Shown here: positions 1 through 60,681 of the stretch, one piece after another
Layout of the letters: every line of letters begins with the position of its first letter
Position numbering within the stretch: the stretch's first letter is position 1
DNA from: Bacillota bacterium
Lineage (GTDB): Bacteria > Bacillota > Sulfobacillia > JAUYEF01
DNA length: 60,681 nt
Assembly (NCBI GenBank): GCA_030691635.1
Contig: JAUYEF010000326.1
Coordinates: 1 to 60,681 of the forward strand
Reading direction: 5' to 3'
Translations under genes and position numbers: made by a program
The notes under the pieces: generated by a model
What the model was told of the DNA's origin: nothing
The model's database searches: none
What the model saw: only the letters and a program-made list of their open reading frames with translations

Positions 1-6
1 CGGGCC

Positions 7-999
7 TTGAGACGACTCCTCACTTTGATGCTCCTGCTTGTGCTCATTTCCGTAGTCGTGTTGCCGGCCTTGCTTGCTCGCGGGTGCTCGCCCTTGAGCC
101 TTCACCGGGCAGGGTCGGGATCCGCCATACCAATCAGCCTCACCTTGTACCGCCACGATACTCAGTCCCTCGAGCAGATGGACCTGGAGGAATACCTCGT
201 CGGTGTGCTCGCGACGGAAATCCCTGCCCTGTTCGAACCTGAGGCACTGAAGGCACAGGCGATCGTGGCCAGAACATACACGGTCAAGCGAATGCGGTGT
301 TTCGGCGGGCAGGGGTCGAAGTGCCACCCAGAGGCGGACATGTGTGATGATCCGACTCACGGTCAGGGCTGGACGACTGAGCAGGGAGCCAAGGCCAAAT
401 GGCCGGTCCTCGACGCGGCGCGCAACTGGTCGCGGCTTGTCAGTGCTGTCCGCGCGACGGGCGGGCTGATCATCACGCACAGAGGCCTGCCTGTGGACCC
501 GGTGTACCATTCCACATGCGGCGGTTCCACGGAGAACAGCGAGGACGTGTGGAGCACGGCTTTTCCCTACCTGCGGTCCGTAACCTGCGACTGGTGCAGG
601 AGCTCCCCACGGTACAAGAACACCGTCCAGATGAGCCTTGAGGACCTGGGTCGGAGACTTGGACAGCCAACGGCCATTCCCACGCTGGCCAGGCAGGAAG
701 GGCGCAAGTTTATCGAGATCCTCAAGGCAAGCCGCACAGGACGAGCCCAACTGGTACGGGTCGGAGACAAGTCGTTCAAAGCGGTGGATCTTCGCTCTGC
801 GCTCGGCCTTTCGTCCACCAAGTTCGGCTGGCGCCTCACCGGGTCAAACATCACGTTCGACTGCGACGGCTACGGCCATGGAGTCGGGCTCTGCCAGTAT
901 GGAGCGAACGGTATGGCAAAGGAGGGCCGCCAGGCGTCGGACATCATCCGCTACTACTTCTCAGGCACAAGCGTAATGCCGATGTTCGAGACCCGCTAG
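7..999 (+). CDS. spoIID: Stage II sporulation protein D (SpoIID/LytB lytic transglycosylase)
   Basis: N-terminal TM; LEEYLVGVLATE, EALKAQAIVARTY, YHSTCGG, PYLRSV, GYGHGVGLCQYGANGMA motifs; synteny with spoIIQ-spoIIID. Confidence 0.95.
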   Translation: MRRLLTLMLLLVLISVVVLPALLARGCSPLSLHRAGSGSAIPISLTLYRHDTQSLEQMDLEEYLVGVLATEIPALFEPEALKAQAIVARTYTVKRMRCFGGQGSKCHPEADMCDDPTHGQGWTTEQGAKAKWPVLDAARNWSRLVSAVRATGGLIITHRGLPVDPVYHSTCGGSTENSEDVWSTAFPYLRSVTCDWCRSSPRYKNTVQMSLEDLGRRLGQPTAIPTLARQEGRKFIEILKASRTGRAQLVRVGDKSFKAVDLRSALGLSSTKFGWRLTGSNITFDCDGYGHGVGLCQYGANGMAKEGRQASDIIRYYFSGTSVMPMFETR

Positions 1000-1071
1000 C
1001 GCGTGTGGCGTGTATTGCGCGTTTTCCGACCGGTCGGCAGGAATCACTACGCATCCCCACACACGCTTCCT

Positions 1072-1100
1072 GCATAATTCCCCTGTTTTTGGGAGAGGAT
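1072..1100 (+). promoter_or_regulatory. Possible sigma-F-type promoter of the spoIIQ-like gene
   Basis: GCATA-N15-GGAGAGGAT resembles the sigF consensus; spoIIQ is sigF-dependent in characterised sporulators. Confidence 0.35.
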
Positions 1101-1110
1101 TTGCCCTGGG

Positions 1111-1959
1111 GTGATTATGCAGATGAGGGTTTCACGTAAGCGCCATAACCGGCTTTCTCTTCAACGGTATTTCAACAAGGTCATGCTCGTGGCCCGGAAC
1201 GCAGTGCGTTCTGAGACGGTGAAGTCTCTTGCCACGATCATCCTGGTGGCGGGCCTGGCAACCGCATCGTTCTACATGGGCATGTGGATCGAGCGGGGCA
1301 GGGTGAGCACGCCTCAGTCTCAGGCAGTTGAGCGGACGGCCGAGCAGCAGCCCGTGACGGAGCGCAGTGAGAATGCCCCGAAGCCCCAGACCGCCACGCC
1401 CAAACCGGCCCCGGCGCCACCTGCTCCGAAGGACGTGGCTCCGAATGCGCCCAAGGCGGGCGCCGCGACCAAGAGCAGTACCACAGCGACCAAGACCACT
1501 ACCGGAGCGGCGGCGAGTGCCACCACCGGTTCCGGCGCGACCGCGTCGGGTGCGGCTACGCGCCTGGTCATGGCCGTTCCGGTCACAGGCGACAAGATCT
1601 TCGGTTATGACTGGATGTACTCGCCGTCGTTCGGTGACTGGCGTTTCCACACGGGGATGGACCTCAAGTCGGACGTCGGGTCTCCGGTGAAGGCCGCACT
1701 CAACGGCACCGTGCTGAGCATCAAGGAAGACCCGACCAACGGGCTGACCGTCGTGCTCGACCATGGCTCGGGGCTCGTGACGGTCTATGGCGGCCTGGAC
1801 AGCCTGTGCATCAACCAGGGCGACAAGGTGGTTAAGAACCAGATCATCGGCCGCATTGGCGATCCGCCGCTGGTCGAAGCCGACCTCGGCCCGCACCTTC
1901 ACTTTGAGGTACGGAAGAACGGTTTGCCCGAAGATCCAGCCGCCTACCTGCCGAAATAG
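1111..1959 (+). CDS. spoIIQ: M23/LytM peptidase, SpoIIQ-like
   Basis: TM anchor, Pro/Ala/Thr linker, HTGMD (HxxxD) and HLHFE (HxH) motifs; directly after spoIID. Confidence 0.8.
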   Translation: MIMQMRVSRKRHNRLSLQRYFNKVMLVARNAVRSETVKSLATIILVAGLATASFYMGMWIERGRVSTPQSQAVERTAEQQPVTERSENAPKPQTATPKPAPAPPAPKDVAPNAPKAGAATKSSTTATKTTTGAAASATTGSGATASGAATRLVMAVPVTGDKIFGYDWMYSPSFGDWRFHTGMDLKSDVGSPVKAALNGTVLSIKEDPTNGLTVVLDHGSGLVTVYGGLDSLCINQGDKVVKNQIIGRIGDPPLVEADLGPHLHFEVRKNGLPEDPAAYLPK

Positions 1960-2040
1960 GAATCAGGCGAAGACAGCAGGGGCAAGTCGGGGCCAGCACG
2001 GTAGGCGGATGCGTAACTGCGTTCGCCTGGCGAACTCATA

Positions 2041-2079
2041 GCCGGCTCGTGCAGGAAGCAGCTTCGCTGCACGGCCGGC
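2041..2079. terminator. Hairpin between convergent spoIIQ and MFS genes
   Basis: GCCGGC-TC-GTGCAG...CTGCAC-G-GCCGGC inverted repeat. Confidence 0.45.
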
Positions 2080-3449
2080 TATGACTGTTGGGCAGGAGCA
2101 AGGACTTCGCTACCTGCATGCCTGGCGTCCAGTGAAAGGACGACTCCAGGCAGGCTCAGGAGTCCTGCGGCAGCCAGCGTGAAGACCGGACCAACGCGGT
2201 TTGAGGCATATCCGGCAGCGACGTTCGCCAACGGCATGAGCGCCATGGCGAGCGTGGCTCGAAACGCAAAGACCCGCCCCATCAGCTCGCTGGGCACGAA
2301 CTCCTGGTAGAGTGCGTTTGCACACGAGCCCATCACAGGGCCTGTCAAGCCGACGACGAAGCACACAGGAAGCGCCCACTCGAGAGATGGGCAGAACGCC
2401 AGGCCGACGGTACTGAGGGCGATCACCGCTATGGAAAGGGAGACCATCCGGTGCTTATGGGACAGGCGTTTCAGAGCTGCCAGGACGATGATCGCCGCCA
2501 ATGATCCCGCCGAACCGGCTGACAAGGTCAGGCCATACCCGATCATGCCCCTGCCGTAGATGTCCCTGGATATGAAAGGCATGACGACCATGCGCACTGC
2601 CGTGACCATGTTCACGAAGGTGAACGCTACGGTCAGGCTGAGAATCCACTTCCTCTGGCGGACGTACACAAGTCCCGCCCGCAGGTCCTGCCACGCCGAT
2701 TTGTTCGATGGGGTTGGTCTTGATGATGCGCGCGTGGTCGCCAGCAGCAGCGACGAAACCAGGAACGTGAGGCCGGCCAGCAGGACTGCGGGGCCGGCGC
2801 CAGCACTCTCCACCATCACACCCGCCAGAGCGGGGCCGGCCGCCGCGGCGATGTGCAAGGCCGACTGCTGCGTGGCATTGGCCCTTACGAGCACTTTCCT
2901 ATCGACAAGCGCGGGGATCAACGAGTTCAGGGCGGGATCGTAGAACGCTCTCGCCAGAGACCTCGTCGCAATGACCACGTAAATGTGCCAGACCTGCACC
3001 CTGCCCGCCATTATCACGGCAGCGAGAACCAGGTCAACGCACCCACTGACGATATCAGCCACCATGAGCACGCGCTTCCTCTCCAGCCGGTCCACCACCA
3101 CGCCGCCGAAGAGAGAAGCAAGCAGCCGCGGCAGAGTCCCAAGCGCCATGGAGAGGCCCATGGACGTGGGGGACCCGGTCATCTTGAGGATGATGAAAGC
3201 CTGCGCGATCCCGGAGAAATTCTCTCCGAACATGCTTATCGTCTGAGCGGCCCAGAGGCGGATGAACGAAGGCGGGAGCCAGGTTCTGGACGAGGCGGAC
3301 GGCGCACTGGGCGCGGCCTCTGCTGGCTCGAGCTGAAGGCGTCCGCCGGGTGGACCGGCCGCACCCTTTCCTGACAGGAAACGAAGCCGCAACCCCAAGA
3401 CCCCCAAGTACGGCGCCAGGTCACATTCCTTGTGACCATGTTGCGTCAC
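2079..3449 (-). CDS. MFS transporter (macrolide-efflux/DHA3-like); true start probably downstream of 3449
   Basis: About 12 hydrophobic segments; GVVVDRLERKRVLMVAD motif A; VPSELMGRVF. Confidence 0.9.
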   Translation of the reverse strand: MTQHGHKECDLAPYLGVLGLRLRFLSGKGAAGPPGGRLQLEPAEAAPSAPSASSRTWLPPSFIRLWAAQTISMFGENFSGIAQAFIILKMTGSPTSMGLSMALGTLPRLLASLFGGVVVDRLERKRVLMVADIVSGCVDLVLAAVIMAGRVQVWHIYVVIATRSLARAFYDPALNSLIPALVDRKVLVRANATQQSALHIAAAAGPALAGVMVESAGAGPAVLLAGLTFLVSSLLLATTRASSRPTPSNKSAWQDLRAGLVYVRQRKWILSLTVAFTFVNMVTAVRMVVMPFISRDIYGRGMIGYGLTLSAGSAGSLAAIIVLAALKRLSHKHRMVSLSIAVIALSTVGLAFCPSLEWALPVCFVVGLTGPVMGSCANALYQEFVPSELMGRVFAFRATLAMALMPLANVAAGYASNRVGPVFTLAAAGLLSLPGVVLSLDARHAGSEVLAPAQQS

Positions 3450-3677
3450 AACCGGTTACTACAAACATATAGTAAGACACCGGGCACATTGCGTCAACCG
3501 CAGGCTAGCACTGGCACCGCAACCTGCTCATGTCGAGTGCACATCGGCCTGGACGTGCACTCGTGGCGTGGATATTAGCGTGACCCGCACTCGTCGAGTG
3601 CATGTGGACATTGCACAATCCTCGCAGCCGACGTGTGGCCGCGGCCCCAACTCCCTCAGACGCTTCACCTTGCGTGC

Positions 3678-3707
3678 ACATTTTTGTTCCCGAGCCCCCA
3701 TATATAT
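3678..3707 (+). promoter_or_regulatory. Probable sigma-E promoter of spoIIID
   Basis: ACATT...CATATATAT (3699-3707), mother-cell sigma -10 type. Confidence 0.55.
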
Positions 3708-3752
3708 CTACTGTCCTACGCCGCCCATGCGTCAGGGAGGGGGCTTCCCGGA

Positions 3753-4001
3753 GTGAACGATACCATCTGGAAGCGCGTGCTGGACGTCAGCACATACATC
3801 CGTGATACCAAGACCACTGTCCGCGACGCCGCGAAGATCTTCAGCGTCTCCAAGAGCACAGTACATAAGGATGTGACAGAGCGGCTCCCCAAGATCAACC
3901 CGCAGCTTGCCAGAGAGGTCAAGGACGTGCTCGATTTCAACAAATCGGAACGCCATATCAGAGGCGGTGAGGCGACCCGCCAGAAGTACCTGGTGAGCTG
4001 A
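3753..4001 (+). CDS. spoIIID: Sporulation transcription regulator SpoIIID
   Basis: TVRDAAKIFSVSKSTVHKDVTERL...RHIRGGEATRQKY; GTG at 3753 after GGAGG. Confidence 0.97.
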   Translation: MNDTIWKRVLDVSTYIRDTKTTVRDAAKIFSVSKSTVHKDVTERLPKINPQLAREVKDVLDFNKSERHIRGGEATRQKYLVS

Positions 4002-4119
4002 CTTAAAGGGAATTTGTGGTATAGGGTAGAATCAGTAAGGCCTCTAAGGCCTTTTCTGTTTTGGCGCAGTGGACAAGGTACGGAGAGCCCTCAACAGGGA
4101 TGGAGGAGGGAGCAGGTCG

Positions 4120-5142
4120 TTGTTCAGACTTGTGGCCGATGTGGGAGTGGATCTGGGCACTGCCACGGTGCTGATATATGTGGTGGGCAAGGGCATAGTC
4201 CTCAAAGAGCCCTCTGTTGTAGCCATAGAGCAGGACACCAAGAGGATCCTGGCCATCGGTGAAGAGGCGTGGCGGATGATCGGCAGGACACCGGGCAACA
4301 TCATCGCCATTCGCCCGTTGCGCGAAGGGGTCATCGCCGACTACGATGTAACCCAGTCTATGCTCAGGCACTTCCTTTCCAAGGTGTGTGGTCGAGGGCC
4401 GCTCGCAAGGCCTCGTATCATGATCTGCGTGCCGTCCGGTGTGACGGGCGTGGAGAGGCGTGCCGTGCTACAGGCCTGCGCCGAAGCCGGCGCTTCCGCC
4501 ACATTCCTCATTGAAGAGCCGCTCGCGGCCGCCCTCGGGGCTGGGCTGGATATCGCGCCGCCGGTCGCCAACATGGTCGTGGACATCGGCGGCGGCACCA
4601 CCGACATCGCCGTGATCTCGCTGGGCGGAGTCGTCCTCAGCGAATCCATAAGAGTCGCCGGTGACAAGTTCGACGACGCGATCATGCGGTTCGTCCGGAA
4701 AGAGCACAATGTGCTCATAGGGGAAAGAACGGCCGAGGATGTGAAAATACGGGTGGGCGCCGCGATGCCCGGCCAGAGAGACGAATCGATAGAGATACGC
4801 GGCCGGGACCTCGTCGGTGGCCTGCCGAAGACCATCAGAGTGACCTCGAGCGAGACGGCCGCAGCGATGGAGGAGTCCGTCACAGCCATCTGCGATCGGG
4901 TGAAGTCCATTCTCGAGAGGACCCCGCCCGAGCTGGCCGCCGACCTGACGGATAGGGGAATCGTGCTCACGGGTGGGGGGTCGCTGCTGTACGGCTTTGA
5001 CACGTACCTGTCCTCTGAGACTCACGTGCCCGTTCGCGTGGCAGACGATCCCGTATCATGTGTCGCCCGGGGCACTGCCCTGGCTTTCGATTTCCTGCTG
5101 AACCCCGCCAAGAAGCCCCCGGGATTTCCGATGACCACGTAA
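4120..5142 (+). CDS. mbl: Rod shape-determining protein MreB/Mbl
   Basis: DLGTA, EPSVVA, RPLREGVIADYD, DIGGGTTD, LTGGGSLL; TTG at 4120 after GGAGGAGG; follows spoIIID. Confidence 0.93.
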   Translation: MFRLVADVGVDLGTATVLIYVVGKGIVLKEPSVVAIEQDTKRILAIGEEAWRMIGRTPGNIIAIRPLREGVIADYDVTQSMLRHFLSKVCGRGPLARPRIMICVPSGVTGVERRAVLQACAEAGASATFLIEEPLAAALGAGLDIAPPVANMVVDIGGGTTDIAVISLGGVVLSESIRVAGDKFDDAIMRFVRKEHNVLIGERTAEDVKIRVGAAMPGQRDESIEIRGRDLVGGLPKTIRVTSSETAAAMEESVTAICDRVKSILERTPPELAADLTDRGIVLTGGGSLLYGFDTYLSSETHVPVRVADDPVSCVARGTALAFDFLLNPAKKPPGFPMTT

Positions 5143-5227
5143 CATATCTAAAATAACAAAGTATATTCTGAAGGATTCTGGCCTCCCGCGTAGAACACCA
5201 TCTCCACAACGCACATAGAGTCCCATC

Positions 5228-5313
5228 CCGACAAGGCAAACCCGCCGAAAGGCGGCGACGCAAAGCCACGGGTCTAAAGCCTCTCCAAGGGCCACGACCG
5301 CCGGGCTGCCGAA
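5228..5313 (+). ncRNA. c-di-GMP-I (GEMM) riboswitch
   Basis: GGCAAA-CCCGCC-GAAA-GGCGGC-GACGCAAAGCC...GGTCTAA...GGGCTGCCG, upstream of flagellar rod genes. Confidence 0.92.
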
Positions 5314-5331
5314 GGACGCAAGCGCTGATTT

Positions 5332-5368
5332 GACGCCCGTCAGAGGCCCCGGAAAGACGGGCGTTTTC
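5332..5368 (+). terminator. Riboswitch expression-platform terminator
   Basis: GACGCCCGTC...GACGGGCGTT-TT hairpin just downstream of the aptamer. Confidence 0.7.
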
Positions 5369-5457
5369 CATTGGCGCCGCCGGACCCGAGCTGCACAACC
5401 GTATGATAGCCGGAGTACGATCGAAGGGCAACCGGAGCACCACCGGAGGTGAAGTCC

Positions 5458-6228
5458 ATGATACGCGGCCTCTATGCGTCCGCATCTGCGATGGTGGCGG
5501 ACCGCCTCAGGCAGGATATAGTCGCGAACAACATCGCCAACGCAACGACCCCAGGCTTCAGCAGGGACTGCGTTGGCTTTGAGTCTTTCCCCTACGTGTT
5601 GATAGAGGCGTGCGATCGTGGCACGCTTCTTGGCACCATCACCCAGGGAAGCCGGGCCTGCGGAACATACATCGACACCCGGAAGGGCCCTGCCGCACAG
5701 ACGGGTGGGCAGGCGGACGTATTCATCCGTGGGGAAGGCTTCTTCGTGATCCAGGATGGAGACCGTACCGTATACACCCGCCAGGGGTCGTTTGCCGCTG
5801 GATCCGGGGGGCTGCTCGTGACCCAGAAAGGCCATCCGGTCCTGGGCGTCGCAGGCCCCATCCGAGCCGGCTCGGGCGCATTGAGTGTGGATTCTCGCGG
5901 CTGGGTCAGGTGCGGAAACGAGACCATGGGGCGGCTGAAAGTCGTCCGGTTCAAGGAGCAGGTGATGCTCGTGAAAGACGAGCACGGCTACCTGACCCCA
6001 GGCCTGGGGGCGGCGCCCGGCCAGGGGTTCCCACCAGGCGTGGGGTTCATGCCAGAGACGGTACCCGAGCCGGACCTCGAGCCAGGCGCTCTCGAGATGT
6101 CCAACGTGAACCCGGTGATGGAGATGGTCTCCTTGATCACCGTGCTGCGTTCTTACGAGGCCAACGCGAAGGCGCTCCAGGCCCAGGATGAGACCCTGGC
6201 GAGGGCCGTCAATGATATCGCGAGGTAA
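5458..6228 (+). CDS. flhO: Flagellar basal-body rod protein FlgF/FlhO-like
   Basis: MIRGLY...ANNIANATTPGF; LEMSNVNPVMEMV...YEAN; ATG at 5458 after GGAGG. Confidence 0.88.
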   Translation: MIRGLYASASAMVADRLRQDIVANNIANATTPGFSRDCVGFESFPYVLIEACDRGTLLGTITQGSRACGTYIDTRKGPAAQTGGQADVFIRGEGFFVIQDGDRTVYTRQGSFAAGSGGLLVTQKGHPVLGVAGPIRAGSGALSVDSRGWVRCGNETMGRLKVVRFKEQVMLVKDEHGYLTPGLGAAPGQGFPPGVGFMPETVPEPDLEPGALEMSNVNPVMEMVSLITVLRSYEANAKALQAQDETLARAVNDIAR

Positions 6229-6267
6229 GCGGAAGGACAGGGAATACCCAGATGGGAAGGCGATCGC

Positions 6268-7116
6268 ATGATCCGTTCGCTCTGGACTGCTGCATCGGGG
6301 ATGATGGCTCAACAGACAAACCTGGACACCGTGGCCAATAACCTGGCGAATGTGAACACCCCAGGCTTCAAGAAGTCCAAGGCTGGTTTCCAGGACTTGC
6401 TCTACGACAGCGTCAGCGCGTCCGCCCCGCCGCCAAACACCAGCCCACAGACCTACTTGACGGACCCTACGGCGGGATACCCCACGCCCCCCGCGCTCCA
6501 GCAGGTCGGCCACGGCGTCCGGGTGGCGGGCACAAGCCGTTCATTCTTGCCCGGGACGTATGAATCGACAGCCAACACGCTCGACCTTGCGATAGACGGG
6601 GCAGGCTTCTTCTGCGTTGTCATGCAGGACGGAAAGCTCGCCTACACACGCGACGGCTCGTTCAGGCTGTCTGGAAACCGCAGGCTTGTGACCTCAGACG
6701 GTCATCTGGTATCGTCCCAGGGCAGCCAGTCCGGAAGCCAGGCGGGGATTTCCGTGCCGGAGGGGACTACCAAAGTCACGATCGGGACCGGTGGTGAGGT
6801 GCGGGCGACAACGACCTCAGGCGAAACAGCATGTGGCACAATCGGCATCTCGGTTTTCCCGAACCCGCCAGGGCTCGAGGCGCTGGGCCACAACCTGTTC
6901 AAGGAGACTCCCGCTTCCGGTGCGCCCAAGCATCTGACGCCCGCGTCTGAAGGCGCAGGGACACTCCTCTCCGGGTACCTGGAGACGTCGAATGTGCAGG
7001 TTGTGGAGGAAATGGTCAATCTCATCGTGATCCAGCGAGCCTACGAGATGAACGCCAAGTCCGTCCAGTCGTCAGACGAAGTGCTGGCCATCACCAACGG
7101 GCTCATCAGGAGGTAG
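6268..7116 (+). CDS. flgG: Flagellar basal-body rod protein FlgG/FlhP
   Basis: MIRSLWTAASGM, ANNLANVNTPGFKK, YTRDGSF, LETSNVQVVEEMVNLI..QRAYEMN. Confidence 0.93.
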   Translation: MIRSLWTAASGMMAQQTNLDTVANNLANVNTPGFKKSKAGFQDLLYDSVSASAPPPNTSPQTYLTDPTAGYPTPPALQQVGHGVRVAGTSRSFLPGTYESTANTLDLAIDGAGFFCVVMQDGKLAYTRDGSFRLSGNRRLVTSDGHLVSSQGSQSGSQAGISVPEGTTKVTIGTGGEVRATTTSGETACGTIGISVFPNPPGLEALGHNLFKETPASGAPKHLTPASEGAGTLLSGYLETSNVQVVEEMVNLIVIQRAYEMNAKSVQSSDEVLAITNGLIRR

Positions 7117-7121
7117 GCGGT

Positions 7122-7478
7122 ATGCCGCTGGATTCCGTGAACTCACCGTTTTCCACCCCACCGGCCTCGGCCCGGCCCGGCTTGCCGGCGGATCCGCCTC
7201 GAACGCACGCGGATTTTGCCCGAGACCCACTGCGGAAAGCCTGCCAGGACTTCGAGAGCATCTTCATCTCCATCGTGTTCAGGCAGATGCTCGACAGCGC
7301 TTGCGCGGGTTCCAGCGGCACGGTCGCGGGAGCCGGAGTCCTTGAGATGCTCGGGGACCAGGCGTTTGCAGGCCAGATGGCCCGGAACGGCGGCTTTGGG
7401 CTCTCAGGTTACCTTTACCGGCTGCTGGCAAAGAGCCCGGCCAACTCCTCCCTGGACTTCCGCGAGGGCGCCGGGTAA
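7122..7478 (+). CDS. flgJ: Rod-binding protein, single-domain FlgJ-like
   Basis: LRKACQDFESIF...QM...GGFGLSGYLYRLL pattern; follows flgG. Confidence 0.75.
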   Translation: MPLDSVNSPFSTPPASARPGLPADPPRTHADFARDPLRKACQDFESIFISIVFRQMLDSACAGSSGTVAGAGVLEMLGDQAFAGQMARNGGFGLSGYLYRLLAKSPANSSLDFREGAG

Positions 7479-7958
7479 GGCCGCCAGGTGACTGATCCAG
7501 CAGTCGTGATACGCCTGCCCATGCGGCGGAACGGATGAAGAGGGGTTGTACCAGACAGTGCGGAGGCCCGCCATCTTGGCGCCACGGATGTCCGCATCGT
7601 AGTTGTCCCCGACCATCACAGCCTCGCAAGCAAGGCACCCGACTGCCTCCAGCGCCTGTGTGAAGAAGATGGCGTCAGGCTTCTTTGCCCCCAGGTCCTG
7701 TGAGGTCAACACCACCTTGAAGAAATCCACCAGCCCCAGCCGCGCCAGAGCCAGCTTCACCAGCCGCGTGTCAGATATGCCTGCGTTCGTCAGCAGGCCC
7801 AGCACATACTTGCCCGAAAGCGTGCGCAGCACCTCTGGCGCGCCTGGCACCGCAGACACCACCGGCCAGGACGCCATGGGCCCGCTGTACTCGGGGTAGT
7901 TCACCATTACCGTGTCTCCCCAGTCGAAGAAGACAGCCTTCAGCTCAGCCTGTTCCAA
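7404..7958 (-). CDS. HAD-superfamily hydrolase
   Basis: FFDWGDT motif I, LTN, KKPD, MVGDNYDADIRGAK..G. Confidence 0.9.
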   Translation of the reverse strand: MEQAELKAVFFDWGDTVMVNYPEYSGPMASWPVVSAVPGAPEVLRTLSGKYVLGLLTNAGISDTRLVKLALARLGLVDFFKVVLTSQDLGAKKPDAIFFTQALEAVGCLACEAVMVGDNYDADIRGAKMAGLRTVWYNPSSSVPPHGQAYHDCWISHLAALPGALAEVQGGVGRALCQQPVKVT

Positions 7959-8171
7959 GAGACGTTTCCCCCTAGTCGTGCACTATTGTAATTATATACA
8001 ATCACGGATGTGGCGGGCGACCGGAATTGAGGGACGGGTGTGCCGGCCGGCCCCGTGACTCCGGAGACATGTGCCCCCGCCGGCCATCCGGCGGGGCCAC
8101 GCGGCGGAATCCCCCTGCCCCTGCAGGTATACGCGGGCTACTTCATAGAACACTACTGGCGGGTGAGGAAC

Positions 8172-8618
8172 GTGATAGGAATAGAAGAGATCAAGTCAGT
8201 CATCCCGCACAGGCCCCCATTCCTGCTGATCGACAGGATCCTGGAGTGCACCCCAGGCAAACGAGCCGTCGGCATAAAGAACGTGTCGCCGGGCGAGCCT
8301 TTCTTCCAGGGGCATTTCCCCTCCAGGCCGGTGATGCCAGGGGTGCTGATCATCGAGGCCCTCGCGCAGACCGGTGCGTTCGCGCTCCTGTCCACGGAGG
8401 AGAACAAAGGCAAAATCGCGCTGTTCGCCGGCATAGACCACGCGAGGTTCCGTCGCCAGGTCCTGCCGGGCGACGAGATCAGGCTTGAGATCGAAATCGG
8501 TAAGATGAGAGGCCCGGTTGGCAGGGGCGAAGCGAAGGCGTTCGTGGACGGGGAACTTGCGGCGGAGGCGACGCTCCTGTTCTACCTTGACACCAGAGCC
8601 GGGCCGGTGCTAGGATGA
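8172..8618 (+). CDS. fabZ: 3-hydroxyacyl-ACP dehydratase
   Basis: [33 protein letters not shown]; GTG at 8172. Confidence 0.96.
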
Positions 8619-8636
8619 AGTCGCGAAAACTGGCCT

Positions 8637-8759
8637 TTCTCATCAGGAGCAGGCGGAGGGTTCTGGCCCTGTGAAGCCTCGGCAACCGGCCCTGTGAAGT
8701 GGGGACGCGGTGCCAAACCCAGCAGAGAGTGGGATGACCGCCCACTCTGAGGGATGAGA
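8637..8759 (+). ncRNA. SAM-I (S-box) riboswitch
   Basis: TTCTCATCAGGAGCAGGCGGAGGG..TGGCCC..TGAAGCC..GGCAACC...GGTGCCAAACCC.GCAG...CTG..GATGAGA; upstream of Met/SAM genes. Confidence 0.95.
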
Positions 8760-8769
8760 CGAGACTCTC

Positions 8770-8801
8770 AAACCTCTTCTGCACGGCGGGAAGGGGTTTT
8801 T
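8770..8801 (+). terminator. S-box terminator
   Basis: AAACCTCTTCTGC...GCGGGAAGGGGTTTTT. Confidence 0.85.
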
Positions 8802-8834
8802 CATTTGACCAGGGAGAGAGAAGGAAGGAATTCC

Positions 8835-9905
8835 ATGCAGCCGTTCGAACCTGCCTGTCTTGCGACCGGCATCGGAAGCCTGCCTCACCAGAGCGCAGAC
8901 GAAGCCTGCGAGCTCATCTTCGCAAACTTCAGGTCCATCCCGTTCTGGCCTCAACTGCCGCGACGTTCTCCGTCTGAGAACATGTACGCCCAGTTCGCGA
9001 CGGGCCTGCCGGGTCTCCACGAGGAGAACGGCAAGCTCATCATCGATACGTCGAGCGGCTTCGAGGAAGCGATGGCCGCCTTCTACGAAAGATACCTGGA
9101 AGCGCAACATGAAGGTTTCGTGCTGGACTCGGAGCGGGCGCAAGGCTTCTTCGCGTTCATCGACATGTTCAAGGAGCCACGCCCAAAGAAGAACGGTTTT
9201 CGTCCGACCGCGCTCAAAGGGCATGTGACAGGCCCGATCAGCTTCGGCCTCTCGGTCCAGGAGCCGGACGGCAAGCCCGTACTGTACAACGACCTCGCCA
9301 TGGACGCCATCGCCAAGAACATCTCCATGATCGCGCGCTGGCAAGAGGACACGCTTGCCACGCTGGGACTCCCGACCATCATGTTCTATGACGAGCCGTT
9401 CATGGCGACTTACGGCTCGGCGTTCTTTAACTACGGCGCCGACCTGGTGGCGCACTACCTCGAGGTCGCGACGGAAGGCGTCAAGTCGCTGACCGGGGTG
9501 CATTGCTGTGGCAACACAGACTGGAACCTCATCCTTGACTCTCACGCCTCGATCATTTCGTTTGACGCTCATGGGTATGCCGGCAAGATCTTGCTCTACT
9601 CGGACGCCCTCGGTGAGTTCCTGCAGCGTGGCGGCGTGATGGCCGTCGGCATCGTCCCGGCCCAGTGGGAAGCGGTAAAGGACGAGACCGCTGAGTCGCT
9701 GTTCACGAAACTGGACAGTTTCCTCGGCTCCCTTGAGCAGCGCGGGATTCCACGGGACATCGCGGCCGCACGCACCCTGATCACGCCGTCGTGCGGGCTG
9801 GGCCCTCAGACTGTTCCGGCGGCCGGTGCGATCATCGAAATGACATCAGCCCTGTCGAGGCTCTGCCGCGAGCGCTTCGGCCTCGCAGGGAAGGAAAAGA
9901 TATGA
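8835..9905 (+). CDS. Core (folate-independent, corrinoid-utilising) methionine synthase, MetE catalytic domain only
   Basis: [36 protein letters not shown] zinc-ligand pattern; ~356 aa; under an S-box. Confidence 0.8.
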
Positions 9906-9927
9906 AAACGGGAAAGGGGGGCTTGGG

Positions 9928-11166
9928 GTGCCGGGAAGAGACTTGATGAAGAGATACCTGTTCACTTCGGAGTCGGTTACAGAGGGTCACCCAGATAAGG
10001 TCGCCGATCAGATCTGCGACGCAATCCTCGACTCCATCATAGAGAAAGACGCTGACGCGCGGGTCGCGTGCGAATGCACGGTGAAGACGGGCCTTGTGCT
10101 TGTCACGGGAGAGATCACGTGCGACTGCTATATCGACATACCGGGAACTGTCCGGCGGACACTCAGGGAAATCGGGTATACCAGCTCGGACATGGGATTT
10201 GAGGCCGATTCCGTGGCCGTGCTCACGGCCATCGAGGAGCAGTCCAAGGATATCGCGCTGGGTGTGGACAAGGCGCTTGAAGTCAAGACAGGTGAAGAAG
10301 ACGGTGAGGAACTCGGCGCCGGCGACCAGGGCATGATGTTCGGCTACGCCTGCACCGAGACGGATACGCTGATGCCGATGCCGATCCACCTCGCCCATGC
10401 CCTCGCGAAAAGGCTTGCCGAAGCCCGCAAGTCGGGAGAGATGCCCTACCTGCGGCCGGACGGCAAGACCCAGGTGACGGTGGAGTACCTGAACGACAGG
10501 CCGGTCCGGGTCGACGCGGTCGTCGTGTCTTCCCAGCACAAGGAAGACATTCCGCTGGAGACGCTGAGGGCGAACATCATCGAGAAGATCATAAAGCCGG
10601 TTGTGCCTGCTGAGCTGCTCGATTCGCGCACCCGGTACTACGTGAACCCCACCGGCCGGTTCGTGATCGGCGGGCCCAAGGGTGACTCGGGGCTTTCCGG
10701 CAGGAAGATCATCGTGGACACCTACGGAGGGTTCGCCCGGCATGGCGGCGGGTCATTCTCCGGCAAGGACCCGACCAAGGTCGACCGGACAGGGTCTTAC
10801 GCCGCGCGGTACGTCGCGAAGAACATCGTGGCCGCCGGGCTGGCGTCCAGGTGCGAGGTACAGGTCGCGTACGTTATCGGTGTGGCCAGGCCGGTCTCGC
10901 TGATGGTTGAGACTTTCGGCACAGGATGCATCCCGGACTCGCAGATCGCTGATATCATCACGCAGGAGTTCGACTTCCGCCCGGCCGCCATCATAAAACG
11001 GTTCGGCCTCCGAAGGCCGCTGTACCGTAGCGTGTCTGTATACGGGCACTTCGGCCGGGATGACCGGGATATCCCCTGGGAACAGACGGACATGGTCGCA
11101 CCTCTGAAGAAGCGAATCGGGAAAGCGGTCGGCAGCGAACAAGTGGCTGCGTCTAAGACCCGCTAG
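9928..11166 (+). CDS. metK: S-adenosylmethionine synthetase
   Basis: [45 protein letters not shown]. Confidence 0.99.
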
Positions 11167-11168
11167 CT

Positions 11169-11197
11169 CACGGCTCATCCTCCCCGGTACATATAAT
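11169..11197 (+). promoter_or_regulatory. Possible sigma-K/sigma-E promoter
   Basis: CAC-N18-CATATAAT directly before the GGGGAG RBS. Confidence 0.45.
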
Positions 11198-11216
11198 GCA
11201 CCGGGGAGTGGTGTCT

Positions 11217-11717
11217 GTGGAAGCCTGGACCCGCATGGGGCTCTACCTGTTCGCAGCATACGGCGTTCTTGCGCTTGTGCTCTCTCTTATGGACAGGCTG
11301 GCAAGACTTTCCTCCCGCTCCCGTTCACGGTCGTCCCTGAGCCTGCTGCTCTTGGTCCGCAATAACGAGACAGTGATCGAGCAGGTCGTAAGAAGCATTA
11401 CCGGATTGTCCTGGTTCTCCACGATGCCGGCCTACGATGTGGTCATCGTGGATGACCACTCGAACGACGGCACGGGCCTTGTGCTCGACCGCCTTGCCCG
11501 CCGGTACGGCCGCCTCAAGGTCGTCAGGATGAGCGAATCGCCCCCCGGGCGCCCGGCTCTTGAGGTGGGCATGTTCCTGACTGCAAACCCGGTCGCAGTG
11601 GTGTGCGACCTGAGGGCTCCCAGAGACGTGAGCCCTGCTTTACATGCGCTGTATCTACTGCTACGGCACAAAGGCGACCCATCAAACGCGACACTTCACA
11701 CTACACCGTATGGGTAA
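11217..11717 (+). CDS. Short membrane-anchored GT2-like protein (N-terminal half of GT-A fold only)
   Basis: TM followed by SLLLLVRNNE..I, VVIVDDHSNDGT; GTG at 11217. Confidence 0.7.
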   Translation: MEAWTRMGLYLFAAYGVLALVLSLMDRLARLSSRSRSRSSLSLLLLVRNNETVIEQVVRSITGLSWFSTMPAYDVVIVDDHSNDGTGLVLDRLARRYGRLKVVRMSESPPGRPALEVGMFLTANPVAVVCDLRAPRDVSPALHALYLLLRHKGDPSNATLHTTPYG

Positions 11718-11814
11718 TTAGCTTTGTGACATTTCTTGTATAGCCGACAGGAAAGCGAGCTCCTCTCATAGAAGCCTCGGGGTAACCTGTTCAAGACTCG
11801 AGGGGCCAGACACG

Positions 11815-13470
11815 GTGAAGGAACGCAAACGCCTGCTCAACCCATACACCGGGCTTGTTCTTGCGGCCGGGCTGGTAGGCATGCTGCTCTCACTCCCAGG
11901 CTCGTGGCCGGCGGACATGGCCAGGTACCCGCTCTTCGTGCTCCTCGCCTTCTTCGCCCAGGCGGGCACCCTGTCCCTTCCTGGGACCAGCATGCGGATC
12001 ACCAGGACTTACTATGTGCTCGGACCTGCGATCTACTTTTTCGGAGCCGTTCCTGCCGCTATGCTGAATGTGATCACATATATGTGCGGCGCGGTGCTGT
12101 TCCGGAAGACAGACACTCACAGGCTGGTGTTCAACCTGGGACAGTTCGCGTTCACCACAATACTGGCCGGTAAGGCGTTCGAAGCGGTGCGGAGGGCCGC
12201 CGGGCCTGATTCGGTCGAGTCTCTCTCGCTTGCGGTCCTGGCATGCCTTGTCACGTACATAACGCTGAACCACCTGCTGGTCAACATCTACCACCTGCTG
12301 AGGGCCTCTGGTCATAGGTGGGTGGAAGGGCTCAAATTGGACCTGATCGGTTACCTCATCGACGTCCCCCTGGGTATACTGGTCGCGGCGCTGACGAGCA
12401 TGTTCGGCACCACCGGCCTGCTGTCGGCATCGCTCTTCGTGGTCACCTCTCTGCTTCTTCTCAGGACGCTTGAGAGCATGCAGCGAACAAAGCGTGACAT
12501 GCAGGTCTTCTATGAGAACGCTCTCCGCATGTCATCGCACCTCGAAGGCCCCAGCGTCTTCACAGCTCTCGTCCAGTCCATCAGGCAGGCAGTCTCGTTC
12601 GAGTTCATTATCGTGTACCTGGTGTCTGGCGCTGAAGGGACTGTCGAGCCTGCATACTGGTTGGCGCCCAGCGACTGGCACAGTGAGATCGCGCGCCTCC
12701 AGGTGGGAGAAGGGGTCGTGGGGTCAGTCATAGCCTCCGTCAAGCCGGCTCTGGTCACTGAGGCGTTGGACGTCCACTTCTACAGGGCGCCCGACCAGCC
12801 ACCATTCAGGTCGCTTGTGGCCGCTCCTCTGGTGATCAGCGGGCATGCCATCGGCGCCGTGCTTGTGGCGAGCTTCATGCGGGCGCATTTCTCACCGCAC
12901 GACATGGGCATCATCTCACTGCTCTCGGAGCAGGCGGCGATATCGTTCAGGAACGCGACAATCTACGGCCAGACGCGAGAGCAAGCGATCACCGACCCGA
13001 TGACCGGCCTTTACAATTACAGGCATTTCCTGGCCAAGTTGCATGAGGAGATCGAGCGAGCACGGCTGGCAGGGAAAGAGTTGTCCCTGCTCTACCTGGA
13101 CTGGGACGGGCTGCGCCAGATAAACAACACGTACGGGCACCCGACCGGTGACGCGGCCCTCCGGGAACTGGCCGGAATACTCAGAGGGCTTGTGCGAAGG
13201 GCCGACATTCTGGCGCGGTACGCAGGCGATGAGTTCGTGCTGCTGATGCCCTGCGCCTGCCACGAGGACGCCCTCGCCACCGCCGCACGCATAGATGAGG
13301 CGCTCGAGTCGCGAGAGCCCACACAGGAGGTCCCGGTCGAGCGCTTCAACCTGAGCATCGGGGTCGCGTCGTTCCCGGCGGACGCGCTCGACGCGGACTC
13401 GCTCGTGAGAGAGGCGGACAAGCGGATGTACGAGGCAAAGTGGCGAAAGAAGCTTGAAGGCACGGCTTAG
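11815..13470 (+). CDS. Membrane sensor-GAF-GGDEF diguanylate cyclase
   Basis: Multi-TM N-terminus, GAF (GEGVVG..SLVAAPL), TDPMTGLYN, INNTYGH..GD, RRAD I-site, RYAGDEF. Confidence 0.92.
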   Translation: MKERKRLLNPYTGLVLAAGLVGMLLSLPGSWPADMARYPLFVLLAFFAQAGTLSLPGTSMRITRTYYVLGPAIYFFGAVPAAMLNVITYMCGAVLFRKTDTHRLVFNLGQFAFTTILAGKAFEAVRRAAGPDSVESLSLAVLACLVTYITLNHLLVNIYHLLRASGHRWVEGLKLDLIGYLIDVPLGILVAALTSMFGTTGLLSASLFVVTSLLLLRTLESMQRTKRDMQVFYENALRMSSHLEGPSVFTALVQSIRQAVSFEFIIVYLVSGAEGTVEPAYWLAPSDWHSEIARLQVGEGVVGSVIASVKPALVTEALDVHFYRAPDQPPFRSLVAAPLVISGHAIGAVLVASFMRAHFSPHDMGIISLLSEQAAISFRNATIYGQTREQAITDPMTGLYNYRHFLAKLHEEIERARLAGKELSLLYLDWDGLRQINNTYGHPTGDAALRELAGILRGLVRRADILARYAGDEFVLLMPCACHEDALATAARIDEALESREPTQEVPVERFNLSIGVASFPADALDADSLVREADKRMYEAKWRKKLEGTA

Positions 13471-14224
13471 GGCATTCGCAGACCTGCTGCTCGACACGCT
13501 TTTCCCTGAAGATGACGCGTGCGTCATCTGCGGTCGTCGCCTTGACCCGGAGGTCCGCAGCCGGCTCTGCGATGCCTGTATCAAGTGGACGCGGCGCCCG
13601 TTTGTGCTGGCCGAGCACCTTTGCCCCGTGTGCGGCAGACCATGCGTTGCGGCACGGCCCTGCCACGAATGTACAGGCAGGCCGGCTTCGTTCGGGCACG
13701 TCATGCCTGCGGCGCTGTACAGGGAGCCGGTGAGGAGCCTCGTCGTAGGCCTCAAGTACGGCAGACGCCCGGACCTGGCAAGGCCTCTGGGCCACTTGAT
13801 GAGCCAGGCGCTTGACGACGCGATCTACGATCTGGCTGTCCCAGTGCCTCTGCATCATTCCCACCTCTCGTCAAGGCAATACAACCAGGCGGCATGCCTC
13901 GCCGCCGAAATCGGGCGGCTGCGCGGCCCGCAACCCGTGCAGGCGATCATCAAGCACAGGCAGCCTCCATCCCAGACATCGCTCGACCGCGAGCAGCGCC
14001 TCGCCGCGTTGGCCGGGGTCTTCCGTCCAGACCTCAAGGCCTCCCGGCTTGTCCGGGGCGCGCGGGTGCTTCTCGTCGACGACGTTTTCACCACAGGCGC
14101 CACAGCCTACGCGTGCGCCTGCGTTCTGCTGGAGATGGGGGCGCGGTCGGTGGACGTAGCGGTGGCGGCCGCCGGAATGCCCTCTGAATCTCCTGCTAAA
14201 AGGGCACTATCCCCACCTCGATAA
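13454..14224 (+). CDS. comFC: ComF family protein (zinc ribbons + PRTase)
   Basis: CxxC pairs, VPVPLH, RQYNQA, VLLVDDVFTTGAT; precedes flgM. Confidence 0.9.
   Translation: MKARLRAFADLLLDTLFPEDDACVICGRRLDPEVRSRLCDACIKWTRRPFVLAEHLCPVCGRPCVAARPCHECTGRPASFGHVMPAALYREPVRSLVVGLKYGRRPDLARPLGHLMSQALDDAIYDLAVPVPLHHSHLSSRQYNQAACLAAEIGRLRGPQPVQAIIKHRQPPSQTSLDREQRLAALAGVFRPDLKASRLVRGARVLLVDDVFTTGATAYACACVLLEMGARSVDVAVAAAGMPSESPAKRALSPPR
14197..14224 (+). promoter_or_regulatory. Sigma-28 (SigD) promoter of flgM
   Basis: TAAA-N16-CTCGATAA. Confidence 0.6.
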
Positions 14225-14267
14225 TTCTAATGACGGCGCACCGGATAGAGAGGAGAACCTGCTAACG

Positions 14268-14570
14268 ATGCAGATCTCGAATAAACAGATTGAGAGTGTC
14301 TTTCGAGCGGTCTCTGACCAGCTTCGTTCGGAGAAGGCCGGGCGAGCGAAAAAGGAAGATCAGGCGGCACCGAGCGGAGACCAGGCTCTGATCTCCAGCC
14401 AGGCCACCGAGTTGAGCAGGTTCAGGGAGATGCTGGCCAAGATTCCCGACGTTCGCGAAGACAGGGTCGCTGAACTGGCCGAGAAGTTGGCGAGCGGCCA
14501 GTACCGGCCGGCCTCCACCGAAATAGCGGAGAAGATGCTCGTTCGCGAGCTCGCGGACAGACTCAAGTGA
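14268..14570 (+). CDS. flgM: Anti-sigma-28 factor FlgM
   Basis: D..LISSQA, PDVREDRVAEL...LASGQY......IAEKM. Confidence 0.92.
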   Translation: MQISNKQIESVFRAVSDQLRSEKAGRAKKEDQAAPSGDQALISSQATELSRFREMLAKIPDVREDRVAELAEKLASGQYRPASTEIAEKMLVRELADRLK

Positions 14571-14944
14571 CCGGTGCGCCGGCTTCCCTTCTCACCACAA
14601 ACCTCCTCGACCATGCGTTAAAGATGCACTCGGCGCTGGTATCCCAGGACATTGACGCGATGGAGCGGCTCCTGCTGGAAGGAGAGCAGCTCGTGGCCGC
14701 TCTTGCAGCCCGGGCACGCCATTCCGCGACCGCGTCGGGCAGTGCGACCGCGCCGTGCTGTGCGCCCGTGGCGCCCACTGTGGTCCACCGGCTGCGCTCC
14801 TTGCACGAGTCCAGCGCCCGGATCGTACGAGCCAGGCTCTGCTATCTCAATGCGCTGCGAGCTTTGCTGGGCAAGAGCTCCACGTATGGCACGGCCGGCG
14901 TTCTGCCTTACAGAACACGGTGCACATTGAGCGTCAGAGTTTAG
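14567..14944 (+). CDS. Divergent FlgN-like export chaperone
   Basis: Helical 125 aa protein between flgM and flgK with C-terminal TYG; positional inference. Confidence 0.55.
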   Translation: MTGAPASLLTTNLLDHALKMHSALVSQDIDAMERLLLEGEQLVAALAARARHSATASGSATAPCCAPVAPTVVHRLRSLHESSARIVRARLCYLNALRALLGKSSTYGTAGVLPYRTRCTLSVRV

Positions 14945-15025
14945 ACCGCGCGGAGCCGGCGCGAATTCGAAGCGCCGGAGGAAACGCTTCCTGCCCAGAC
15001 CACCAACGACCAGGAGTGAGAGACA

Positions 15026-16429
15026 TTGCCCGGCACTTTCTTCGGCATCGAGACAGGCCTACGAGGCCTCAGAGCCCAGCAGCAGGCGCTGAACGTCACT
15101 GCGCACAACGTGGCCAATTCCGCCGCGCCGGGGTACAGCCGCCAGGAGGCCCGCATGGAAGCCGCGATGGCCACCTCTGAGCCTGGCCAGGCGGGACAGA
15201 TGGGGTCTGGCGTTACGATATCCGAAGTGAGGCGCTTCCGCGATACTTTCCTGGACGCGCAGGTCAGGAATGAGACTTCGCGAAGCGGCCGGTACACGAC
15301 TCTCCAGAAGGGTCTCGACGAGATACAGTCCTTTTTCAACGAGTTGTCCGATCTCGGCCTGCGTGTCGTGCTGAACAGGTTCTGGGACTCGCTCACGGAC
15401 CTGGCCAATAACCCCGAGAGCGACGCGATCCGCCGGACGGTGATCCAGGCTGCAGAAGCGGTCGCCGGAACGTTCCGGCACCTCAGCACGCAGCTGAATG
15501 ACCTTGCCCAGAACTCGGTGGACATCCTCAGGATCCGCGGGGGCGAACTCGAACAGATCGGCCGGGAGATCGCGTCCCTCAACGCCCGCATAGCTGAAGT
15601 CCGGGCGACTCCGGGAGAGCAGGCCAACGATCTCAAAGACAAGAGGGACCTGCTGCTGGACCGGCTATCGAGCATTGTCGCCATCAGTGCCGCGGAGGAC
15701 GAGACATCCCAGGTAAGAGTCAGTATCGCAGGGCAACCGCTGGTGTCCAAGAACGTCTCCGCCAGCGTATCTTTTTCCCAAGGGCCTGGCGGGATCGCGC
15801 TTTCGATCGGCGGGAGCAACATCATTCCGGCTGAAAGGCCAGAGCGCCTGGGCGGTGAGGTCGGAGGCGCTCTGGAACTGAAGGGCCTCATCGAAGCGAC
15901 ATATCTCTCCGACCTGGATAGCCTGGCTGCCAGTTTGATAACCGAGCTGAACACGGTCCACAGGTCTGGCTGGGGCCTCCGAGACGCGGAGCATGTGGCC
16001 CGCGACCTGTTCTCAGGCCAGGACGCGGGCACCATCAGCGTCTCTGCTGAGATAAAGGCGGCCCCATCGAAACTGGCGGCTTCCGCCAGCGGTCTTTCCG
16101 GCGACGGCCGTGTGGCCCTGGAGATGGCCGGCCTGCACAGGAAGCATGCGATGAGCGGCGGGACAGCCACTTTCGAGGATTTCCTCAGCGGCCTAACAGG
16201 CAGGCTCGGGATTGAGGCCCAGGAGGCCGGCCGTTTCGCGGAAAACTCACAGCTCCTCATCAGGGAGATAGAGAATCACCGGGATAACGTGCAGGGCGTG
16301 TCGCTCGACGAAGAAATGGCGAATATGGTGCGCTTCCAGCATGCATACACGGCCTGCGCCAGGCTGATAACGGCGTTCGATGCTCTGCTCGAGACGCTGA
16401 TCGAAAGGACTGGCCTGGCTGGACGGTAG
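15026..16429 (+). CDS. flgK: Flagellar hook-associated protein FlgK
   Basis: TAHNVANSAAPGYSRQ, NDLKDKRD, GVSLDEEMANMVRFQHAY. Confidence 0.95.
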   Translation: MPGTFFGIETGLRGLRAQQQALNVTAHNVANSAAPGYSRQEARMEAAMATSEPGQAGQMGSGVTISEVRRFRDTFLDAQVRNETSRSGRYTTLQKGLDEIQSFFNELSDLGLRVVLNRFWDSLTDLANNPESDAIRRTVIQAAEAVAGTFRHLSTQLNDLAQNSVDILRIRGGELEQIGREIASLNARIAEVRATPGEQANDLKDKRDLLLDRLSSIVAISAAEDETSQVRVSIAGQPLVSKNVSASVSFSQGPGGIALSIGGSNIIPAERPERLGGEVGGALELKGLIEATYLSDLDSLAASLITELNTVHRSGWGLRDAEHVARDLFSGQDAGTISVSAEIKAAPSKLAASASGLSGDGRVALEMAGLHRKHAMSGGTATFEDFLSGLTGRLGIEAQEAGRFAENSQLLIREIENHRDNVQGVSLDEEMANMVRFQHAYTACARLITAFDALLETLIERTGLAGR

Positions 16430-16473
16430 GCCCTCGGACCGGTGGGAGAACGAAATGCGCGGGGTGATGTGCA

Positions 16474-17376
16474 GTGCGCGTGACCGCAAACAGGCTCATT
16501 GAGAATCTGATGTACGATCTCAGGCGGGCTGCGGCGCGCCTGGAGCAGAGGGAGACACAACTGTCTTCACTGAAACAGCTCAACCGGCCATCCGATGACC
16601 CCGCCGGCTGTCTTGACGCGCTCAGGCTCAAGAGGTGCATCCTCGATACCGCCAGATACAAAGAGAACATCGATGACGCCCAGCGGTGGCTCGACATGAC
16701 TGAGGATGTCACGTCAAGCCTCACCGCGGTCTCCCGGTCGGCGATGGACCTGGCGACCAGAGCTGCGTCCCAGACTCTGCCGGTAGAGTCGCGGCAGGCC
16801 CTGGCGCTGCAGGTGGACCAGCTGATCCGGCAGAGCATAGACACAGCGAACCACAGCACCGGGACAAGGCCGCTGTTGTCCGGCTACGAGACACGCAGCC
16901 TGCCGGTCCAGGCCACAAAGACGGGCAGCGAGATCACTGGGGTCACCTTCTCCGGTGATGACGGGAAGATAGTCAGGCAGGTGGGCCCAAATGCGACCAT
17001 GGAGGTCAACTCGCTCGTTGCGGAGACACTGGGCCCGGCCGGGTCAAGCCTCGTAGAGGACATGATCTGCCTCCGAGACGCCATCAAGTCGGCAGACTCG
17101 GCCGCCATCAGCGGCGCCGCTCAACGAGTCAACGAGCACCACACTCGGCTTGTGGCGATCATGGGCGAGATAGGCGCAAAGGGCAACCGTCTTGAACTCA
17201 TGCGCGAACGCTACTCTCAGGAGGAAATCACTCTTTCCGGCCTCCTGTCGCGTATCGAAGATACGGATATAGCTGAGTGCACGGTCAGGGTCCAGGCCGC
17301 TGCCCATTCTTACGCGACGGTGCTGGCGGTGGGAGCCAGGATAGTGACGCCGACGCTGGTCGACTTCCTCAGGTAG
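16474..17376 (+). CDS. flgL: Flagellar hook-associated protein FlgL
   Basis: MRVT, RPSDDP, EDTDIAE, PTLVDFLR. Confidence 0.94.
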   Translation: MRVTANRLIENLMYDLRRAAARLEQRETQLSSLKQLNRPSDDPAGCLDALRLKRCILDTARYKENIDDAQRWLDMTEDVTSSLTAVSRSAMDLATRAASQTLPVESRQALALQVDQLIRQSIDTANHSTGTRPLLSGYETRSLPVQATKTGSEITGVTFSGDDGKIVRQVGPNATMEVNSLVAETLGPAGSSLVEDMICLRDAIKSADSAAISGAAQRVNEHHTRLVAIMGEIGAKGNRLELMRERYSQEEITLSGLLSRIEDTDIAECTVRVQAAAHSYATVLAVGARIVTPTLVDFLR

Positions 17377-17461
17377 GGGTGCCGGTTGCGGGCTTCGTCA
17401 TCTAAGGATGCCGGGACTTCCTCAGGCAGCAAACGGGTCAAGCAGCAACGGGGGGAACTGA

Positions 17462-17911
17462 ATGCACATGGTGAGAACCTCGAGATTCGGTGAGGTCAGG
17501 TACGACCCCGGCAGGGTCATCACGTTCGCCCGCGGGATACTGGGCTTTGAGGGCACAAGCAGGTACATCCTCTTGAACTGCAAGGCGTGCGACCAGTTCA
17601 AATGGCTACAGTCGATCGAAGATCCTGCGCTGGCATTCCTGCTATATGACCCATCCCCGGATTTCCCCGACTACTGGCCCCCGGTCAACTCGAAGGACCT
17701 GGAAGAACTGGACCTCCGGGGTCTTCAGTCCGCCATTGTCATGTGCATCGCAACTGTTCCGGGCGATCCCTCGTCCGCGACCGCGAATTTCCAGGCGCCC
17801 CTCGTCATCAATGTCGCGAGCCGCTTGGGTAAGCAGGTTGTTACGGGCCTTCCCTCGTATAAGACTAAACAGGCGATATTCCATGCGGCCCTGGAGATGA
17901 AAACGGGGTGA
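17462..17911 (+). CDS. fliW: Flagellar assembly factor FliW
   Basis: TSRFG, GILGFE, WLQSIEDPALAF, TANFQAPLVIN. Confidence 0.94.
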   Translation: MHMVRTSRFGEVRYDPGRVITFARGILGFEGTSRYILLNCKACDQFKWLQSIEDPALAFLLYDPSPDFPDYWPPVNSKDLEELDLRGLQSAIVMCIATVPGDPSSATANFQAPLVINVASRLGKQVVTGLPSYKTKQAIFHAALEMKTG

Positions 17912-17935
17912 ATGGAATGGGAGGGTCCTGTAGAG

Positions 17936-18211
17936 ATGCTCGTACTGACCAGGAAGGTCGAAGAGAGCGTCCTGATCGGCGACAACATTGAGGTCAAGGT
18001 TCTGCAGGTCAAGGGCAGCGGAAAGCAGGCATCGGTGCGGTTGGGCATCGTCGCTCCCGAAGGTATCAGGGTCCTCCGGAGAGAGGTCCTGATAGAGACG
18101 ACCGAGGAGAACCGCCGGGCAGCCAGATCGATCGCGCCGGAACTGTCCGATGTCGAGCCGGCACAAGCAACCGTCAGCCCGGAAAAGACCGGCCCGGCAA
18201 AGCGGAACTAA
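17936..18211 (+). CDS. csrA: Carbon storage regulator CsrA
   Basis: MLVLTRKVEESVLIGDNIEV, VRLGIVAP..I.V.RRE. Confidence 0.95.
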   Translation: MLVLTRKVEESVLIGDNIEVKVLQVKGSGKQASVRLGIVAPEGIRVLRREVLIETTEENRRAARSIAPELSDVEPAQATVSPEKTGPAKRN

Positions 18212-18308
18212 CCAGCCGGTTTTTGAGGGCGGTCCCAGCGGATTCCGGCGCCATGACGCCGTACGCTGTGGTATTTCCGGCCTATAATTCCAGCAACTTG
18301 CCCAGAAG

Positions 18309-18337
18309 TTGACGCGCTAATGTACATATGCTATAGT
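18309..18337 (+). promoter_or_regulatory. Sigma-A promoter of the cold-shock gene
   Basis: TTGACG-N17-TATAGT with extended TG. Confidence 0.7.
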
Positions 18338-18402
18338 TGCATCATGGTCCGGTAGGTAAAAATCGAGAACTGGACCAATAAGTGCAGGAGGAATGCTGTC
18401 GA

Positions 18403-18606
18403 ATGTTTGGCAGGGTAAAATGGTTTAATCCGGAAAAGGGCTATGGCTTCATCGAAAGAGAAGATGGCGGTGACGTGTTCGTACACTACTCGGCCATCAC
18501 CATGGAGGGGTTCAAGACCCTTAATGAAGGCGACCGGGTTGCGTTCGATATAGTCGAAGGCCCCAGGGGCCCGCAGGCAGCCAACGTAGTCAAGGCTGAG
18601 GAGTAA
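18403..18606 (+). CDS. Cold-shock protein (Csp family)
   Basis: [31 protein letters not shown]. Confidence 0.97.
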
Positions 18607-18630
18607 AGCAAGTCCATAACCCATGCGCTG

Positions 18631-18660
18631 AGACCCCGGTTATCCGGGGTTTTCTCTTTT
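18631..18660 (+). terminator. Rho-independent terminator
   Basis: AGACCCCGG-TTAT-CCGGGGTTT followed by a T-rich tail. Confidence 0.85.
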
Positions 18661-18810
18661 GCGCAAACCGGTGACGGCGCCCGGGCGGTCCGGTCGCCCG
18701 TGGTAGCAGATAGTGGCAGTACGGATTGTTGCCTCATCTGGAAGGAATCGGGGGGCTTCGGGGGAATATAAAATGAAGAGGCGCAGAGGCATAAAGGGGG
18801 TCTAAACCTG

Positions 18811-19326
18811 GTGCGGATAACTGTTCGTGGAAAGAACATGGATGTGCCCCAGGCTGTCAAGGAGTACGCAGAGAAAAAGATCGGGAAGATGGAGAAGTAC
18901 TTCGGAGGGGCCGTCACTGCTCAGGTGACGGTCAGCATCGAGAAGGAACGGCACATCGTGGAAGTCACCATGCCTCTGAACGGAATGCTCGTAAGGGGTG
19001 AGGAGAAAGCTCAGGACCTGTTCTCGGCGGTCGACCTCGTTGTTGAGAAGATAGAAAAGCAGATCGATAAGTACCGGACGCGGATGAACAATAGGAGGTC
19101 ACGGTCGTCCGTGAGGGCGAGCGGCAGCGCTAAGGAGTTCGAGGAGCTGGACGTCGTAAAGGTCAAGCATTTCCCGCTCAAGCCCATGTCCGTCGACGAA
19201 GCGATCATGCAGATGAACCTGCTCGGGCACGACTTCTTCGTGTTCCGCGACTCGGATACGGAAGCGACCGCGGTCGTGTACAAGAGGAAGGAAGGCAACT
19301 ACGGGTTGCTCGTGCCTGAGCAGTAG
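18811..19326 (+). CDS. hpf: Ribosome hibernation promoting factor (long HPF)
   Basis: ITVRGKN..YAEKKI, KPMSVDEAIMQMNLLGHDFFVF, YKRKEGNYGL. Confidence 0.97.
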   Translation: MRITVRGKNMDVPQAVKEYAEKKIGKMEKYFGGAVTAQVTVSIEKERHIVEVTMPLNGMLVRGEEKAQDLFSAVDLVVEKIEKQIDKYRTRMNNRRSRSSVRASGSAKEFEELDVVKVKHFPLKPMSVDEAIMQMNLLGHDFFVFRDSDTEATAVVYKRKEGNYGLLVPEQ

Positions 19327-19369
19327 CGCTCGTGCCTCAGCGATAGCGGAAGAAGCGTGCAGCACCGGG

Positions 19370-19398
19370 AGAAGGGCCACCATGGCCCTTCTCGTTTT
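19370..19398 (+). terminator. Rho-independent terminator
   Basis: GAGAAGGGCCA-CCA-TGGCCCTTCTC-GTTTT. Confidence 0.8.
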
Positions 19399-19449
19399 GT
19401 CCCATACCCCTGTGATATAATGCAGGTGCACACGTAGGGGGTTGGACAC

Positions 19450-20577
19450 TTGATCGACCAGAAGGTAAGTGTCGTCATCTTCGAGGGAGGCGGGGCCAAG
19501 AGTCCCATCGAGGAGACAATGGGGGAAGTACGGAAGCAAGTAACCCTCGACACGATAGAGAAATTCCGTCGCATCAGGGAGATCGACGAGATCATCCTGT
19601 GCACCAACCACGTCGACCTCGCTGAAGAAGCCGGCTCCCTCGGGGCTCAGATCGATTTCGACGACGACATCGCCGCATACCACTTCGGCACACGGTTGAC
19701 CAACCTCGTGAACGACCGGAAACTGGAGAATGTCATCTACATGGGCGGGGTCTCCGCGCCCCTGATCCGTGAGGATGAGATGGCCCAGGTCGCGATCGAC
19801 CTGAAGGAACGCAAGAATGTCGTCATAACGAACAACATCCAGTCGGCCGACCTCATAGCCTGGTCACCAGGCAAAGCGATCAACTACATAGAGCCTCCCC
19901 CAAACGATAACATCCTGGGCCTGCTGCTGCGCGGCATAGGCATGAAGCGCATGTTGATCCCGAACTCACCTCGCGTCAATTTCGACCTGGACACGCCGAC
20001 CGATATTCTGATCTATGGTTTGCAGGAAGAAGCGGGATCCCGCTCCAGGGCGGCGATCAGGGAACTCGACTGGGACGACTCGGTCGTGCGCGAGGCCGCG
20101 AAGGTCTTCGGCACCACTGAGGCGCATGTGGTGCTCACCGGCCGTGTCGGGCCTCCCGTGATGCAGTTCATCAGCATGAACCTGATCTGCCACCTGAGGG
20201 TCTACTCGGAGGAGAGGGGCATGAAAGCCCTGGGGCGCGAGGACAGGGGCGAAGTCATATCCTTCGTAGGACGCCTGATCGACCTCGCGGGCCCTGAAGG
20301 CTTCTTCAAGATCCTGGCCGAGATGTGCCAGGTGGCGTTCATCGACACGCGCGTGATCTTCGCCCATAAGAAGATCCAGCCGAGCGACTGGGACAGGTTC
20401 AACTCCGATCTTGGTCGCGCTGAGCTTGTACAGGACAAATTCGTCAAGGAATTCACCGAAGCGGCCCGGAAAGCCCCGTTCCCGGTGGTGCTCGGCGGCC
20501 ACTCGCTGATTTCCGGAGGCATCTGGCTCCTGGCTGAGGCGATCGCTGAAGAGCGAAGGAAGACCCAGGCTTACTAG
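19450..20577 (+). CDS. Conserved hypothetical protein, N-terminal nucleotidyltransferase/CofC-like fold suspected
   Basis: Well-formed 375 aa ORF with RBS; FDLDTPTD motif. Confidence 0.7.
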   Translation: MIDQKVSVVIFEGGGAKSPIEETMGEVRKQVTLDTIEKFRRIREIDEIILCTNHVDLAEEAGSLGAQIDFDDDIAAYHFGTRLTNLVNDRKLENVIYMGGVSAPLIREDEMAQVAIDLKERKNVVITNNIQSADLIAWSPGKAINYIEPPPNDNILGLLLRGIGMKRMLIPNSPRVNFDLDTPTDILIYGLQEEAGSRSRAAIRELDWDDSVVREAAKVFGTTEAHVVLTGRVGPPVMQFISMNLICHLRVYSEERGMKALGREDRGEVISFVGRLIDLAGPEGFFKILAEMCQVAFIDTRVIFAHKKIQPSDWDRFNSDLGRAELVQDKFVKEFTEAARKAPFPVVLGGHSLISGGIWLLAEAIAEERRKTQAY

Positions 20578-20731
20578 TACGAACAGGCCCCCGCTACGCA
20601 CACGCGCACGGGGGCGATTCTGTCCCACAAGATGCGACCAGCGTAGCACAATATGGCAGAATTGGGAGGAATCTAGTTCTCCTGGTCGAAACACCTACAA
20701 TGCTTAGGATCCAGATCATGGAGGACACTGG

Positions 20732-21373
20732 ATGGCTAGCTCTCGCGACGACCAGCTAGAGAAGATTGTAGGCCGGGTCAAGGATGTGCTCCGGGCTAAA
20801 GTCATCAGAGACGAAGGCGGCTCCGTCAGGGAAGTCCGGGTCCTGACGAACGAGGCAAAGAGCGTGCAGAAAATCACTCGCGATGTGGCTTCTGCCATCA
20901 GATCTCAGGGCGAAGAGGTAGACGCAGGCAGCATTCGCATTTCGCAAATGGCGAACGAGGACTGGTCTGAGATCGCGGGAGCGCGGCTCAAGCTTAAGTC
21001 GGTGTCCTTCGAGTCATCGGTGAGCGCTGCTGAGTCGAGAGTGACGCTTGTTCACGGTGACCAGGCCATATACGGTGTGGCAGCCGGGTCGGCCAGCTCA
21101 AAAGAGTCGCTCAGGATCGTCGCTCGCGCTACCCTGGAGGCAGCCAAGTCCTGCATTGATCCAAGCCCGGGCATGTTCGTCGAAGGCGTCATCGTAGCCG
21201 ACATGATCAATGCGAAGGTCGTGTTGGTCCTGGTATCCGTTTTCGGTCCGGACGGTGTTGAGTATTTGAGCGGTTCGTGTCCGGTGAGAATCGACGACAG
21301 AGATGCGACGGCACGTGCGACCCTTAGCGCCATCAACCGGAAATTTGCGCTGCTCGTAAGGGGAAATGATTGA
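20732..21373 (+). CDS. Hypothetical cytoplasmic protein, C-terminal region possibly LeuA-regulatory-domain-like
   Basis: GGAGG RBS; two repeats of beta-beta-beta-helix ending VARATLEAA / TARATLSAIN. Confidence 0.75.
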   Translation: MASSRDDQLEKIVGRVKDVLRAKVIRDEGGSVREVRVLTNEAKSVQKITRDVASAIRSQGEEVDAGSIRISQMANEDWSEIAGARLKLKSVSFESSVSAAESRVTLVHGDQAIYGVAAGSASSKESLRIVARATLEAAKSCIDPSPGMFVEGVIVADMINAKVVLVLVSVFGPDGVEYLSGSCPVRIDDRDATARATLSAINRKFALLVRGND

Positions 21374-21492
21374 TAGCGAATAGTCGATGACAAATCTTGG
21401 ACCGGCGGGCTGCAAAGCCGAGAGTGTTACAGCGGAGCGCAACCATCCCGACCTAGCGAAACCCGGGAGGTTTGCGTCACGGGGGATTGCCC

Positions 21493-21570
21493 ATGTCCCG
21501 TCTTGCGAAAGTTGTTCTCGCTCTGTTGGCTCTGGTTCTGGCCGGTGGAGCAAACATTCAGTGGGGCTAG
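21493..21570 (+). CDS. Unannotated 25-aa signal-peptide-like precursor MSRLAKVVLALLALVLAGGANIQWG
   Basis: GGGGGA RBS at 21481-21486, ATG 21493, TAG 21568-21570; basic N-region, hydrophobic core, short polar tail. Confidence 0.8.
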   Translation: MSRLAKVVLALLALVLAGGANIQWG

Positions 21571-21622
21571 TCACTAGCTAATTAACGGCCGTCGGTCCAA
21601 GTTCCCAAGAGGGTGCGCTTTC

Positions 21623-22942
21623 TTGAAATCGTTACCGCCCGCGCTACGCTTCTACGTAGTTTCAGTCATAGCAGCCGGAATCGGTCTATTAGTTGTGTTA
21701 AGGCCGGTAGTAACTTCAACTACACTGCCGGGCGTCGTTTTTTTTGTGCTTCTAGCTTTTGTGTCTGAGATGCTGCCGGTGCCCCTGCCCAACCGTGAAG
21801 CGACGATATCCGTCGGTTTTGTCGTCATCTACGCGTCGATCCTCCTCTTTGGCCCGAGGGAGGGCGCCTGGATAGCTGCGCTCGGCACGATACGGCTCAA
21901 GGACCTCAGCGGCAAGGTCAAGCCTCACATCGTGCTGTTCAACAGGGCGCTCCTGGGCATCTGCGGCGGGCTGGCCGGGCTCGTGTTTCTCTGGACAGGC
22001 GGCGTGCCCTACATCGTGGTCGGCGGCGGGCCGCTCATCCCGGCCGTGCTTGCGGGGCTTGTCTACATCACGGTCAACACGGTGCTCATGGTGGGCGTCA
22101 TGGCTCTCCAGAGCAAGGTGCCCCCGCTCCGGATGTTCCTTGAGAACTTCCGGTGGATGCTGCCCAACCTGGTGGTATACGAGCCGCTCGGCGCCATGCT
22201 CGCACAGGTGTACCTGAGACAGGGTCGACCGGCCGTCGCCCTGTTCCTTGTGCCGCTGCTGGTGGCAAGATGCTCGTTCCAGCTCTATATCAAGATGCGG
22301 ACTGCCTACGTGGAGACGATTTCCACTCTCACCGCGTCTCTCGATGCCAAGGACCCTTCGACGCTTGGCCATTCAGAACGCGTCGCCCGGTATGCGACGG
22401 AAATCGGACGGAAGATGGGGCTGGACTACCAGCAACTGGACCTGTTGCGGTACGTGGGCATCCTCCACGATATCGGCAAGATCGGTATCCGGGACGCCAT
22501 CCTGAAGAAGCCGGGGCGGTTCACCGCCGAGGAGTACGAAGAGATGAAGAAGCATCCCGGGCTGGGCGCCGGCATCATAGTCGGCATCAAGAGCCTTGGC
22601 ACAGCGTCCAGCTGGGTGCGCCATCACCATGAGAGATACGACGGCAACGGCTTCCCGGACCACCTGCAGGACGGCAACATACCCCTCGGGGCAAGGATCA
22701 TCGCCGTGGCCGATTCGCTGGATGCGATCACCTCAAAACGCGTGTACAAGCCCGCGATGGAATGGGAGACGGCTATAGCTGAGATGCAGCGGTGCTCAGG
22801 CACTCAGTTCGACCCAGAAGTCGTGCGGGTGTTTGTCAGCGTCGCCGACGCGCTCAAGCCGGACGGGCCTCCGCCTCAGGCCGCTGAGGTGGAAGGTGCG
22901 CGGCGTGAGGCCGCGGCGACGAAGGGAGGGGATGGCGCGTGA
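21623..22942 (+). CDS. Membrane-sensor HD-GYP phosphodiesterase 1
   Basis: Multi-TM N-terminus; DAKDPSTLGHSERVA, LHDIGKIG, HHHERYDGNGFP, IPLGARIIAVAD, GTQFDP. Confidence 0.93.
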   Translation: MKSLPPALRFYVVSVIAAGIGLLVVLRPVVTSTTLPGVVFFVLLAFVSEMLPVPLPNREATISVGFVVIYASILLFGPREGAWIAALGTIRLKDLSGKVKPHIVLFNRALLGICGGLAGLVFLWTGGVPYIVVGGGPLIPAVLAGLVYITVNTVLMVGVMALQSKVPPLRMFLENFRWMLPNLVVYEPLGAMLAQVYLRQGRPAVALFLVPLLVARCSFQLYIKMRTAYVETISTLTASLDAKDPSTLGHSERVARYATEIGRKMGLDYQQLDLLRYVGILHDIGKIGIRDAILKKPGRFTAEEYEEMKKHPGLGAGIIVGIKSLGTASSWVRHHHERYDGNGFPDHLQDGNIPLGARIIAVADSLDAITSKRVYKPAMEWETAIAEMQRCSGTQFDPEVVRVFVSVADALKPDGPPPQAAEVEGARREAAATKGGDGA

Positions 22943-24234
22943 AAGGCTCTCCTTCCTCGTACAGGGTGGTCGCGCCCCTGCTTTTTGTGCTGGCAGGACT
23001 GTCGGCGGCGTTTTCGCTGTTCGCTCTGACCGAAGACCTCTGGATCGGCGCCGGATTCATACTGATCACCCTTGGTGTGGCGCGGATCATACCTCTGGAC
23101 CTTCCTGGTGGGAGCCAGATCAACCTGGCGCCCGCCGTGGAAATAGCCGGCGCCCTGGCGATCGGCCCCGTAGTCTCGGCGGCGAGTTTCGTCGGACGCG
23201 GGCTCGCGCGCCTGTTCCAGAACTGGGGCCAGCAGCGGAAGATCGATCTCCACCAGCTTCTCTTCGATGTGACGGCGGAAAGCCTGGCGTCGTTCGTCGC
23301 GGGGTGGTACGCGCGGCGCGCCCTGGCAGGGACGCCGTCCGTCGCCACCATGGTGACACCGGTTGTCTGCGGGCTTGTCTACCTGACGGGACGGGAAGCG
23401 CTCGCGTCGGTCCTCAGCGCGCTGAGGTACCAGCTGAACGCCTTCGCGCTGTTCCTTCGGAGACTTGTCCATGGCGCCGGCAGGATGGCGTTACAGCTCG
23501 CCGTTGGGCTCGCGACGTACCTGATGTACAGGCTGATACCATTGACCGGCGGCACGCTGCTGGGATTTGTCGTGTTTGGACTCCTCGTCACGTACGCGGC
23601 AAAGCTGTACCTGGACATGAGGGCCATCTATTGGAGCACTCTTCTCGCGCTCATACCCGCCATTGAGGGGGAGTTCGAGTACGGTGAGGGCCATTCTAAG
23701 AGAGTGGCGACCTATGGCGCCGCGATGGCTCGGAAGCTCTTGCTGATAGAGGATGACGTGTTCGGGGTGTACGTGGGCGCTCTCGCCCACGACGTCGGCA
23801 TGGCGGGAATAGACGACAGGATAGTGAACAAGCAGGGCGCTCTCTCGGCGGAGGAATTCTCCGAGATCCAGCGTCATGTGGAGACCGGCGCAAACATCGT
23901 GCAGAAAGTGCCCTTCCTGAAGCCTGCGGTCGGTATCGTAAAGCACCACCATGAGAGGTGGGACGGCCTCGGCTATCCTGGTGGTGTCAAGGGACTGGGT
24001 ATTCCTCTCGGCGCAAGGATTGTGGCGGTAGCGGACGCGTTTGACGCCATGACGTCGAAGAGGCCCTATAGGGAGCAGCGGGGGCCTGAGGCGGCGCTGG
24101 AGGAATTGGGGAAGCACGCAGGCACGCAGTTCGATCCGGGCGTCGTCGCGGTGTTGAGGCGGGCCGTACATGAGGAGCTGAGGTGGGGCCGGGATGTTTT
24201 TGAGCGCTACTATTCTATGGATCTTAGTAGCTAA
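22939..24234 (+). CDS. Membrane-sensor HD-GYP phosphodiesterase 2
   Basis: Multi-TM N-terminus; GHSKRVA, AHDVGM, HHHERWDGLGYP, DAFDAMTSKRPYR; GTGA overlap with the upstream gene. Confidence 0.92.
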   Translation: MKGSPSSYRVVAPLLFVLAGLSAAFSLFALTEDLWIGAGFILITLGVARIIPLDLPGGSQINLAPAVEIAGALAIGPVVSAASFVGRGLARLFQNWGQQRKIDLHQLLFDVTAESLASFVAGWYARRALAGTPSVATMVTPVVCGLVYLTGREALASVLSALRYQLNAFALFLRRLVHGAGRMALQLAVGLATYLMYRLIPLTGGTLLGFVVFGLLVTYAAKLYLDMRAIYWSTLLALIPAIEGEFEYGEGHSKRVATYGAAMARKLLLIEDDVFGVYVGALAHDVGMAGIDDRIVNKQGALSAEEFSEIQRHVETGANIVQKVPFLKPAVGIVKHHHERWDGLGYPGGVKGLGIPLGARIVAVADAFDAMTSKRPYREQRGPEAALEELGKHAGTQFDPGVVAVLRRAVHEELRWGRDVFERYYSMDLSS

Positions 24235-24769
24235 GCTGTGCGGTGGCTCTTTCAGGAAACTTGCCGCCGCTGAGATCCGTGGAGTATGGATAATCTTCGC
24301 CGCACTGCTCGTGAGGTTTCTCCTTTATAGCGGCCGGTTGAAACCGGACGCGGTGACGGCGGGTGTGCTGCACACAAGCGCTTTCGTGCTTCTTCTCTTC
24401 GCGTTTGCAGCCAACTGGGACATCCACGGGATGCCAATCGCGGCGAGTGGCTCGCTGCTGAACGCCACCGCTGTCGCTGCGAACGGGGGCAGGATGCCGG
24501 TCGGGCGAATGGCGCTGGAAGTGGTCGGGCTGTGGGAAACGACGGGGAAAGCTCTTGCCGCCGGCCAGAGCATGACACATGTGCTTGCGGAGAACTCGGG
24601 TAACCTGGCGTTCCTCGGCGATTGCCTGTGGCTGAAATTGCCCTGGGGGATGCCGAGCATATACAGCATAGGTGATGTGCTGCTCATGATCGGGATGTTC
24701 TTCGCGATCATGGAGCTGATGGGAGTCAGCCTGCGGCTCAGGCCGGTCGAACGCAGGCGCGCAGGTTGA
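24194..24769 (+). CDS. DUF5317-like membrane protein
   Basis: GGSFRKL, LN..AVAANGGRMPV, H......LAFLGD, YSIGDVL motifs recalled for this family. Confidence 0.8.
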   Translation: MFLSATILWILVAKLCGGSFRKLAAAEIRGVWIIFAALLVRFLLYSGRLKPDAVTAGVLHTSAFVLLLFAFAANWDIHGMPIAASGSLLNATAVAANGGRMPVGRMALEVVGLWETTGKALAAGQSMTHVLAENSGNLAFLGDCLWLKLPWGMPSIYSIGDVLLMIGMFFAIMELMGVSLRLRPVERRRAG

Positions 24770-24794
24770 ACGTAGCCGCGCAAACTGGTAGAAT
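24766..24794 (+). promoter_or_regulatory. Sigma-A promoter of secA
   Basis: TTGAAC-N17-TAGAAT with extended TG; followed by hairpin GAGGAACC/GGTTCCTC (24807-24828). Confidence 0.6.
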
Positions 24795-24869
24795 CAGAAC
24801 GTCGAGGAGGAACCGCGTGAGGTTCCTCTAACTTTCTACCCGCGTCTTTTTCCTAGGAGCTGGACCGTT

Positions 24870-27521
24870 TTGAAGGTCTTGTCGAGGCTGTTCGATCAGA
24901 ACGAGCGGGATGTCGCGCGACTGCGTCGCACGGTTGATGTCATCAACTCGCTCGAGCCCGGATACAAGGCCATGAGCGATGACGGGCTACAGGCTAAGAC
25001 GGCCGAATTCCATCAGCGCCTGGCGAACGGGCAGAAGATGGAGGACATCCTGCCACATGCCTATGCGCTGGTGCGGGAGGCCGCCCGGAGGCTGCTTGAC
25101 CAAAGGGCCTTTGACGTGCAGGTCATGGGCGGCATAGTGCTTCACGAAGGCCGCATCGTCGAGATGAAGACCGGCGAAGGAAAGACGCTCGCGTCCACGA
25201 TGCCCGCGTACCTGAACGCCCTCGGTGGAAGAGGCGTGCACGTCGTCACAGTGAACGATTACCTCGCCAAACGAGACAGTGAGTGGATGGGCCAGATATA
25301 CAGGTTCTTGGGGCTCAAGGTCGGCCTCATCCTGAACGGGATGGACACCGGCACGCGAAAACAGTCCTACCTCGCGGATATCACCTACGGCACGAACAAC
25401 GAGTTCGGGTTCGACTACCTCAGGGACAACATGGTCGGCGTCGCGGACGAAAGGGTGCAGCGGGAACTCAACTTCGCCATAGTGGACGAAGTGGACAGTA
25501 TCCTCATAGACGAGGCAAGGACCCCACTCATAATCTCCGGAGCCGTGGAGAAGTCCACGGAGATGTACCACAGGTTTGCGCGGCTCGTGCAGACGATGCG
25601 CGAGGAGCAGGACTACACGATGGACGAGAAGGCGCACACGGTGACGCCGGCCGAAGGGGCGGACCTAAAGGTTGAAAAGGCCCTGAACGTCGACCTCTCC
25701 ACGCCAGAAGGGCTGGAGCTCAGGAGCTACTTCTCACAGGCGCTGAAGGCGAAGGCGCTCATGAGGCGCGACCGGGATTATGTGGTCAAAGACGGGCAAG
25801 TGCTTATCGTGGACGAGTTCACCGGACGGCTGATGCACGGCAGGAGATATTCCGACGGCCTGCATGAGGCGATTGAGGCCAAGGAAGGGCTCCGCATCGA
25901 GCAGCAGAGTCAGACGCTTGCCACGATAACGCTCCAGAACTACTTCAGGATGTACAAGAAGCTCGCGGGGATGACCGGCACCGCGCAGACCGAGGAAGAA
26001 GAGCTGACAAAGATATACGGCACCGACGTCGTGGTCATCCCGACGAACCTGCCGATGATCAGGAAAGACTCCCCGGACGTCGTCTACAAGACCGAACGCG
26101 GCAAGTTCCGCGCTGTCATACAAGAGATCATCGAGAGGCATGTCACCGGGCAACCGCTGCTCGTGGGCACGATCTCCATCGAGAAGTCCGAGATCCTGTC
26201 CCGGATGCTGCGCGAAAAGGGCATCGATCACCAGGTCCTGAACGCGAAGTACCACGAAAAAGAGGCCGAGATCGTTGCGCAGGCTGGGCGGGTTGGGACC
26301 GCGACCATCGCCACGAACATGGCCGGCAGGGGAACCGACATCATGCTCGGCGGGAACCCCAGCTTCATGGCACGAGAGAAGATGAAGCAGGAGGAGTTCC
26401 TGGAGTGGGTGATCGCCGAGGCGGCGGAGCAGATTCCCACGACTGATGCAGAAGTCGTGAGGGCTCGCCAAAGGTACAAGCAGCTCTTCGATGAGTACAA
26501 GAAGCAGACGGACGAAGAGCACCAGAAAGTCGTCGGCCTGGGCGGGCTCCAGATAATCGGGACGGAAAGGCATGAGGCCAGGCGCATCGACAACCAGCTC
26601 CGCGGCCGTTCAGGCCGGCAGGGCGATCCGGGCTCTTCGAGGTTCTACATCGCGCTGCAGGATGACCTGATGAGGCTCTTCGGCGCGGACATGGTCTCCG
26701 GCTTCATGGATAAGCTGGGCCTCTCAGAAGATGAGCCCATCGAGCATGCCCTGCTGTCCCGGGCCATCGAGAATGCGCAGAAACGGGTGGAGGCCAGGAA
26801 CTTCAGCATCCGCAAGTCGGTCCTCGAGTACGACGATGTGATGAACCGGCAGAGGGAGGTCATCTACGGCCAGCGCAACAAGGTGCTGCTGGGCGGTGAC
26901 TTGCGGGAGTCCATCCGGGAGATGATTTCCAATGTCGTGGAGCATATCGTCGGGATCTACGCGCCGCCATCTGTCCACCACGCCGACTGGGACCTCCAGG
27001 GTCTGGTCACATACGCTGAGTCCGAGTTCTTCCCTGAGGGGTTCGTCGATGCTGAAAGCCTCAGAGGCAAGGACCGCAACGAAATGGCCGGTAGGCTGCG
27101 TGAGGCCGCGTCGCAGGCATACGAGCGGCGTGAGGAGCAGATCGGCGGCAACATCCTGCGTGAGATCGAAAGGCTTGTGCTGCTACGAGTGGTTGACATA
27201 AAATGGATGGAGCACCTCAAGAACATGGACGACTTGAGGGAAGGCATTTCCCTCCGGGCCTACGGGCAGCGCGACCCGCTGATCGAGTACACGCGCGAAG
27301 CGTTTGAGATGTTTGATGCGATGATAGACAGCATCCAGCATGATACTGTACGGTACCTGTACCGCGTACAGCTCGCGCCGGAAGTCAAGAAGCCCGTGGC
27401 GAGGCTGGTCGCGACAGGGCCGAGGCAGCCCGCAAGCGGCAAGAGGAAGATCGGGAGGAACGCCCCGTGCCCTTGCGGAAGCGGCAAGAAATACAAGCAT
27501 TGCTGCGGGAGAAACCTCTAG
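24870..27521 (+). CDS. secA: Preprotein translocase SecA
   Basis: [67 protein letters not shown]. Confidence 0.99.
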
Positions 27522-27534
27522 GGGGGGGTTGTGC

Positions 27535-28669
27535 ATGTTTGAGGAGATGAGACAGAAGGCCGAGTATTCATGGGCGAAAGTCGAAGAGCTCAGGAGGTCT
27601 CTTTGACGTAGCGGCCCGGGCGGCCAGGGTTTCGGAACTGGAAACCCGGATGGCTGCTCCAGACTTTTGGAACGACCCTGAAGAAGCAAAGAAACTGGTG
27701 AAGAACCTCACTGAGGTCAAGCGGCCGCTCGACAAAGTCCAGGGCCTTGAGGCGAGAGCCAGAGACGCCCGCGAGATGCTCGACCTGATAGAGGCTGAGT
27801 CGGACCTCGAGCTTGCCGGCGAGCTCGAGCGCGAGATAGATGAGCTCGAAGCGGACCTGAAGGAGTTCGAACTGCTGGTCCTGCTGAGCGGCAAGTATGA
27901 CTCGCGAGCCGCGATCGTCTCGCTACATGCAGGCGCCGGCGGCACCGACGCGCAGGACTGGGTCGAGATCTTGCTCAGGATGTACACAAGATGGGCGGAG
28001 CGCCACGGTTTTGCGACGGACCTGCTGGACAGCCTCCCCGGCGAAGAGGCGGGGCTGAAGAGCGTGACCATCGGCGTCAAGGGCGAGTACGCATATGGCT
28101 TCCTGAAATCGGAGAAAGGTGTGCACCGCCTTGTGCGGATTTCGCCTTTCGACGCGTCGAGCCGCAGGCACACATCGTTTGCGTCGGTCGAGGTGCTGCC
28201 TGAAATCGAGGAAGACAACGACATAGAGATCAAACCTGAGGACCTGAGAATCGACACGTACAGGTCGAGCGGGGCCGGCGGGCAGCATGTCAACAAAACG
28301 GACTCGGCTGTCCGGATAACGCACATTCCAACCGGAGTCGTGGTTGCGTGCCAGAATGAACGGTCGCAGCACGCGAACAAGGAAACGGCGATGAGGATCG
28401 TGAAAGCGCGTCTCGCAGATCTTAGGGAGCAGGAGCGGGAAAAGGAGATCGCATCCTTGCGCGGAGCGTACCAGGAGATCGCCTGGGGCAGCCAGATCAG
28501 GTCGTACGTGTTCCAGCCGTACAGCCTGGTGAAAGACCACAGGACAGGCGTTGAGGAAGGAAACGTCCAGGCAGTCATGGACGGGGACATAGACCAGTTC
28601 ATCCAGGCGTCGCTCAGGGAACACTTGCAGAAAAACGGACACGGCCGGTTGCACGAGGTTTCACCATGA
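27535..28669 (+). CDS. prfB: Peptide chain release factor 2, programmed +1 frameshift at CTT-TGA-C (27601-27607)
   Basis: ATG 27535; internal SD AGGAGG 27592-27597 then CTTTGAC; +1 frame has SPF and GGQ motifs. Confidence 0.98.
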
Positions 28670-29394
28670 AAGCGCTCGGATGCTTGCTGGTCGCCGTGAT
28701 CCTGGTAGTCGCGGTGGCGGAGATAACTCTCCCAAGCATCGCCCAGCAGGCAGCGAAGGCAGAGGCGGAGAAAATGGCGGGGCCCCTTGGGGCCTCTTTT
28801 CCTTTGGGCGCAAAGGTTGAGGTCAAGTCCGTCCCAGCGATAAAGTACGTGGCAGGCTACATAGACACGCTCACGCTACGGGCTTCGCCCGCCCGTGTAG
28901 GCTCAGTAGAAGTGGATACGCTGCTCCTTGAGGCCTCCCGCGTGAGCATCGACCCGGTCTCGGTCATGACGGGCCGCCCGCCCACCCGGCCGACGAAATA
29001 CGGCTCTTTCAGGGCTGTGATGATAGTCACCGAAGGAACGATCACCAAGAAGGCACAGGAGGTCATCCCGCTTGCCGGCTCGAAGGTGACTTTGGCGGGC
29101 GGAAAGGCCCGCGTGAGCGGGAGCCTTCCGATACTGGGCAGGACTTACAAGATCGACATCGTCGGGGGCATCGGGATTGCGCCTCCCGACAGGAAGCGGC
29201 TCTTCTTCTTCATCGACCAGATAGAGCTCGACGGCAGGCCAGCGTCCGCGGTGATCAACGCTGCCGTAAGACAGGTCCTCGGCGACAAGGTGCTGCTGTT
29301 CGACGCTGTGCGAGAGCGCATTCCGCTCATATTCCAAGAAGTGAGTGTCCAGCCCGAAAGCCTGCGAATCATCGCTGGGCTCGAGAACCAGTAG
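28666..29394 (+). CDS. DUF2993/LmeA-like exported protein
   Basis: N-terminal TM then 'LPSIAQ..', beta-rich body; ATGA overlap with prfB. Confidence 0.65.
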   Translation: MKALGCLLVAVILVVAVAEITLPSIAQQAAKAEAEKMAGPLGASFPLGAKVEVKSVPAIKYVAGYIDTLTLRASPARVGSVEVDTLLLEASRVSIDPVSVMTGRPPTRPTKYGSFRAVMIVTEGTITKKAQEVIPLAGSKVTLAGGKARVSGSLPILGRTYKIDIVGGIGIAPPDRKRLFFFIDQIELDGRPASAVINAAVRQVLGDKVLLFDAVRERIPLIFQEVSVQPESLRIIAGLENQ

Positions 29395-29397
29395 CCC

Positions 29398-30504
29398 CTA
29401 ACCCAGCTCCTGCTTCACAAGCTCGATGTTTCGCCTCGCCAGCCTCACAAACTCGCTCCTGCGCGCCGCGAGCGAGGACGCTACCTCGGCCCGGCGAGAA
29501 AGCAGGTCCTCTGTCACCGTCTGGATCCCCGCCACGGTCGCGCCGTGGATGTCGCACGCGGTGGGGATGCCTGCGCTATCCGCGAAACTCTGTACCTTTG
29601 GGTCGTAGGATATGGCCGCGCACGGCACTGCCTTCGAGACTGCGAACACTAGTGAGTGGAGCCTCATCCCGATCACCGCCTGCGAGAGCCCCATGATCTC
29701 AAGCATGACCTGCGGCCTGACCCGCTCGCGTAGCACGTAGAGCGGGGATCGCGCGCCCCGCGCCAGATGCTCGCAGAAAGCGGCGTCCTGGTCGAAGTGA
29801 AGCGGGACTAGCAGGACGCGCGCTCCCATTGCCGAGAGGAGCGCGAGCGCGGTCTTCATGACATCCGCGAAAGAAGCAGGCGCGTGCTTCCAGGGCCTGA
29901 GCGAGATGGTGACGAGGGGGCCACCCGTAGGCGGGACGCCACAGCGCGCGACCGACTCTTGAGCCGCGCTTGCGTACTCCGCGTGCTCGGTCGCTGTTAG
30001 TGCCTCATCGAGCAGGAAAACGGGGTCGGCCGTGACTTCCACATAGGGGCGGGTGACGCCGAGGCTCTTCACGTCCTCAAGGGAGTTGCGATCGCGAAAG
30101 GTGGCGACATCGATCCTGTCCAGCACTGCCCGGCAGAGGAGCCTGCCCTGGCGCGACGTGACGGGGCCGAACCCATTGGCGAAGAGCATGACCTTTCTCC
30201 CGAAAGACTTGGCCAGCGCCATGACGCTCAGGTAGTACACGAGCGAGCGCACGCTCGTCACATCCTGCAGCAGGCTTCCGCCCCCGCTCAGCAGCATCTC
30301 CGAGGCCAGCAGCGCGCGCGTGACGCCGCCCACGTCCAGCCTCCCGACCGCCTGGACATCGAGTTCCCCGCTGGTGGCGGAAGGGTCTTTCGAGATGACC
30401 GTGATCCCGAGGCCGGGGATGGCTGACCGCAGCGACGCGACCATTGATGCCAGGATGGCCTCATCGCCGGCATTGCCGAACCCGTAGTATCCTGAGATCA
30501 CCAC
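29398..30504 (-). CDS. csaB: Polysaccharide pyruvyl transferase CsaB
   Basis: SGYYGFGNAGDEAIL, SGGGSLLQDVTS, ADP, GMRLHS, SYDPKV. Confidence 0.95.
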   Translation of the reverse strand: MVISGYYGFGNAGDEAILASMVASLRSAIPGLGITVISKDPSATSGELDVQAVGRLDVGGVTRALLASEMLLSGGGSLLQDVTSVRSLVYYLSVMALAKSFGRKVMLFANGFGPVTSRQGRLLCRAVLDRIDVATFRDRNSLEDVKSLGVTRPYVEVTADPVFLLDEALTATEHAEYASAAQESVARCGVPPTGGPLVTISLRPWKHAPASFADVMKTALALLSAMGARVLLVPLHFDQDAAFCEHLARGARSPLYVLRERVRPQVMLEIMGLSQAVIGMRLHSLVFAVSKAVPCAAISYDPKVQSFADSAGIPTACDIHGATVAGIQTVTEDLLSRRAEVASSLAARRSEFVRLARRNIELVKQELG

Positions 30505-30519
30505 ACCAGGCAGCGTCGC

Positions 30520-31701
30520 TCACCCGACCCTTCGTAAGGTCTTCATGTAGCAGTCCACAGTGCCCTTGGCCTGTTGTGCGGCAGAGAACCTGCCTTCCAC
30601 TGTCTTTCTTGCGTTTTTGCCCAGCCGGAGGGCAAGTTCCGGTTCACCCGACAATGTCAGCAGCGACAGCGCTATCTTGTCCGCGTCGCCCGGAGGGACC
30701 AGCAAACCGTTGAAGCCCGGCTCGATCACTTCGGGCACACCGCCGACCGCGGATGCCACTACGGGCAGCGATGCGGCCATGGCTTCGAGCAAGGATATGC
30801 CAAGCGCCTCCGACAGCGACGGCAGCACGAACACGTCGGCCCTGGACAGGAGATCCGGGACGTCCTCCACAAAGCCCAAGAACACGACATGCTTTTCGAG
30901 GCCGAGCTGGTAGGCAAGAGCCTCAAGCTCGGTGCGAAGCGAGCCGTCTCCGGCTATCCACAGCCGGGCGCCTCGATGGTGTTTGAGCACGCGCGGCATG
31001 GCCTGGACCAGGAACCGGTGCCCCTTATCAGGCTCCAACCGCCCTGTCGTAACGATGACCGGTCCAACGTCGCGCCCTCGGGACCCCGCCCCCTGGGACG
31101 GTGCCCTCTGGGATAGCCCGCCCGCGCCTGCGGACGGGACGCGCGGCCCGGCTCCGGCGGGCTCGGCCCCGGCGCCGGTCTCCACGCCGTTGTAGACAAG
31201 GTCGAGCATGCCTCTGGGCACACCCGACCTGGCAAGCTCTCCAAGCACGGCTTTCGAGACGCAGATCACCCTGTCCGCCAGCAGCGGCTGCAGACGCGCC
31301 ATGATACCCGCGCTGCCCGCGCCGCCCATCGTGTGCTTGGTGAAAACGATCCTTGTGCCGGGCACGAACCGCGCGGCGATTCTTGCCACCAAACTGGCGT
31401 GCGTGTGGACGATGTCGAACCGTCCTCGCCGGGCGATGCGGACCAGCGGCAGGAACTGGCCTGGATCAAGGGACTTGTCGCTGCCCGGAAGCGTGTGAGT
31501 CTTGATGCCTCCGTCTCTGAGCGACTTCCAGAGCGCGCCGCCCCTCGGGCAGGCCACCTCCGCGTCAACCCGGGCCGCATACTCCGGCCCGCGGAGGAGC
31601 GTGATTAGATAACGACCTGCTCCCCCGAAATTGCTGTCGCTCATGACATGCAGCACCCGGACCCTGGCGCCGTCAGGCACGTGTGGCGTCCTTCTTCCCA
31701 A
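30520..31701 (-). CDS. GT4 glycosyltransferase
   Basis: SDSNFGGAGRY, DIVHTH, GRLEPDKG, FVLPSLSEALGISLLEAMA. Confidence 0.93.
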   Translation of the reverse strand: MGRRTPHVPDGARVRVLHVMSDSNFGGAGRYLITLLRGPEYAARVDAEVACPRGGALWKSLRDGGIKTHTLPGSDKSLDPGQFLPLVRIARRGRFDIVHTHASLVARIAARFVPGTRIVFTKHTMGGAGSAGIMARLQPLLADRVICVSKAVLGELARSGVPRGMLDLVYNGVETGAGAEPAGAGPRVPSAGAGGLSQRAPSQGAGSRGRDVGPVIVTTGRLEPDKGHRFLVQAMPRVLKHHRGARLWIAGDGSLRTELEALAYQLGLEKHVVFLGFVEDVPDLLSRADVFVLPSLSEALGISLLEAMAASLPVVASAVGGVPEVIEPGFNGLLVPPGDADKIALSLLTLSGEPELALRLGKNARKTVEGRFSAAQQAKGTVDCYMKTLRRVG

Positions 31702-33265
31702 AGGCAGTCATCCCGACCGCCATTCCGATCGCCGCCCAGAAGAACATCACATTCTTGGGCGAATACCAGATATTGTCCATCAAGCCATGGGCGAGCTGGC
31801 CCAGCGTGCCGGCCACCGCGCCCACGAGCACGTAACTTGTATACCTGTCAAGATCCCGTGCGGCCACCGCGTCGCGCAGGTGGTTCAGCACGGCCCATAC
31901 GAAGAATGCCAGCCCCGCCCCGCCCATTTCCACGAGGATCTGCAGGTAGAGGTTGTGCGTATGAGCGGCGGGCGTCCCGGCTATCTCGTATTGCGGGTAA
32001 ACTCGCGCGAAGGCCACCGGTCCAAGGCCTATGCCGGTCGCCCACCTATCCTTTATCATCCGCAGCACGGAGGTCCATATGGTGATCCGGTACTTGGCCG
32101 AACTATCTCCCAGCGTGACCAGCGATTCGGCCCGCAGGAGTATGCTCTCCGGTAAGAACAGCGGCGAGGCAACAAGCACGATAAGCAGCAGCACCAGGAA
32201 ACGACGGTCCTTGATGGCGCTGACCACAAGGAGCCCGAGAGCGGTCGCGACCCAGCCACCCCTTGAGAAGGTGACGCCAAGGCACAATACCATGGGCACA
32301 GCGGCGCCGGCCATCGACACGCGGGCGAGAACGCTCCTTGAAGCCAGGAGCAGCACGAAGGCGAGCACGATCGCGTACGAGAGGTATTCGGCCAGCATGT
32401 TGGGGTTGTCGAAGATCGAGTACACGCGAGTGGTGATGTAGTCCGACATCTTGATGTCGACCCACGACTCGGCGGTCTCGATGCCCGAGAAGTACTGCCT
32501 GATGCCGAGAAGCGCCACCAGCGTCGCCGATACCGCCCAGGACAGGGCGACGAACCACGCGTCGCCTCTCTTCCTTATCCACTGGGACGCGACAAAGAAA
32601 ACCGCGATGTATGAGGCCCATAGAACCAGTGAGGGCAGGCTCTCGCGAAGGGTCACGGAGCCGGCCGTCGCAGCGACGGTAATCCCTGCGAACAAGACCA
32701 CAGGGATGTACGTCCTGGAAACGGGCGTCTCGTCGCCCGAAACGAGCTTTGATGCGGCCCAGGCAGCCAGGAGGGCAAAAGCGCCCGCTGTGTTCACGGT
32801 CGTCGGAGTGAACGGCACGACCGCAAGGTAAAGCCCGACGAGAACAGCGCCGGCGTCTGGCGCCCCGGCCTCAGCTATCCCGGTGGCCTTCAGGACCAGG
32901 CGCGCGAAAGCGCTCCCGTACCATGCCGACTGTGCGAAACGCCACGCCGCGCGCGCCCTTTCCACAAGGAAGCTGTTGCCGGTGCCCTGCTCCACCACCG
33001 GGGCGAGCCACTCGAAGGCGCGCGAAACAGCTCCTGCTATCGAGGACCACGTCTTCCCGAACCATGATCGCCGCCAAAACTCCTCTTCCGAGGAAGCAGA
33101 TGCCAGCCATCCTACGACCTTGCTCGAAGCCGGCGCAGCCCTCCAGAAAGCCTCCGAGCCTGCCCAGAGCCGTCCAGAGACACTGTGCGGCCAGGCCTGC
33201 CCCAGGTAACGGAGCATCCTCACAAAGAGGCTGTCTTCTGTCGCGACGCGGAATGCCTGGATCAC
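31673..33265 (-). CDS. O-antigen ligase/Wzy_C family membrane protein
   Basis: RVYSIFDNPNMLAEY, TFSRGGW, R..IW, GIGLG, HTHNLYLQILVEMG. Confidence 0.9.
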   Translation of the reverse strand: MIQAFRVATEDSLFVRMLRYLGQAWPHSVSGRLWAGSEAFWRAAPASSKVVGWLASASSEEEFWRRSWFGKTWSSIAGAVSRAFEWLAPVVEQGTGNSFLVERARAAWRFAQSAWYGSAFARLVLKATGIAEAGAPDAGAVLVGLYLAVVPFTPTTVNTAGAFALLAAWAASKLVSGDETPVSRTYIPVVLFAGITVAATAGSVTLRESLPSLVLWASYIAVFFVASQWIRKRGDAWFVALSWAVSATLVALLGIRQYFSGIETAESWVDIKMSDYITTRVYSIFDNPNMLAEYLSYAIVLAFVLLLASRSVLARVSMAGAAVPMVLCLGVTFSRGGWVATALGLLVVSAIKDRRFLVLLLIVLVASPLFLPESILLRAESLVTLGDSSAKYRITIWTSVLRMIKDRWATGIGLGPVAFARVYPQYEIAGTPAAHTHNLYLQILVEMGGAGLAFFVWAVLNHLRDAVAARDLDRYTSYVLVGAVAGTLGQLAHGLMDNIWYSPKNVMFFWAAIGMAVGMTAFGKKDATRA

Positions 33266-33753
33266 TTGAGCACTATCTCCATGACTGTTGTTTCAACAGC
33301 CCACATGTTCGTCTTGAGCTGGACGCGTGCTCCGATTCGCATCTCCTGGCTGCCCATCACGATGGCGTTCTCGGAAACGCTTCCCACGCCCCGCACCTTC
33401 ACATACACGTCTTTCCTGGTGGCTGAACTGCTCTCGGAAATCGTGCCGTCGGGCTGCACAACCGTCACGGTGGTCGGCTGCACTTCCTTGCCAATGACCT
33501 CTCCGAGGAAAGTATTGGACTTGGACTCGCGCACTTTGTCTCCCGGCTTGATGACATCGACGGTCGCGCTCCTGACGTTATTCACCAAAAAGACTGCTTC
33601 GATCGTCTTCTCCTCAACGCGTCTCGAAGGAGACAGCCCTGAGAACCGCACATAATAGACGCCGCCGGCTGCGACCAAGATGACCAGCACCACCAGCAGG
33701 TCTATGATATTGATCAGCCCGAAAACCCGCCCCTTTTGGTCAAGAAGGCGCAC
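33262..33753 (-). CDS. DUF4330-like membrane-anchored protein
   Basis: LLDQKGRVFGLINIIDLLVV N-terminal signature. Confidence 0.8.
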   Translation of the reverse strand: MRLLDQKGRVFGLINIIDLLVVLVILVAAGGVYYVRFSGLSPSRRVEEKTIEAVFLVNNVRSATVDVIKPGDKVRESKSNTFLGEVIGKEVQPTTVTVVQPDGTISESSSATRKDVYVKVRGVGSVSENAIVMGSQEMRIGARVQLKTNMWAVETTVMEIVLK

Positions 33754-34901
33754 TAAAGTCGCTCCTTTCGCAAACTCTTCATTTCGAAAGCCTTCCTATA
33801 CACCGCAAGCGTCCTCGGCACAAGCGCCTCCCACGAGTAATCGCGGGTAACGACCTCCAGCCCCAGCGCAGACGATGCGGCACGCAGTTCGCTGCTCTCC
33901 AGCAACGAGTTCACTGCGGCGCCGATCTCGCCGGCAGTGGCAGTGACATCCGAGCCACGCGCCGTGAAATTGTGGCGTCTGGCCATCTCGACGTTGCCGG
34001 CAGACAGCGCTCCCCTGAACCCGCCTTCTCCTGCCAGCACGACCGGTTTGCCGCAGGCCATCGCCTCCAGCGCGGACCGTGCCACGGCAACCACGACATC
34101 GGACGAAAGCAGGTAGGGAACCACGTCTTCCTGCCCGCCCACGGCGACCGCGGCGCGACGCCCGAGCAGGCTGTTGCACCGCTCGCAGGCCTGCCGTACA
34201 TCGCCGAGCCGGTCGCCGTCGCCGACAACCAGCCCGACGATGCCGGGGTGCTGTGCGTCGAGCGACGGGAGGGCCTCGACAAGGCTGACGGCGGTATCCG
34301 CGAACCGGGCGTCGAGACGCGAGACATTGGTGACCACTGGGCCGGAGTTCCCGGCCACAATTTCCTCCCGCAGCGGGGGCTGAGGAGCAGGCGCAAACCT
34401 GCGAGTGTCTATGCCGTTCGGTATGATTTCGACACGGGCGCCGTCGAATCCCAGGTGGTTCACGAGGTGCGACTTGATGTCGTCGCTGACCGCGATGCAA
34501 ATGTCGCCCTGCCTGGTGAACAAGTTCCAGGGGAAGCCCGCGGTGTAGACGCCGTGGTATGTCGTGACAAGCGGGATGGCCGGGTGCTTGCGCTGCACTT
34601 GAGTCAAGACCCAGGCGGGTATCCGCCCGTGAGCGTGAAACAGCTCCACTCCCCGGGCTTCGACCGTCTCGCCCAGGATGCGCGTGGCCGCCAGGAGGCT
34701 CAAAGGCGCCCTGCTGTGAAGAGGGGCGCCTAGATGGAGCACTCCGGCCTGCTCGAGCCGCTTGACGAGCCGCCCGCCCTGCGACGTGACGCTGACTCTA
34801 AACCCCAGGTCGGAAAGTCTGGTGGCGAGGTCTATGACATGAGTCTCAGCGCCGCCGAAATCGAGGGACATGGCGGCGATCAGGACGCCGCAATTCGCCA
34901 T
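33753..34901 (-). CDS. GT4 glycosyltransferase
   Basis: GGAETHV, HAHGRIPAW, IPNGIDT, ALEAMACGKPV. Confidence 0.92.
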   Translation of the reverse strand: MANCGVLIAAMSLDFGGAETHVIDLATRLSDLGFRVSVTSQGGRLVKRLEQAGVLHLGAPLHSRAPLSLLAATRILGETVEARGVELFHAHGRIPAWVLTQVQRKHPAIPLVTTYHGVYTAGFPWNLFTRQGDICIAVSDDIKSHLVNHLGFDGARVEIIPNGIDTRRFAPAPQPPLREEIVAGNSGPVVTNVSRLDARFADTAVSLVEALPSLDAQHPGIVGLVVGDGDRLGDVRQACERCNSLLGRRAAVAVGGQEDVVPYLLSSDVVVAVARSALEAMACGKPVVLAGEGGFRGALSAGNVEMARRHNFTARGSDVTATAGEIGAAVNSLLESSELRAASSALGLEVVTRDYSWEALVPRTLAVYRKAFEMKSLRKERL

Positions 34902-35165
34902 CAACCACCCTCGCAGTCGAATCGTGTTCGAATACAATCTTCCTGCTCAAAGCGCGGTTTGTGCTCGCCGGGGGCAAGTAAAGTATAACATAGGCTCGAA
35001 CTGGAGTGTTATTTGCCGCCCCGGCGCAAGACTAATGGAGGAAAAGCATCTGGGCCATGAGAATACCTAGCCTGCCCGGCGGGTCAAGGCCGGGCAGAGT
35101 GTTTGTGGTGAGTCATTCCTTCGCCGGCCGGGCCGGAAGCGAAGCATTCTACGAGGTCTCGCGCT

Positions 35166-35909
35166 GTGGAACGCCGCGAAAGAGTCGAGTTGCTCGGCGT
35201 GCGGTTCGATTCTCTGACGTTCGAGCAAGCCGTGGACGAAGCGATGCGACTGGCGTCGCTGGACGGCCCGCATATGATGGTCACCGCGAACCCGGAGCTC
35301 CTCGAGCGGTCAAGGCACGATACGAGGCTGCTGCAGGTGATGAACGCTGCAGATTTGGTCTTTGCGGACGGCGTGGGCGTAGTCTGGGCATCGCGCCGGC
35401 TCGGAAAACCGTTGCCCGAGCGCGTGACCGGCATCGACTTGATGAAACGGCTCGTCGAGCGCACCGCGAGCCTGGGCCGGAGCGTGTACCTGCTGGGGAG
35501 CCGTCCCGGCGTCGCGGAACGTGCTGCGGCGGTATTTCGCGCCGCAAACTCCGGCCTCCGGATCGCGGGCACGATGCATGGCTATTTCAGCGCGCACGAA
35601 GAGAAGGCAGTGCTCGACCAGATCAGAGAGGCGCGCCCGTCGATGCTGTTCGTGGGACTCGGCCAGCCTCGGCAGGAGTTTTGGATCGCCCAGCACAAGG
35701 ACTTGCTGGGCGTGCCGCTTGCGATGGGAATCGGGGGCAGCATGGACGTGATCGCCGGAGACGTCAGGCGCGCCCCGGAATGGATGCAGAGAGCAGGCAT
35801 TGAGTGGCTGTACAGGTTGCTCTTGCAGCCCGGTCGAATACGCAGGCACCTCGTGCTTCCAGTCTTCGCGCTCAGGGTGCTGCGGGAGAGCTTGAAGCGG
35901 CGGTATTAG
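35166..35909 (+). CDS. tagA: WecB/TagA/CpsF N-acetylmannosaminyltransferase
   Basis: TANPE, ADGVGVV, RVTGIDL, HGYF, VGLGQPRQE, GGSMDV, EWLYRL. Confidence 0.93.
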   Translation: MERRERVELLGVRFDSLTFEQAVDEAMRLASLDGPHMMVTANPELLERSRHDTRLLQVMNAADLVFADGVGVVWASRRLGKPLPERVTGIDLMKRLVERTASLGRSVYLLGSRPGVAERAAAVFRAANSGLRIAGTMHGYFSAHEEKAVLDQIREARPSMLFVGLGQPRQEFWIAQHKDLLGVPLAMGIGGSMDVIAGDVRRAPEWMQRAGIEWLYRLLLQPGRIRRHLVLPVFALRVLRESLKRRY

Positions 35910-35925
35910 TGGAGGGGGGCTTGGA

Positions 35926-36762
35926 GTGAGGGACAAGCAGAAACTGCAGCAAATCGCCAAGGAGATACGCAAGAGCATCTTGATCGCAACGACTGAGGCA
36001 GGATCCGGCCACCCCGGTGGGTCGTTGTCATCAGTGGAGATCCTCACGGCCCTGTATTTCGACATAATGAAAGTTGACCCTGGCAACCCTCGATGGGATT
36101 GCCGCGACCGGTTCGTGCTATCGAAGGGCCACGCGGCGCCGGTGCTCTACGCGACGCTTGCCGAGCGGGGTTTCTTCAGCAAGGAAACCCTGAAATCGCT
36201 CCGCAGACTGGGGTCCATCCTGCAGGGCCACCCGGACATGAACCGGACTCCCGGTCTTGACGCGTCCACGGGCTCGCTGGGGCAAGGACTTTCTTTCGCC
36301 TGCGGGCTTGCGCTGGGAGCCAGGCTGGACTGCGCGGAATGGCGGGTCTATGCGGTCGTAGGCGACGGCGAATCTGAGGAAGGGCAGATATGGGAGGCGG
36401 CGATGTTCGCCGCGCACTACTCGCTCTCGAACCTGACGGCTTTTCTTGACTGGAACGGCCTGCAGATCGACGGGCCGTGTGAGCAGGTCATGAGCCCGTA
36501 TCCGCTGGACGCCAAGTGGGCGGCGTTCGGGTGGAACGTGCTGGTCATAGACGGCCACGACTTCGGGCAGATATTCCAGGCTGCAGACAAGGCTCGAGAG
36601 TGCAAGGACAGGCCCACCGTGATTATCGCAAGGACGGTTAAGGGCAAGGGCGTATCGTTCATGGAGAACCAGGCACAGTGGCACGGCAAGGCGGCCAGCA
36701 AGGAGCAGCTCGAGCAGGCGCTCGCCGCGCTCGAGAAGGGGGGCGTCACATGTGGCGCCTGA
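35926..36762 (+). CDS. Transketolase, N-terminal subunit
   Basis: GHPGGSLS, DRFVLSKGHAAP, TGSLGQG, GDGESEEG TPP motif. Confidence 0.96.
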   Translation: MRDKQKLQQIAKEIRKSILIATTEAGSGHPGGSLSSVEILTALYFDIMKVDPGNPRWDCRDRFVLSKGHAAPVLYATLAERGFFSKETLKSLRRLGSILQGHPDMNRTPGLDASTGSLGQGLSFACGLALGARLDCAEWRVYAVVGDGESEEGQIWEAAMFAAHYSLSNLTAFLDWNGLQIDGPCEQVMSPYPLDAKWAAFGWNVLVIDGHDFGQIFQAADKARECKDRPTVIIARTVKGKGVSFMENQAQWHGKAASKEQLEQALAALEKGGVTCGA

Positions 36763-37693
36763 GATGAGGGCCACACGGCAGGCATACGCGGAGACACTTG
36801 TGGAGCTGGGCAAAGAAGATGAGAGGATCGTCGTTCTGGACGCCGACCTTTCCGCATCGACGATGACACAGCAGTTCGGCAAGGCGTTCCCGGGCCGCTT
36901 TTTCAACACGGGCATCGCCGAGCAGAACCTCATGTCGGTCGCCGGGGGCCTTGCCGCAGCCGGGAAGACGGTCTTCGCCAGCACGTTTGCGGTCTTCGCG
37001 ACGGGAAGGGCATACGACCAGATCAGAATGGGCATCGCCCACAACAGGCTCAACGTCAAGATAGCGGCCACTCATTCAGGGCTCACCGTCGGTGAGGATG
37101 GGGCCTCTCACCAGGCGCTGGAAGACATTGCGCTGATGCGGGCGCTTCCGAACATGACGGTCGTCGTGCCTGCTGACGCCACTGAGGCCGCTCAGGCGGT
37201 CCGCGTCGCGGCCGCCCAGCAAGGGCCATTCTACATAAGGCTCGGCAGGCCGCCGGTGCCGGTGCTGTACGGCGCGGACTACAGGTTTGAGCTGGGGCAC
37301 GCGAGGAGCCTTGCGCAGGGCAGTGACGTTGCAGTGTTCGCGACAGGCCACATGGTGGCGGTCGCGCTGGAGGCGGCAAGGTTGTTGGGCGCGGAAGGCA
37401 TCTCCGCTGAAGTCGTTAACGTGAGCACGATCAAGCCTCTCGACGTGGAGGCGGTGGTGGCCGCCGCACGAAAGTGCGGGGCCGCGGTGACCGTCGAGGA
37501 GCACAGCATAATCGGGGGCCTCGGGTCCGCCATAGCAGAAGCGCTTTCCGAGAACTTCCCGGTGCGGCTCAGGCGCGTGGGCGTGCGGGACGTGTTCGGC
37601 GAATCCGGGAAGCCCGCTGAACTCCTCAAGGCGTACGGCCTTTCGGCCGAAGGCGTTGTGGTGGCGTGCCGCGAGGTTATCGCGGGGAAGTAG
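36752..37693 (+). CDS. Transketolase, C-terminal subunit
   Basis: DADL, GIAEQN, GEDGASHQ, EEHSIIGGLG. Confidence 0.96.
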   Translation: MAPEMRATRQAYAETLVELGKEDERIVVLDADLSASTMTQQFGKAFPGRFFNTGIAEQNLMSVAGGLAAAGKTVFASTFAVFATGRAYDQIRMGIAHNRLNVKIAATHSGLTVGEDGASHQALEDIALMRALPNMTVVVPADATEAAQAVRVAAAQQGPFYIRLGRPPVPVLYGADYRFELGHARSLAQGSDVAVFATGHMVAVALEAARLLGAEGISAEVVNVSTIKPLDVEAVVAAARKCGAAVTVEEHSIIGGLGSAIAEALSENFPVRLRRVGVRDVFGESGKPAELLKAYGLSAEGVVVACREVIAGK

Positions 37694-37706
37694 GTGGTGA
37701 AACCAT

Positions 37707-38567
37707 ATGACCAGCACGCCTTACGGCCTGGGGGGCGTTTCGGAGACCCTGCTCGTGACGCTGTACTGCCGGGCCATAGAATCCGTTTCTGCGGACCCGG
37801 TTATAGTGGACAGGAAAGCGGTCGAGATAGCCCAGAAGCTCGATGAGCACCTCGCTGCTTCGCCGGTGCGAATGCACAGGATGCTTGCCAGGCGTGCGCT
37901 GCCGCAACAGCTACCGGTCAACATGTCGCTGCGGGCACGGGATTTTGACCGCTACGCAAGGGAATTCCTCGAGACGGCTCCAGACGGTGTGATCGTCAAC
38001 CTGGGCTGCGGCCTCGACAGCCGCTGCTCGCGCGTGGACAACGGCCGGGCGCTATGGTTTGACTTTGACCTGCCGCATGTCATCGAGTTTCGCCGCCAGT
38101 TCATAGAAGACAGTGAGCGGTGCAGGTCAATCGGGTCTTCGGTCCTGGACTTCTCGTGGATGGACCACGTGAAAGCGGCCGGCAGGGAGCAGCACATGTT
38201 CATGGCCGAAGGGCTGTTGATGTACTTGCGGGAGGACCAGGGGCGGTCGCTCCTCCTGAGACTTCTCGAGACGTTCCCAGGCTCGGAGCTTGTCGCGGAG
38301 GTAAGTTCCTCGTTCATCATCCGTCTGCTGCACAGCTTCATCGGCCGGGGGAGCCTCCAGCGGAAGATAGGCTTTGCCAAAGACGTCACCTTCACTTTCG
38401 GCGTCGACCGCGGCGACCAGTTCGAAGATTGGGACCCACGCATCAAGTTCCTTGACGAACGCTTCTACTTCAACGCCTCAGAGACCAAGCTTGGCTGGAT
38501 GAGGTTTTTCGCCAGGTTCAAGGTATTCAAATACGCACAATGGATAGTGCACTACCGGCTGGGATGA
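37707..38567 (+). CDS. Class I SAM-dependent methyltransferase (LCM/TcmP-like)
   Basis: ETLLVTLYCRA, VNLGCGLDSR, DLPHVI..R, AEGLLMYL. Confidence 0.9.
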   Translation: MTSTPYGLGGVSETLLVTLYCRAIESVSADPVIVDRKAVEIAQKLDEHLAASPVRMHRMLARRALPQQLPVNMSLRARDFDRYAREFLETAPDGVIVNLGCGLDSRCSRVDNGRALWFDFDLPHVIEFRRQFIEDSERCRSIGSSVLDFSWMDHVKAAGREQHMFMAEGLLMYLREDQGRSLLLRLLETFPGSELVAEVSSSFIIRLLHSFIGRGSLQRKIGFAKDVTFTFGVDRGDQFEDWDPRIKFLDERFYFNASETKLGWMRFFARFKVFKYAQWIVHYRLG

Positions 38568-38774
38568 ATGCCCGCTTAAGCCAATGATTGGGGCCCGATC
38601 GCCCACCCTCCCATGCAGCACTCCTGCCTACCCCGGGCTTGCCTGCCGTGCTGAACTGTTGTCGAATTGTTGTCTTCGCGGATTTGCCTGCAGGGAGGAT
38701 TGGAGTCCAAACGTGTCGAACCGCCCAGAACGGAGCCGCACCACGCGAGCTCCATACGTATCAGGTGACATACG

Positions 38775-39461
38775 GTGATCCAGTTCCTTGGCGTTTCAAA
38801 ACGCTACCCGAATAAGGTTTGCGCGCTATCCGACGTCAGTCTCAAGGTCTCCAAGGGCGAGTTTGTCTTCCTGGTCGGGCCGAGCGGGGCCGGCAAGTCC
38901 ACGTTGATCAAGATGATCTACCACGAGGAGGCGCCCACCGAGGGCGATATCCTGGTGGCGGGCTGGAACCTTGCCAAGATCAGGCGTCGCGACATACCAC
39001 TCTTGCGCCGCAGCATGGGGGTCGTGTTCCAGGACTTCAGGCTGCTTCCCGACAGGACCGTGTTCGAGAACGTGGCCTTCGCGCTCAAGGTGATCGAGAC
39101 GCCTCGGCGCGAGGTCAGGCGCCGGACCATGGCGGTCCTGGACCTGGTGGGGCTGCGCGAGCGGGTCGGTCATTACCCCCCGCAGCTGTCGGGCGGGGAG
39201 CAGCAGCGCGTGGCGCTGGCGCGGGCGATCGTGAACAACCCGCCCATAGTGCTGGCGGACGAGCCCACAGGGAATCTTGACCCGGAGACTTCGACGGGCA
39301 TATTCCGCCTGCTCGAAGAGGTTAACTTCCGGGGCGCCACGGTAGTCGTCGCGACTCACGCCAAGAGCGTGGTGGACCGGATGAGGAAACGCGTCGTGGC
39401 CATAGAGCAGGGCAAGGTAACGCGAGACGAAAGCCGGGGGGCTTACGACAATGGGCCTTGA
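38775..39461 (+). CDS. ftsE: Cell division ATP-binding protein FtsE
   Basis: GPSGAGKST, VVFQDFRLL, LSGGEQQRV, ADEPTGNLD. Confidence 0.97.
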   Translation: MIQFLGVSKRYPNKVCALSDVSLKVSKGEFVFLVGPSGAGKSTLIKMIYHEEAPTEGDILVAGWNLAKIRRRDIPLLRRSMGVVFQDFRLLPDRTVFENVAFALKVIETPRREVRRRTMAVLDLVGLRERVGHYPPQLSGGEQQRVALARAIVNNPPIVLADEPTGNLDPETSTGIFRLLEEVNFRGATVVVATHAKSVVDRMRKRVVAIEQGKVTRDESRGAYDNGP

Positions 39462-40338
39462 AGGCTTCTCGTTCGCCCTGCATGAAGCGCTGCTGAGCAT
39501 CCGGCGGAACACACTGATGAGCCTCGTGGCCGCGAGCACCGTGGCGGTATGCCTGTTCTTCCTGGCCGGCGTGTCGCTCTTGTCCGTCAATATGGACCAC
39601 ATGGCGGGCACGTTCGAGTCGCAGGTGCATCTCAGGGTGTACGTGGCTGCGGGCACCGACCAGAGAGTCATCAAAGAGCTTGAGACCAAGATCGACGAGG
39701 TCGAGTTCGTCGACAAAGTCATCTATGTTTCCAAGGAAGCGGCCCTGGAACGGATGAGGAAGCAGTTCGGTGACCAGAAAGACCTGCTGGCCGGCATCGA
39801 GAGCGCGAACCCGTTGCCCGATTCGTTCGAGGTGCGTGTCGAACCGCCTCAGAAGATCAAAGATGTCGCTCTGGTCATCGAGAAGCTCAAGGGCGTTGAG
39901 AAGGTGCAGTTCCGCCAAGAAATCGTGGACAAACTCTTCAGCCTGACAGCGGCAGTCCGGGGATTTGGGATCGCGCTTGTGATTGTCATGGCGAGCGGCG
40001 CCCTGTTCATCATGTCAAACACCATACGGATCACTGTCTTCTCCCGCCGTAGGGAAGTCGGGATAATGAAACTCGTGGGCGCTACCGATTCTCTCATTCG
40101 AGGGCCTTTCCTGATCGAAGGCCTGATCCTGGGGTTTGCCGGGTCTGTCGCGGCGGCCGCGGCCATATTCGCTCTGTACACCTGGCTGTTTGGGGCCGTC
40201 ACAAGGAACCTGCCCTTCCTGCCGCTGTTGACGCCGCAGCCCTTGCTGATTGAGGTGGCTGTGGCGCTGCTGGCCGCGGGCGCTTTCATAGGCGGGGCAG
40301 GGAGCGCGGTTTCGCTGAGAAGGTACCTGAGAGTCTGA
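39451..40338 (+). CDS. ftsX: Cell division permease FtsX
   Basis: SKEAAL, NPLPDS, NTIRITVFSRRREVGIMKLVGAT..IRGPFLIEG. Confidence 0.97.
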   Translation: MGLEGFSFALHEALLSIRRNTLMSLVAASTVAVCLFFLAGVSLLSVNMDHMAGTFESQVHLRVYVAAGTDQRVIKELETKIDEVEFVDKVIYVSKEAALERMRKQFGDQKDLLAGIESANPLPDSFEVRVEPPQKIKDVALVIEKLKGVEKVQFRQEIVDKLFSLTAAVRGFGIALVIVMASGALFIMSNTIRITVFSRRREVGIMKLVGATDSLIRGPFLIEGLILGFAGSVAAAAAIFALYTWLFGAVTRNLPFLPLLTPQPLLIEVAVALLAAGAFIGGAGSAVSLRRYLRV

Positions 40339-40365
40339 CTGCGTCGTTCCGGAGGTGTTCGGCTG

Positions 40366-41517
40366 GTGCTCCGTAGGTGGTCCCGGGTTATCGTTCTGGT
40401 GCTGGCGCTGTTGCTGGTGCTCTCACTATCGCTCTCACAGGTCTTTGCGGGAGCGGTTGAAGACGAGCTTGAGACCCGGCGCCAGGAGCTTGAACGCGTG
40501 CAGCGAGAGATTGAAGAGCAGAAGCAGAACATCGTTTCCACGCGCCGCAAGGAGCAGGCCGTTTCCTCGGAGCTGAACAGGCTCGACCAGCGGCTCGAGC
40601 TCACCGAGAAGGAACTCAGGTACCTAGAGGCACAGCTCTCGGTCACCCAGAAGAACGTACAGCAGACAGACGCCGAAGTGAAGAGGGCGCAGGCCGAACT
40701 GGAGAAGCGCACCAACTTCCTCGCGTCGAGGCTGCGAGCGCTCTACGAGATAGGCCCTGCCGGTTACTTAGAAGTGATCCTGTCCGCCACGGATTTCTCG
40801 GACTTCCTCACACGGTTTGACCTTCTGCAATCGGTCATCACGCAGGACGTGAGCTTGCTCAAGAGCATAAAGGCTGAGAGAGAGCAATACGCTGCAAAGA
40901 AAGCAGACCTGGAGACCCAGCAGAAGAGACTCAGCGCGCTGCAGACGCAGAACCAGGAGAAGCGCGGCGAGTATGCGAGCCGGGCGGCGGACCGCGAGCG
41001 GCAGCTGACCAAGCTGAAGCAGCAGCGGCAGGAATACGAGAATGCCCTTGACGAACTAGAAGAGCTCTCTGAAGAACTTGTGCAGATCATCCAGGAACTT
41101 CAGGCAAAGAGCCAGGTCAAATTCACTGGTAAGCTTGCGTTTGCGTGGCCGGTCTCGGGCTCGGTCACATCCGGTTTCGGCAGGCGGTATCATCCAGTCA
41201 TACGACGGTACCGGAACCACACAGGGATCGACATAGCGGCCAAGACGGGCACGTCTGTCAAGGCCTCAGAGGCCGGTGTCGTGCTGCATAGCGGGTGGCT
41301 CGGCGGGTACGGGAAATGCGTCATCATAGACCACGGCGGCGGCTATTCGACCCTCTATGCGCACAACTCCACGCTGCTGGTCAGCGCGGGTCAGGCGGTC
41401 AGCAAGGGGTTCATCATCGCACGGGCAGGCAGCACAGGTGTGAGTACCGGGCCGCACGTCCATTTTGAGGTGCGTGTCAAAGGCACTCCCCAGGATCCAA
41501 GGAAATTTGTGCCATAG
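40366..41517 (+). CDS. Coiled-coil + M23 murein hydrolase (EnvC/CwlO-like FtsEX partner)
   Basis: Signal peptide, long coiled coil, HTGIDIA, YAH, STGPHVHFEV. Confidence 0.92.
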   Translation: MLRRWSRVIVLVLALLLVLSLSLSQVFAGAVEDELETRRQELERVQREIEEQKQNIVSTRRKEQAVSSELNRLDQRLELTEKELRYLEAQLSVTQKNVQQTDAEVKRAQAELEKRTNFLASRLRALYEIGPAGYLEVILSATDFSDFLTRFDLLQSVITQDVSLLKSIKAEREQYAAKKADLETQQKRLSALQTQNQEKRGEYASRAADRERQLTKLKQQRQEYENALDELEELSEELVQIIQELQAKSQVKFTGKLAFAWPVSGSVTSGFGRRYHPVIRRYRNHTGIDIAAKTGTSVKASEAGVVLHSGWLGGYGKCVIIDHGGGYSTLYAHNSTLLVSAGQAVSKGFIIARAGSTGVSTGPHVHFEVRVKGTPQDPRKFVP

Positions 41518-41655
41518 CAGAGGCCAATACCGGCGGCAGGGCGGCCCAGCGCACTGTGCGGGCCGCTTTCTGGTTTGAGCGGCTCTGAGGAGCCGCTGAA
41601 AAGCTGCTGAGGAGCAGAGTCTTGCCGCCACGACGGCTCGGAGGGGCAGAACCTT

Positions 41656-43053
41656 ATGGTGGACAGAAGACGCACGGCACTTGCCCTGGTCGCAATCGTG
41701 GTGCTGACCAACGTCATCACCTATGGGGTCGCGACGTCCAGGGCGCCCGCGGGCAGCAAGGCGCTGGATGTTCGGTTTGAGAAGCTGATGAACGTCCTCG
41801 ACCTTGTGCAGAGGCAGTATGTTGACCAGATGGACGTGCAGAAGCTCGTGGATGGCGCCACCGAGGGCCTCGTAAAGGCTACGGGCGACCCGTACTCTGC
41901 TTACATGGAACCCCGCGAATGGAGAGAGCTTCTGATCAGGGCCTCCGGCAACTATGCCGGGATCGGTGTGTACATCGGGGCGAAGGACAGGTACATCACG
42001 GTGATCGCACCGATCAAGGGCACGCCGGCGGAGAAAGCAGGGGTGAAGCCGGGGGACACCATCGTCAAGGTCGACGGGAAAGACATCGTGGACATGCCGA
42101 GCGACAAAGTGGCCGACCTGATTCGCGGCAAGGAAGGCACGAAAGTCAAGATCACGCTGATGAGGCAGGGCTCGAGCACCCCCATCAACTTGGAGATCAC
42201 GAGGGCGACGATCAACGTTCCTGCCGCGGACTGGGAAATGCTTGAAGGCAACATTGGGTATATTCGCGTCAGAGAGTTCAATAGCCAGGCCACGAAGCAG
42301 GTCACGGAGGCCATAGCCGAACTCAAGGCCAAGGGGGCCACATCTCTTGTGGTGGACCTCAGAGGCAACCCCGGCGGCCTGGTCGAGGAATCGATCGGTG
42401 TTGCGGACCTGCTTCTCGACAAAGGCGCGGTGGTCCACGTTATCGACCGCGCGGGCAAGAAAGAGACCCTGAGCGCTCAAGCGCCCGGACTCGGCCTCCC
42501 GCTGGTTGTGCTCATCGACGCCGGAAGCGCGAGCGCTTCGGAGATTGTGGCGGGTGCAGTACAGGACCACAAGGCAGGGACGATAGTCGGGCTGAAGTCG
42601 TTCGGCAAGGGATCTGTGCAGACCCTGATGACGTTGAAGGATGGTTCGGGCCTCAAGCTGACCACTCAGAAGTACTACACGCCGAATATGAGGTCCATTC
42701 ATGGCGTCGGTGTGGAGCCTGACGTCAAAGTCGAGCCTGAGGCTCAGAAGCAACGGCTTGAGGCGCTCACGCTGAAGCAGGATTACAAGCCGGGCGCCGT
42801 CAGCCTCGATATGCTCGACGTCCAGAAGAGACTCGCGTTGCTCGGATACCGTCTTCCGTCAGACGGCGTGTTTGGCCCGGCTACCGAGGCGGCCGTGAGG
42901 CGGTTCCAGTCTGACAGCAAACTTGCTGTCACAGGGATGGTGGACCAGAAGCTTGTCGAAACCTTGAACACAAAGGTGGAAGCTGCGCAGAAGCCTGTGG
43001 ACACCCAGCTCCAGAAGGCCATAGAGATACTGAAGCAGAAAACGGGCAGGTGA
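41656..43053 (+). CDS. ctpB: S41 C-terminal processing protease with PDZ and PG-binding domains
   Basis: DPYSAY, GIG, DLRGNPGG, SASASEI, FGKGSVQ, DGVFGPATEAAVRRFQ. Confidence 0.9.
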   Translation: MVDRRRTALALVAIVVLTNVITYGVATSRAPAGSKALDVRFEKLMNVLDLVQRQYVDQMDVQKLVDGATEGLVKATGDPYSAYMEPREWRELLIRASGNYAGIGVYIGAKDRYITVIAPIKGTPAEKAGVKPGDTIVKVDGKDIVDMPSDKVADLIRGKEGTKVKITLMRQGSSTPINLEITRATINVPAADWEMLEGNIGYIRVREFNSQATKQVTEAIAELKAKGATSLVVDLRGNPGGLVEESIGVADLLLDKGAVVHVIDRAGKKETLSAQAPGLGLPLVVLIDAGSASASEIVAGAVQDHKAGTIVGLKSFGKGSVQTLMTLKDGSGLKLTTQKYYTPNMRSIHGVGVEPDVKVEPEAQKQRLEALTLKQDYKPGAVSLDMLDVQKRLALLGYRLPSDGVFGPATEAAVRRFQSDSKLAVTGMVDQKLVETLNTKVEAAQKPVDTQLQKAIEILKQKTGR

Positions 43054-43069
43054 GACTGGAGAAACCTCA

Positions 43070-44359
43070 ATGGCGGATACCATCAGTGCTTTCATAGAAC
43101 TCGGGAAGGCTGTTCTCAAAGCGATACCTCTCGCACTGCTCGGGGGGTCGCCTGCGACTGGGATTTTCTGGGTCTTCACCGCGCTTGTGTTCATGCAGTA
43201 CCGGCGGGTGGAGGCCACGGAGACCCGTATATATGGCGTCGCGAAGAACCGTAGCGTGATGCAGGCCCTCAAGTCCACCGGATGGGGCATTGTGGGTGGG
43301 GCCATCGCGAGCATGCTGCTCGTGTTCCTCGGGATACCGCTTTCCGATAGCGGGCTTGCATACCTGTTTCCGGTCGCGCTGGCCCTGATGCTCGTCAGTC
43401 CTCGGTTCATGTGTTTCTCATACTCCGGCGGGTTGATCAGCCTGTCGTACCTGATCTTCGGCTTCCCGCGGGTGAATGTCCCGACCATAATGGCCCTCGT
43501 GGCGGTCCTGCACCTGACGGAAAGCCTGCTGATCTACCTCAGCGGCGCTGGATGCGCCACACCCTTCTTCGTGAGGAACAAGAGGAATGAGATAGTCGGC
43601 GGCTTCGGAGTGCAGCGGTTCTGGCCGATGCCGTTGATCGCCGTATTCCTGATGAGCAAGGCGGCGATGCCCGCCGCGGGTGAGTGGATAGCCACGCCAG
43701 ACTGGTGGCCGCTCCTGGGGCTCAAGGAGGGCGCGCTGGCGAACACCAACTTTTTCTACGCGCTGTTTCCAGTGGCCGCAGGCCTTGGGTACGGCGACAT
43801 CTCCGTGACGACCCTCCCAAGAGAACGGGCCTCAAACACCGCGCGAGTCCTGTCGTTGTACAGCGTGGTGCTGCTGGTCGTGGCCGTGGCGGCCGCTTCG
43901 TTCCGGAAGCTCGAGTGGGTCGCCGCGCTCTTCGGCCCTCTCGCTCATGAGTTCATCGCCCGGGTGAGCTCGAGCTCCGAGATGGCCGGCAAGCCGCGGT
44001 TCGTGCGGCCGGCCGAGGGCGTCATGGTGCTGGATGTGCTGCCGGGTTCCGCCGCGGATCATTCGCATATCAAAAGCGGCGACATAGTGCTCGAGGTGAA
44101 CGGCCGCAAGGTGAACAGCCGCGATGACATGCGCGCCGCGCTAGAGGAAACGCCCGAGCCGCTCGAAATGGTGGTCCGCAGCGAAGGGCGCACGGGCCGT
44201 GAGCGACTGGTCAAGCTCGGCAGGGTCGTGACAAGCCTCGGCGTCATCTCGGTGCCAGAACCCGGCGACGATATCCATGTCGAGTTCAGGAGCAGGAGCC
44301 CGCTGACGGGCCTGTATAGGCGGGTGGCTTCTTTCTTCGGGCTTGGGAGGCGGGGGTGA
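43070..44359 (+). CDS. minJ: MinJ-like membrane protein with C-terminal PDZ domain
   Basis: PRFMCFSYSGG, LH..ES, FWPMPL, PDZ; located between ctpB and uvrB. Confidence 0.75.
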   Translation: MADTISAFIELGKAVLKAIPLALLGGSPATGIFWVFTALVFMQYRRVEATETRIYGVAKNRSVMQALKSTGWGIVGGAIASMLLVFLGIPLSDSGLAYLFPVALALMLVSPRFMCFSYSGGLISLSYLIFGFPRVNVPTIMALVAVLHLTESLLIYLSGAGCATPFFVRNKRNEIVGGFGVQRFWPMPLIAVFLMSKAAMPAAGEWIATPDWWPLLGLKEGALANTNFFYALFPVAAGLGYGDISVTTLPRERASNTARVLSLYSVVLLVVAVAAASFRKLEWVAALFGPLAHEFIARVSSSSEMAGKPRFVRPAEGVMVLDVLPGSAADHSHIKSGDIVLEVNGRKVNSRDDMRAALEETPEPLEMVVRSEGRTGRERLVKLGRVVTSLGVISVPEPGDDIHVEFRSRSPLTGLYRRVASFFGLGRRG

Positions 44360-44382
44360 GTCGAGGGGTCACCGTTCGCGGA

Positions 44383-44430
44383 CCGTAAGCGTAACCGGTC
44401 CGCGCACCGCACGTGTAACCGGTCTGCGCA
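44383..44430. repeat. Two imperfect 24-bp tandem repeats
   Basis: ccgtaagcgtaaccggtccgcgca / ccgcacgtgtaaccggtctgcgca. Confidence 0.75.
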
Positions 44431-44809
44431 TCGCCGCATAGGGTCTGCGGCGCTCCGATAGAAGCCGGCTTGGCCGCTGCTTCCCGGGCTGCGGCATCCG
44501 AGGCACCACATTCCCGGTTGTTGCCGGCAGTCAACTACCCAGTCGCATCTCCTTCGCTTTGCGACCATCAAAGCCCACTAGATGAGCCTTTCTGAGGTCC
44601 GCATGGGGTCACCGGGCACTACCCGGTGGATCTTGCGGAGGCCTGTCGACATTTCCCGGGAAATGCGGGGCCTTTCACCATGGAACGCCACCGCAGACTC
44701 CGCTACCACCTGACTGGAAACCGTGCGGCACGTGCCGGACTGTACGAAGGACAGTCCCGGCGGCGAACCCGCAGCAAGGCATGAGCTTTTGCCCACCGGC
44801 TCCAGTCGG

Positions 44810-44838
44810 TTGCAAACACCAGTTCGATATGCTATCAT
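44810..44838 (+). promoter_or_regulatory. Sigma-A promoter with overlapping LexA (SOS/Cheo) box
   Basis: TTGCAA-N17-TATCAT; CAAAC-ACCA-GTTCG (44813-44826), one mismatch from CGAAC-N4-GTTCG. Confidence 0.85.
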
Positions 44839-44877
44839 CATTCGGGTGCGAGACATCCAGTCCGGAGGGCGTGCGCA

Positions 44878-46875
44878 TTGGCGGAGTTCAAGATCGTCTC
44901 CGATTTCAAGCCACGTGGCGACCAGCCGAAAGCTATAGAACTGCTTGCCGAGGGCCTGGAGAACGGCTACAAAGACCAGGTGCTGCTCGGGGTGACGGGG
45001 TCGGGCAAGACCTACACCATCGCCTGCGTGATCGAGAGAGTCCAGAGGCCGACGCTGGTCATAAGCCATAACAAGACCCTCGCCGCCCAGCTGTGCTCCG
45101 AGTTCAAAGAGTTCTTCCCCAACAACGCAGTCGAGTACTTCGTGAGCTATTACGACTACTACCAGCCGGAAGCCTACGTGCCGCAGTCTGATACCTACAT
45201 CGAGAAGGACACGCTGCTCAACGAGGAGCTCGACAAGCTGAGGCACTCTGCCACATCGGCTCTCCTCGAACGCCGAGACGTCATCATCGTGGCCAGCGTG
45301 TCGTGCATATACGGTATCGGCTCACCCGAGGACTACCAGCAAATGACGCTCTCTCTCCGCAAGGGCTCCGTTTCCGACAGGGACCACATACTCAAGCGGC
45401 TGGTCGACATCGCCTACGAGCGGAATGACATGAACTTCGTCCGTGATAAGTTCCGTGTGCGCGGGGACACCATCGAGGTGTTTCCCGCCTCGTATACAGA
45501 AAAGGCCGTGCGCATCGAGATGTTCGGGGACGAGGTGGAGCGCATCAGCGAGATTGACCCGCTCACGGGCGAGGTCCTCGCCGAGACGAATCACGTCAGG
45601 ATATATCCCGCCAGCCACTACGTCATCCAGGAAGAGAAGATGAAGAGGGCTGTCGTGACCATAGAGGAGGAGCTCACGGAGCGGCTCAAGGAACTGCGCA
45701 CCCAAGGCAAGATCCTTGAGGCATATCGCCTGGAGCAGCGCACCCGGTACGACCTGGAGATGCTGCGCGAGACGGGCAGCTGTCCGGGGGTCGAAAACTA
45801 CTCGCGCCACCTCACCGGCAGGGAGCCGGGCCAGCCGCCCTACACGTTGCTGGACTTCTTCCCAAGCGACTTCCTATGCGTTATGGACGAGTCTCACGTG
45901 AGCATACCGCAGATAGGCGGCATGTACGAGGGGGACAGGTCCCGCAAGCAGTCCCTGGTGGACTTCGGCTTCCGTCTCCCGTCCGCGTATGATAACAGGC
46001 CTCTGACGTTCAGCGAATTCTCGGGCCGCATAGGCCAGTCAATCTGCGTGTCGGCGACGCCGGCGCGCTACGAGATGTCCAGGGCGGCGCAGGTCGTGGA
46101 GCAGATCGTCCGTCCGACAGGCCTGGTGGACCCCGCGATCGAGGTGAAGCCCACCAGGAACCAGATAGATGACCTGATAGTGCAGATACGGGAGCGCGTC
46201 GAGAAACAGCACCGGGTGCTCGTGACCACCTTGACCAAGAAGATGGCCGAAGACCTCACCGACTACCTCAGGGAAGTGGGGATAAAGGTGCGGTACCTGC
46301 ATTCCGAAATCGACACGCTTGAGCGCATGGAGATAATCCGCGACCTGCGGCTCGGCGTGTTTGACGTGCTGGTCGGCATAAACCTGCTGCGCGAGGGCCT
46401 GGACCTGCCCGAGGTCTCGCTCGTCGCGATCCTCGACGCGGATAAGGAAGGCTTCCTGCGCTCGACCACGTCGCTCATCCAGACAACTGGCCGGGCTGCG
46501 CGGCACGTCGACGGCAAGGTTATAATGTATGCTGACACTATGACGGACTCCATGGAGCGCGCCCTCGGTGAGACCGAGCGTAGACGGGAAAAACAGGTGG
46601 CGTTCAACAAGGCTAACAACATCACGCCAGAAACTGTCAAGAAGGCGGTCCGGGACGTCATTGAGGCGACGCGGGCCGTCGAAATGGACAAATCATACTG
46701 GAAAGAGCACCGGTTCTCCGACGTGCCGAGACGCCAGATCCCCGCTCTCATCGAGAAGATGAGGAAAGAGATGAAGCTTGCGGCGAAGAACCTGGAATTC
46801 GAGCACGCAGCCAGCCTGAGGGATATAATCTTCGACCTGGAGAAAAAGGTAAGGGCTCCGCAGGGAAGGTCGTGA
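44878..46875 (+). CDS. uvrB: Excinuclease ABC subunit B
   Basis: [40 protein letters not shown]. Confidence 0.99.
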
Positions 46876-46882
46876 CTTCTGC

Positions 46883-49825
46883 TTGTCCACGGACAAGATC
46901 ATCGTCAAAGGCGCTCGACAGCACAACCTCAAGAACATAGATGTGGAGATACCGCGGGACAAGCTGGTGGTCATAACTGGGTTGAGCGGGAGCGGCAAGT
47001 CAAGCCTGGCCATGGACACGATCTACGCGGAGGGGCAGAGGCGGTACGTCGAGTCGCTATCTGCCTATGCCCGGCAGTTCCTCGGCCAGATGGACAAGCC
47101 CGACGTGGACTACATTGAGGGCCTCTCGCCGGCCATATCCATCGACCAGAAGGCCGGGAGCCGCAACCCACGCTCGACGGTGGGGACCGTCACCGAAGTA
47201 TACGACTACCTGAGGCTTCTCTACGCCCGCATCGGCCGACCGCACTGCCCCCAGTGCGGCAGGCCCATTGCAAGGCAGACCGTCGAGCAGATGATCGACC
47301 AGATCTTGGTGATGGGAGAAGGCAAGCGGATCATGGTGCTCGCGCCACTGGTCCGCGGGCGCAAAGGCGAGCACGAGAGGGTGTTTGAAGACATCCAGCG
47401 GTCCGGGTTCGTGAGGGTCCGCGTGGATGGTGAGATACGCGACGTTAGCGATGAGATCGTGCTTGAGAAGAACAAGAAGCACAGCATCGAAGCCGTTGTG
47501 GACAGGCTCGTCCTCCGCGAGGACATAGGGGGCCGCCTGGCCGACTCGCTGGAGACGGCAACCAACCTGTCTGGCGGCACTGTCATCATCGCAGAGGTTG
47601 ATGGGCCGGAGACGCTGTTCAGCCAGAGCCTCGCGTGCCCAGACTGCGGCGTGAGCATCGCGGAGATCACACCGAGGATGTTCTCCTTCAACAGCCCGTT
47701 CGGGGCCTGCCCCTCGTGCACGGGGCTCGGAACCACCATGGAATTCGACCCCGATCTGGTTCTTCCCGACCGGACAAAGTCGATAGACGACGGGGCTTTC
47801 GTCCCGTGGTCGAGGGGCTCCAGCACCTACTGGCCGCAGCTGCTTGAGGCGGTGGCCGCGCACTACAGTTTCCGCACGGACGTGCCGGTCTCCGAACTCG
47901 ACCAGAAGTTCGTTGATGCGCTCCTCTACGGAGCCGAGGGCCAGAGGATACCGTTCCACTACGAAAACCCTTACGGGCAGGTAAGAGACAGGCACATCGA
48001 GTACGAGGGCGTCATCCCCAACCTGGAACGACGCTACAAGGAGACTGCCAGCGAGGCCGCCAGGATGGAGCTTGAGGAGTACATGGCCTCCAAGCCGTGC
48101 CCCGTCTGCAAGGGCCGGAGGTTGAAGCCCGAGTCGCTGGCGGTCAAGGTCGGGGGCATCTCCATCTCTGAGTTGACCGGGCTGTCGGTCGTCAGGGCGC
48201 AGGCGTTCCTCAAGTCCGTGGCCCTGACCCAGCGGGAGCAGATGATCGCCGGCCAGGTGCTGAAAGAGATCAACGACCGGCTCAACTTCCTGGTCAACGT
48301 GGGTCTCGACTACCTCACGCTCGATCGCGCCGCCGGCACCCTTGCGGGTGGGGAGGCGCAGCGCATCAGGCTTGCCACCCAGATTGGGTCGGGCCTGGTG
48401 GGCGTGCTATATATCCTCGACGAGCCGACCATCGGACTGCACCAGAGGGACAACCAGCGCCTTCTCGGCACGCTGAAGAAACTGCGGGACCTGGGAAACA
48501 CGCTGATCATAGTCGAGCATGACGAAGAGACGATGTGGGCGGCCGACCACATCATAGACATCGGCCCGGGCGCCGGCGAGCACGGCGGCCGGATAGTGGC
48601 GACCGGCTCCATCAAGGACATCCTCGCCGCGCCCGGATCAATCACCGGCCAGTACCTGAGCGGCCAGCGTGAGATCCCGGTGCCGGATAAGCGCCGCTCG
48701 CCGGACGGAAAGGCGCTGCTGATAAAGGGCGCGAGGCAGCACAACCTCAAGAATATCGACGTGACAGTTCCTCTAGGGGTGTTCTGCTGCGTGACCGGTG
48801 TTTCCGGGTCCGGGAAGAGCACTCTGGTCAATGATATACTGGCCAAGAAACTGCTCGCGGAGCTGAACGGCGCGCGCACGTTTCCCGGCGACCACGATTC
48901 CATCGAGGGCATTGAGAACCTGGACAAGGTGATCGAGATAGACCAGTCGCCCATCGGCCGCACCCCACGGTCCAACCCGGCCACATACACAGGCATGTTC
49001 GACCTGATAAGGCAGGTCTACGCTTCCACTCCGCAGTCGAAGATGCGTGGGTACAAGCAGGGGCGCTTCAGCTTCAACGTGCGCGGCGGGCGCTGCGAGG
49101 CCTGCAGGGGCGACGGCATCATCAAGATCGAGATGCACTTCCTGCCAGACGTTTACGTCCCGTGCGAGGTTTGCAAGGGGGCGCGCTACAACCGGGAAAC
49201 GCTTGACATCCAGTACAAGGGCAAGAACATCGCGCAGGTGCTGGACATGACTGTCGAGGAGGCACTGGAGTTCTTCAAGAACATCCCGCGGATATCCAGG
49301 AAGCTCGAGACGCTGAAGGACGTGGGGCTCGGGTATATCCGCCTCGGCCAACCCGCCACCACGCTCTCTGGCGGTGAGGCACAGCGGGTGAAGCTCGCGA
49401 CCGAGCTGTCCAGGCGCTCCAACGGCCGCACCCTCTATGTGCTGGATGAGCCCACAACCGGGCTGCACATCGCCGACATCCACAAGCTGCTTGAGGTGCT
49501 GAACAGGCTGGTTGACGCCGGGGACACCGTCCTCGTGATAGAGCACAACCTCGACGTCATCAAGAGCGCAGACTACATCATCGACATGGGGCCCGAAGGC
49601 GGGGAGGAAGGCGGGACCATCATCGCCACAGGCACGCCCGAAGAGGTCGCCCAGCGTCCAGAGTCCTACACCGGCCATTTCCTGAAACGTGTGCTGGACC
49701 CCGAGTCCAGGCACGCGCGCGCACGCGCGCTGCCTGTGCTGAGGGATGTGCAATCTGCCGGCGAAGAGGGCACAGAGGACGGCGGAGGCATTGCCGGCGA
49801 AGAGGGTGGAGCCGGTGAGCCTTGA
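46883..49825 (+). CDS. uvrA: Excinuclease ABC subunit A
   Basis: GARQHNLKN, two GxSGSGKS ABC modules, zinc fingers, LSGGEAQR. Confidence 0.99.
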
Positions 49826-51689
49826 GGAGCGAGCTAAGCAGCTGCCCGAGGAGCCAGGCGTTTACCTGTTCAAAGACGGGACAGGCGACGTCATCTATGT
49901 GGGCAAGGCCATCTCGCTCCGCGACAGGGTAAAGTCGTATTTCCAGTCCCCTAGGAACCTGACCGCTAAGACCTTGACCATGGTCCAGCAAGCCCAGGAT
50001 GTGGACTATATCGTCGTGGAATCAGAGGTCGAGGCGCTGATCCTTGAGTCGAACCTCATCAAGAAGCACCGCCCCAAGTATAACGTCAGGCTCAAGGACG
50101 ACAAGCACTACCCCTATCTCCGGGTGACCACCGAAGAGACTTGGCCGAGGGTTCTCATCGCGCGTGCGATCAAGCAGGACGGCTCCCGGTACTTCGGCCC
50201 GTACACCAGGTCCGGGGCCGTGAGCGAGACCATGCAGCTCATCAGGAGGATCTTCCCCCTCCGCACATGCTCCAACAACGTGTTTCGCACCGTGAGCAGG
50301 CCCTGCCTGAACTACCACATCCAGAGGTGCCTCGGGCCCTGTAAGGTTAGGGTGACTCCAGAGGAATACGGCGCCATGGTGAAGGACATCTGTCTGTTCT
50401 TGGAGGGCAGGCCCGAGGTGCTGAGGGAAAGCACCAGGAAGAGGATGAAAGAGGCGTCAGAGAGCCTCGAGTTCGAGAGGGCGGCGAAACTCCGGGACCA
50501 GTTGAAAGCCATAGAGGAGATAACCCAGAAGCAGAAGATCATCTCCAGCAAGGCCGAGGACCGGGACGCTGCCGGCGTCGCGCTCGCCGGGCCGGAGGCG
50601 GTCGTGGTCGTGCTCCAGGTGCGCGAAGGCAAGATGATAGGCGCAGAGCAGCTGTACATGAGCGGCCCCCCGAGCCAGACGACCGAGGATGTCATCGGCG
50701 GTTTCCTCACGCAGTACTACCCCGTAGCGGCGGACCTGCCGGATGAGATCCTGCTGCCTGCCGAGCCTGAAGACGCGGAGGTGGTCGCCGGATGGCTGGG
50801 CAAGCTGGCCAAACACAAGGTCATGCTGCGGGCGCCGGTGCGCGGCAAGGCCAAACAGCTCGTGCAAATGGCGACACGGAACGCGCTGCTCGCGCTCGAG
50901 GAGCTGAAGCCAAAGGCCGAAAGAGACCGCGAGCGGGCGACAAAGGGGCTGGAGGAGCTTGCGGGAGTGCTTGGGCTCCCCAGGCCACCGGCGAGGATCG
51001 AGTGTTACGACATCTCGAACATCCAGGGTACCAACGCCACCGGTTCCATGGTGGTCTTCGAAGATGGCTTTCCCAAGAAGGACGACTACCGCCGGTTCAA
51101 GATCCGCACCGTTGAGGGCGCAAACGACTTCGCCATGCTGGCGGAAGTCATCGGTCGACGGTTCAAGAGGGCGGCGAAGGCCCAGAAGGACCCCGAGGCC
51201 ACAGCCCAGGGCTCTACCGCCCAAGATTCCTTCGCGCATATGCCCGACCTTGTGGTCGTGGACGGGGGCAAGGGCCAGCTCAGTTCCGCGATCGAGGCGC
51301 TGTCCGGCGCTGGGATAGCCGTGCCCGCCATCGGACTCGCCAAGAAGGAGGAAGAAGTGTTTACACCTGGCTCGAGCGACCCGCTGCAGATCCCGAAGGA
51401 TTCCGACGGGCTGATGCTGCTGCAGCGCATACGCGATGAGGCTCATCGCTTCGCTGTCGGCTACCACAGGAAGATCAGGTCTCACGAGACCAGGCGAAGC
51501 ATCCTCGACGAAATACCTGGCATCGGGCCGAAGCGCAGGGTGGCGCTGTTGAAGGCGTTTGGGTCCATAAGGGCGATATCCGAAGCCTCTGTACAGGACC
51601 TCACCAGGGTGAAGGGCATGAACGAGCCAGCGGCGAGGCGCGTGCTGGCGCATTTGAGTGCGGCGACTGAGGAGCGGGAAGAGAGGTAG
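49815..51689 (+). CDS. uvrC: Excinuclease ABC subunit C
   Basis: [36 protein letters not shown], HhH; GTG at 49815. Confidence 0.98.
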
Positions 51690-51711
51690 ACGCATTCTGG
51701 GAAGAGGAAGA

Positions 51712-52161
51712 ATGGGAAGTGGATTGGTGCAGGTTAGAGTCAGTGGCGTCCTCGTAGAAAATGGATACATACTGATAGTCAAGCAGGTATTGTCTGAAGC
51801 TAGGGAATGGTCTCTGCCCGGAGGCCGTCTGCAGTCGGGCGAAACGCTAGAGCAAGCGATGATACGCGAAATGGAGGAAGAGACCGGACTCAGAACAAAG
51901 GTAGTGAAACTGCTTTATGTTTGCGACAAGACTGATGTCGAGCCATCTGTTGTCCACATATCATTCCTTCTGGAACGAACGGGCGGCGCCATTCGCCTCC
52001 CCACTAACGAGTTTGACGAGAATCCAATCTTGGATGTGAGAATGGTTCCGATAGCCGAACTGACCCACTATGACTTCTCAGAGAAGTTCATGTGTACTGT
52101 CATTGAGCGATTTCCTGGTTGCGGTAGCTACAAGGGTGACAAGAGAAACATTGGCCTCTGA
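51712..52161 (+). CDS. NUDIX hydrolase
   Basis: PGGRLQSGETLEQAMIREMEEETGL Nudix box. Confidence 0.93.
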   Translation: MGSGLVQVRVSGVLVENGYILIVKQVLSEAREWSLPGGRLQSGETLEQAMIREMEEETGLRTKVVKLLYVCDKTDVEPSVVHISFLLERTGGAIRLPTNEFDENPILDVRMVPIAELTHYDFSEKFMCTVIERFPGCGSYKGDKRNIGL

Positions 52162-52240
52162 CCCACGTGTGTTCCTACACATCATGTACGCTGGGGACCG
52201 CTTCACCTGGACATGACACGCGGCAGAAACACATCCCCGA

Positions 52241-52277
52241 ACCCTCAGTGTTATTAGGCCCCCACTTGACATCATTA
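52241..52277 (+). repeat. Left copy of a 37-bp imperfect direct repeat
   Basis: accctcagtgttattaggcccccacttgacatcatta; 30/37 identical to 55581-55617. Confidence 0.8.
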
Positions 52278-52373
52278 TCCCTCGATGACGCGCGGGCGAC
52301 TGGCGAGATGTAGCATGCTGCGTCACGCGAGCATATCATGCTGGACAGGGTTGTTGCCTCGGAGGGACTGAGT

Positions 52374-52988
52374 GTGAGTGTCTTGCTTATCGCACCGCAC
52401 ATGGACGACGAGATTGTGGGTGCCCACACCGCGATGGAGTCGCTCGACACGGTGGTGTTCGTGACAGACAGCGCGTGTCAGTGGCGGGATGTTCGCATGC
52501 CCACTGAGGAGTTCATACGGCAGCGCAAGTCATCAGCGCTCAGAGTTGCGGGCAAATACGGCTACAGAGTGGTATTCCTGGACTTCGGCAACGAGTTTCT
52601 TCACCGCGCCGACCCAATATACAAGGCAAGCCTGTTCGGCCGCATTGCAGAGACGATTGGGACCGGTGACCTTGTGTATGTTCCGAGCATCTTTGATCAG
52701 AACCTTGAACACAATTTGTGCGGCGCTTATTCTCTTGTTGCATGCCTTGTCAAGAAGGCGCATCCCGTGATGTATACCGGATCGTACCCGATGCCAGAAG
52801 GCACCGGTCCCACCAGCGTTCCTTGTAGGCCTGAAAAGGCGGCTGACCTCCAGCTATACCCCATGGAGTACCGGAATCTGGTGGAGGTCGGGTACCCCTT
52901 CTTGGGGTATGAACACTTCCTCGACCTATCTTCTGCGTCCACTCTCCGGAGAGCCTCGGACCAGACGGTTCTCCAACGACATCTCTGA
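52374..52988 (+). CDS. PIG-L/LmbE family deacetylase-like protein
   Basis: LIAPHMDDEIVG (PHxDD); second motif degenerate (DQNLEH); GTG at 52374 after GGAGGG; CATATCAT upstream. Confidence 0.75.
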   Translation: MSVLLIAPHMDDEIVGAHTAMESLDTVVFVTDSACQWRDVRMPTEEFIRQRKSSALRVAGKYGYRVVFLDFGNEFLHRADPIYKASLFGRIAETIGTGDLVYVPSIFDQNLEHNLCGAYSLVACLVKKAHPVMYTGSYPMPEGTGPTSVPCRPEKAADLQLYPMEYRNLVEVGYPFLGYEHFLDLSSASTLRRASDQTVLQRHL

Positions 52989-54129
52989 GCAATCCGCGCT
53001 TTCCCTCATCCGCGCGTAGATCTGCGTGAGTCTATCCATGTGGCTCGACAGAGTTCGTTTGGCAAGTGCCTCTTGTCTGGCGAGCGCGCCGAGTCGTCGT
53101 CTTCGGGCGGAGTCACACAGAAGCCCGATGACCGCCTGCGACAGGGCCACAGGATCCTGCGGCGGTATGAGTATTCCCGTGCGGCCGTTCTCAACCAGGT
53201 CCGGTACGCCCCCCACATCAGTGCATACCACGGCTCTGCCCGCCATCTGAGCTTCAATGATAGAAAGCGGTGTGAGCTCAAGCAGAGAGGCAAGCACGAA
53301 CACGTCGGTCGTGGAAAGCAGGTCTGGCACATCAGAGCGTCTTCCCAGGAAGAGAACCGTTTCACCCAGGTCCAGCCTGGTGGCAAGCTGCTTCAGTTCA
53401 CCGGCCTGCGGGCCGTCTCCCACAATCAGACATCGTACGTCCGGCACCCGCCGCCTTACGATGTCCATGGCATGAAGGAGGGTATCGTGACCCTTCAGCC
53501 GGACCAGGCGCGCGATGCAGGTCACAATCCGGCATCCACTCAGGCGCCACTTCAGGTCAGACGGAGGTGGCCCAGCCCTTGACCATACGGCGGCGTCGAT
53601 GCCCAGTGGCACGGTTACAACCTTATCTGGTGGCACACCAAAGACTTCAGTATATTGCCGGCGCATCCACTCGCACGGCACCATTATCAGGTCACAGGAC
53701 ATGAGTCCGGTTCTTTCTCTGAGGAATGAGTAGCGCCACTCGATTGAAGCATCAGCCGGTATGGTCTGTTCCACAATCCCTTCGTAGGCAAGTAGCCCGT
53801 GTGCCGTCAGAATCACGGGCGGCCGCGTCCGGCGGAGCCGTGATAGAGCACGGGCGGAGTGTACGTCGTGCACATGGATCAGATCATACTGGCTGAGGTC
53901 GCACATCTTGAGAACGGCCAGCTCAAACACGTATTGAGTGCCTTCTCCCTCCATAACCCAGGCGGGAGGCATAGGATACCGGCTGAAATGCCCGTAGAGG
54001 CCCGGAACCACGTTTGGCCACAACGGCCTCATGCCCACGGGCAAGGAGCTCGGTGCGCAGCGCCCTTGTATATGTCGAGATGCCGCTGGCCACCGGCAAC
54101 TCCCAGTAACAACCTAACAGGACTCTCAA
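52926..54129 (-). pseudogene. GT4 glycosyltransferase split by a frameshift near 54020
   Basis: N-terminus MRVLLGCYWELPVASGISTY..L..RGHE in one frame (TTG 54129); body YDLIHVHD...ARLVRLKG...LSIIEAQMAG in another. Confidence 0.8.
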
Positions 54130-54238
54130 CCAATCACCCCGTGCGGTCCGTCAGAATAACGGCGTCTTCTTGGTTTCATTCCCAGGTTCTGCGGCGGGCG
54201 ATGCTGTCCACGCTGCGGCCGTCCTTGAGGTCCAGGTG

Positions 54239-54556
54239 ATGCATAGTATGAAGGATATCCATCGTTTGCTGCCCGGAATGGTTTGGAGGTTCGTGGCCAT
54301 GGCAAGTGAGCACAGCGCACAGCTGGATGACCCCAGACTGGCCGGAATCAGAGCGCTCGTGGATTCGCCCGAAACAAGGGAGCGCGTCGGGAGAACGCCC
54401 TGCCTCTTCGACAGTGACTGCGGGGACTGGGAGTGGGTCAAAGAGCGGGCCCCGGCTTCCTTTGCCATACCGGATCTGGATATGTGGCGGGCCCTTTGCT
54501 ACGAGCAAGTCCCGGCGGCCCCACCAATGCCCTGCAGACCGCATTCCGAGGGGTGA
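54239..54556 (+). CDS. Small hypothetical protein
   Basis: GAGGT RBS, ~105 aa, ends 4 nt before the kinase start. Confidence 0.5.
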   Translation: MHSMKDIHRLLPGMVWRFVAMASEHSAQLDDPRLAGIRALVDSPETRERVGRTPCLFDSDCGDWEWVKERAPASFAIPDLDMWRALCYEQVPAAPPMPCRPHSEG

Positions 54557-54560
54557 GGGT

Positions 54561-55565
54561 TTGAACCCTGACATCCCGCATCTGCTGGATCCGGAAGGCA
54601 TCGTGAGACGATGCTTCCCAGGAGCGGTCTCGCCGCGGTCGACAAAGGTCAGCATACGCCTACTGTCGACCCGGCCGGATCATCAGGTGTACGACTGCGT
54701 CATGGATGTCAGGGGAAATGCCCAGCGACTGATCGTCAAACGAATCTGGGCGCCCGACGGTATGTCCATGGAGGCAAAGGTGTACCAGGCCGGTATCCGG
54801 AGCATCAGGACCTTGCTCCCCAAAGCCTACGCGGTATGGAATGAAGACGGCTGGGATTGGCTTGCACTGGAGCACCTGGCCGCTCTGCCCAGCCTTGAAT
54901 CGCCAGAGCAGATTGAGGACCTGCTCAGACTGGCTGCAACGTTTCACACAGGCGCTCTATCTGATGCTGACGATAACCCGTGGCTGGCAGATTCCCGGTT
55001 CACAGTCCAGAAGCGGACAGATTCCCACCGGATATCCCGCTTGATGGCGAGGCTTCAGGATGAACCTGGGTACCGAGCACTGCTGGGGCCGTCGTATGAG
55101 CTGGTCTACAGCATGCTCCTGAAGATCCCACCTCTTGTGGCTGAAGTCTGCACGGAGAGGCCGACAATCGTTCACGGCGACCTGCACTGGCAAAACGCCG
55201 GATTGGACACGTCTGGCAGGCTGGTGTTGTTCGACTGGGAGGCTTGCCAGCTGGCGCCCTCAACCTGGGACCTGGCCCAACTCGTAGATGGTACGATCGA
55301 CTACTATCCTCACTGGCTGGAAATCCAGGACGAAATCCGACGATGGGCGCTATCCGTTTATGGGGAGAGCTATGAGCGCGCCGGCCATTCTCTTGACGAG
55401 CGGTTATTCCTGGAACTATACGAGCTCTCCTACATCTGGCATGCGCTGGACTCTTGGCTATGGTTTCACCTGAAGTCGGCGTCCCAAGGGTCCGATGTAT
55501 CGAGATGCGTTCTCGCCGCATGTCTTGAAAAACTCAGACTTTGGGGCGCCAGGTACACGCGCTGA
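54561..55565 (+). CDS. APH/choline-kinase family phosphotransferase
   Basis: LIVK, E..VY, LALEHL, IVHGDLHWQN, LFDWE; TTG at 54561 after GAGG. Confidence 0.88.
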   Translation: MNPDIPHLLDPEGIVRRCFPGAVSPRSTKVSIRLLSTRPDHQVYDCVMDVRGNAQRLIVKRIWAPDGMSMEAKVYQAGIRSIRTLLPKAYAVWNEDGWDWLALEHLAALPSLESPEQIEDLLRLAATFHTGALSDADDNPWLADSRFTVQKRTDSHRISRLMARLQDEPGYRALLGPSYELVYSMLLKIPPLVAEVCTERPTIVHGDLHWQNAGLDTSGRLVLFDWEACQLAPSTWDLAQLVDGTIDYYPHWLEIQDEIRRWALSVYGESYERAGHSLDERLFLELYELSYIWHALDSWLWFHLKSASQGSDVSRCVLAACLEKLRLWGARYTR

Positions 55566-55580
55566 CTCTGCAGGTGTAAT

Positions 55581-55634
55581 ACCCTCAAGATTATTAATCT
55601 CCCACTTGACTTCATTAAGGCGTCTTGTTAGCAT
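55581..55634 (+). promoter_or_regulatory. Right copy of the direct repeat, containing a sigma-A promoter and a palindrome
   Basis: AGATTA-T-TAATCT (55588-55600); TTGACT-N17-TAGCAT with extended TG. Confidence 0.7.
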
Positions 55635-55666
55635 GGTCTCAGAAGGCCCGCAGGGAGGTGCTTGTG

Positions 55667-56050
55667 TTGGCAGATCGAATCACACCCGGTTCTTGCCTAG
55701 TGTGCGGAGCGCGCCTCGAGGTCAGGAAGCTGTACTGCCCCGCATGCGACATCACGATAGAGGGGCGCTTCAATATGTGCAAGTTCTGTTACCTCAACCA
55801 GGAGCAGCGCGAGTTCGTGGAGACGTTCATTCGCTGCCGGGGCAACATCAAAGAAGTCGAGCGCGAGCTGGGCGTGTCGTACCCGACGGTGAGGAACAGG
55901 CTTGACGCGGTGATCATGGCCCTGGGATACACTGTCGAAGCTGAGGAAACCGACGCGCGGGTGGATGAGGGAAGGCGTAAGGTGCTTGAGTCATTGAACA
56001 AAGGTGAGATCAGCGCCGAGGACGCAATCAAGATACTCAGGCGCAAGTAG
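55667..56050 (+). CDS. DUF2089-like zinc-ribbon/HTH protein
   Basis: CLVCG..CPAC..IEGRF, RGNIKEVERELGVSYPTVRNRLD, C-terminal GEISAEDA. Confidence 0.9.
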   Translation: MADRITPGSCLVCGARLEVRKLYCPACDITIEGRFNMCKFCYLNQEQREFVETFIRCRGNIKEVERELGVSYPTVRNRLDAVIMALGYTVEAEETDARVDEGRRKVLESLNKGEISAEDAIKILRRK

Positions 56051-56062
56051 GGGGTAAACAGG

Positions 56063-57013
56063 GTGGATTCCGAAGCCGGTTTGATCCTTGGGATGCTCGC
56101 GGAGGGCAAGATCGACACCCAGCAGGCTCTCGGACTCTTGAAAGCGCTGGAGGAGTCCGATGCGGCCAACGATGCCATAGCGCAGGTAGAGGCCAGGGCT
56201 GAGTCCAAGGAGCCTGGGAGGACCGCGAGCGCAGAGGGCGCGGCATCCCAGCCGGCCCCACAGATGGCGCCTGAACAGATCTCCCAGCGCAACGAGCCTT
56301 CTCCGTGGACCAGGGTACCGGGCCCGGAGCGCATAGGTGAGATCGTGGGGTCCATCGGCGACATCATCGCGAGCTCCGTGGACAAGGGCATCGAAGTCGT
56401 GACCAGGCTGGCAGACCATGCCCGGCACGAAGCAGGCCACATACATAGGAAGGTCAAGCACCTGCACATCGACAGGGACATCGCCAGACCGGTGAAGAGG
56501 CTTGCGTCTGCGGTCAAGACCGGTCGTTCGCACAGTCCCAGTGGCGCATTCTCGCAGGCGTTTTCCGGTTGGGCGTCCGAACTTGAAGGAACGCACGACT
56601 CTGTGCCGGACGTGGACAGCCTCGAGGCGCTGGCAGACGCAATCGAGAGCCTTGAGGATGCCGCAGAGGAACTCACCTCACTGCTGGAGCACGTGGATGA
56701 TTCGGTGCAGGAGGCCTGTGAGGCCGAGGATCTCGACGACATGGCGGATGCCATAGAACGGGTGTCCGAGGGAGCCGAAGAAGCGCTCGACCAGATCGCC
56801 GAAGTCGAACAGGCGATGCATGAGGCATTCGACAGGCTGGACGAGATCCCCGGCGACAAGAGCTGGGCCGTCAGGCTGGCGGCGCTCATTGACGCCTGGC
56901 CAGGCGTTGTGTCTGAGCTCAAGCCCCGGCTGGAAACGGCCATGGGGCTTGAACAAGGTGCGCGGGCAACGCTGCGAGAGATGATCGTTTCCTGGGCAAA
57001 GATCGAGACATAG
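56063..57013 (+). CDS. Hypothetical protein: YvlB-like N-terminal helical motif + acidic coiled coil
   Basis: ILGMLAEGKIDTQQALGLLKALE; D/E-rich heptads. Confidence 0.75.
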   Translation: MDSEAGLILGMLAEGKIDTQQALGLLKALEESDAANDAIAQVEARAESKEPGRTASAEGAASQPAPQMAPEQISQRNEPSPWTRVPGPERIGEIVGSIGDIIASSVDKGIEVVTRLADHARHEAGHIHRKVKHLHIDRDIARPVKRLASAVKTGRSHSPSGAFSQAFSGWASELEGTHDSVPDVDSLEALADAIESLEDAAEELTSLLEHVDDSVQEACEAEDLDDMADAIERVSEGAEEALDQIAEVEQAMHEAFDRLDEIPGDKSWAVRLAALIDAWPGVVSELKPRLETAMGLEQGARATLREMIVSWAKIET

Positions 57014-57146
57014 ACAGACAGCGCGATATCCACAGGGCTTACGTGAGCCCTGGTACCGGGGACACAGGGCGTTAGCCCCGGGCGGTTCCAAAGATGTGAG
57101 CCCGAACTGGGCCGCTGGGACCGTGCCCAGACAGGAGGGGACCAGA

Positions 57147-58250
57147 ATGGAAAGCGAACGCATGCTGATCCTGCAGATGGTGGCGGAGAAGAAGATCACC
57201 GCGGCAGAGGCGGTCGAGCTGCTGAAGGCGCTCGAGCCTTCATCGAAAGGGACTCGAGCCGGGTGGGTACCGGAGCCGCCGGAGCCGCCTGCTCCCCCTG
57301 CGTCGATGCGGCCTCCCGAGATGCCCGAGCCGCCCCAGGCACCGCGCCAGGTGCCGGAGCACCTTTCGGACGACATCGCGTCGAGGATAGGCTCGCTGGT
57401 CGAAGGCCTCATCAGCAACTTCGGGTTTGGGTTCGGAGACGGGTTCAAGTTCGAAGAGACGGTAGAGGGCACCTTCGACGCGGGGGATTTCGTCCCCGAG
57501 ATAGACTTCAAGACGTCAAACGGCAGAGTGGCCGTCGAGAGTTGGGACCAGCCCGGCTATATGGTGAAACTGATCAAGAGGGTCAAGGCGCCGTCTGAGC
57601 AGGAGGCAAGGGCTCGTGCGGCCGACATGGTGCGCACGGAGCGCGACGGGAAGAAGCTTTCCATAAGGTTCAACCAGACCCAGACCATGATTCTCGGTAG
57701 CCACGGCCTGGCGATCGTCGCGTTCCTCCCGAAAGACAGGGTGTACAGGTTCCTGCTGCAGACCGCAAACGGCAGGGTCGAGATGAAGGACTTGAAGGCG
57801 ACCACCGTGGACGCGACCACATCGAATGGCGTTGTGAAGCTGGACGCCGTCGAGGCTGAACGGGTGGAAACCAGGACGTCCAACGGGAAGGTGCTGCTCA
57901 AGACATCTGCCAAGGACGTCAAGGCCCACAGTTCGAACGGCCGGATCACCGTCCTGCCCTTGGGCGTGGTCGGGGATGCACAGTACGACCTGCACACTTC
58001 CAACGGCTCCATCAAGGTCCGGTCAGGCAAGCCGGACGGCATAGGGTTTTCGTTCGACCTGCGCACCACCAACGGGAAGATAAACGTTGAGGAAGCCGGC
58101 CTGGAGTATGAGGTCAACGAGAAGCACCATGGGATGCGCAGGGTGAAGGCCCGCTCGAAGGGCTTCGAAGAGGCAGGCCGCAAGATCACGGTGGCGGCCC
58201 ACACGTCGAACGGCTCGATTTCGGTAGGCGACTGGGTGGAGTGGGAATAG
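57147..58250 (+). CDS. YvlB/LiaX-like protein with DUF4097 beta-repeat domain
   Basis: ERMLILQMVAEKKITAAEAVELL; repeated TSNG/TANG/TTNG motifs. Confidence 0.88.
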   Translation: MESERMLILQMVAEKKITAAEAVELLKALEPSSKGTRAGWVPEPPEPPAPPASMRPPEMPEPPQAPRQVPEHLSDDIASRIGSLVEGLISNFGFGFGDGFKFEETVEGTFDAGDFVPEIDFKTSNGRVAVESWDQPGYMVKLIKRVKAPSEQEARARAADMVRTERDGKKLSIRFNQTQTMILGSHGLAIVAFLPKDRVYRFLLQTANGRVEMKDLKATTVDATTSNGVVKLDAVEAERVETRTSNGKVLLKTSAKDVKAHSSNGRITVLPLGVVGDAQYDLHTSNGSIKVRSGKPDGIGFSFDLRTTNGKINVEEAGLEYEVNEKHHGMRRVKARSKGFEEAGRKITVAAHTSNGSISVGDWVEWE

Positions 58251-58291
58251 CACCCAGTCGGCGTTGACTATGGCACCAGGGAGTGATATCA

Positions 58292-58648
58292 ATGTCTCAA
58301 GAGAAGCTTCAAATACTAAAGATGGTCCAGGAGGGCAAGGTCACCGCTGACGAGGCGCTCAAGCTGATCGAAGCCCTTGAAAGCTCGGATGCAGGGGCGG
58401 CCATTCCGAAGACGTCCGCCCAGTGGCTCCGCGTACGAGTGACCGACAGCAAGACCGCGAAGCCCAAGGTGAACGTGAACCTGCCCATCGGTCTTCTGAG
58501 CGTGGTCACTAAGTTCGTGAAGATGGAGGACATGGGCGGGATAAACCTCAACGAGATCATCCGGCAGATCAAGGAAGGCGCGCGCGGAAAGATCGTAGAC
58601 GTGCAGGATGAGGATGAAGGCGTCCACGTTGAGGTTGTCATCGAATAG
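58292..58648 (+). CDS. Small protein with YvlB-like N-terminal motif
   Basis: EKLQILKMVQEGKVTADEALKLIEAL; LRVRVTD..KVNVNLP. Confidence 0.85.
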   Translation: MSQEKLQILKMVQEGKVTADEALKLIEALESSDAGAAIPKTSAQWLRVRVTDSKTAKPKVNVNLPIGLLSVVTKFVKMEDMGGINLNEIIRQIKEGARGKIVDVQDEDEGVHVEVVIE

Positions 58649-58705
58649 CCCTGGGTAGAGCTATCAAGTGACCGGCCTATCCTCAATGCGTGGGAGGGTC
58701 ATCGG

Positions 58706-59053
58706 ATGAAAGGTTTCGTGTTACGCTGGGTCATCAACTCGCTCGGGCTGATATTCACGGCGCTGTTGATGAAGCAGAGGGTCGTGCTTGCCGATCCGTG
58801 GACCGCCCTGATAGCTGCGGCTATCCTGGGCGTCGTGAACGCGATCTTGAGGCCCATCCTGCTGATCCTCACGCTCCCTCTGAACATCCTCACGCTCGGG
58901 CTGTTCACCTTCGTGGTGAACGGCCTGATGCTCGGGCTTGTCGACAGATTGGTGCCGGGGTTCGATATCAGAGGGGGCTTCGGCTCCACAGTGCTTGTGG
59001 CCCTGGTGCTGACGCTGATATCCTGGTTCATCGGCGGGCTGGTGGGGGACTAG
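58706..59053 (+). CDS. YvlD-like 4-TM membrane protein (phage holin family 4_2)
   Basis: NAILRPILLILTLPLNILTLGLFTFVVNG. Confidence 0.92.
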   Translation: MKGFVLRWVINSLGLIFTALLMKQRVVLADPWTALIAAAILGVVNAILRPILLILTLPLNILTLGLFTFVVNGLMLGLVDRLVPGFDIRGGFGSTVLVALVLTLISWFIGGLVGD

Positions 59054-59107
59054 GTCCGGGACAAGGCCGGGGAGACTAGAGCCAGAGCAGGACGCACGAG
59101 GAATTTG

Positions 59108-59138
59108 TGACCGGTGGTTCGATGTAAACCACCGGTCA
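59108..59138. terminator. Perfect 12-bp hairpin between convergent genes
   Basis: TGACCGGTGGTT-N7-AACCACCGGTCA. Confidence 0.7.
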
Positions 59139-59257
59139 TCATTGTGTGCCTGGCACAAGGAATACTAAAGAAAAGCGAGCCAGGGGTGAAACCCCGGCCC
59201 GGAGCAAACCGTATTGTGGCAGGGTAAAATGTTTCACCGTCCACTGCACCTTGACAA

Positions 59258-59995
59258 CTAGAAGATGTACTGGACCGTGACGTTGAACTGGATGGTGAGC
59301 TCACCTGCCAGCATCGGAGTCTGGTCGGCGACCGTTTTGGCCGCCATCCTCATGTATTCGTACTCCGGCCTCGGCTGGTACCCGCCCGACTCCACGATGG
59401 ACTTCACGCCCTTGATGGTGACGCCGGCGGCCTTGGCAAGCACGTCTGCCCTGTGGCGGGCGTCTTCCATGGCCTTAACCAGCGCCTCATCGCGGTACTT
59501 GGCCAGGTCCTTTACCTGGTAGGAGACGCTGTCGATCTGGTTGGAACCTGCCGCTGCGGCCTTGTCGAGCAGCGCCCCCACGTTGAACTCGGCGCTGACG
59601 GTTACCAGCAGGCTGTTGGTCGTCCTGAAGCCCACTAGCTTGGGCACGGCGTTATGGGGGTACTCATACACCGGGTGGACATTGAACGAGACGGTCCTCA
59701 TCTCTTCTTTCTTCACCCCTGCGCCGGACAGGGCGGCGATGAGCGCGTTCATCCTGGTCGCATTCTCAGCCATCGAAGCCTGAGCGGTGGTCGCCTGGGT
59801 GGTGACGCCGATACGGATGACCACGATGTCGGGCTTGACGCTGAGCTGCGCCTCGCCGTTGACGGAGATCACGTGCTCTTCGGGCACTTCCGCCGCGGCC
59901 GCAGGCTTGGTGTCCTGGGCTCGCAGCATATTGATGGATGAAGCGGCGACGATGGCCAGAGCGGCCAGTACTATGATCCAATCTCTGGTTTTCAT
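59258..59995 (-). CDS. SIMPL/DUF541 family exported protein
   Basis: ISVNGEA..SVKPD, A..DARHRA..LA.AAG, GELTIQFNVTVQY. Confidence 0.92.
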   Translation of the reverse strand: MKTRDWIIVLAALAIVAASSINMLRAQDTKPAAAAEVPEEHVISVNGEAQLSVKPDIVVIRIGVTTQATTAQASMAENATRMNALIAALSGAGVKKEEMRTVSFNVHPVYEYPHNAVPKLVGFRTTNSLLVTVSAEFNVGALLDKAAAAGSNQIDSVSYQVKDLAKYRDEALVKAMEDARHRADVLAKAAGVTIKGVKSIVESGGYQPRPEYEYMRMAAKTVADQTPMLAGELTIQFNVTVQYIF

Positions 59996-60120
59996 GGGTT
60001 TCCCTCCTTACATATCTGTGGCTTTTGACGATTGCCCGGAACTCGAAGTTCCGGTCGCGATACGCCTCGATAGAGGTATTGGACAAGAGGGCATACTCGC
60101 CTTCAGGGAGGTAGTTACCG

Positions 60121-60609
60121 GTGAAAAGGCTTTACAAGTCAAGGAAGGAACGCGTGATTTGGGGTGTGGCAGGGGGCATGGCAGAGTACTTCGAAGTCGA
60201 CCCGACCCTTGTGCGCCTGGCTTGGGTGCTGGTGGCGTTCAGCGGAGTGGGCGTGCTTGCATACATCGTGGCATCGCTTGTCATCCCTGAGGCGCCTTAC
60301 ACGACGGCGCCTGGACCGCATACGGCCAGGGAAGGCGGCGAAGCCCCCGCGGAGGGTCAGGGGACGGCGCCCGCCGCGCCCACGGAGGGCGCCGTGCTTG
60401 AGTGGCCGAAAGATGAACACCGCGATGAGCCAAGGCCCAAGAGCATGGCCAGCGATTCAAGGACGTTTGGGCTGATCCTGGTGCTGCTTGGCGCGGTGCT
60501 CATGGTCAGGCGTGTAATCCCGGGTGTCGTGCTCAATAACCTGTGGCCCGTCGCGTTGATCTTGCTGGGCGCGTATCTGGTGTCCCAGGCCACCAGGGGT
60601 GTGCGGTAA
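60121..60609 (+). CDS. PspC-domain membrane protein (YvlC-like)
   Basis: KRLYKSRKERVIWGVAGGMAEYFEVDPTLVRL; C-terminal WPVALILLG. Confidence 0.93.
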   Translation: MKRLYKSRKERVIWGVAGGMAEYFEVDPTLVRLAWVLVAFSGVGVLAYIVASLVIPEAPYTTAPGPHTAREGGEAPAEGQGTAPAAPTEGAVLEWPKDEHRDEPRPKSMASDSRTFGLILVLLGAVLMVRRVIPGVVLNNLWPVALILLGAYLVSQATRGVR

Positions 60610-60681
60610 TGAGATCCACGCGTTTCTGGAACGGGATCGTGCTGATACTCGCAGGCGCGCTCCTCTTGGCGCTCAACCAGG
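60609..60681 (+). CDS. Partial LiaF/LiaI-like membrane protein (truncated by the window end)
   Basis: TAATG coupling; MRSTRFWNGIVLILAGALLLALNQ. Confidence 0.6.
   Translation, partial: MRSTRFWNGIVLILAGALLLALNQ

Follow-up and report, generated by a model that had tools for sequence, protein, structure and literature searches.

A conserved 25-codon microprotein gene with a structured leader directly upstream of a MASE9-HD-GYP gene

Several small single-pass membrane proteins are known as regulators or subunits of bacterial membrane sensors and transporters, for example MgrB and SafA with PhoQ, KdpF with KdpABC and AcrZ with AcrB. The gene described here, a short open reading frame (ORF) directly ahead of the gene for a MASE9-HD-GYP protein, resembles them in the size class of its product, in the single hydrophobic helix, in its position beside or near the gene for the putative partner and in the proposed packing of the helix within the membrane; it differs from them in the lack of any sequence relation, in a length of 24-28 amino acids (aa), which is the very short end of the class, and in the nature of the partner, which here would be MASE9-HD-GYP. 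By analogy, MgrB-like small membrane regulators of sensors may be the nearest functional class, and our literature search found no described small-protein partner of MASE9 or HD-GYP. The second comparison is with the peptide pheromone precursors Phr, PapR, NprX and SHP, which likewise have a basic N-terminus, a hydrophobic stretch and a possibly active C-terminus, SHP being also of similar size; in contrast to these, the present peptide has no adjacent gene for an RRNPP/Rgg receptor, its core is kept across classes, and its neighbour is a c-di-GMP enzyme.

The closest published analogue that we found, alike in theme and not in sequence, size or leader, is the CD1980.2 family of Clostridioides difficile. 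According to the published report (Nat Commun 2026, PMC13724677), these are multicopy, membrane-associated proteins of 58 aa with a predicted four-helix structure, encoded behind a class I c-di-GMP riboswitch and reported to be without homologues outside C. difficile. The two cases share a small membrane-associated product, a tie to c-di-GMP, a gene missed by annotation and a structured 5' leader, whereas the gene described here encodes 25 aa with one helix, is single-copy, occurs in several classes and follows a leader without an Rfam match. On the side of the sensor, Galperin and Chou (bioRxiv 10.1101/2021.11.05.467447) describe MASE9 proteins with the same MASE9-HD-GYP architecture as the downstream gene and argue that ligand binding by MASE9 takes place inside the membrane; the upstream small ORF, the genes for the 213- and 375-aa proteins and DUF5317 go unmentioned in the passages on which we draw, and in the main text 'small protein' and 'DUF5317' each occur 0 times. 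A literature search likewise found no mention of DUF5317.

All positions below are those of the window, that is, the whole stretch of 60,681 nucleotides that was analysed (Table 1). The first-pass annotation, made from the sequence alone, had proposed a hidden ORF with a ribosome-binding site, GGGGGA, 6 nt ahead of ATG 21493, and the context cacGGGGGAttgcccATG in the window bears this out; so does the translation, MSRLAKVVLALLALVLAGGANIQWG, for the basic residues R3 and K6, the 11-residue core V7-A17 and the GGA-NIQWG-stop that follows. A longer, 32-aa form starting at TTG 21472 was considered and rejected, this codon being probably not the start because the homologues begin at the aligned Met or Val and because a strain variant has CTG in place of TTG. 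No family was found in a Pfam scan of the peptide, and the best match in an NCBIfam scan was LptM with an E value of 0.79 and 9.9 bits, against a cut-off of 27.7.

Table 1. Positions in the window of the microprotein gene, its leader and the genes around it.
Feature	Position	Strand	Remarks
MASE9-GAF-GGDEF protein	11815-13470		
375-aa protein, no known family, first in the conserved cluster	19450-20577	+	no Pfam match
213-aa protein, no known family, usual upstream neighbour	20732-21373	+	no Pfam/NCBIfam match
Upstream box GGACCGGCGG	21399-21408	+	about 95 nt 5' of the start in many of 54 spacers
Conserved 5' leader	21419-21495	+	AGCGGAG at 21431-21437, hairpin, then Shine-Dalgarno sequence and start codon
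Leader hairpin	arms 21446-21450 / 21464-21468	+	TAGCG in the loop, 21454-21458
Shine-Dalgarno sequence GGGGGA	21481-21486	+	6 nt 5' of ATG 21493; context cacGGGGGAttgcccATG
Microprotein gene MSRLAKVVLALLALVLAGGANIQWG	21493-21570	+	25 codons and TAG stop; translated from the window
MASE9 and HD-GYP (HD_5) membrane protein, 439 aa	21623-22942	+	Pfam HD_5 6.1e-34, MASE9 1.2e-05
Second HD-GYP membrane protein (431 aa) with an intact GYP motif	22939-24234	+	Pfam
DUF5317 membrane protein, last in the cluster	24194-24769	+	Pfam PF17248, 1.4e-30

The ORF is a real gene and not a chance open frame. Its suspected coding nature is upheld by 64 distinct homologous coding sequences (CDS) of 24-28 codons, drawn from many families and several classes, and in their alignment start, stop and frame, the loss of which among relatives had been named as the finding that would speak against the ORF, are all kept. 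Translation starts at ATG in 32 of these CDS, at GTG in 30 and at TTG in two, and a site of the GGAGG/GGGGG type, read by eye, lies no more than 20 nt upstream in 62 of the 64 (it is missing from L014 and farther off in L004). Among the 2016 pairs of CDS, pN is smaller than pS in 2012, the median pS being 0.74, which is near saturation, and the median pN 0.33; the 770 unsaturated pairs give a dN/dS of about 0.33. Mean pairwise differences amount to 0.415, 0.247 and 0.648 at the first, second and third codon positions, respectively, and the invariant Leu, Ala and Gly positions are each spelt with 4-6 different codons, as exemplified by the Leu that is kept in 58 of the 64 sequences (TTG 16, CTG 13, CTT 10, CTC 9, TTA 7 and CTA 3). 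On these codon comparisons, the amino acid sequence is evidently under purifying selection with the synonymous sites saturated. Openness alone is no proof of coding because other frames are often open as well: over the same 75 nt they are stop-free in 49, 44 and 34 of the 64 loci, and in the window an antisense ORF of 158 codons covers 21098-21574.

How widespread is this gene? With the DNA of 20732-22942 as the query, 20 loci were recovered from 40 relatives, and the homologous short ORF is found in 17 of these; one of the remaining three sits on a contig that begins within the HD-GYP gene, and the other two, which are paralogous HD-GYP genes, lack the MASE9 part. In one genome from a different family (G016) the DNA match, at 83% identity, covers the small ORF alone (query 780-837, equivalent to 21511-21568 of the window). 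A profile built from 14 peptides matched 88 of the 210 genomes of the class, representing 57 of 109 genera (E<=0.01), and 87 of 401 genomes sampled across the phylum (E<=0.001), with 78 of the 87 outside the class. These counts are underestimates because at least one genome (G033) carries the ORF at the expected place, as VKKLIRIILALSALLLAGVRSWQVG, without a profile match; at the other end of the scale, the 20 weakest matches in the class were fetched, and all 20 proved to be genuine copies in the same gene context. A degenerate DNA pattern encoding L-A-L-x-A-L-x-L-A-G-G-A-[NS]-x-[QK]-W, run against one genome per species in about 185,000 genomes, hit 15 places, every one of them in the same gene context, and the carriers include Thermoanaerobacterium saccharolyticum NTOU1 and a metagenome-assembled genome (MAG) of Caldanaerobacter. 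Some of the MAGs among these 15 places bear NCBI labels of other phyla. Among 1.84 billion representative proteins, 27 clusters of short predicted proteins, 24-83 aa long, match the peptide profile (E<=0.001), in 26 of the 27 at the C-terminal end, so some pipelines have already called these ORFs. Judged by these sequence matches, the microprotein gene is widespread in many Firmicutes-type bacteria.

The genomic setting of the ORF is conserved as well. By Pfam, the order in the window is ComFC-like, FlgK, FlgL, FliW, CsrA, HPF, the 375-aa protein, the 213-aa protein, the small ORF, MASE9-HD-GYP (439 aa), HD-GYP (431 aa), DUF5317, SecA and PrfB, and the part that recurs in other genomes is 375-aa gene, 213-aa gene, small ORF, MASE9-HD-GYP and DUF5317, with the second HD-GYP gene optional (it was found in L062, L068 and L071 and is missing from most other loci). 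An orthologue of the MASE9-HD-GYP gene lies downstream on the same strand in 28/30, 7/7, 15/15 and 20/20 loci, the two exceptions being contig ends, and the 213-aa gene lies upstream in 23/30, 7/7, 15/15 and 19/20; in most loci long enough to show it, DUF5317 comes after the HD-GYP gene. A median of 46.5 nt (21-124, n=62) separates the small ORF from the HD-GYP gene, compared with a median of 128 nt (60-255, n=54) between the 213-aa gene and the small ORF. An apparent 615-aa fusion of HD-GYP and DUF5317 is an artefact because there is a stop at codon 421. In the window, a simple scan found no terminator-like site between the small ORF and the HD-GYP gene and no sigma-70-like promoter on the + strand. 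Contigs from two RNA libraries of one study, matching 21390-21733 and 21464-21874, join the ORF to the start of the HD-GYP gene and keep the ORF intact apart from A5V (the same variant has TTG 21472 changed to CTG); they are no proof of transcription because DNA can occur in such libraries, and stretches of the locus without RNA-contig cover, such as 21219-21389, carry no weight.

The 439-aa MASE9-HD-GYP protein itself has GFP in place of the GYP motif. The two upstream proteins gave nothing significant in sequence searches of the PDB, and NCBIfam has no family for either. In its predicted fold, the 375-aa protein (pLDDT 92.6) has an N-terminal half like the guanylyltransferases of the FbiD/CofC type (6bwg, E 7.2e-9), and the 213-aa protein (pLDDT 89.1) combines a small alpha/beta N-terminal domain with a C-terminal domain that resembles the LeuA/citramalate-synthase regulatory domain (structural matches 3hpz, E 6.6e-5, and 3f6g). 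Members of the 213-aa family occur in 172 of the 210 genomes of the class, most of which have another copy elsewhere; the second copy in this genome lies on another contig (C269), beside genes that we read from their translations as sporulation genes.

The stretch immediately 5' of the ORF is conserved too. An invariant AGCGGAG lies 60-70 nt before the start codon, and a second AGCG, 38-47 nt before it, is part of a hairpin loop; the arms of this hairpin vary by lineage. In a stem test that needs no alignment, from which the nine of 64 leaders without the motif were left out, a stem of at least 5 bp encloses the loop AGCG in 51 of the 55 motif-bearing leaders, against 30% with shuffled flanks; these stems have a median of 7 bp and 44 different 5' arms. 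When 32 leaders were aligned with plain MAFFT, pairing in the helix came to 79.6%, compared with 61.4% for shuffled alignments, none of 500 of which reached the observed value; all seven pairs vary on both sides, and slid controls gave 16-55%. RNAalifold, applied to the model-based alignment of leaders, returned the same hairpin; it returned no structure for the first alignment of 64 sequences (A8) because the stems there are out of register.

A leader model (R1) matches the leader in the window with an E value of 7.7e-5 and, at E<=1, has a match in the place of the leader in 51 of 65 loci. It leaves unmatched the leaders of the Thermoanaerobacterium type, which read AGCGTAGCG and form another hairpin. 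In 14 of 41 relatives the model has one match per genome, abutting the small ORF (E<=0.01), although these matches are not independent of the ORF because the model spans the Shine-Dalgarno sequence and the start codon. A second match in this genome, at C108:4115-4188 (E 0.066), has no TAGCG loop and was set aside as chance. A cmscan of 20500-22500 with Rfam 15, which includes the c-di-GMP-I/II riboswitches, gave five chance-level matches at E<=10, none of them at 21399-21495. The leader could be a riboswitch or a set of sites for an RNA-binding protein, and the GGACCGGCGG box farther upstream could be its 5' end or a site near the promoter. We also observe that the leader motifs contain GGA and that csrA is nearby, which is a lead only.

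What, then, does the peptide do? The best 18-residue Kyte-Doolittle mean is at least 1.78 in all 59 distinct peptides, above the usual cut of 1.6, on a scale that is crude and is not a topology predictor. Within the first nine residues, 58 of the 59 have 2-4 Lys or Arg, and acidic residues are absent from 58 of the 59. L14, A17 and G18 are retained in 56-60 of the 64 sequences, and the most conserved columns make up the hydrophobic core and the AGGA that follows, not the tail (L 60/64, A 60/64, L 58/64 and G 56/64). In the alignment of 64, small residues come back with the spacing i, i+3/4 and i+7, which suggests a face for helix packing.

Taken together with the gene order, these properties point to a single-pass membrane microprotein that acts as an accessory partner of the MASE9 sensor domain, a reading to which we would give about an even chance. 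An operon would begin with the small ORF as its first cistron and go on to the gene for the MASE9-HD-GYP c-di-GMP phosphodiesterase; the ORF would be translated by way of a Shine-Dalgarno sequence of its own, under the control of the conserved structured leader. R3 and K6 would stay at the cytoplasmic face, the polar and aromatic tail NIQWG would reach the outer face, and A10, A13, A17 and G18-G19-A20 would form the small-residue face of the helix. Most likely, this helix would pack against the transmembrane domain of MASE9 as an accessory subunit or modulator, thereby setting the activity or stability of the enzyme. What the sequences show is coding, conservation, synteny, hydrophobic character and a conserved leader structure; membrane insertion, topology, binding to MASE9 and any effect on c-di-GMP are inferences.

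Co-folding of residues 1-235 of the MASE9 protein with the peptide, from alignments of 44 and 59 rows, respectively, gave a score of 0.52, in the range of weak support, against 0.00 for the best of three controls, which were perhaps not hydrophobic helices; at least 96% of the contacts agree between runs, and the pLDDT of the partner is at least 69. In the calibration of this procedure, which held no chain shorter than 30 residues, 58 of 80 solved complexes and two of 110 mismatched pairs reached the mark, and they did so with scores of up to 0.60 in only seven of those 80 and in both of the mismatches that passed. A pass at this weak level is wrong more often than right, unless the guess was likely beforehand.

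Elsewhere in the same assembly, one contig (C62) carries a paralogous module. Its first gene encodes a type I phosphodiesterase/nucleotide pyrophosphatase and its second is paralogous to the 213-aa gene; then come a 23-codon ORF, MFSSVLDFFGSLLSLLGNGVVGW, preceded by AAAGGAGG, and a MASE9-HD gene, and the contig stops before any DUF5317 position. The encoded peptide is hydrophobic with a Trp at the end, it has neither a basic N-region nor a cleavage-type motif, and its leader contains AGCGGAG/AGCGAAG repeats. The 23-aa ORF is kept in all five metagenome contigs in which MASE9 is 63-95% identical, with the same start, stop and Shine-Dalgarno sequence and with conservative changes. This module was not found in 60 relatives (E<=1e-20), and it may be a rare paralogue or come from a contaminant contig because the bin has 5.29% contamination.

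The most serious rival of the accessory-partner reading, though an unlikely one in our estimate, is an exported and processed signalling peptide, the C-terminal fragment of which would be sensed by MASE9 such that cell density is coupled to c-di-GMP hydrolysis. Under this scenario, the fragment would be released either by signal peptidase, with the cut following GGA, or, in the manner of short hydrophobic peptides, by an intramembrane protease, and would be read from outside or from inside the membrane. The first-pass annotation had described the ORF as almost entirely a signal peptide, and that resemblance stands: the layout is n-h-c, the core, at 11-14 residues, has the typical length of a signal-peptide h-region and is on the short side for spanning a membrane, and small residues precede the proposed cut between GGA and N at -3 in 64/64 and at -1 in 63/64 sequences, a retention that would suit cleavage just as well and keeps this scenario alive. 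The tail, moreover, is short (five residues in 37 of the 59 peptides and six in 19) and diversified, with 45 different forms among the 59 that follow a common pattern (polar / hydrophobic-aromatic / Q-K-R / W-V-L / G) and with an aromatic residue in 53, and the adjacent gene encodes a membrane sensor for which no ligand is known.

The pheromone comparisons drawn in the first-pass annotation, however, are not supported. Precursors of peptide pheromones diverge fast between species, and those of Phr and PapR are longer than 25 aa; here, the core is better conserved than the tail, and the core LALLALVLAGGA is conserved across classes far beyond what an export signal needs; as far as conservation can tell, this sets it apart from a mere export signal. 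Among the five neighbours and eight further genes, no known peptide-receptor family (Rap, NprR, PlcR, Rgg; TPR/RRNPP) came up in Pfam and NCBIfam scans, and the likeness to Phr/PapR is not supported. Nor is that to ComX, which had been suggested by the Trp near the end: the same scans showed no polyprenyl-synthase family of the ComQ type, or other isoprenyl-transferase, and no kinase family of the ComP type among the neighbours, and Trp occurs in only 32 of the 59 tails. Families for processing or export are likewise missing among the neighbours in these scans, and the 23-aa peptide of the paralogous module does without a basic N-region and a cleavage-type site.

A membrane microprotein with a partner other than MASE9 is a distinctly unlikely option. 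That partner could be DUF5317, which is itself an uncharacterised membrane protein, the pathway of the 375- and 213-aa proteins or an unrelated membrane complex; the order of all five genes is conserved, so synteny alone cannot single out MASE9. Against this possibility, the tightest spacing is that to the HD-GYP gene, the paralogous module keeps a peptide beside MASE9 while its first gene is swapped for the phosphodiesterase/nucleotide pyrophosphatase, and the co-folding with MASE9, weak as it is, outscored its control.

It is also conceivable, at a low probability, that the ORF is a regulatory uORF, such that the act of its translation, along with the leader, sets the expression of HD-GYP and the peptide itself is jobless. 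Its place as the first cistron, 21-124 nt ahead of the HD-GYP start, directly behind a structured leader the 3' end of which meets the Shine-Dalgarno sequence, would suit such a role, but the selection on the peptide sequence at saturated synonymous sites, the length and C-terminal pattern kept across classes and the lack of a terminator-like site before the HD-GYP gene in the window all argue against it. That there is no gene at all, with the conservation due to the RNA leader or to a gene on the opposite strand, is extremely improbable, given that the antisense frames, for all that they are stop-free in 44-49 of the 64 loci and include the ORF of 158 codons, are expected to be open in G+C-rich CDS rich in Leu and Ala, that variability in the + frame is highest at the third codon position and lowest at the second, that only the + frame keeps Shine-Dalgarno sequence, start and stop, and that the structured leader ends at the start codon.

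The accessory-partner reading and the findings on the leader can be joined in a bolder scheme, which as a whole we consider a long shot. The peptide would be the input of MASE9, as a membrane-embedded co-sensor or as a processed, self-made signal that is read inside the membrane, and would switch HD-GYP, and a new class of leader would gate its synthesis; the gating leader, with AGCGGAG and the UAGCG-loop hairpin, could be a riboswitch or the site for a protein that is encoded in the module or is CsrA-like.

MASE9 is a widespread membrane sensor domain without a known signal, and the HD-GYP proteins are the least understood of the c-di-GMP phosphodiesterases. A microprotein encoded directly upstream of MASE9-HD-GYP across several classes provides a concrete, testable partner, as does the second peptide family, and cultured, non-pathogenic carriers exist, Thermoanaerobacterium saccharolyticum among them. 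The microprotein family and its leader are absent from Pfam, NCBIfam and Rfam and constitute a new family next to a sensor domain of unknown input; the analysis adds an unannotated family of proteins of about 25 residues along with a leader RNA with covarying structure, and it defines a five-gene c-di-GMP module between hpf and secA. If the peptide is indeed the input of MASE9, a peptide cue would be tied directly to c-di-GMP turnover.

The conserved gene cluster begins with a gene for a 375-aa protein for which no family was found in Pfam. Structure prediction gives, with confidence, a fold like that of the FbiD/CofC guanylyltransferases for the N-terminal half of this protein, and an additional domain at the C-terminus. 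The family of the 213-aa protein encoded next is represented in 172 of the 210 genomes of the class, with two copies in most of these; in the source genome, the second copy adjoins genes resembling spoIIM, ald, xerD and the spoIIA operon. The first HD-GYP protein carries the sequence HHERYDGNGFP, in which GFP replaces GYP, a substitution common to most of its orthologues in our alignment of the MASE9-HD-GYP proteins, and the second HD-GYP protein retains GYP. An apparent fusion of HD-GYP with DUF5317 at five loci (L030, L054, L057, L077 and L079) had to be rejected: the tblastn matches run across an in-frame stop near codon 412-424, which is the end of the HD-GYP gene, and the next gene continues in the same frame. 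Another MASE9 protein is encoded 8 kb upstream.

Coordinates and attributes of the features discussed
Feature	Location	Strand	Remarks
Second MASE9 protein	window 11815-13470		GAF and GGDEF domains, diguanylate cyclase type
375-aa protein	window 19450-20577		invariably opens the cluster
213-aa protein	window 20732-21373		C-terminal domain resembling the LeuA regulatory domain
Structured 5' leader of the small ORF	window 21399-21495	+	conserved; 3' end at the Shine-Dalgarno sequence
First HD-GYP protein	window 21623-22942		
Second HD-GYP protein	window 22939-24234		
Second 213-aa-family copy, same genome (L094)	G000:C269:1176-1904		
Paralogous module (L093)	G000:C62:11000-16828		relatives L101-L105
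Short ORF of the paralogous module	L093:4924-4995		conserved, 23 aa, MFSS...GNGVVxW

The paralogous module consists of genes for a type I phosphodiesterase/pyrophosphatase, a paralogue of the 213-aa family, the 23-aa ORF and a MASE9-HD protein. Because searches of 60 relatives did not recover this module, the contig that carries it may be foreign to the bin. The cluster itself is also found in MAGs whose public titles read 'Candidatus Sumerlaeota' or 'Ignavibacteriales' (L058, L059, L061, L063, L072 and L071), and the L071 peptide does not differ at any residue from the one in Bacillota MAGs; these occurrences suggest mislabelled or mis-binned records.

Contigs from three runs reveal strain variants around the start of the small ORF: T21472C eliminates an upstream in-frame TTG, C21492G falls immediately 5' of the ATG, and C21506T results in A5V, at a variable position of the peptide.

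The leader of the small ORF, present in one copy per genome, combines a GGACCGGCGG box with the motif AGCGGAG, which is invariant, and with a hairpin that shows covariation and has UAGCG in its loop; AGCGGAG/AGCGAAG repeats are present in the leader of the paralogous module, too. A search of Rfam returned no match to the leader, which could act as a riboswitch of a new kind or by binding a protein.

Follow-up and report, generated by a model that had tools for sequence, protein, structure and literature searches.

DUF5317, an accessory membrane protein encoded with a 25-codon gene and MASE9-HD-GYP phosphodiesterases, is a candidate outer-leaflet aspartyl peptidase

DUF5317 is an accessory membrane protein of five helices, encoded in a conserved trio of genes together with a 25-codon peptide gene and one or more MASE9-HD-GYP phosphodiesterase genes. 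Seven of its residues are invariant across the homologues aligned here, and the two aspartates among them lie in a local motif that resembles the catalytic segment of lipoprotein signal peptidase (LspA). The reading favoured here, at somewhat less than an even chance, is that DUF5317 is a new outer-leaflet aspartyl peptidase that acts on the co-encoded mini-protein, LspA-like in its working but not itself an LspA. A role as a non-catalytic partner is nearly as likely.

Results

The DUF5317 gene lies at 24194..24769 (+ strand) of the window, by which is meant the whole 60,681-nucleotide stretch of Bacillota DNA that was analysed. The ORF encodes 191 amino acids, as the earlier note had described, and matches Pfam DUF5317 (PF17248) with an E-value of 1.4e-30 and 106.8 bits (cut-off 25) over profile positions 3-151 of 151. 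DUF5317 is single copy in the window's genome. A literature search by family name and Pfam identifier found no paper naming DUF5317 (PF17248). Neither phmmer with the window protein nor hmmsearch with the DUF5317 profile matched any PDB sequence at E <= 10, and the ESM Atlas held no usable match outside DUF5317 clusters and no model of the window protein.

Conservation was assessed in an alignment of 137 homologues of 165-215 amino acids, picked from 154 fetched proteins, with a mean column identity of 28%. G86, N90, P102, D143, S158, G160 and D161 are present in the window protein and invariant in all 137 sequences, a pattern that at this mean identity would be expected of an active site. G18, N74, N97, G99, M101, L141 (131/137) and G167 (136/137) are conserved in at least 90%. 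Helix 4 and its outer end (24449..24502, + strand) contain G86-x3-N90 (GSLLN, residues 86-90, nt 24449-24463) and N97-G-G-x-M-P102-V (NGGRMPV, residues 97-103, nt 24482-24502). The first invariant aspartate closes F-L-G-D143 (FLGD, residues 140-143, 24611..24622, + strand), with D143 encoded by GAT at 24620-24622. The second is part of P-x-x-[FY]-S158-x-G160-D161-x5-G167 at 24653..24694 (+ strand), which in the window protein reads PSIYSIGDVLLMIG (residues 154-167), with D161 encoded by GAT at 24674-24676. A tiny residue usually stands directly before D143, and always before D161, in the 137 sequences. The motifs by which the earlier note had singled out this small multi-TM protein are all present, with core residues invariant far above chance, and the two aspartates on which its proposal turned, D143 and D161, are identical in every homologue.

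The AlphaFold2 model of DUF5317 (pLDDT 95.1, pTM 0.88) has five long helices, with a helix/strand insert of about 60 residues between helices 4 and 5. Basic residues of the family are concentrated in loop 1, loop 3 and the C-terminal tail (K+R of 3.56, 1.24 and 3.21, respectively; 0.70 in loop 2), and the five TM helices are predicted to run from an N-terminus outside to a C-terminus inside. DUF5317 is fused ahead of MFS transporters, at their N-terminal end, in all eight longer homologues found and in the proteins P0141 and P0150. The termini of MFS transporters are cytoplasmic, and fusion ahead of them fits a DUF5317 C-terminus on the inside. Taken together, the charge counts and the MFS fusions indicate that D143 and D161 lie at the outer side of the membrane. 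In a part-model, strands at residues 143-147 and 155-158 directly precede helix 5, and D143 is at the start of the first strand within the outside insert. If these strands pair as a hairpin, D143 would be close to D161. The conserved site consists of D143, D161, S158, N90 and N97, at the outer-leaflet boundary of helix 4, the small outside insert and helix 5.

Foldseek searches of the PDB with the whole model and with residues 78-191 gave 0 matches at E <= 0.001 alike. With VIA-align, the top match among 48,161 chains had a Z of 8.0 for the whole model (NuoJ, 69 residues) and of 4.0 for the C-terminal part. Of the best 50 rows of the wide fold search, 13 are complex I or Mrp antiporter small subunits (NuoJ, ND4L and Mrp types), matching helices 2-4 with Z of 6.6-8.0, a level common for helical bundles and within the noise range. 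The earlier note had proposed a Foldseek comparison with the LspA family (A8), and this lent its idea no support: no LspA chain is among the 83 Foldseek chains or the best 50 VIA-align matches listed for the whole model or the C-terminal part, although its absence from these listings (five in all) excludes no family and is no proof of a different fold.

Sequence-profile comparison was more informative about LspA. Excerpts of PMC6952399, which describes the S. aureus and P. aeruginosa LspA structures, give D122 and D136 as the catalytic dyad positions, facing outwards in a fold of four helices and a beta-cradle. In the alignment with DUF5317 this numbering is that of LspA of the window's own genome. 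By hhalign, V/L-x-D143 of DUF5317 falls onto LspA V120-x-D122, and F/Y-S-x-G-D161-x5-G167 falls onto F132-N133-x-A135-D136-x5-G142. The two proteins thus share [VL]-x-D ... [FY]-[NS]-x-[AG]-D-x5-G, that is, a hydrophobic residue at D-2, an aromatic, a small polar, any and a tiny residue before the second aspartate, and a glycine at D+6. The score of 30.5 exceeds those of the reversed-profile controls (19.4 and 21.7) and was reached by none of 80 local column shuffles (mean 14.4, maximum 26.5); DUF5317 scored 13.6 against A24, 12.8 against AgrB and 11.3 against rhomboid profiles. The match has an HH probability of only 25-40% and is confined to the last ~45 residues or columns, a hydrophobic helix included. 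Local hmmsearch always aligned the same segment, and Peptidase_A8 is the commonest non-self weak Pfam match among the members (4/137, best E 0.036).

In LspA, as excerpts of PMC6952399 indicate, two invariant aspartates lie near the outer surface, the second of them where the last TM helix begins, as they do in DUF5317, and the preceding helix of both proteins carries G-x3-N. The candidate substrate of DUF5317 is likewise helical, N-in and signal-peptide-like, with small residues at the helix end. The DUF5317 model has five helices rather than four and no beta-cradle or sheet between helices 1 and 2; it lacks the helix-1 D/K pair, the cradle N/G pair and the D-R that follows G-x3-N; and an insert of about 45 residues separates its Asn helix from the first aspartate. 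Of the 14 LspA invariants listed in the excerpted text of PMC6952399, six (D25, K29, N56, G58, D113 and R114) have no aligned or invariant DUF5317 counterpart. Excision of the ~45-residue insert aligns N90 with LspA N110, but the score (25.5, against 26.2 unexcised) does not improve, and the N90/N110 correspondence was not counted as evidence. Of the parallel order of Asn, Asp and aromatic-x-x-small-Asp that the earlier note had drawn by eye, the two aspartates stand, aligned by hhalign with a score above the controls, while the asparagine adds nothing. Membership of peptidase family A8 is not borne out, given the low HH probability, the differing helix count and N-terminal half, and the absence of a Pfam A8 match.

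No relation to other membrane peptidases was detected by hhalign, either to the prepilin-type aspartyl peptidases of family A24 (PF01478, 25 sequences; score 13.6) or to AgrB (PF04647, 27 sequences; score 12.8), with a probability of 0.2% in each case. The 25 Pfam families listed, of the 82 matched by the 137 members, do not include AgrB, and a search of the window's genome at E <= 1e-10 found no AgrB.

Two genes upstream of DUF5317 encode membrane phosphodiesterases of the MASE9-HD-GYP type. The first (21623..22942, + strand) encodes 439 amino acids with a MASE9-like N-terminal membrane domain and HD_5 (Pfam HD_5 6.1e-34, MASE9 1.2e-5), and the second (22939..24234, + strand) encodes a tandem paralogue of 431 amino acids (HD_5 7.9e-36). 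The second gene overlaps the first by 4 nt, and the start of DUF5317 overlaps the stop of the second by 41 nt, which suggests coupled expression. An HD_5 gene adjoins DUF5317 in 33 of 40 loci, and in a 34th (L053) a MASE9 match lies in an uncalled gap; an adjacent HD-GYP gene is missing in L038, L041, L044, L045, L070 and L071. Across 201 genomes, some of them kin and so not independent, DUF5317 and MASE9 occur together in 58, DUF5317 alone in 14, MASE9 alone in 15 and neither in 114. The c-di-AMP synthase CdaA is the neighbour of DUF5317 in one locus; in four, DUF5317 neighbours glutamate dehydrogenase and a 220-amino-acid HD protein, with no mini-ORF nearby. In L072, from one genome, a single ORF of 600 amino acids joins MASE9-HD-GYP to DUF5317. 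This ORF was rejected as fusion evidence: it is found once, in genes whose usual arrangement is an overlap, and its helix 1 directly after the cytoplasmic domain conflicts with the charge-based topology, so that a sequencing artefact is possible. Rfam gave 0 matches at E <= 1 in 19000-25000, and thus no known riboswitch or leader was found there; a promoter and terminator scan of 20500-24900 showed nothing decisive.

An unannotated 25-codon gene, MSRLAKVVLALLALVLAGGANIQWG, lies at 21493..21570 (+ strand) and is the only match in the window to the mini-ORF profile (E 2.3e-11). Its product has a basic N-terminus, a single hydrophobic helix, a cluster of small residues (AGGA) and a short aromatic tail, and GGGGGA stands 6 nt ahead of its ATG. 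Homologues occur in 33 of the 40 DUF5317 loci, six of the 33 being outside the set from which the profile was built, and all are on the DUF5317 strand just upstream of the HD-GYP gene. A G-rich, Shine-Dalgarno-like run can be seen by eye upstream of most of the 28 mini-ORFs listed. The remaining 7 of 40 loci have no detectable mini-ORF nearby. Among 17 MASE9 loci from 15 sampled genomes without a DUF5317 match, just one has a mini-ORF (1/5 among the MASE9-HD-GYP loci); this sole exception comes from a genome that is 94% complete, and a congener carries DUF5317 elsewhere. The mini-ORF thus follows DUF5317, not MASE9, in its presence. The precursor peptide that the earlier note had envisaged has a candidate gene next door, and that gene co-varies in presence with DUF5317.

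The mini-protein is a candidate substrate or partner of DUF5317. Cysteine is absent from 27 of 28 aligned mini-proteins, and the single cysteine (L063) lies inside the hydrophobic helix. In loci with an alternative gene order (e.g., L039, L042, L064 and L067) the mini-proteins lack AGGA, so there is no universal single cleavage motif. Prediction of a complex of DUF5317 with the mini-protein, in its 32-residue TTG-start form, scored 0.45 against 0.00 for the best of three controls, with at least 80% contact agreement between runs and a partner pLDDT of 60-65. In the benchmark, 58 of 80 solved complexes and 2 of 110 mismatched pairs scored at or above the mark; a passing score of 0.60 or below was seen in only 7 of those 80 and in both passing mismatches, and 0.45 thus falls in a range where, unless the pairing is likely beforehand, a pass is wrong more often than it is right. 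The prediction lends weak support to direct contact between the two proteins.

Discussion

How DUF5317 might work as an outer-leaflet aspartyl peptidase can be outlined as follows. The 25-residue, signal-peptide-like mini-protein, with its N-terminus inside and its tail outside, would be taken sideways from the membrane. DUF5317 would cut it at or near AGGA, and an aromatic tail of 4-8 residues would be released or trimmed. The cleavage product, or the loss of the uncut peptide, may then determine how active the adjacent MASE9-HD-GYP c-di-GMP phosphodiesterases are. A bolder form of the proposal, improbable when taken as a whole, holds that DUF5317 founds a family of outer-leaflet aspartyl peptidases, convergent with LspA or very distant from it, that cuts a cysteine-free, lipobox-like mini-protein; that MASE9 senses the released aromatic peptide of 4-8 residues, switching c-di-GMP hydrolysis; and that the MFS-fused forms are coupled to export.

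That DUF5317 is instead a true, divergent LspA paralogue of peptidase family A8 that processes lipoproteins is close to refuted. It has in its favour a similarity confined to the local motif. The window's genome encodes its own LspA (PF01252, 130.2 bits), as do all 41 sampled genomes of the phylum, whereas DUF5317 is an accessory gene carried by only 72 of 201 genomes. The window protein has no Pfam A8 (PF01252) match at E <= 1, and its five helices without a cradle differ from the four helices and cradle of LspA as excerpted from PMC6952399. In addition, nearly all aligned mini-proteins lack cysteine, and with it both a lipobox cysteine and the diacylglyceryl-Cys that LspA needs.

A possible, though somewhat doubtful, explanation is that DUF5317 is a non-catalytic partner that binds the intact mini-protein and the MASE9 domain in a stable membrane complex, as a co-sensor, scaffold or chaperone, with the Asp/Asn/Ser cluster binding a cation or polar ligand instead of catalysing hydrolysis. 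The conserved gene trio, the frequent adjacency of the HD_5 gene (with L053 as the 34th locus) and the gene overlaps that suggest coupled expression are all consistent with such a complex. Ligand binding within the membrane has been proposed for MASE9, in the relevant passages, by its authors Galperin and Chou (bioRxiv 10.1101/2021.11.05.467447). AGGA and the Trp-rich tail would also fit helix packing and interface anchoring, and the predicted contact is equally compatible with a stable partner. The joined ORF of L072 could be cited as well, but it comes from one genome, clashes with the charge-based topology and may be artefactual. Less easily explained by a partner role are seven residues invariant across 137 sequences at 28% identity, which is unusual for a scaffold, and the specific local match to the catalytic segment of LspA; DUF5317 also occurs in six loci with no adjacent HD-GYP gene and fused to MFS transporters. 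DUF5317 could instead act on a target other than the peptide, hydrolysing or transferring a lipid or envelope precursor at the outer leaflet, or serving as a module that conducts or senses ions or small molecules, with the mini-protein as a regulatory subunit. The recurrent N-terminal fusion to efflux-type MFS transporters, the locus beside CdaA, the four loci beside glutamate dehydrogenase and the HD protein, and the complex I/Mrp subunits among the best fold-search rows point in this direction. However, those structural matches span just three helices with scores in the noise range, the presence of the mini-ORF closely follows that of DUF5317, and no transporter or lipid-enzyme family outnumbers Peptidase_A8 among the weak Pfam matches listed. 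MFS fusion would fit processing and export of a peptide equally well, and a target other than the peptide is considered unlikely.

If DUF5317 cuts the mini-protein, a function would be gained for a new membrane-protease family and for an overlooked class of 25-codon genes, and MASE9-type c-di-GMP phosphodiesterases would gain a candidate ligand. With 1861 cluster representatives at E <= 0.001, the DUF5317 family is large, and it has no assigned function; MASE9 is described, in passages of the same preprint, as a sensor domain whose signal is unknown (bioRxiv 10.1101/2021.11.05.467447); those MASE9 passages name neither DUF5317 nor a mini-protein gene. If MASE9 senses the released peptide, this would be a direct connection from a peptide signal to a second messenger, and one that is widespread in Bacillota. 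Should the aspartates bind a ligand instead, the module would still yield the first candidate partners for MASE9.

The module resembles AgrB-AgrD in concept alone, in that a polytopic membrane protein of small size has the genes for a short precursor peptide and for a membrane receptor as its neighbours. AgrB is a cysteine peptidase that forms a thiolactone, and the functional analogy to AgrB drawn in the earlier note has no counterpart in sequence. The would-be receptor also differs, being a c-di-GMP phosphodiesterase rather than a histidine kinase. Precursors are the less common case among small single-pass proteins of bacteria, which more often serve as stable subunits or regulators; some regulate membrane sensors or enzymes, as MgrB does PhoQ. 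Membrane proteases also cut short hydrophobic peptides that act as pheromones, for example SHP/Rgg with Eep and the enterococcal pheromones derived from lipoprotein signal peptides. The 25-codon gene resembles both groups in its size, its hydrophobic helix, its lack of annotation and its position beside a presumed target. Unlike SHP/Rgg, the DUF5317 module shows no Rgg-type receptor, and an oligopeptide-transporter gene adjoins DUF5317 in only 3 of 40 loci (L060, L063 and L067).

The DUF5317 protein and its predicted topology

The ORF at 24194..24769 (+) encodes a 191-residue protein of DUF5317 (Pfam PF17248, E 1.4e-30, 106.8 bits; cut-off 25) that matches no NCBIfam model. The window's genome contains a single copy, and an exhaustive HMMER search yielded 1861 cluster representatives at E <= 0.001. 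Column identity averages 28% in an alignment of 137 sequences of 165-215 residues, selected out of 154 fetched proteins; G86, N90, P102, D143, S158, G160 and D161 are invariant, and conservation reaches at least 90% at G18, N74, N97, G99, M101, L141 and G167. The motifs quoted in an earlier note, GSLLN (residues 86-90), NGGRMPV (97-103), FLGD (140-143) and PSIYSIGDVLLMIG (154-167), are all present in this small membrane protein. Since they coincide with the invariant or at least 90% conserved residues, the note had picked the conserved core of DUF5317. The two aspartates of its proposed intramembrane peptidase, D143 and D161, are present in 137/137 sequences.

An AlphaFold2 model built from the 137-row alignment (pLDDT 95.1, pTM 0.88) has helices at residues 2-15, 31-46, 53-72, 80-96 and 159-175. 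Helices 4 and 5 are separated by an insert of ~60 residues, which contains short strands and two short helices. In a separate model of residues 78-191 (41-row alignment, pLDDT 91.9), strands 143-147 and 155-158 immediately precede helix 5. If these strands pair as a hairpin, D143 would lie opposite about residue 159, and so near D161. Averaged over the family, Lys+Arg number 3.56 (loop 1), 0.70 (loop 2), 1.24 (loop 3) and 3.21 (C-terminal tail). The positive-inside rule then predicts an N-terminus outside and a C-terminus inside, so that the insert, which carries D143, and the beginning of helix 5, which carries D161, would both be outside. All 8 of the longer homologues found are DUF5317 fused N-terminally to an MFS transporter, as are the fetched homologues P0141 and P0150. 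MFS transporters have cytoplasmic N-termini, and the fusions are independent support for the charge-based topology.

Local resemblance to LspA

LspA was represented by an alignment of 30 sequences, drawn from 29 genomes of the phylum plus that of the window. Of the 14 conserved residues in the list published for S. aureus LspA (PMC6952399), 13 are invariant in this alignment, and the catalytic dyad is D122 and D136 in the LspA of the window's genome. A60, G109 and G142 are also present, and F132 falls where the published list has Phe. Profile-profile comparison of DUF5317 with LspA found a single local match spanning 41-48 columns (probability 25.6-40%), in which L141-x-D143 pairs with V120-x-D122, and [FY]157-S158-x-G160-D161-x5-G167 with F132-N133-x-A135-D136-x5-G142. 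The score was 30.5, versus 19.4 and 21.7 for reversed-profile controls, and was reached by 0/80 local column shuffles of the LspA alignment (mean 14.4, sd 3.4, maximum 26.5). Under identical settings LspA scored 29.6 against DUF5317, prepilin peptidase A24 13.6, AgrB 12.8 and rhomboid 11.3; the analogy with AgrB drawn in the earlier note extends to layout and nothing beyond. Peptidase_A8 was the commonest non-self weak match of DUF5317 members among 24,736 Pfam models (4/137, best E 0.036), and local hmmsearch in both directions aligned the same segment every time. Together, these results indicate that the local sequence resemblance is real and specific, yet under any homology threshold. The by-eye parallel in the order Asn, Asp, aromatic-x-x-small-Asp holds in part: D143, D161 and the aromatic residue align to LspA, but the Asn adds nothing, as excising the insert pairs N90 with LspA N110 at a score no higher.

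Despite this match, it is highly improbable that DUF5317 is a true LspA paralogue. Membership of family A8 was rejected: Pfam gave no A8 match at E <= 1 for the window's protein, 6/14 conserved LspA residues lack a DUF5317 counterpart, and the genome encodes a normal LspA of its own (130.2 bits). LspA occurs in 41/41 sampled genomes of the phylum, DUF5317 in only 72/201. PDB sequence searches with DUF5317 found nothing. Kinship to family A8 gained no backing from structure either, as no LspA chain was among the matches listed by Foldseek or VIA-align for the whole model or its C-terminal part; the best rows were generic helical matches (Z at most 8.0 and 4.0, respectively). For residues 25-126, 13 of the best 50 rows of a wide fold search were complex I/Mrp antiporter small subunits (NuoJ, ND4L and Mrp types), with Z 6.6-8.0 over three helices, a range common for helical bundles.

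Gene neighborhood and a conserved mini-ORF

In the window, DUF5317 follows hpf (18811..19326), a 375-aa gene (19450..20577), a 213-aa gene (20732..21373), an unannotated 25-codon ORF (21493..21570) and two MASE9-like HD-GYP genes (21623..22942 and 22939..24234), and is followed by secA and then prfB, all on the + strand. The HD-GYP genes are tandem paralogues for membrane proteins and share 4 nt; L056 and L059 also carry such a duplicated pair, in which the mini-ORF lies 5' of the first copy only. No Pfam family was found at E <= 1 for the 375-aa and 213-aa genes, and NCBIfam gave one of them only a chance-level match (E 0.075, 12.7 bits; cut-off 261). In about 21/40 loci, the second gene upstream of DUF5317 encodes ~200-245 aa and has no Pfam family; it may be part of the module.

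Neighbors were scanned in 40 loci, one per genome out of 72 positive genomes, taking two genes upstream and one downstream (119/120 proteins, one left out for size). An HD_5 (HD-GYP) gene adjoins DUF5317 in 33/40 loci, and secA is the downstream neighbor in 18/39 scanned genes. In L053 a MASE9 match lies inside a gap without a called gene. In four loci (L038, L041, L044, L045), DUF5317 is preceded by glutamate dehydrogenase and followed by a 220-aa plain HD protein, with no mini-ORF found nearby. DUF5317 overlaps the start of cdaA (c-di-AMP synthase gene) in L071, and in L070 adjoins neither HD-GYP, glutamate dehydrogenase nor cdaA.

The mini-ORF occupies the 200-350-nt gap 5' of the HD-GYP gene, and most copies are preceded by a G-rich Shine-Dalgarno-like run. 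The consensus of 28 mini-proteins is M..K.L.AL.AL.LAGGA...W. A profile run over 13,081 stop-to-stop segments, drawn from the 40 loci plus the window, matched 33/40 loci at E <= 1e-4, including 6 outside the training set, and the window exactly once; all these matches share the strand of DUF5317, and the best one after them has E > 1. Where DUF5317 precedes HD-GYP (L039, L042, L064, L067), the mini-ORF lies in between, and is therefore in both gene orders immediately 5' of the phosphodiesterase gene. In these four loci, other small residues take the place of the AGGA cluster. L067 carries tandem copies (5071..5145 and 5239..5313) with identical tails, between DUF5317 and an HD-GYP-GAF-GGDEF gene. 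Because 27/28 aligned mini-proteins have no cysteine, they are not lipoprotein precursors.

The MASE9 domain has been defined in a preprint that proposes ligand binding inside the membrane (bioRxiv 10.1101/2021.11.05.467447). Among 201 sampled genomes, whose relatives are not independent, 58 have DUF5317 and MASE9, 14 DUF5317 only, 15 MASE9 only and 114 neither. All 17 MASE9 loci from the 15 genomes without a DUF5317 match were fetched: 5 encode MASE9-HD-GYP and 12 MASE9-GGDEF, MASE9-GAF-GGDEF or (one) MASE9-GAF. The mini-ORF was found in 1/17 (L164, from a 94% complete genome with a congener that has DUF5317 elsewhere), and no match occurs at the window's MASE9-GAF-GGDEF gene (11815..13470). 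It follows that the mini-protein goes with DUF5317, not with MASE9 as such. The product of 11815..13470 is a third MASE9-like membrane protein, its GAF and GGDEF domains being of diguanylate cyclase type.

Possible functions of DUF5317

It is tentatively proposed that DUF5317 would act on the mini-protein in an LspA-like manner, a reading somewhat short of probable. It is coherent because it combines the invariant Asp pair, an LspA-like local context, the predicted outer-leaflet position and a co-inherited mini-protein. LspA is believed to keep a helical signal peptide within the membrane so that its scissile bond lies beside the dyad (PMC6952399). The mini-protein would likewise be N-in and signal-peptide-like, with its small residues at a matching depth in the membrane. 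The same data fit a stable partner as well as a substrate, and DUF5317 could instead be a non-catalytic co-sensor bound to such a partner, a reading nearly as likely as the first. Clearly less likely is that DUF5317 acts on an ion or on a substrate other than a peptide.

Complex prediction used DUF5317 and the 32-residue TTG-start form of the peptide, both given as alignments, and scored 0.45 (best of 3 controls, 0.00). The mark for this score was passed by 58/80 solved complexes and 2/110 mismatched pairs; passes at 0.60 or under comprise only 7 of the 80 solved complexes and both passing mismatches. The runs shared at least 80% of contacts, partner pLDDT was 60-65, and no interface was reported. 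The prediction lends weak support to a direct contact. Full-text literature searches found no paper on DUF5317/PF17248, and none pairing signal peptidase II with HD-GYP.

Additional features of the loci

In one genome (L072, G141:C20, 1324..3256), the mini-ORF is followed by a 600-aa ORF comprising MASE9-HD-GYP and a complete DUF5317; this reflects either natural fusion or loss of a stop codon, and conflicts with the charge-based topology. Opp-type oligopeptide ABC transporter genes directly adjoin DUF5317 in 3/40 loci (L060, L063, L067), possibly by chance. In the window, a promoter-like site (24766..24794; TTGAAC, 17 nt, TAGAAT and an upstream TG) begins at the DUF5317 stop codon, before secA. 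Finally, prfB is divided between two ORFs in separate frames, 27340..27606 (stop after ...LRRSL) and 27650..28669, a split that looks like the programmed +1 frameshift well known from release factor 2.
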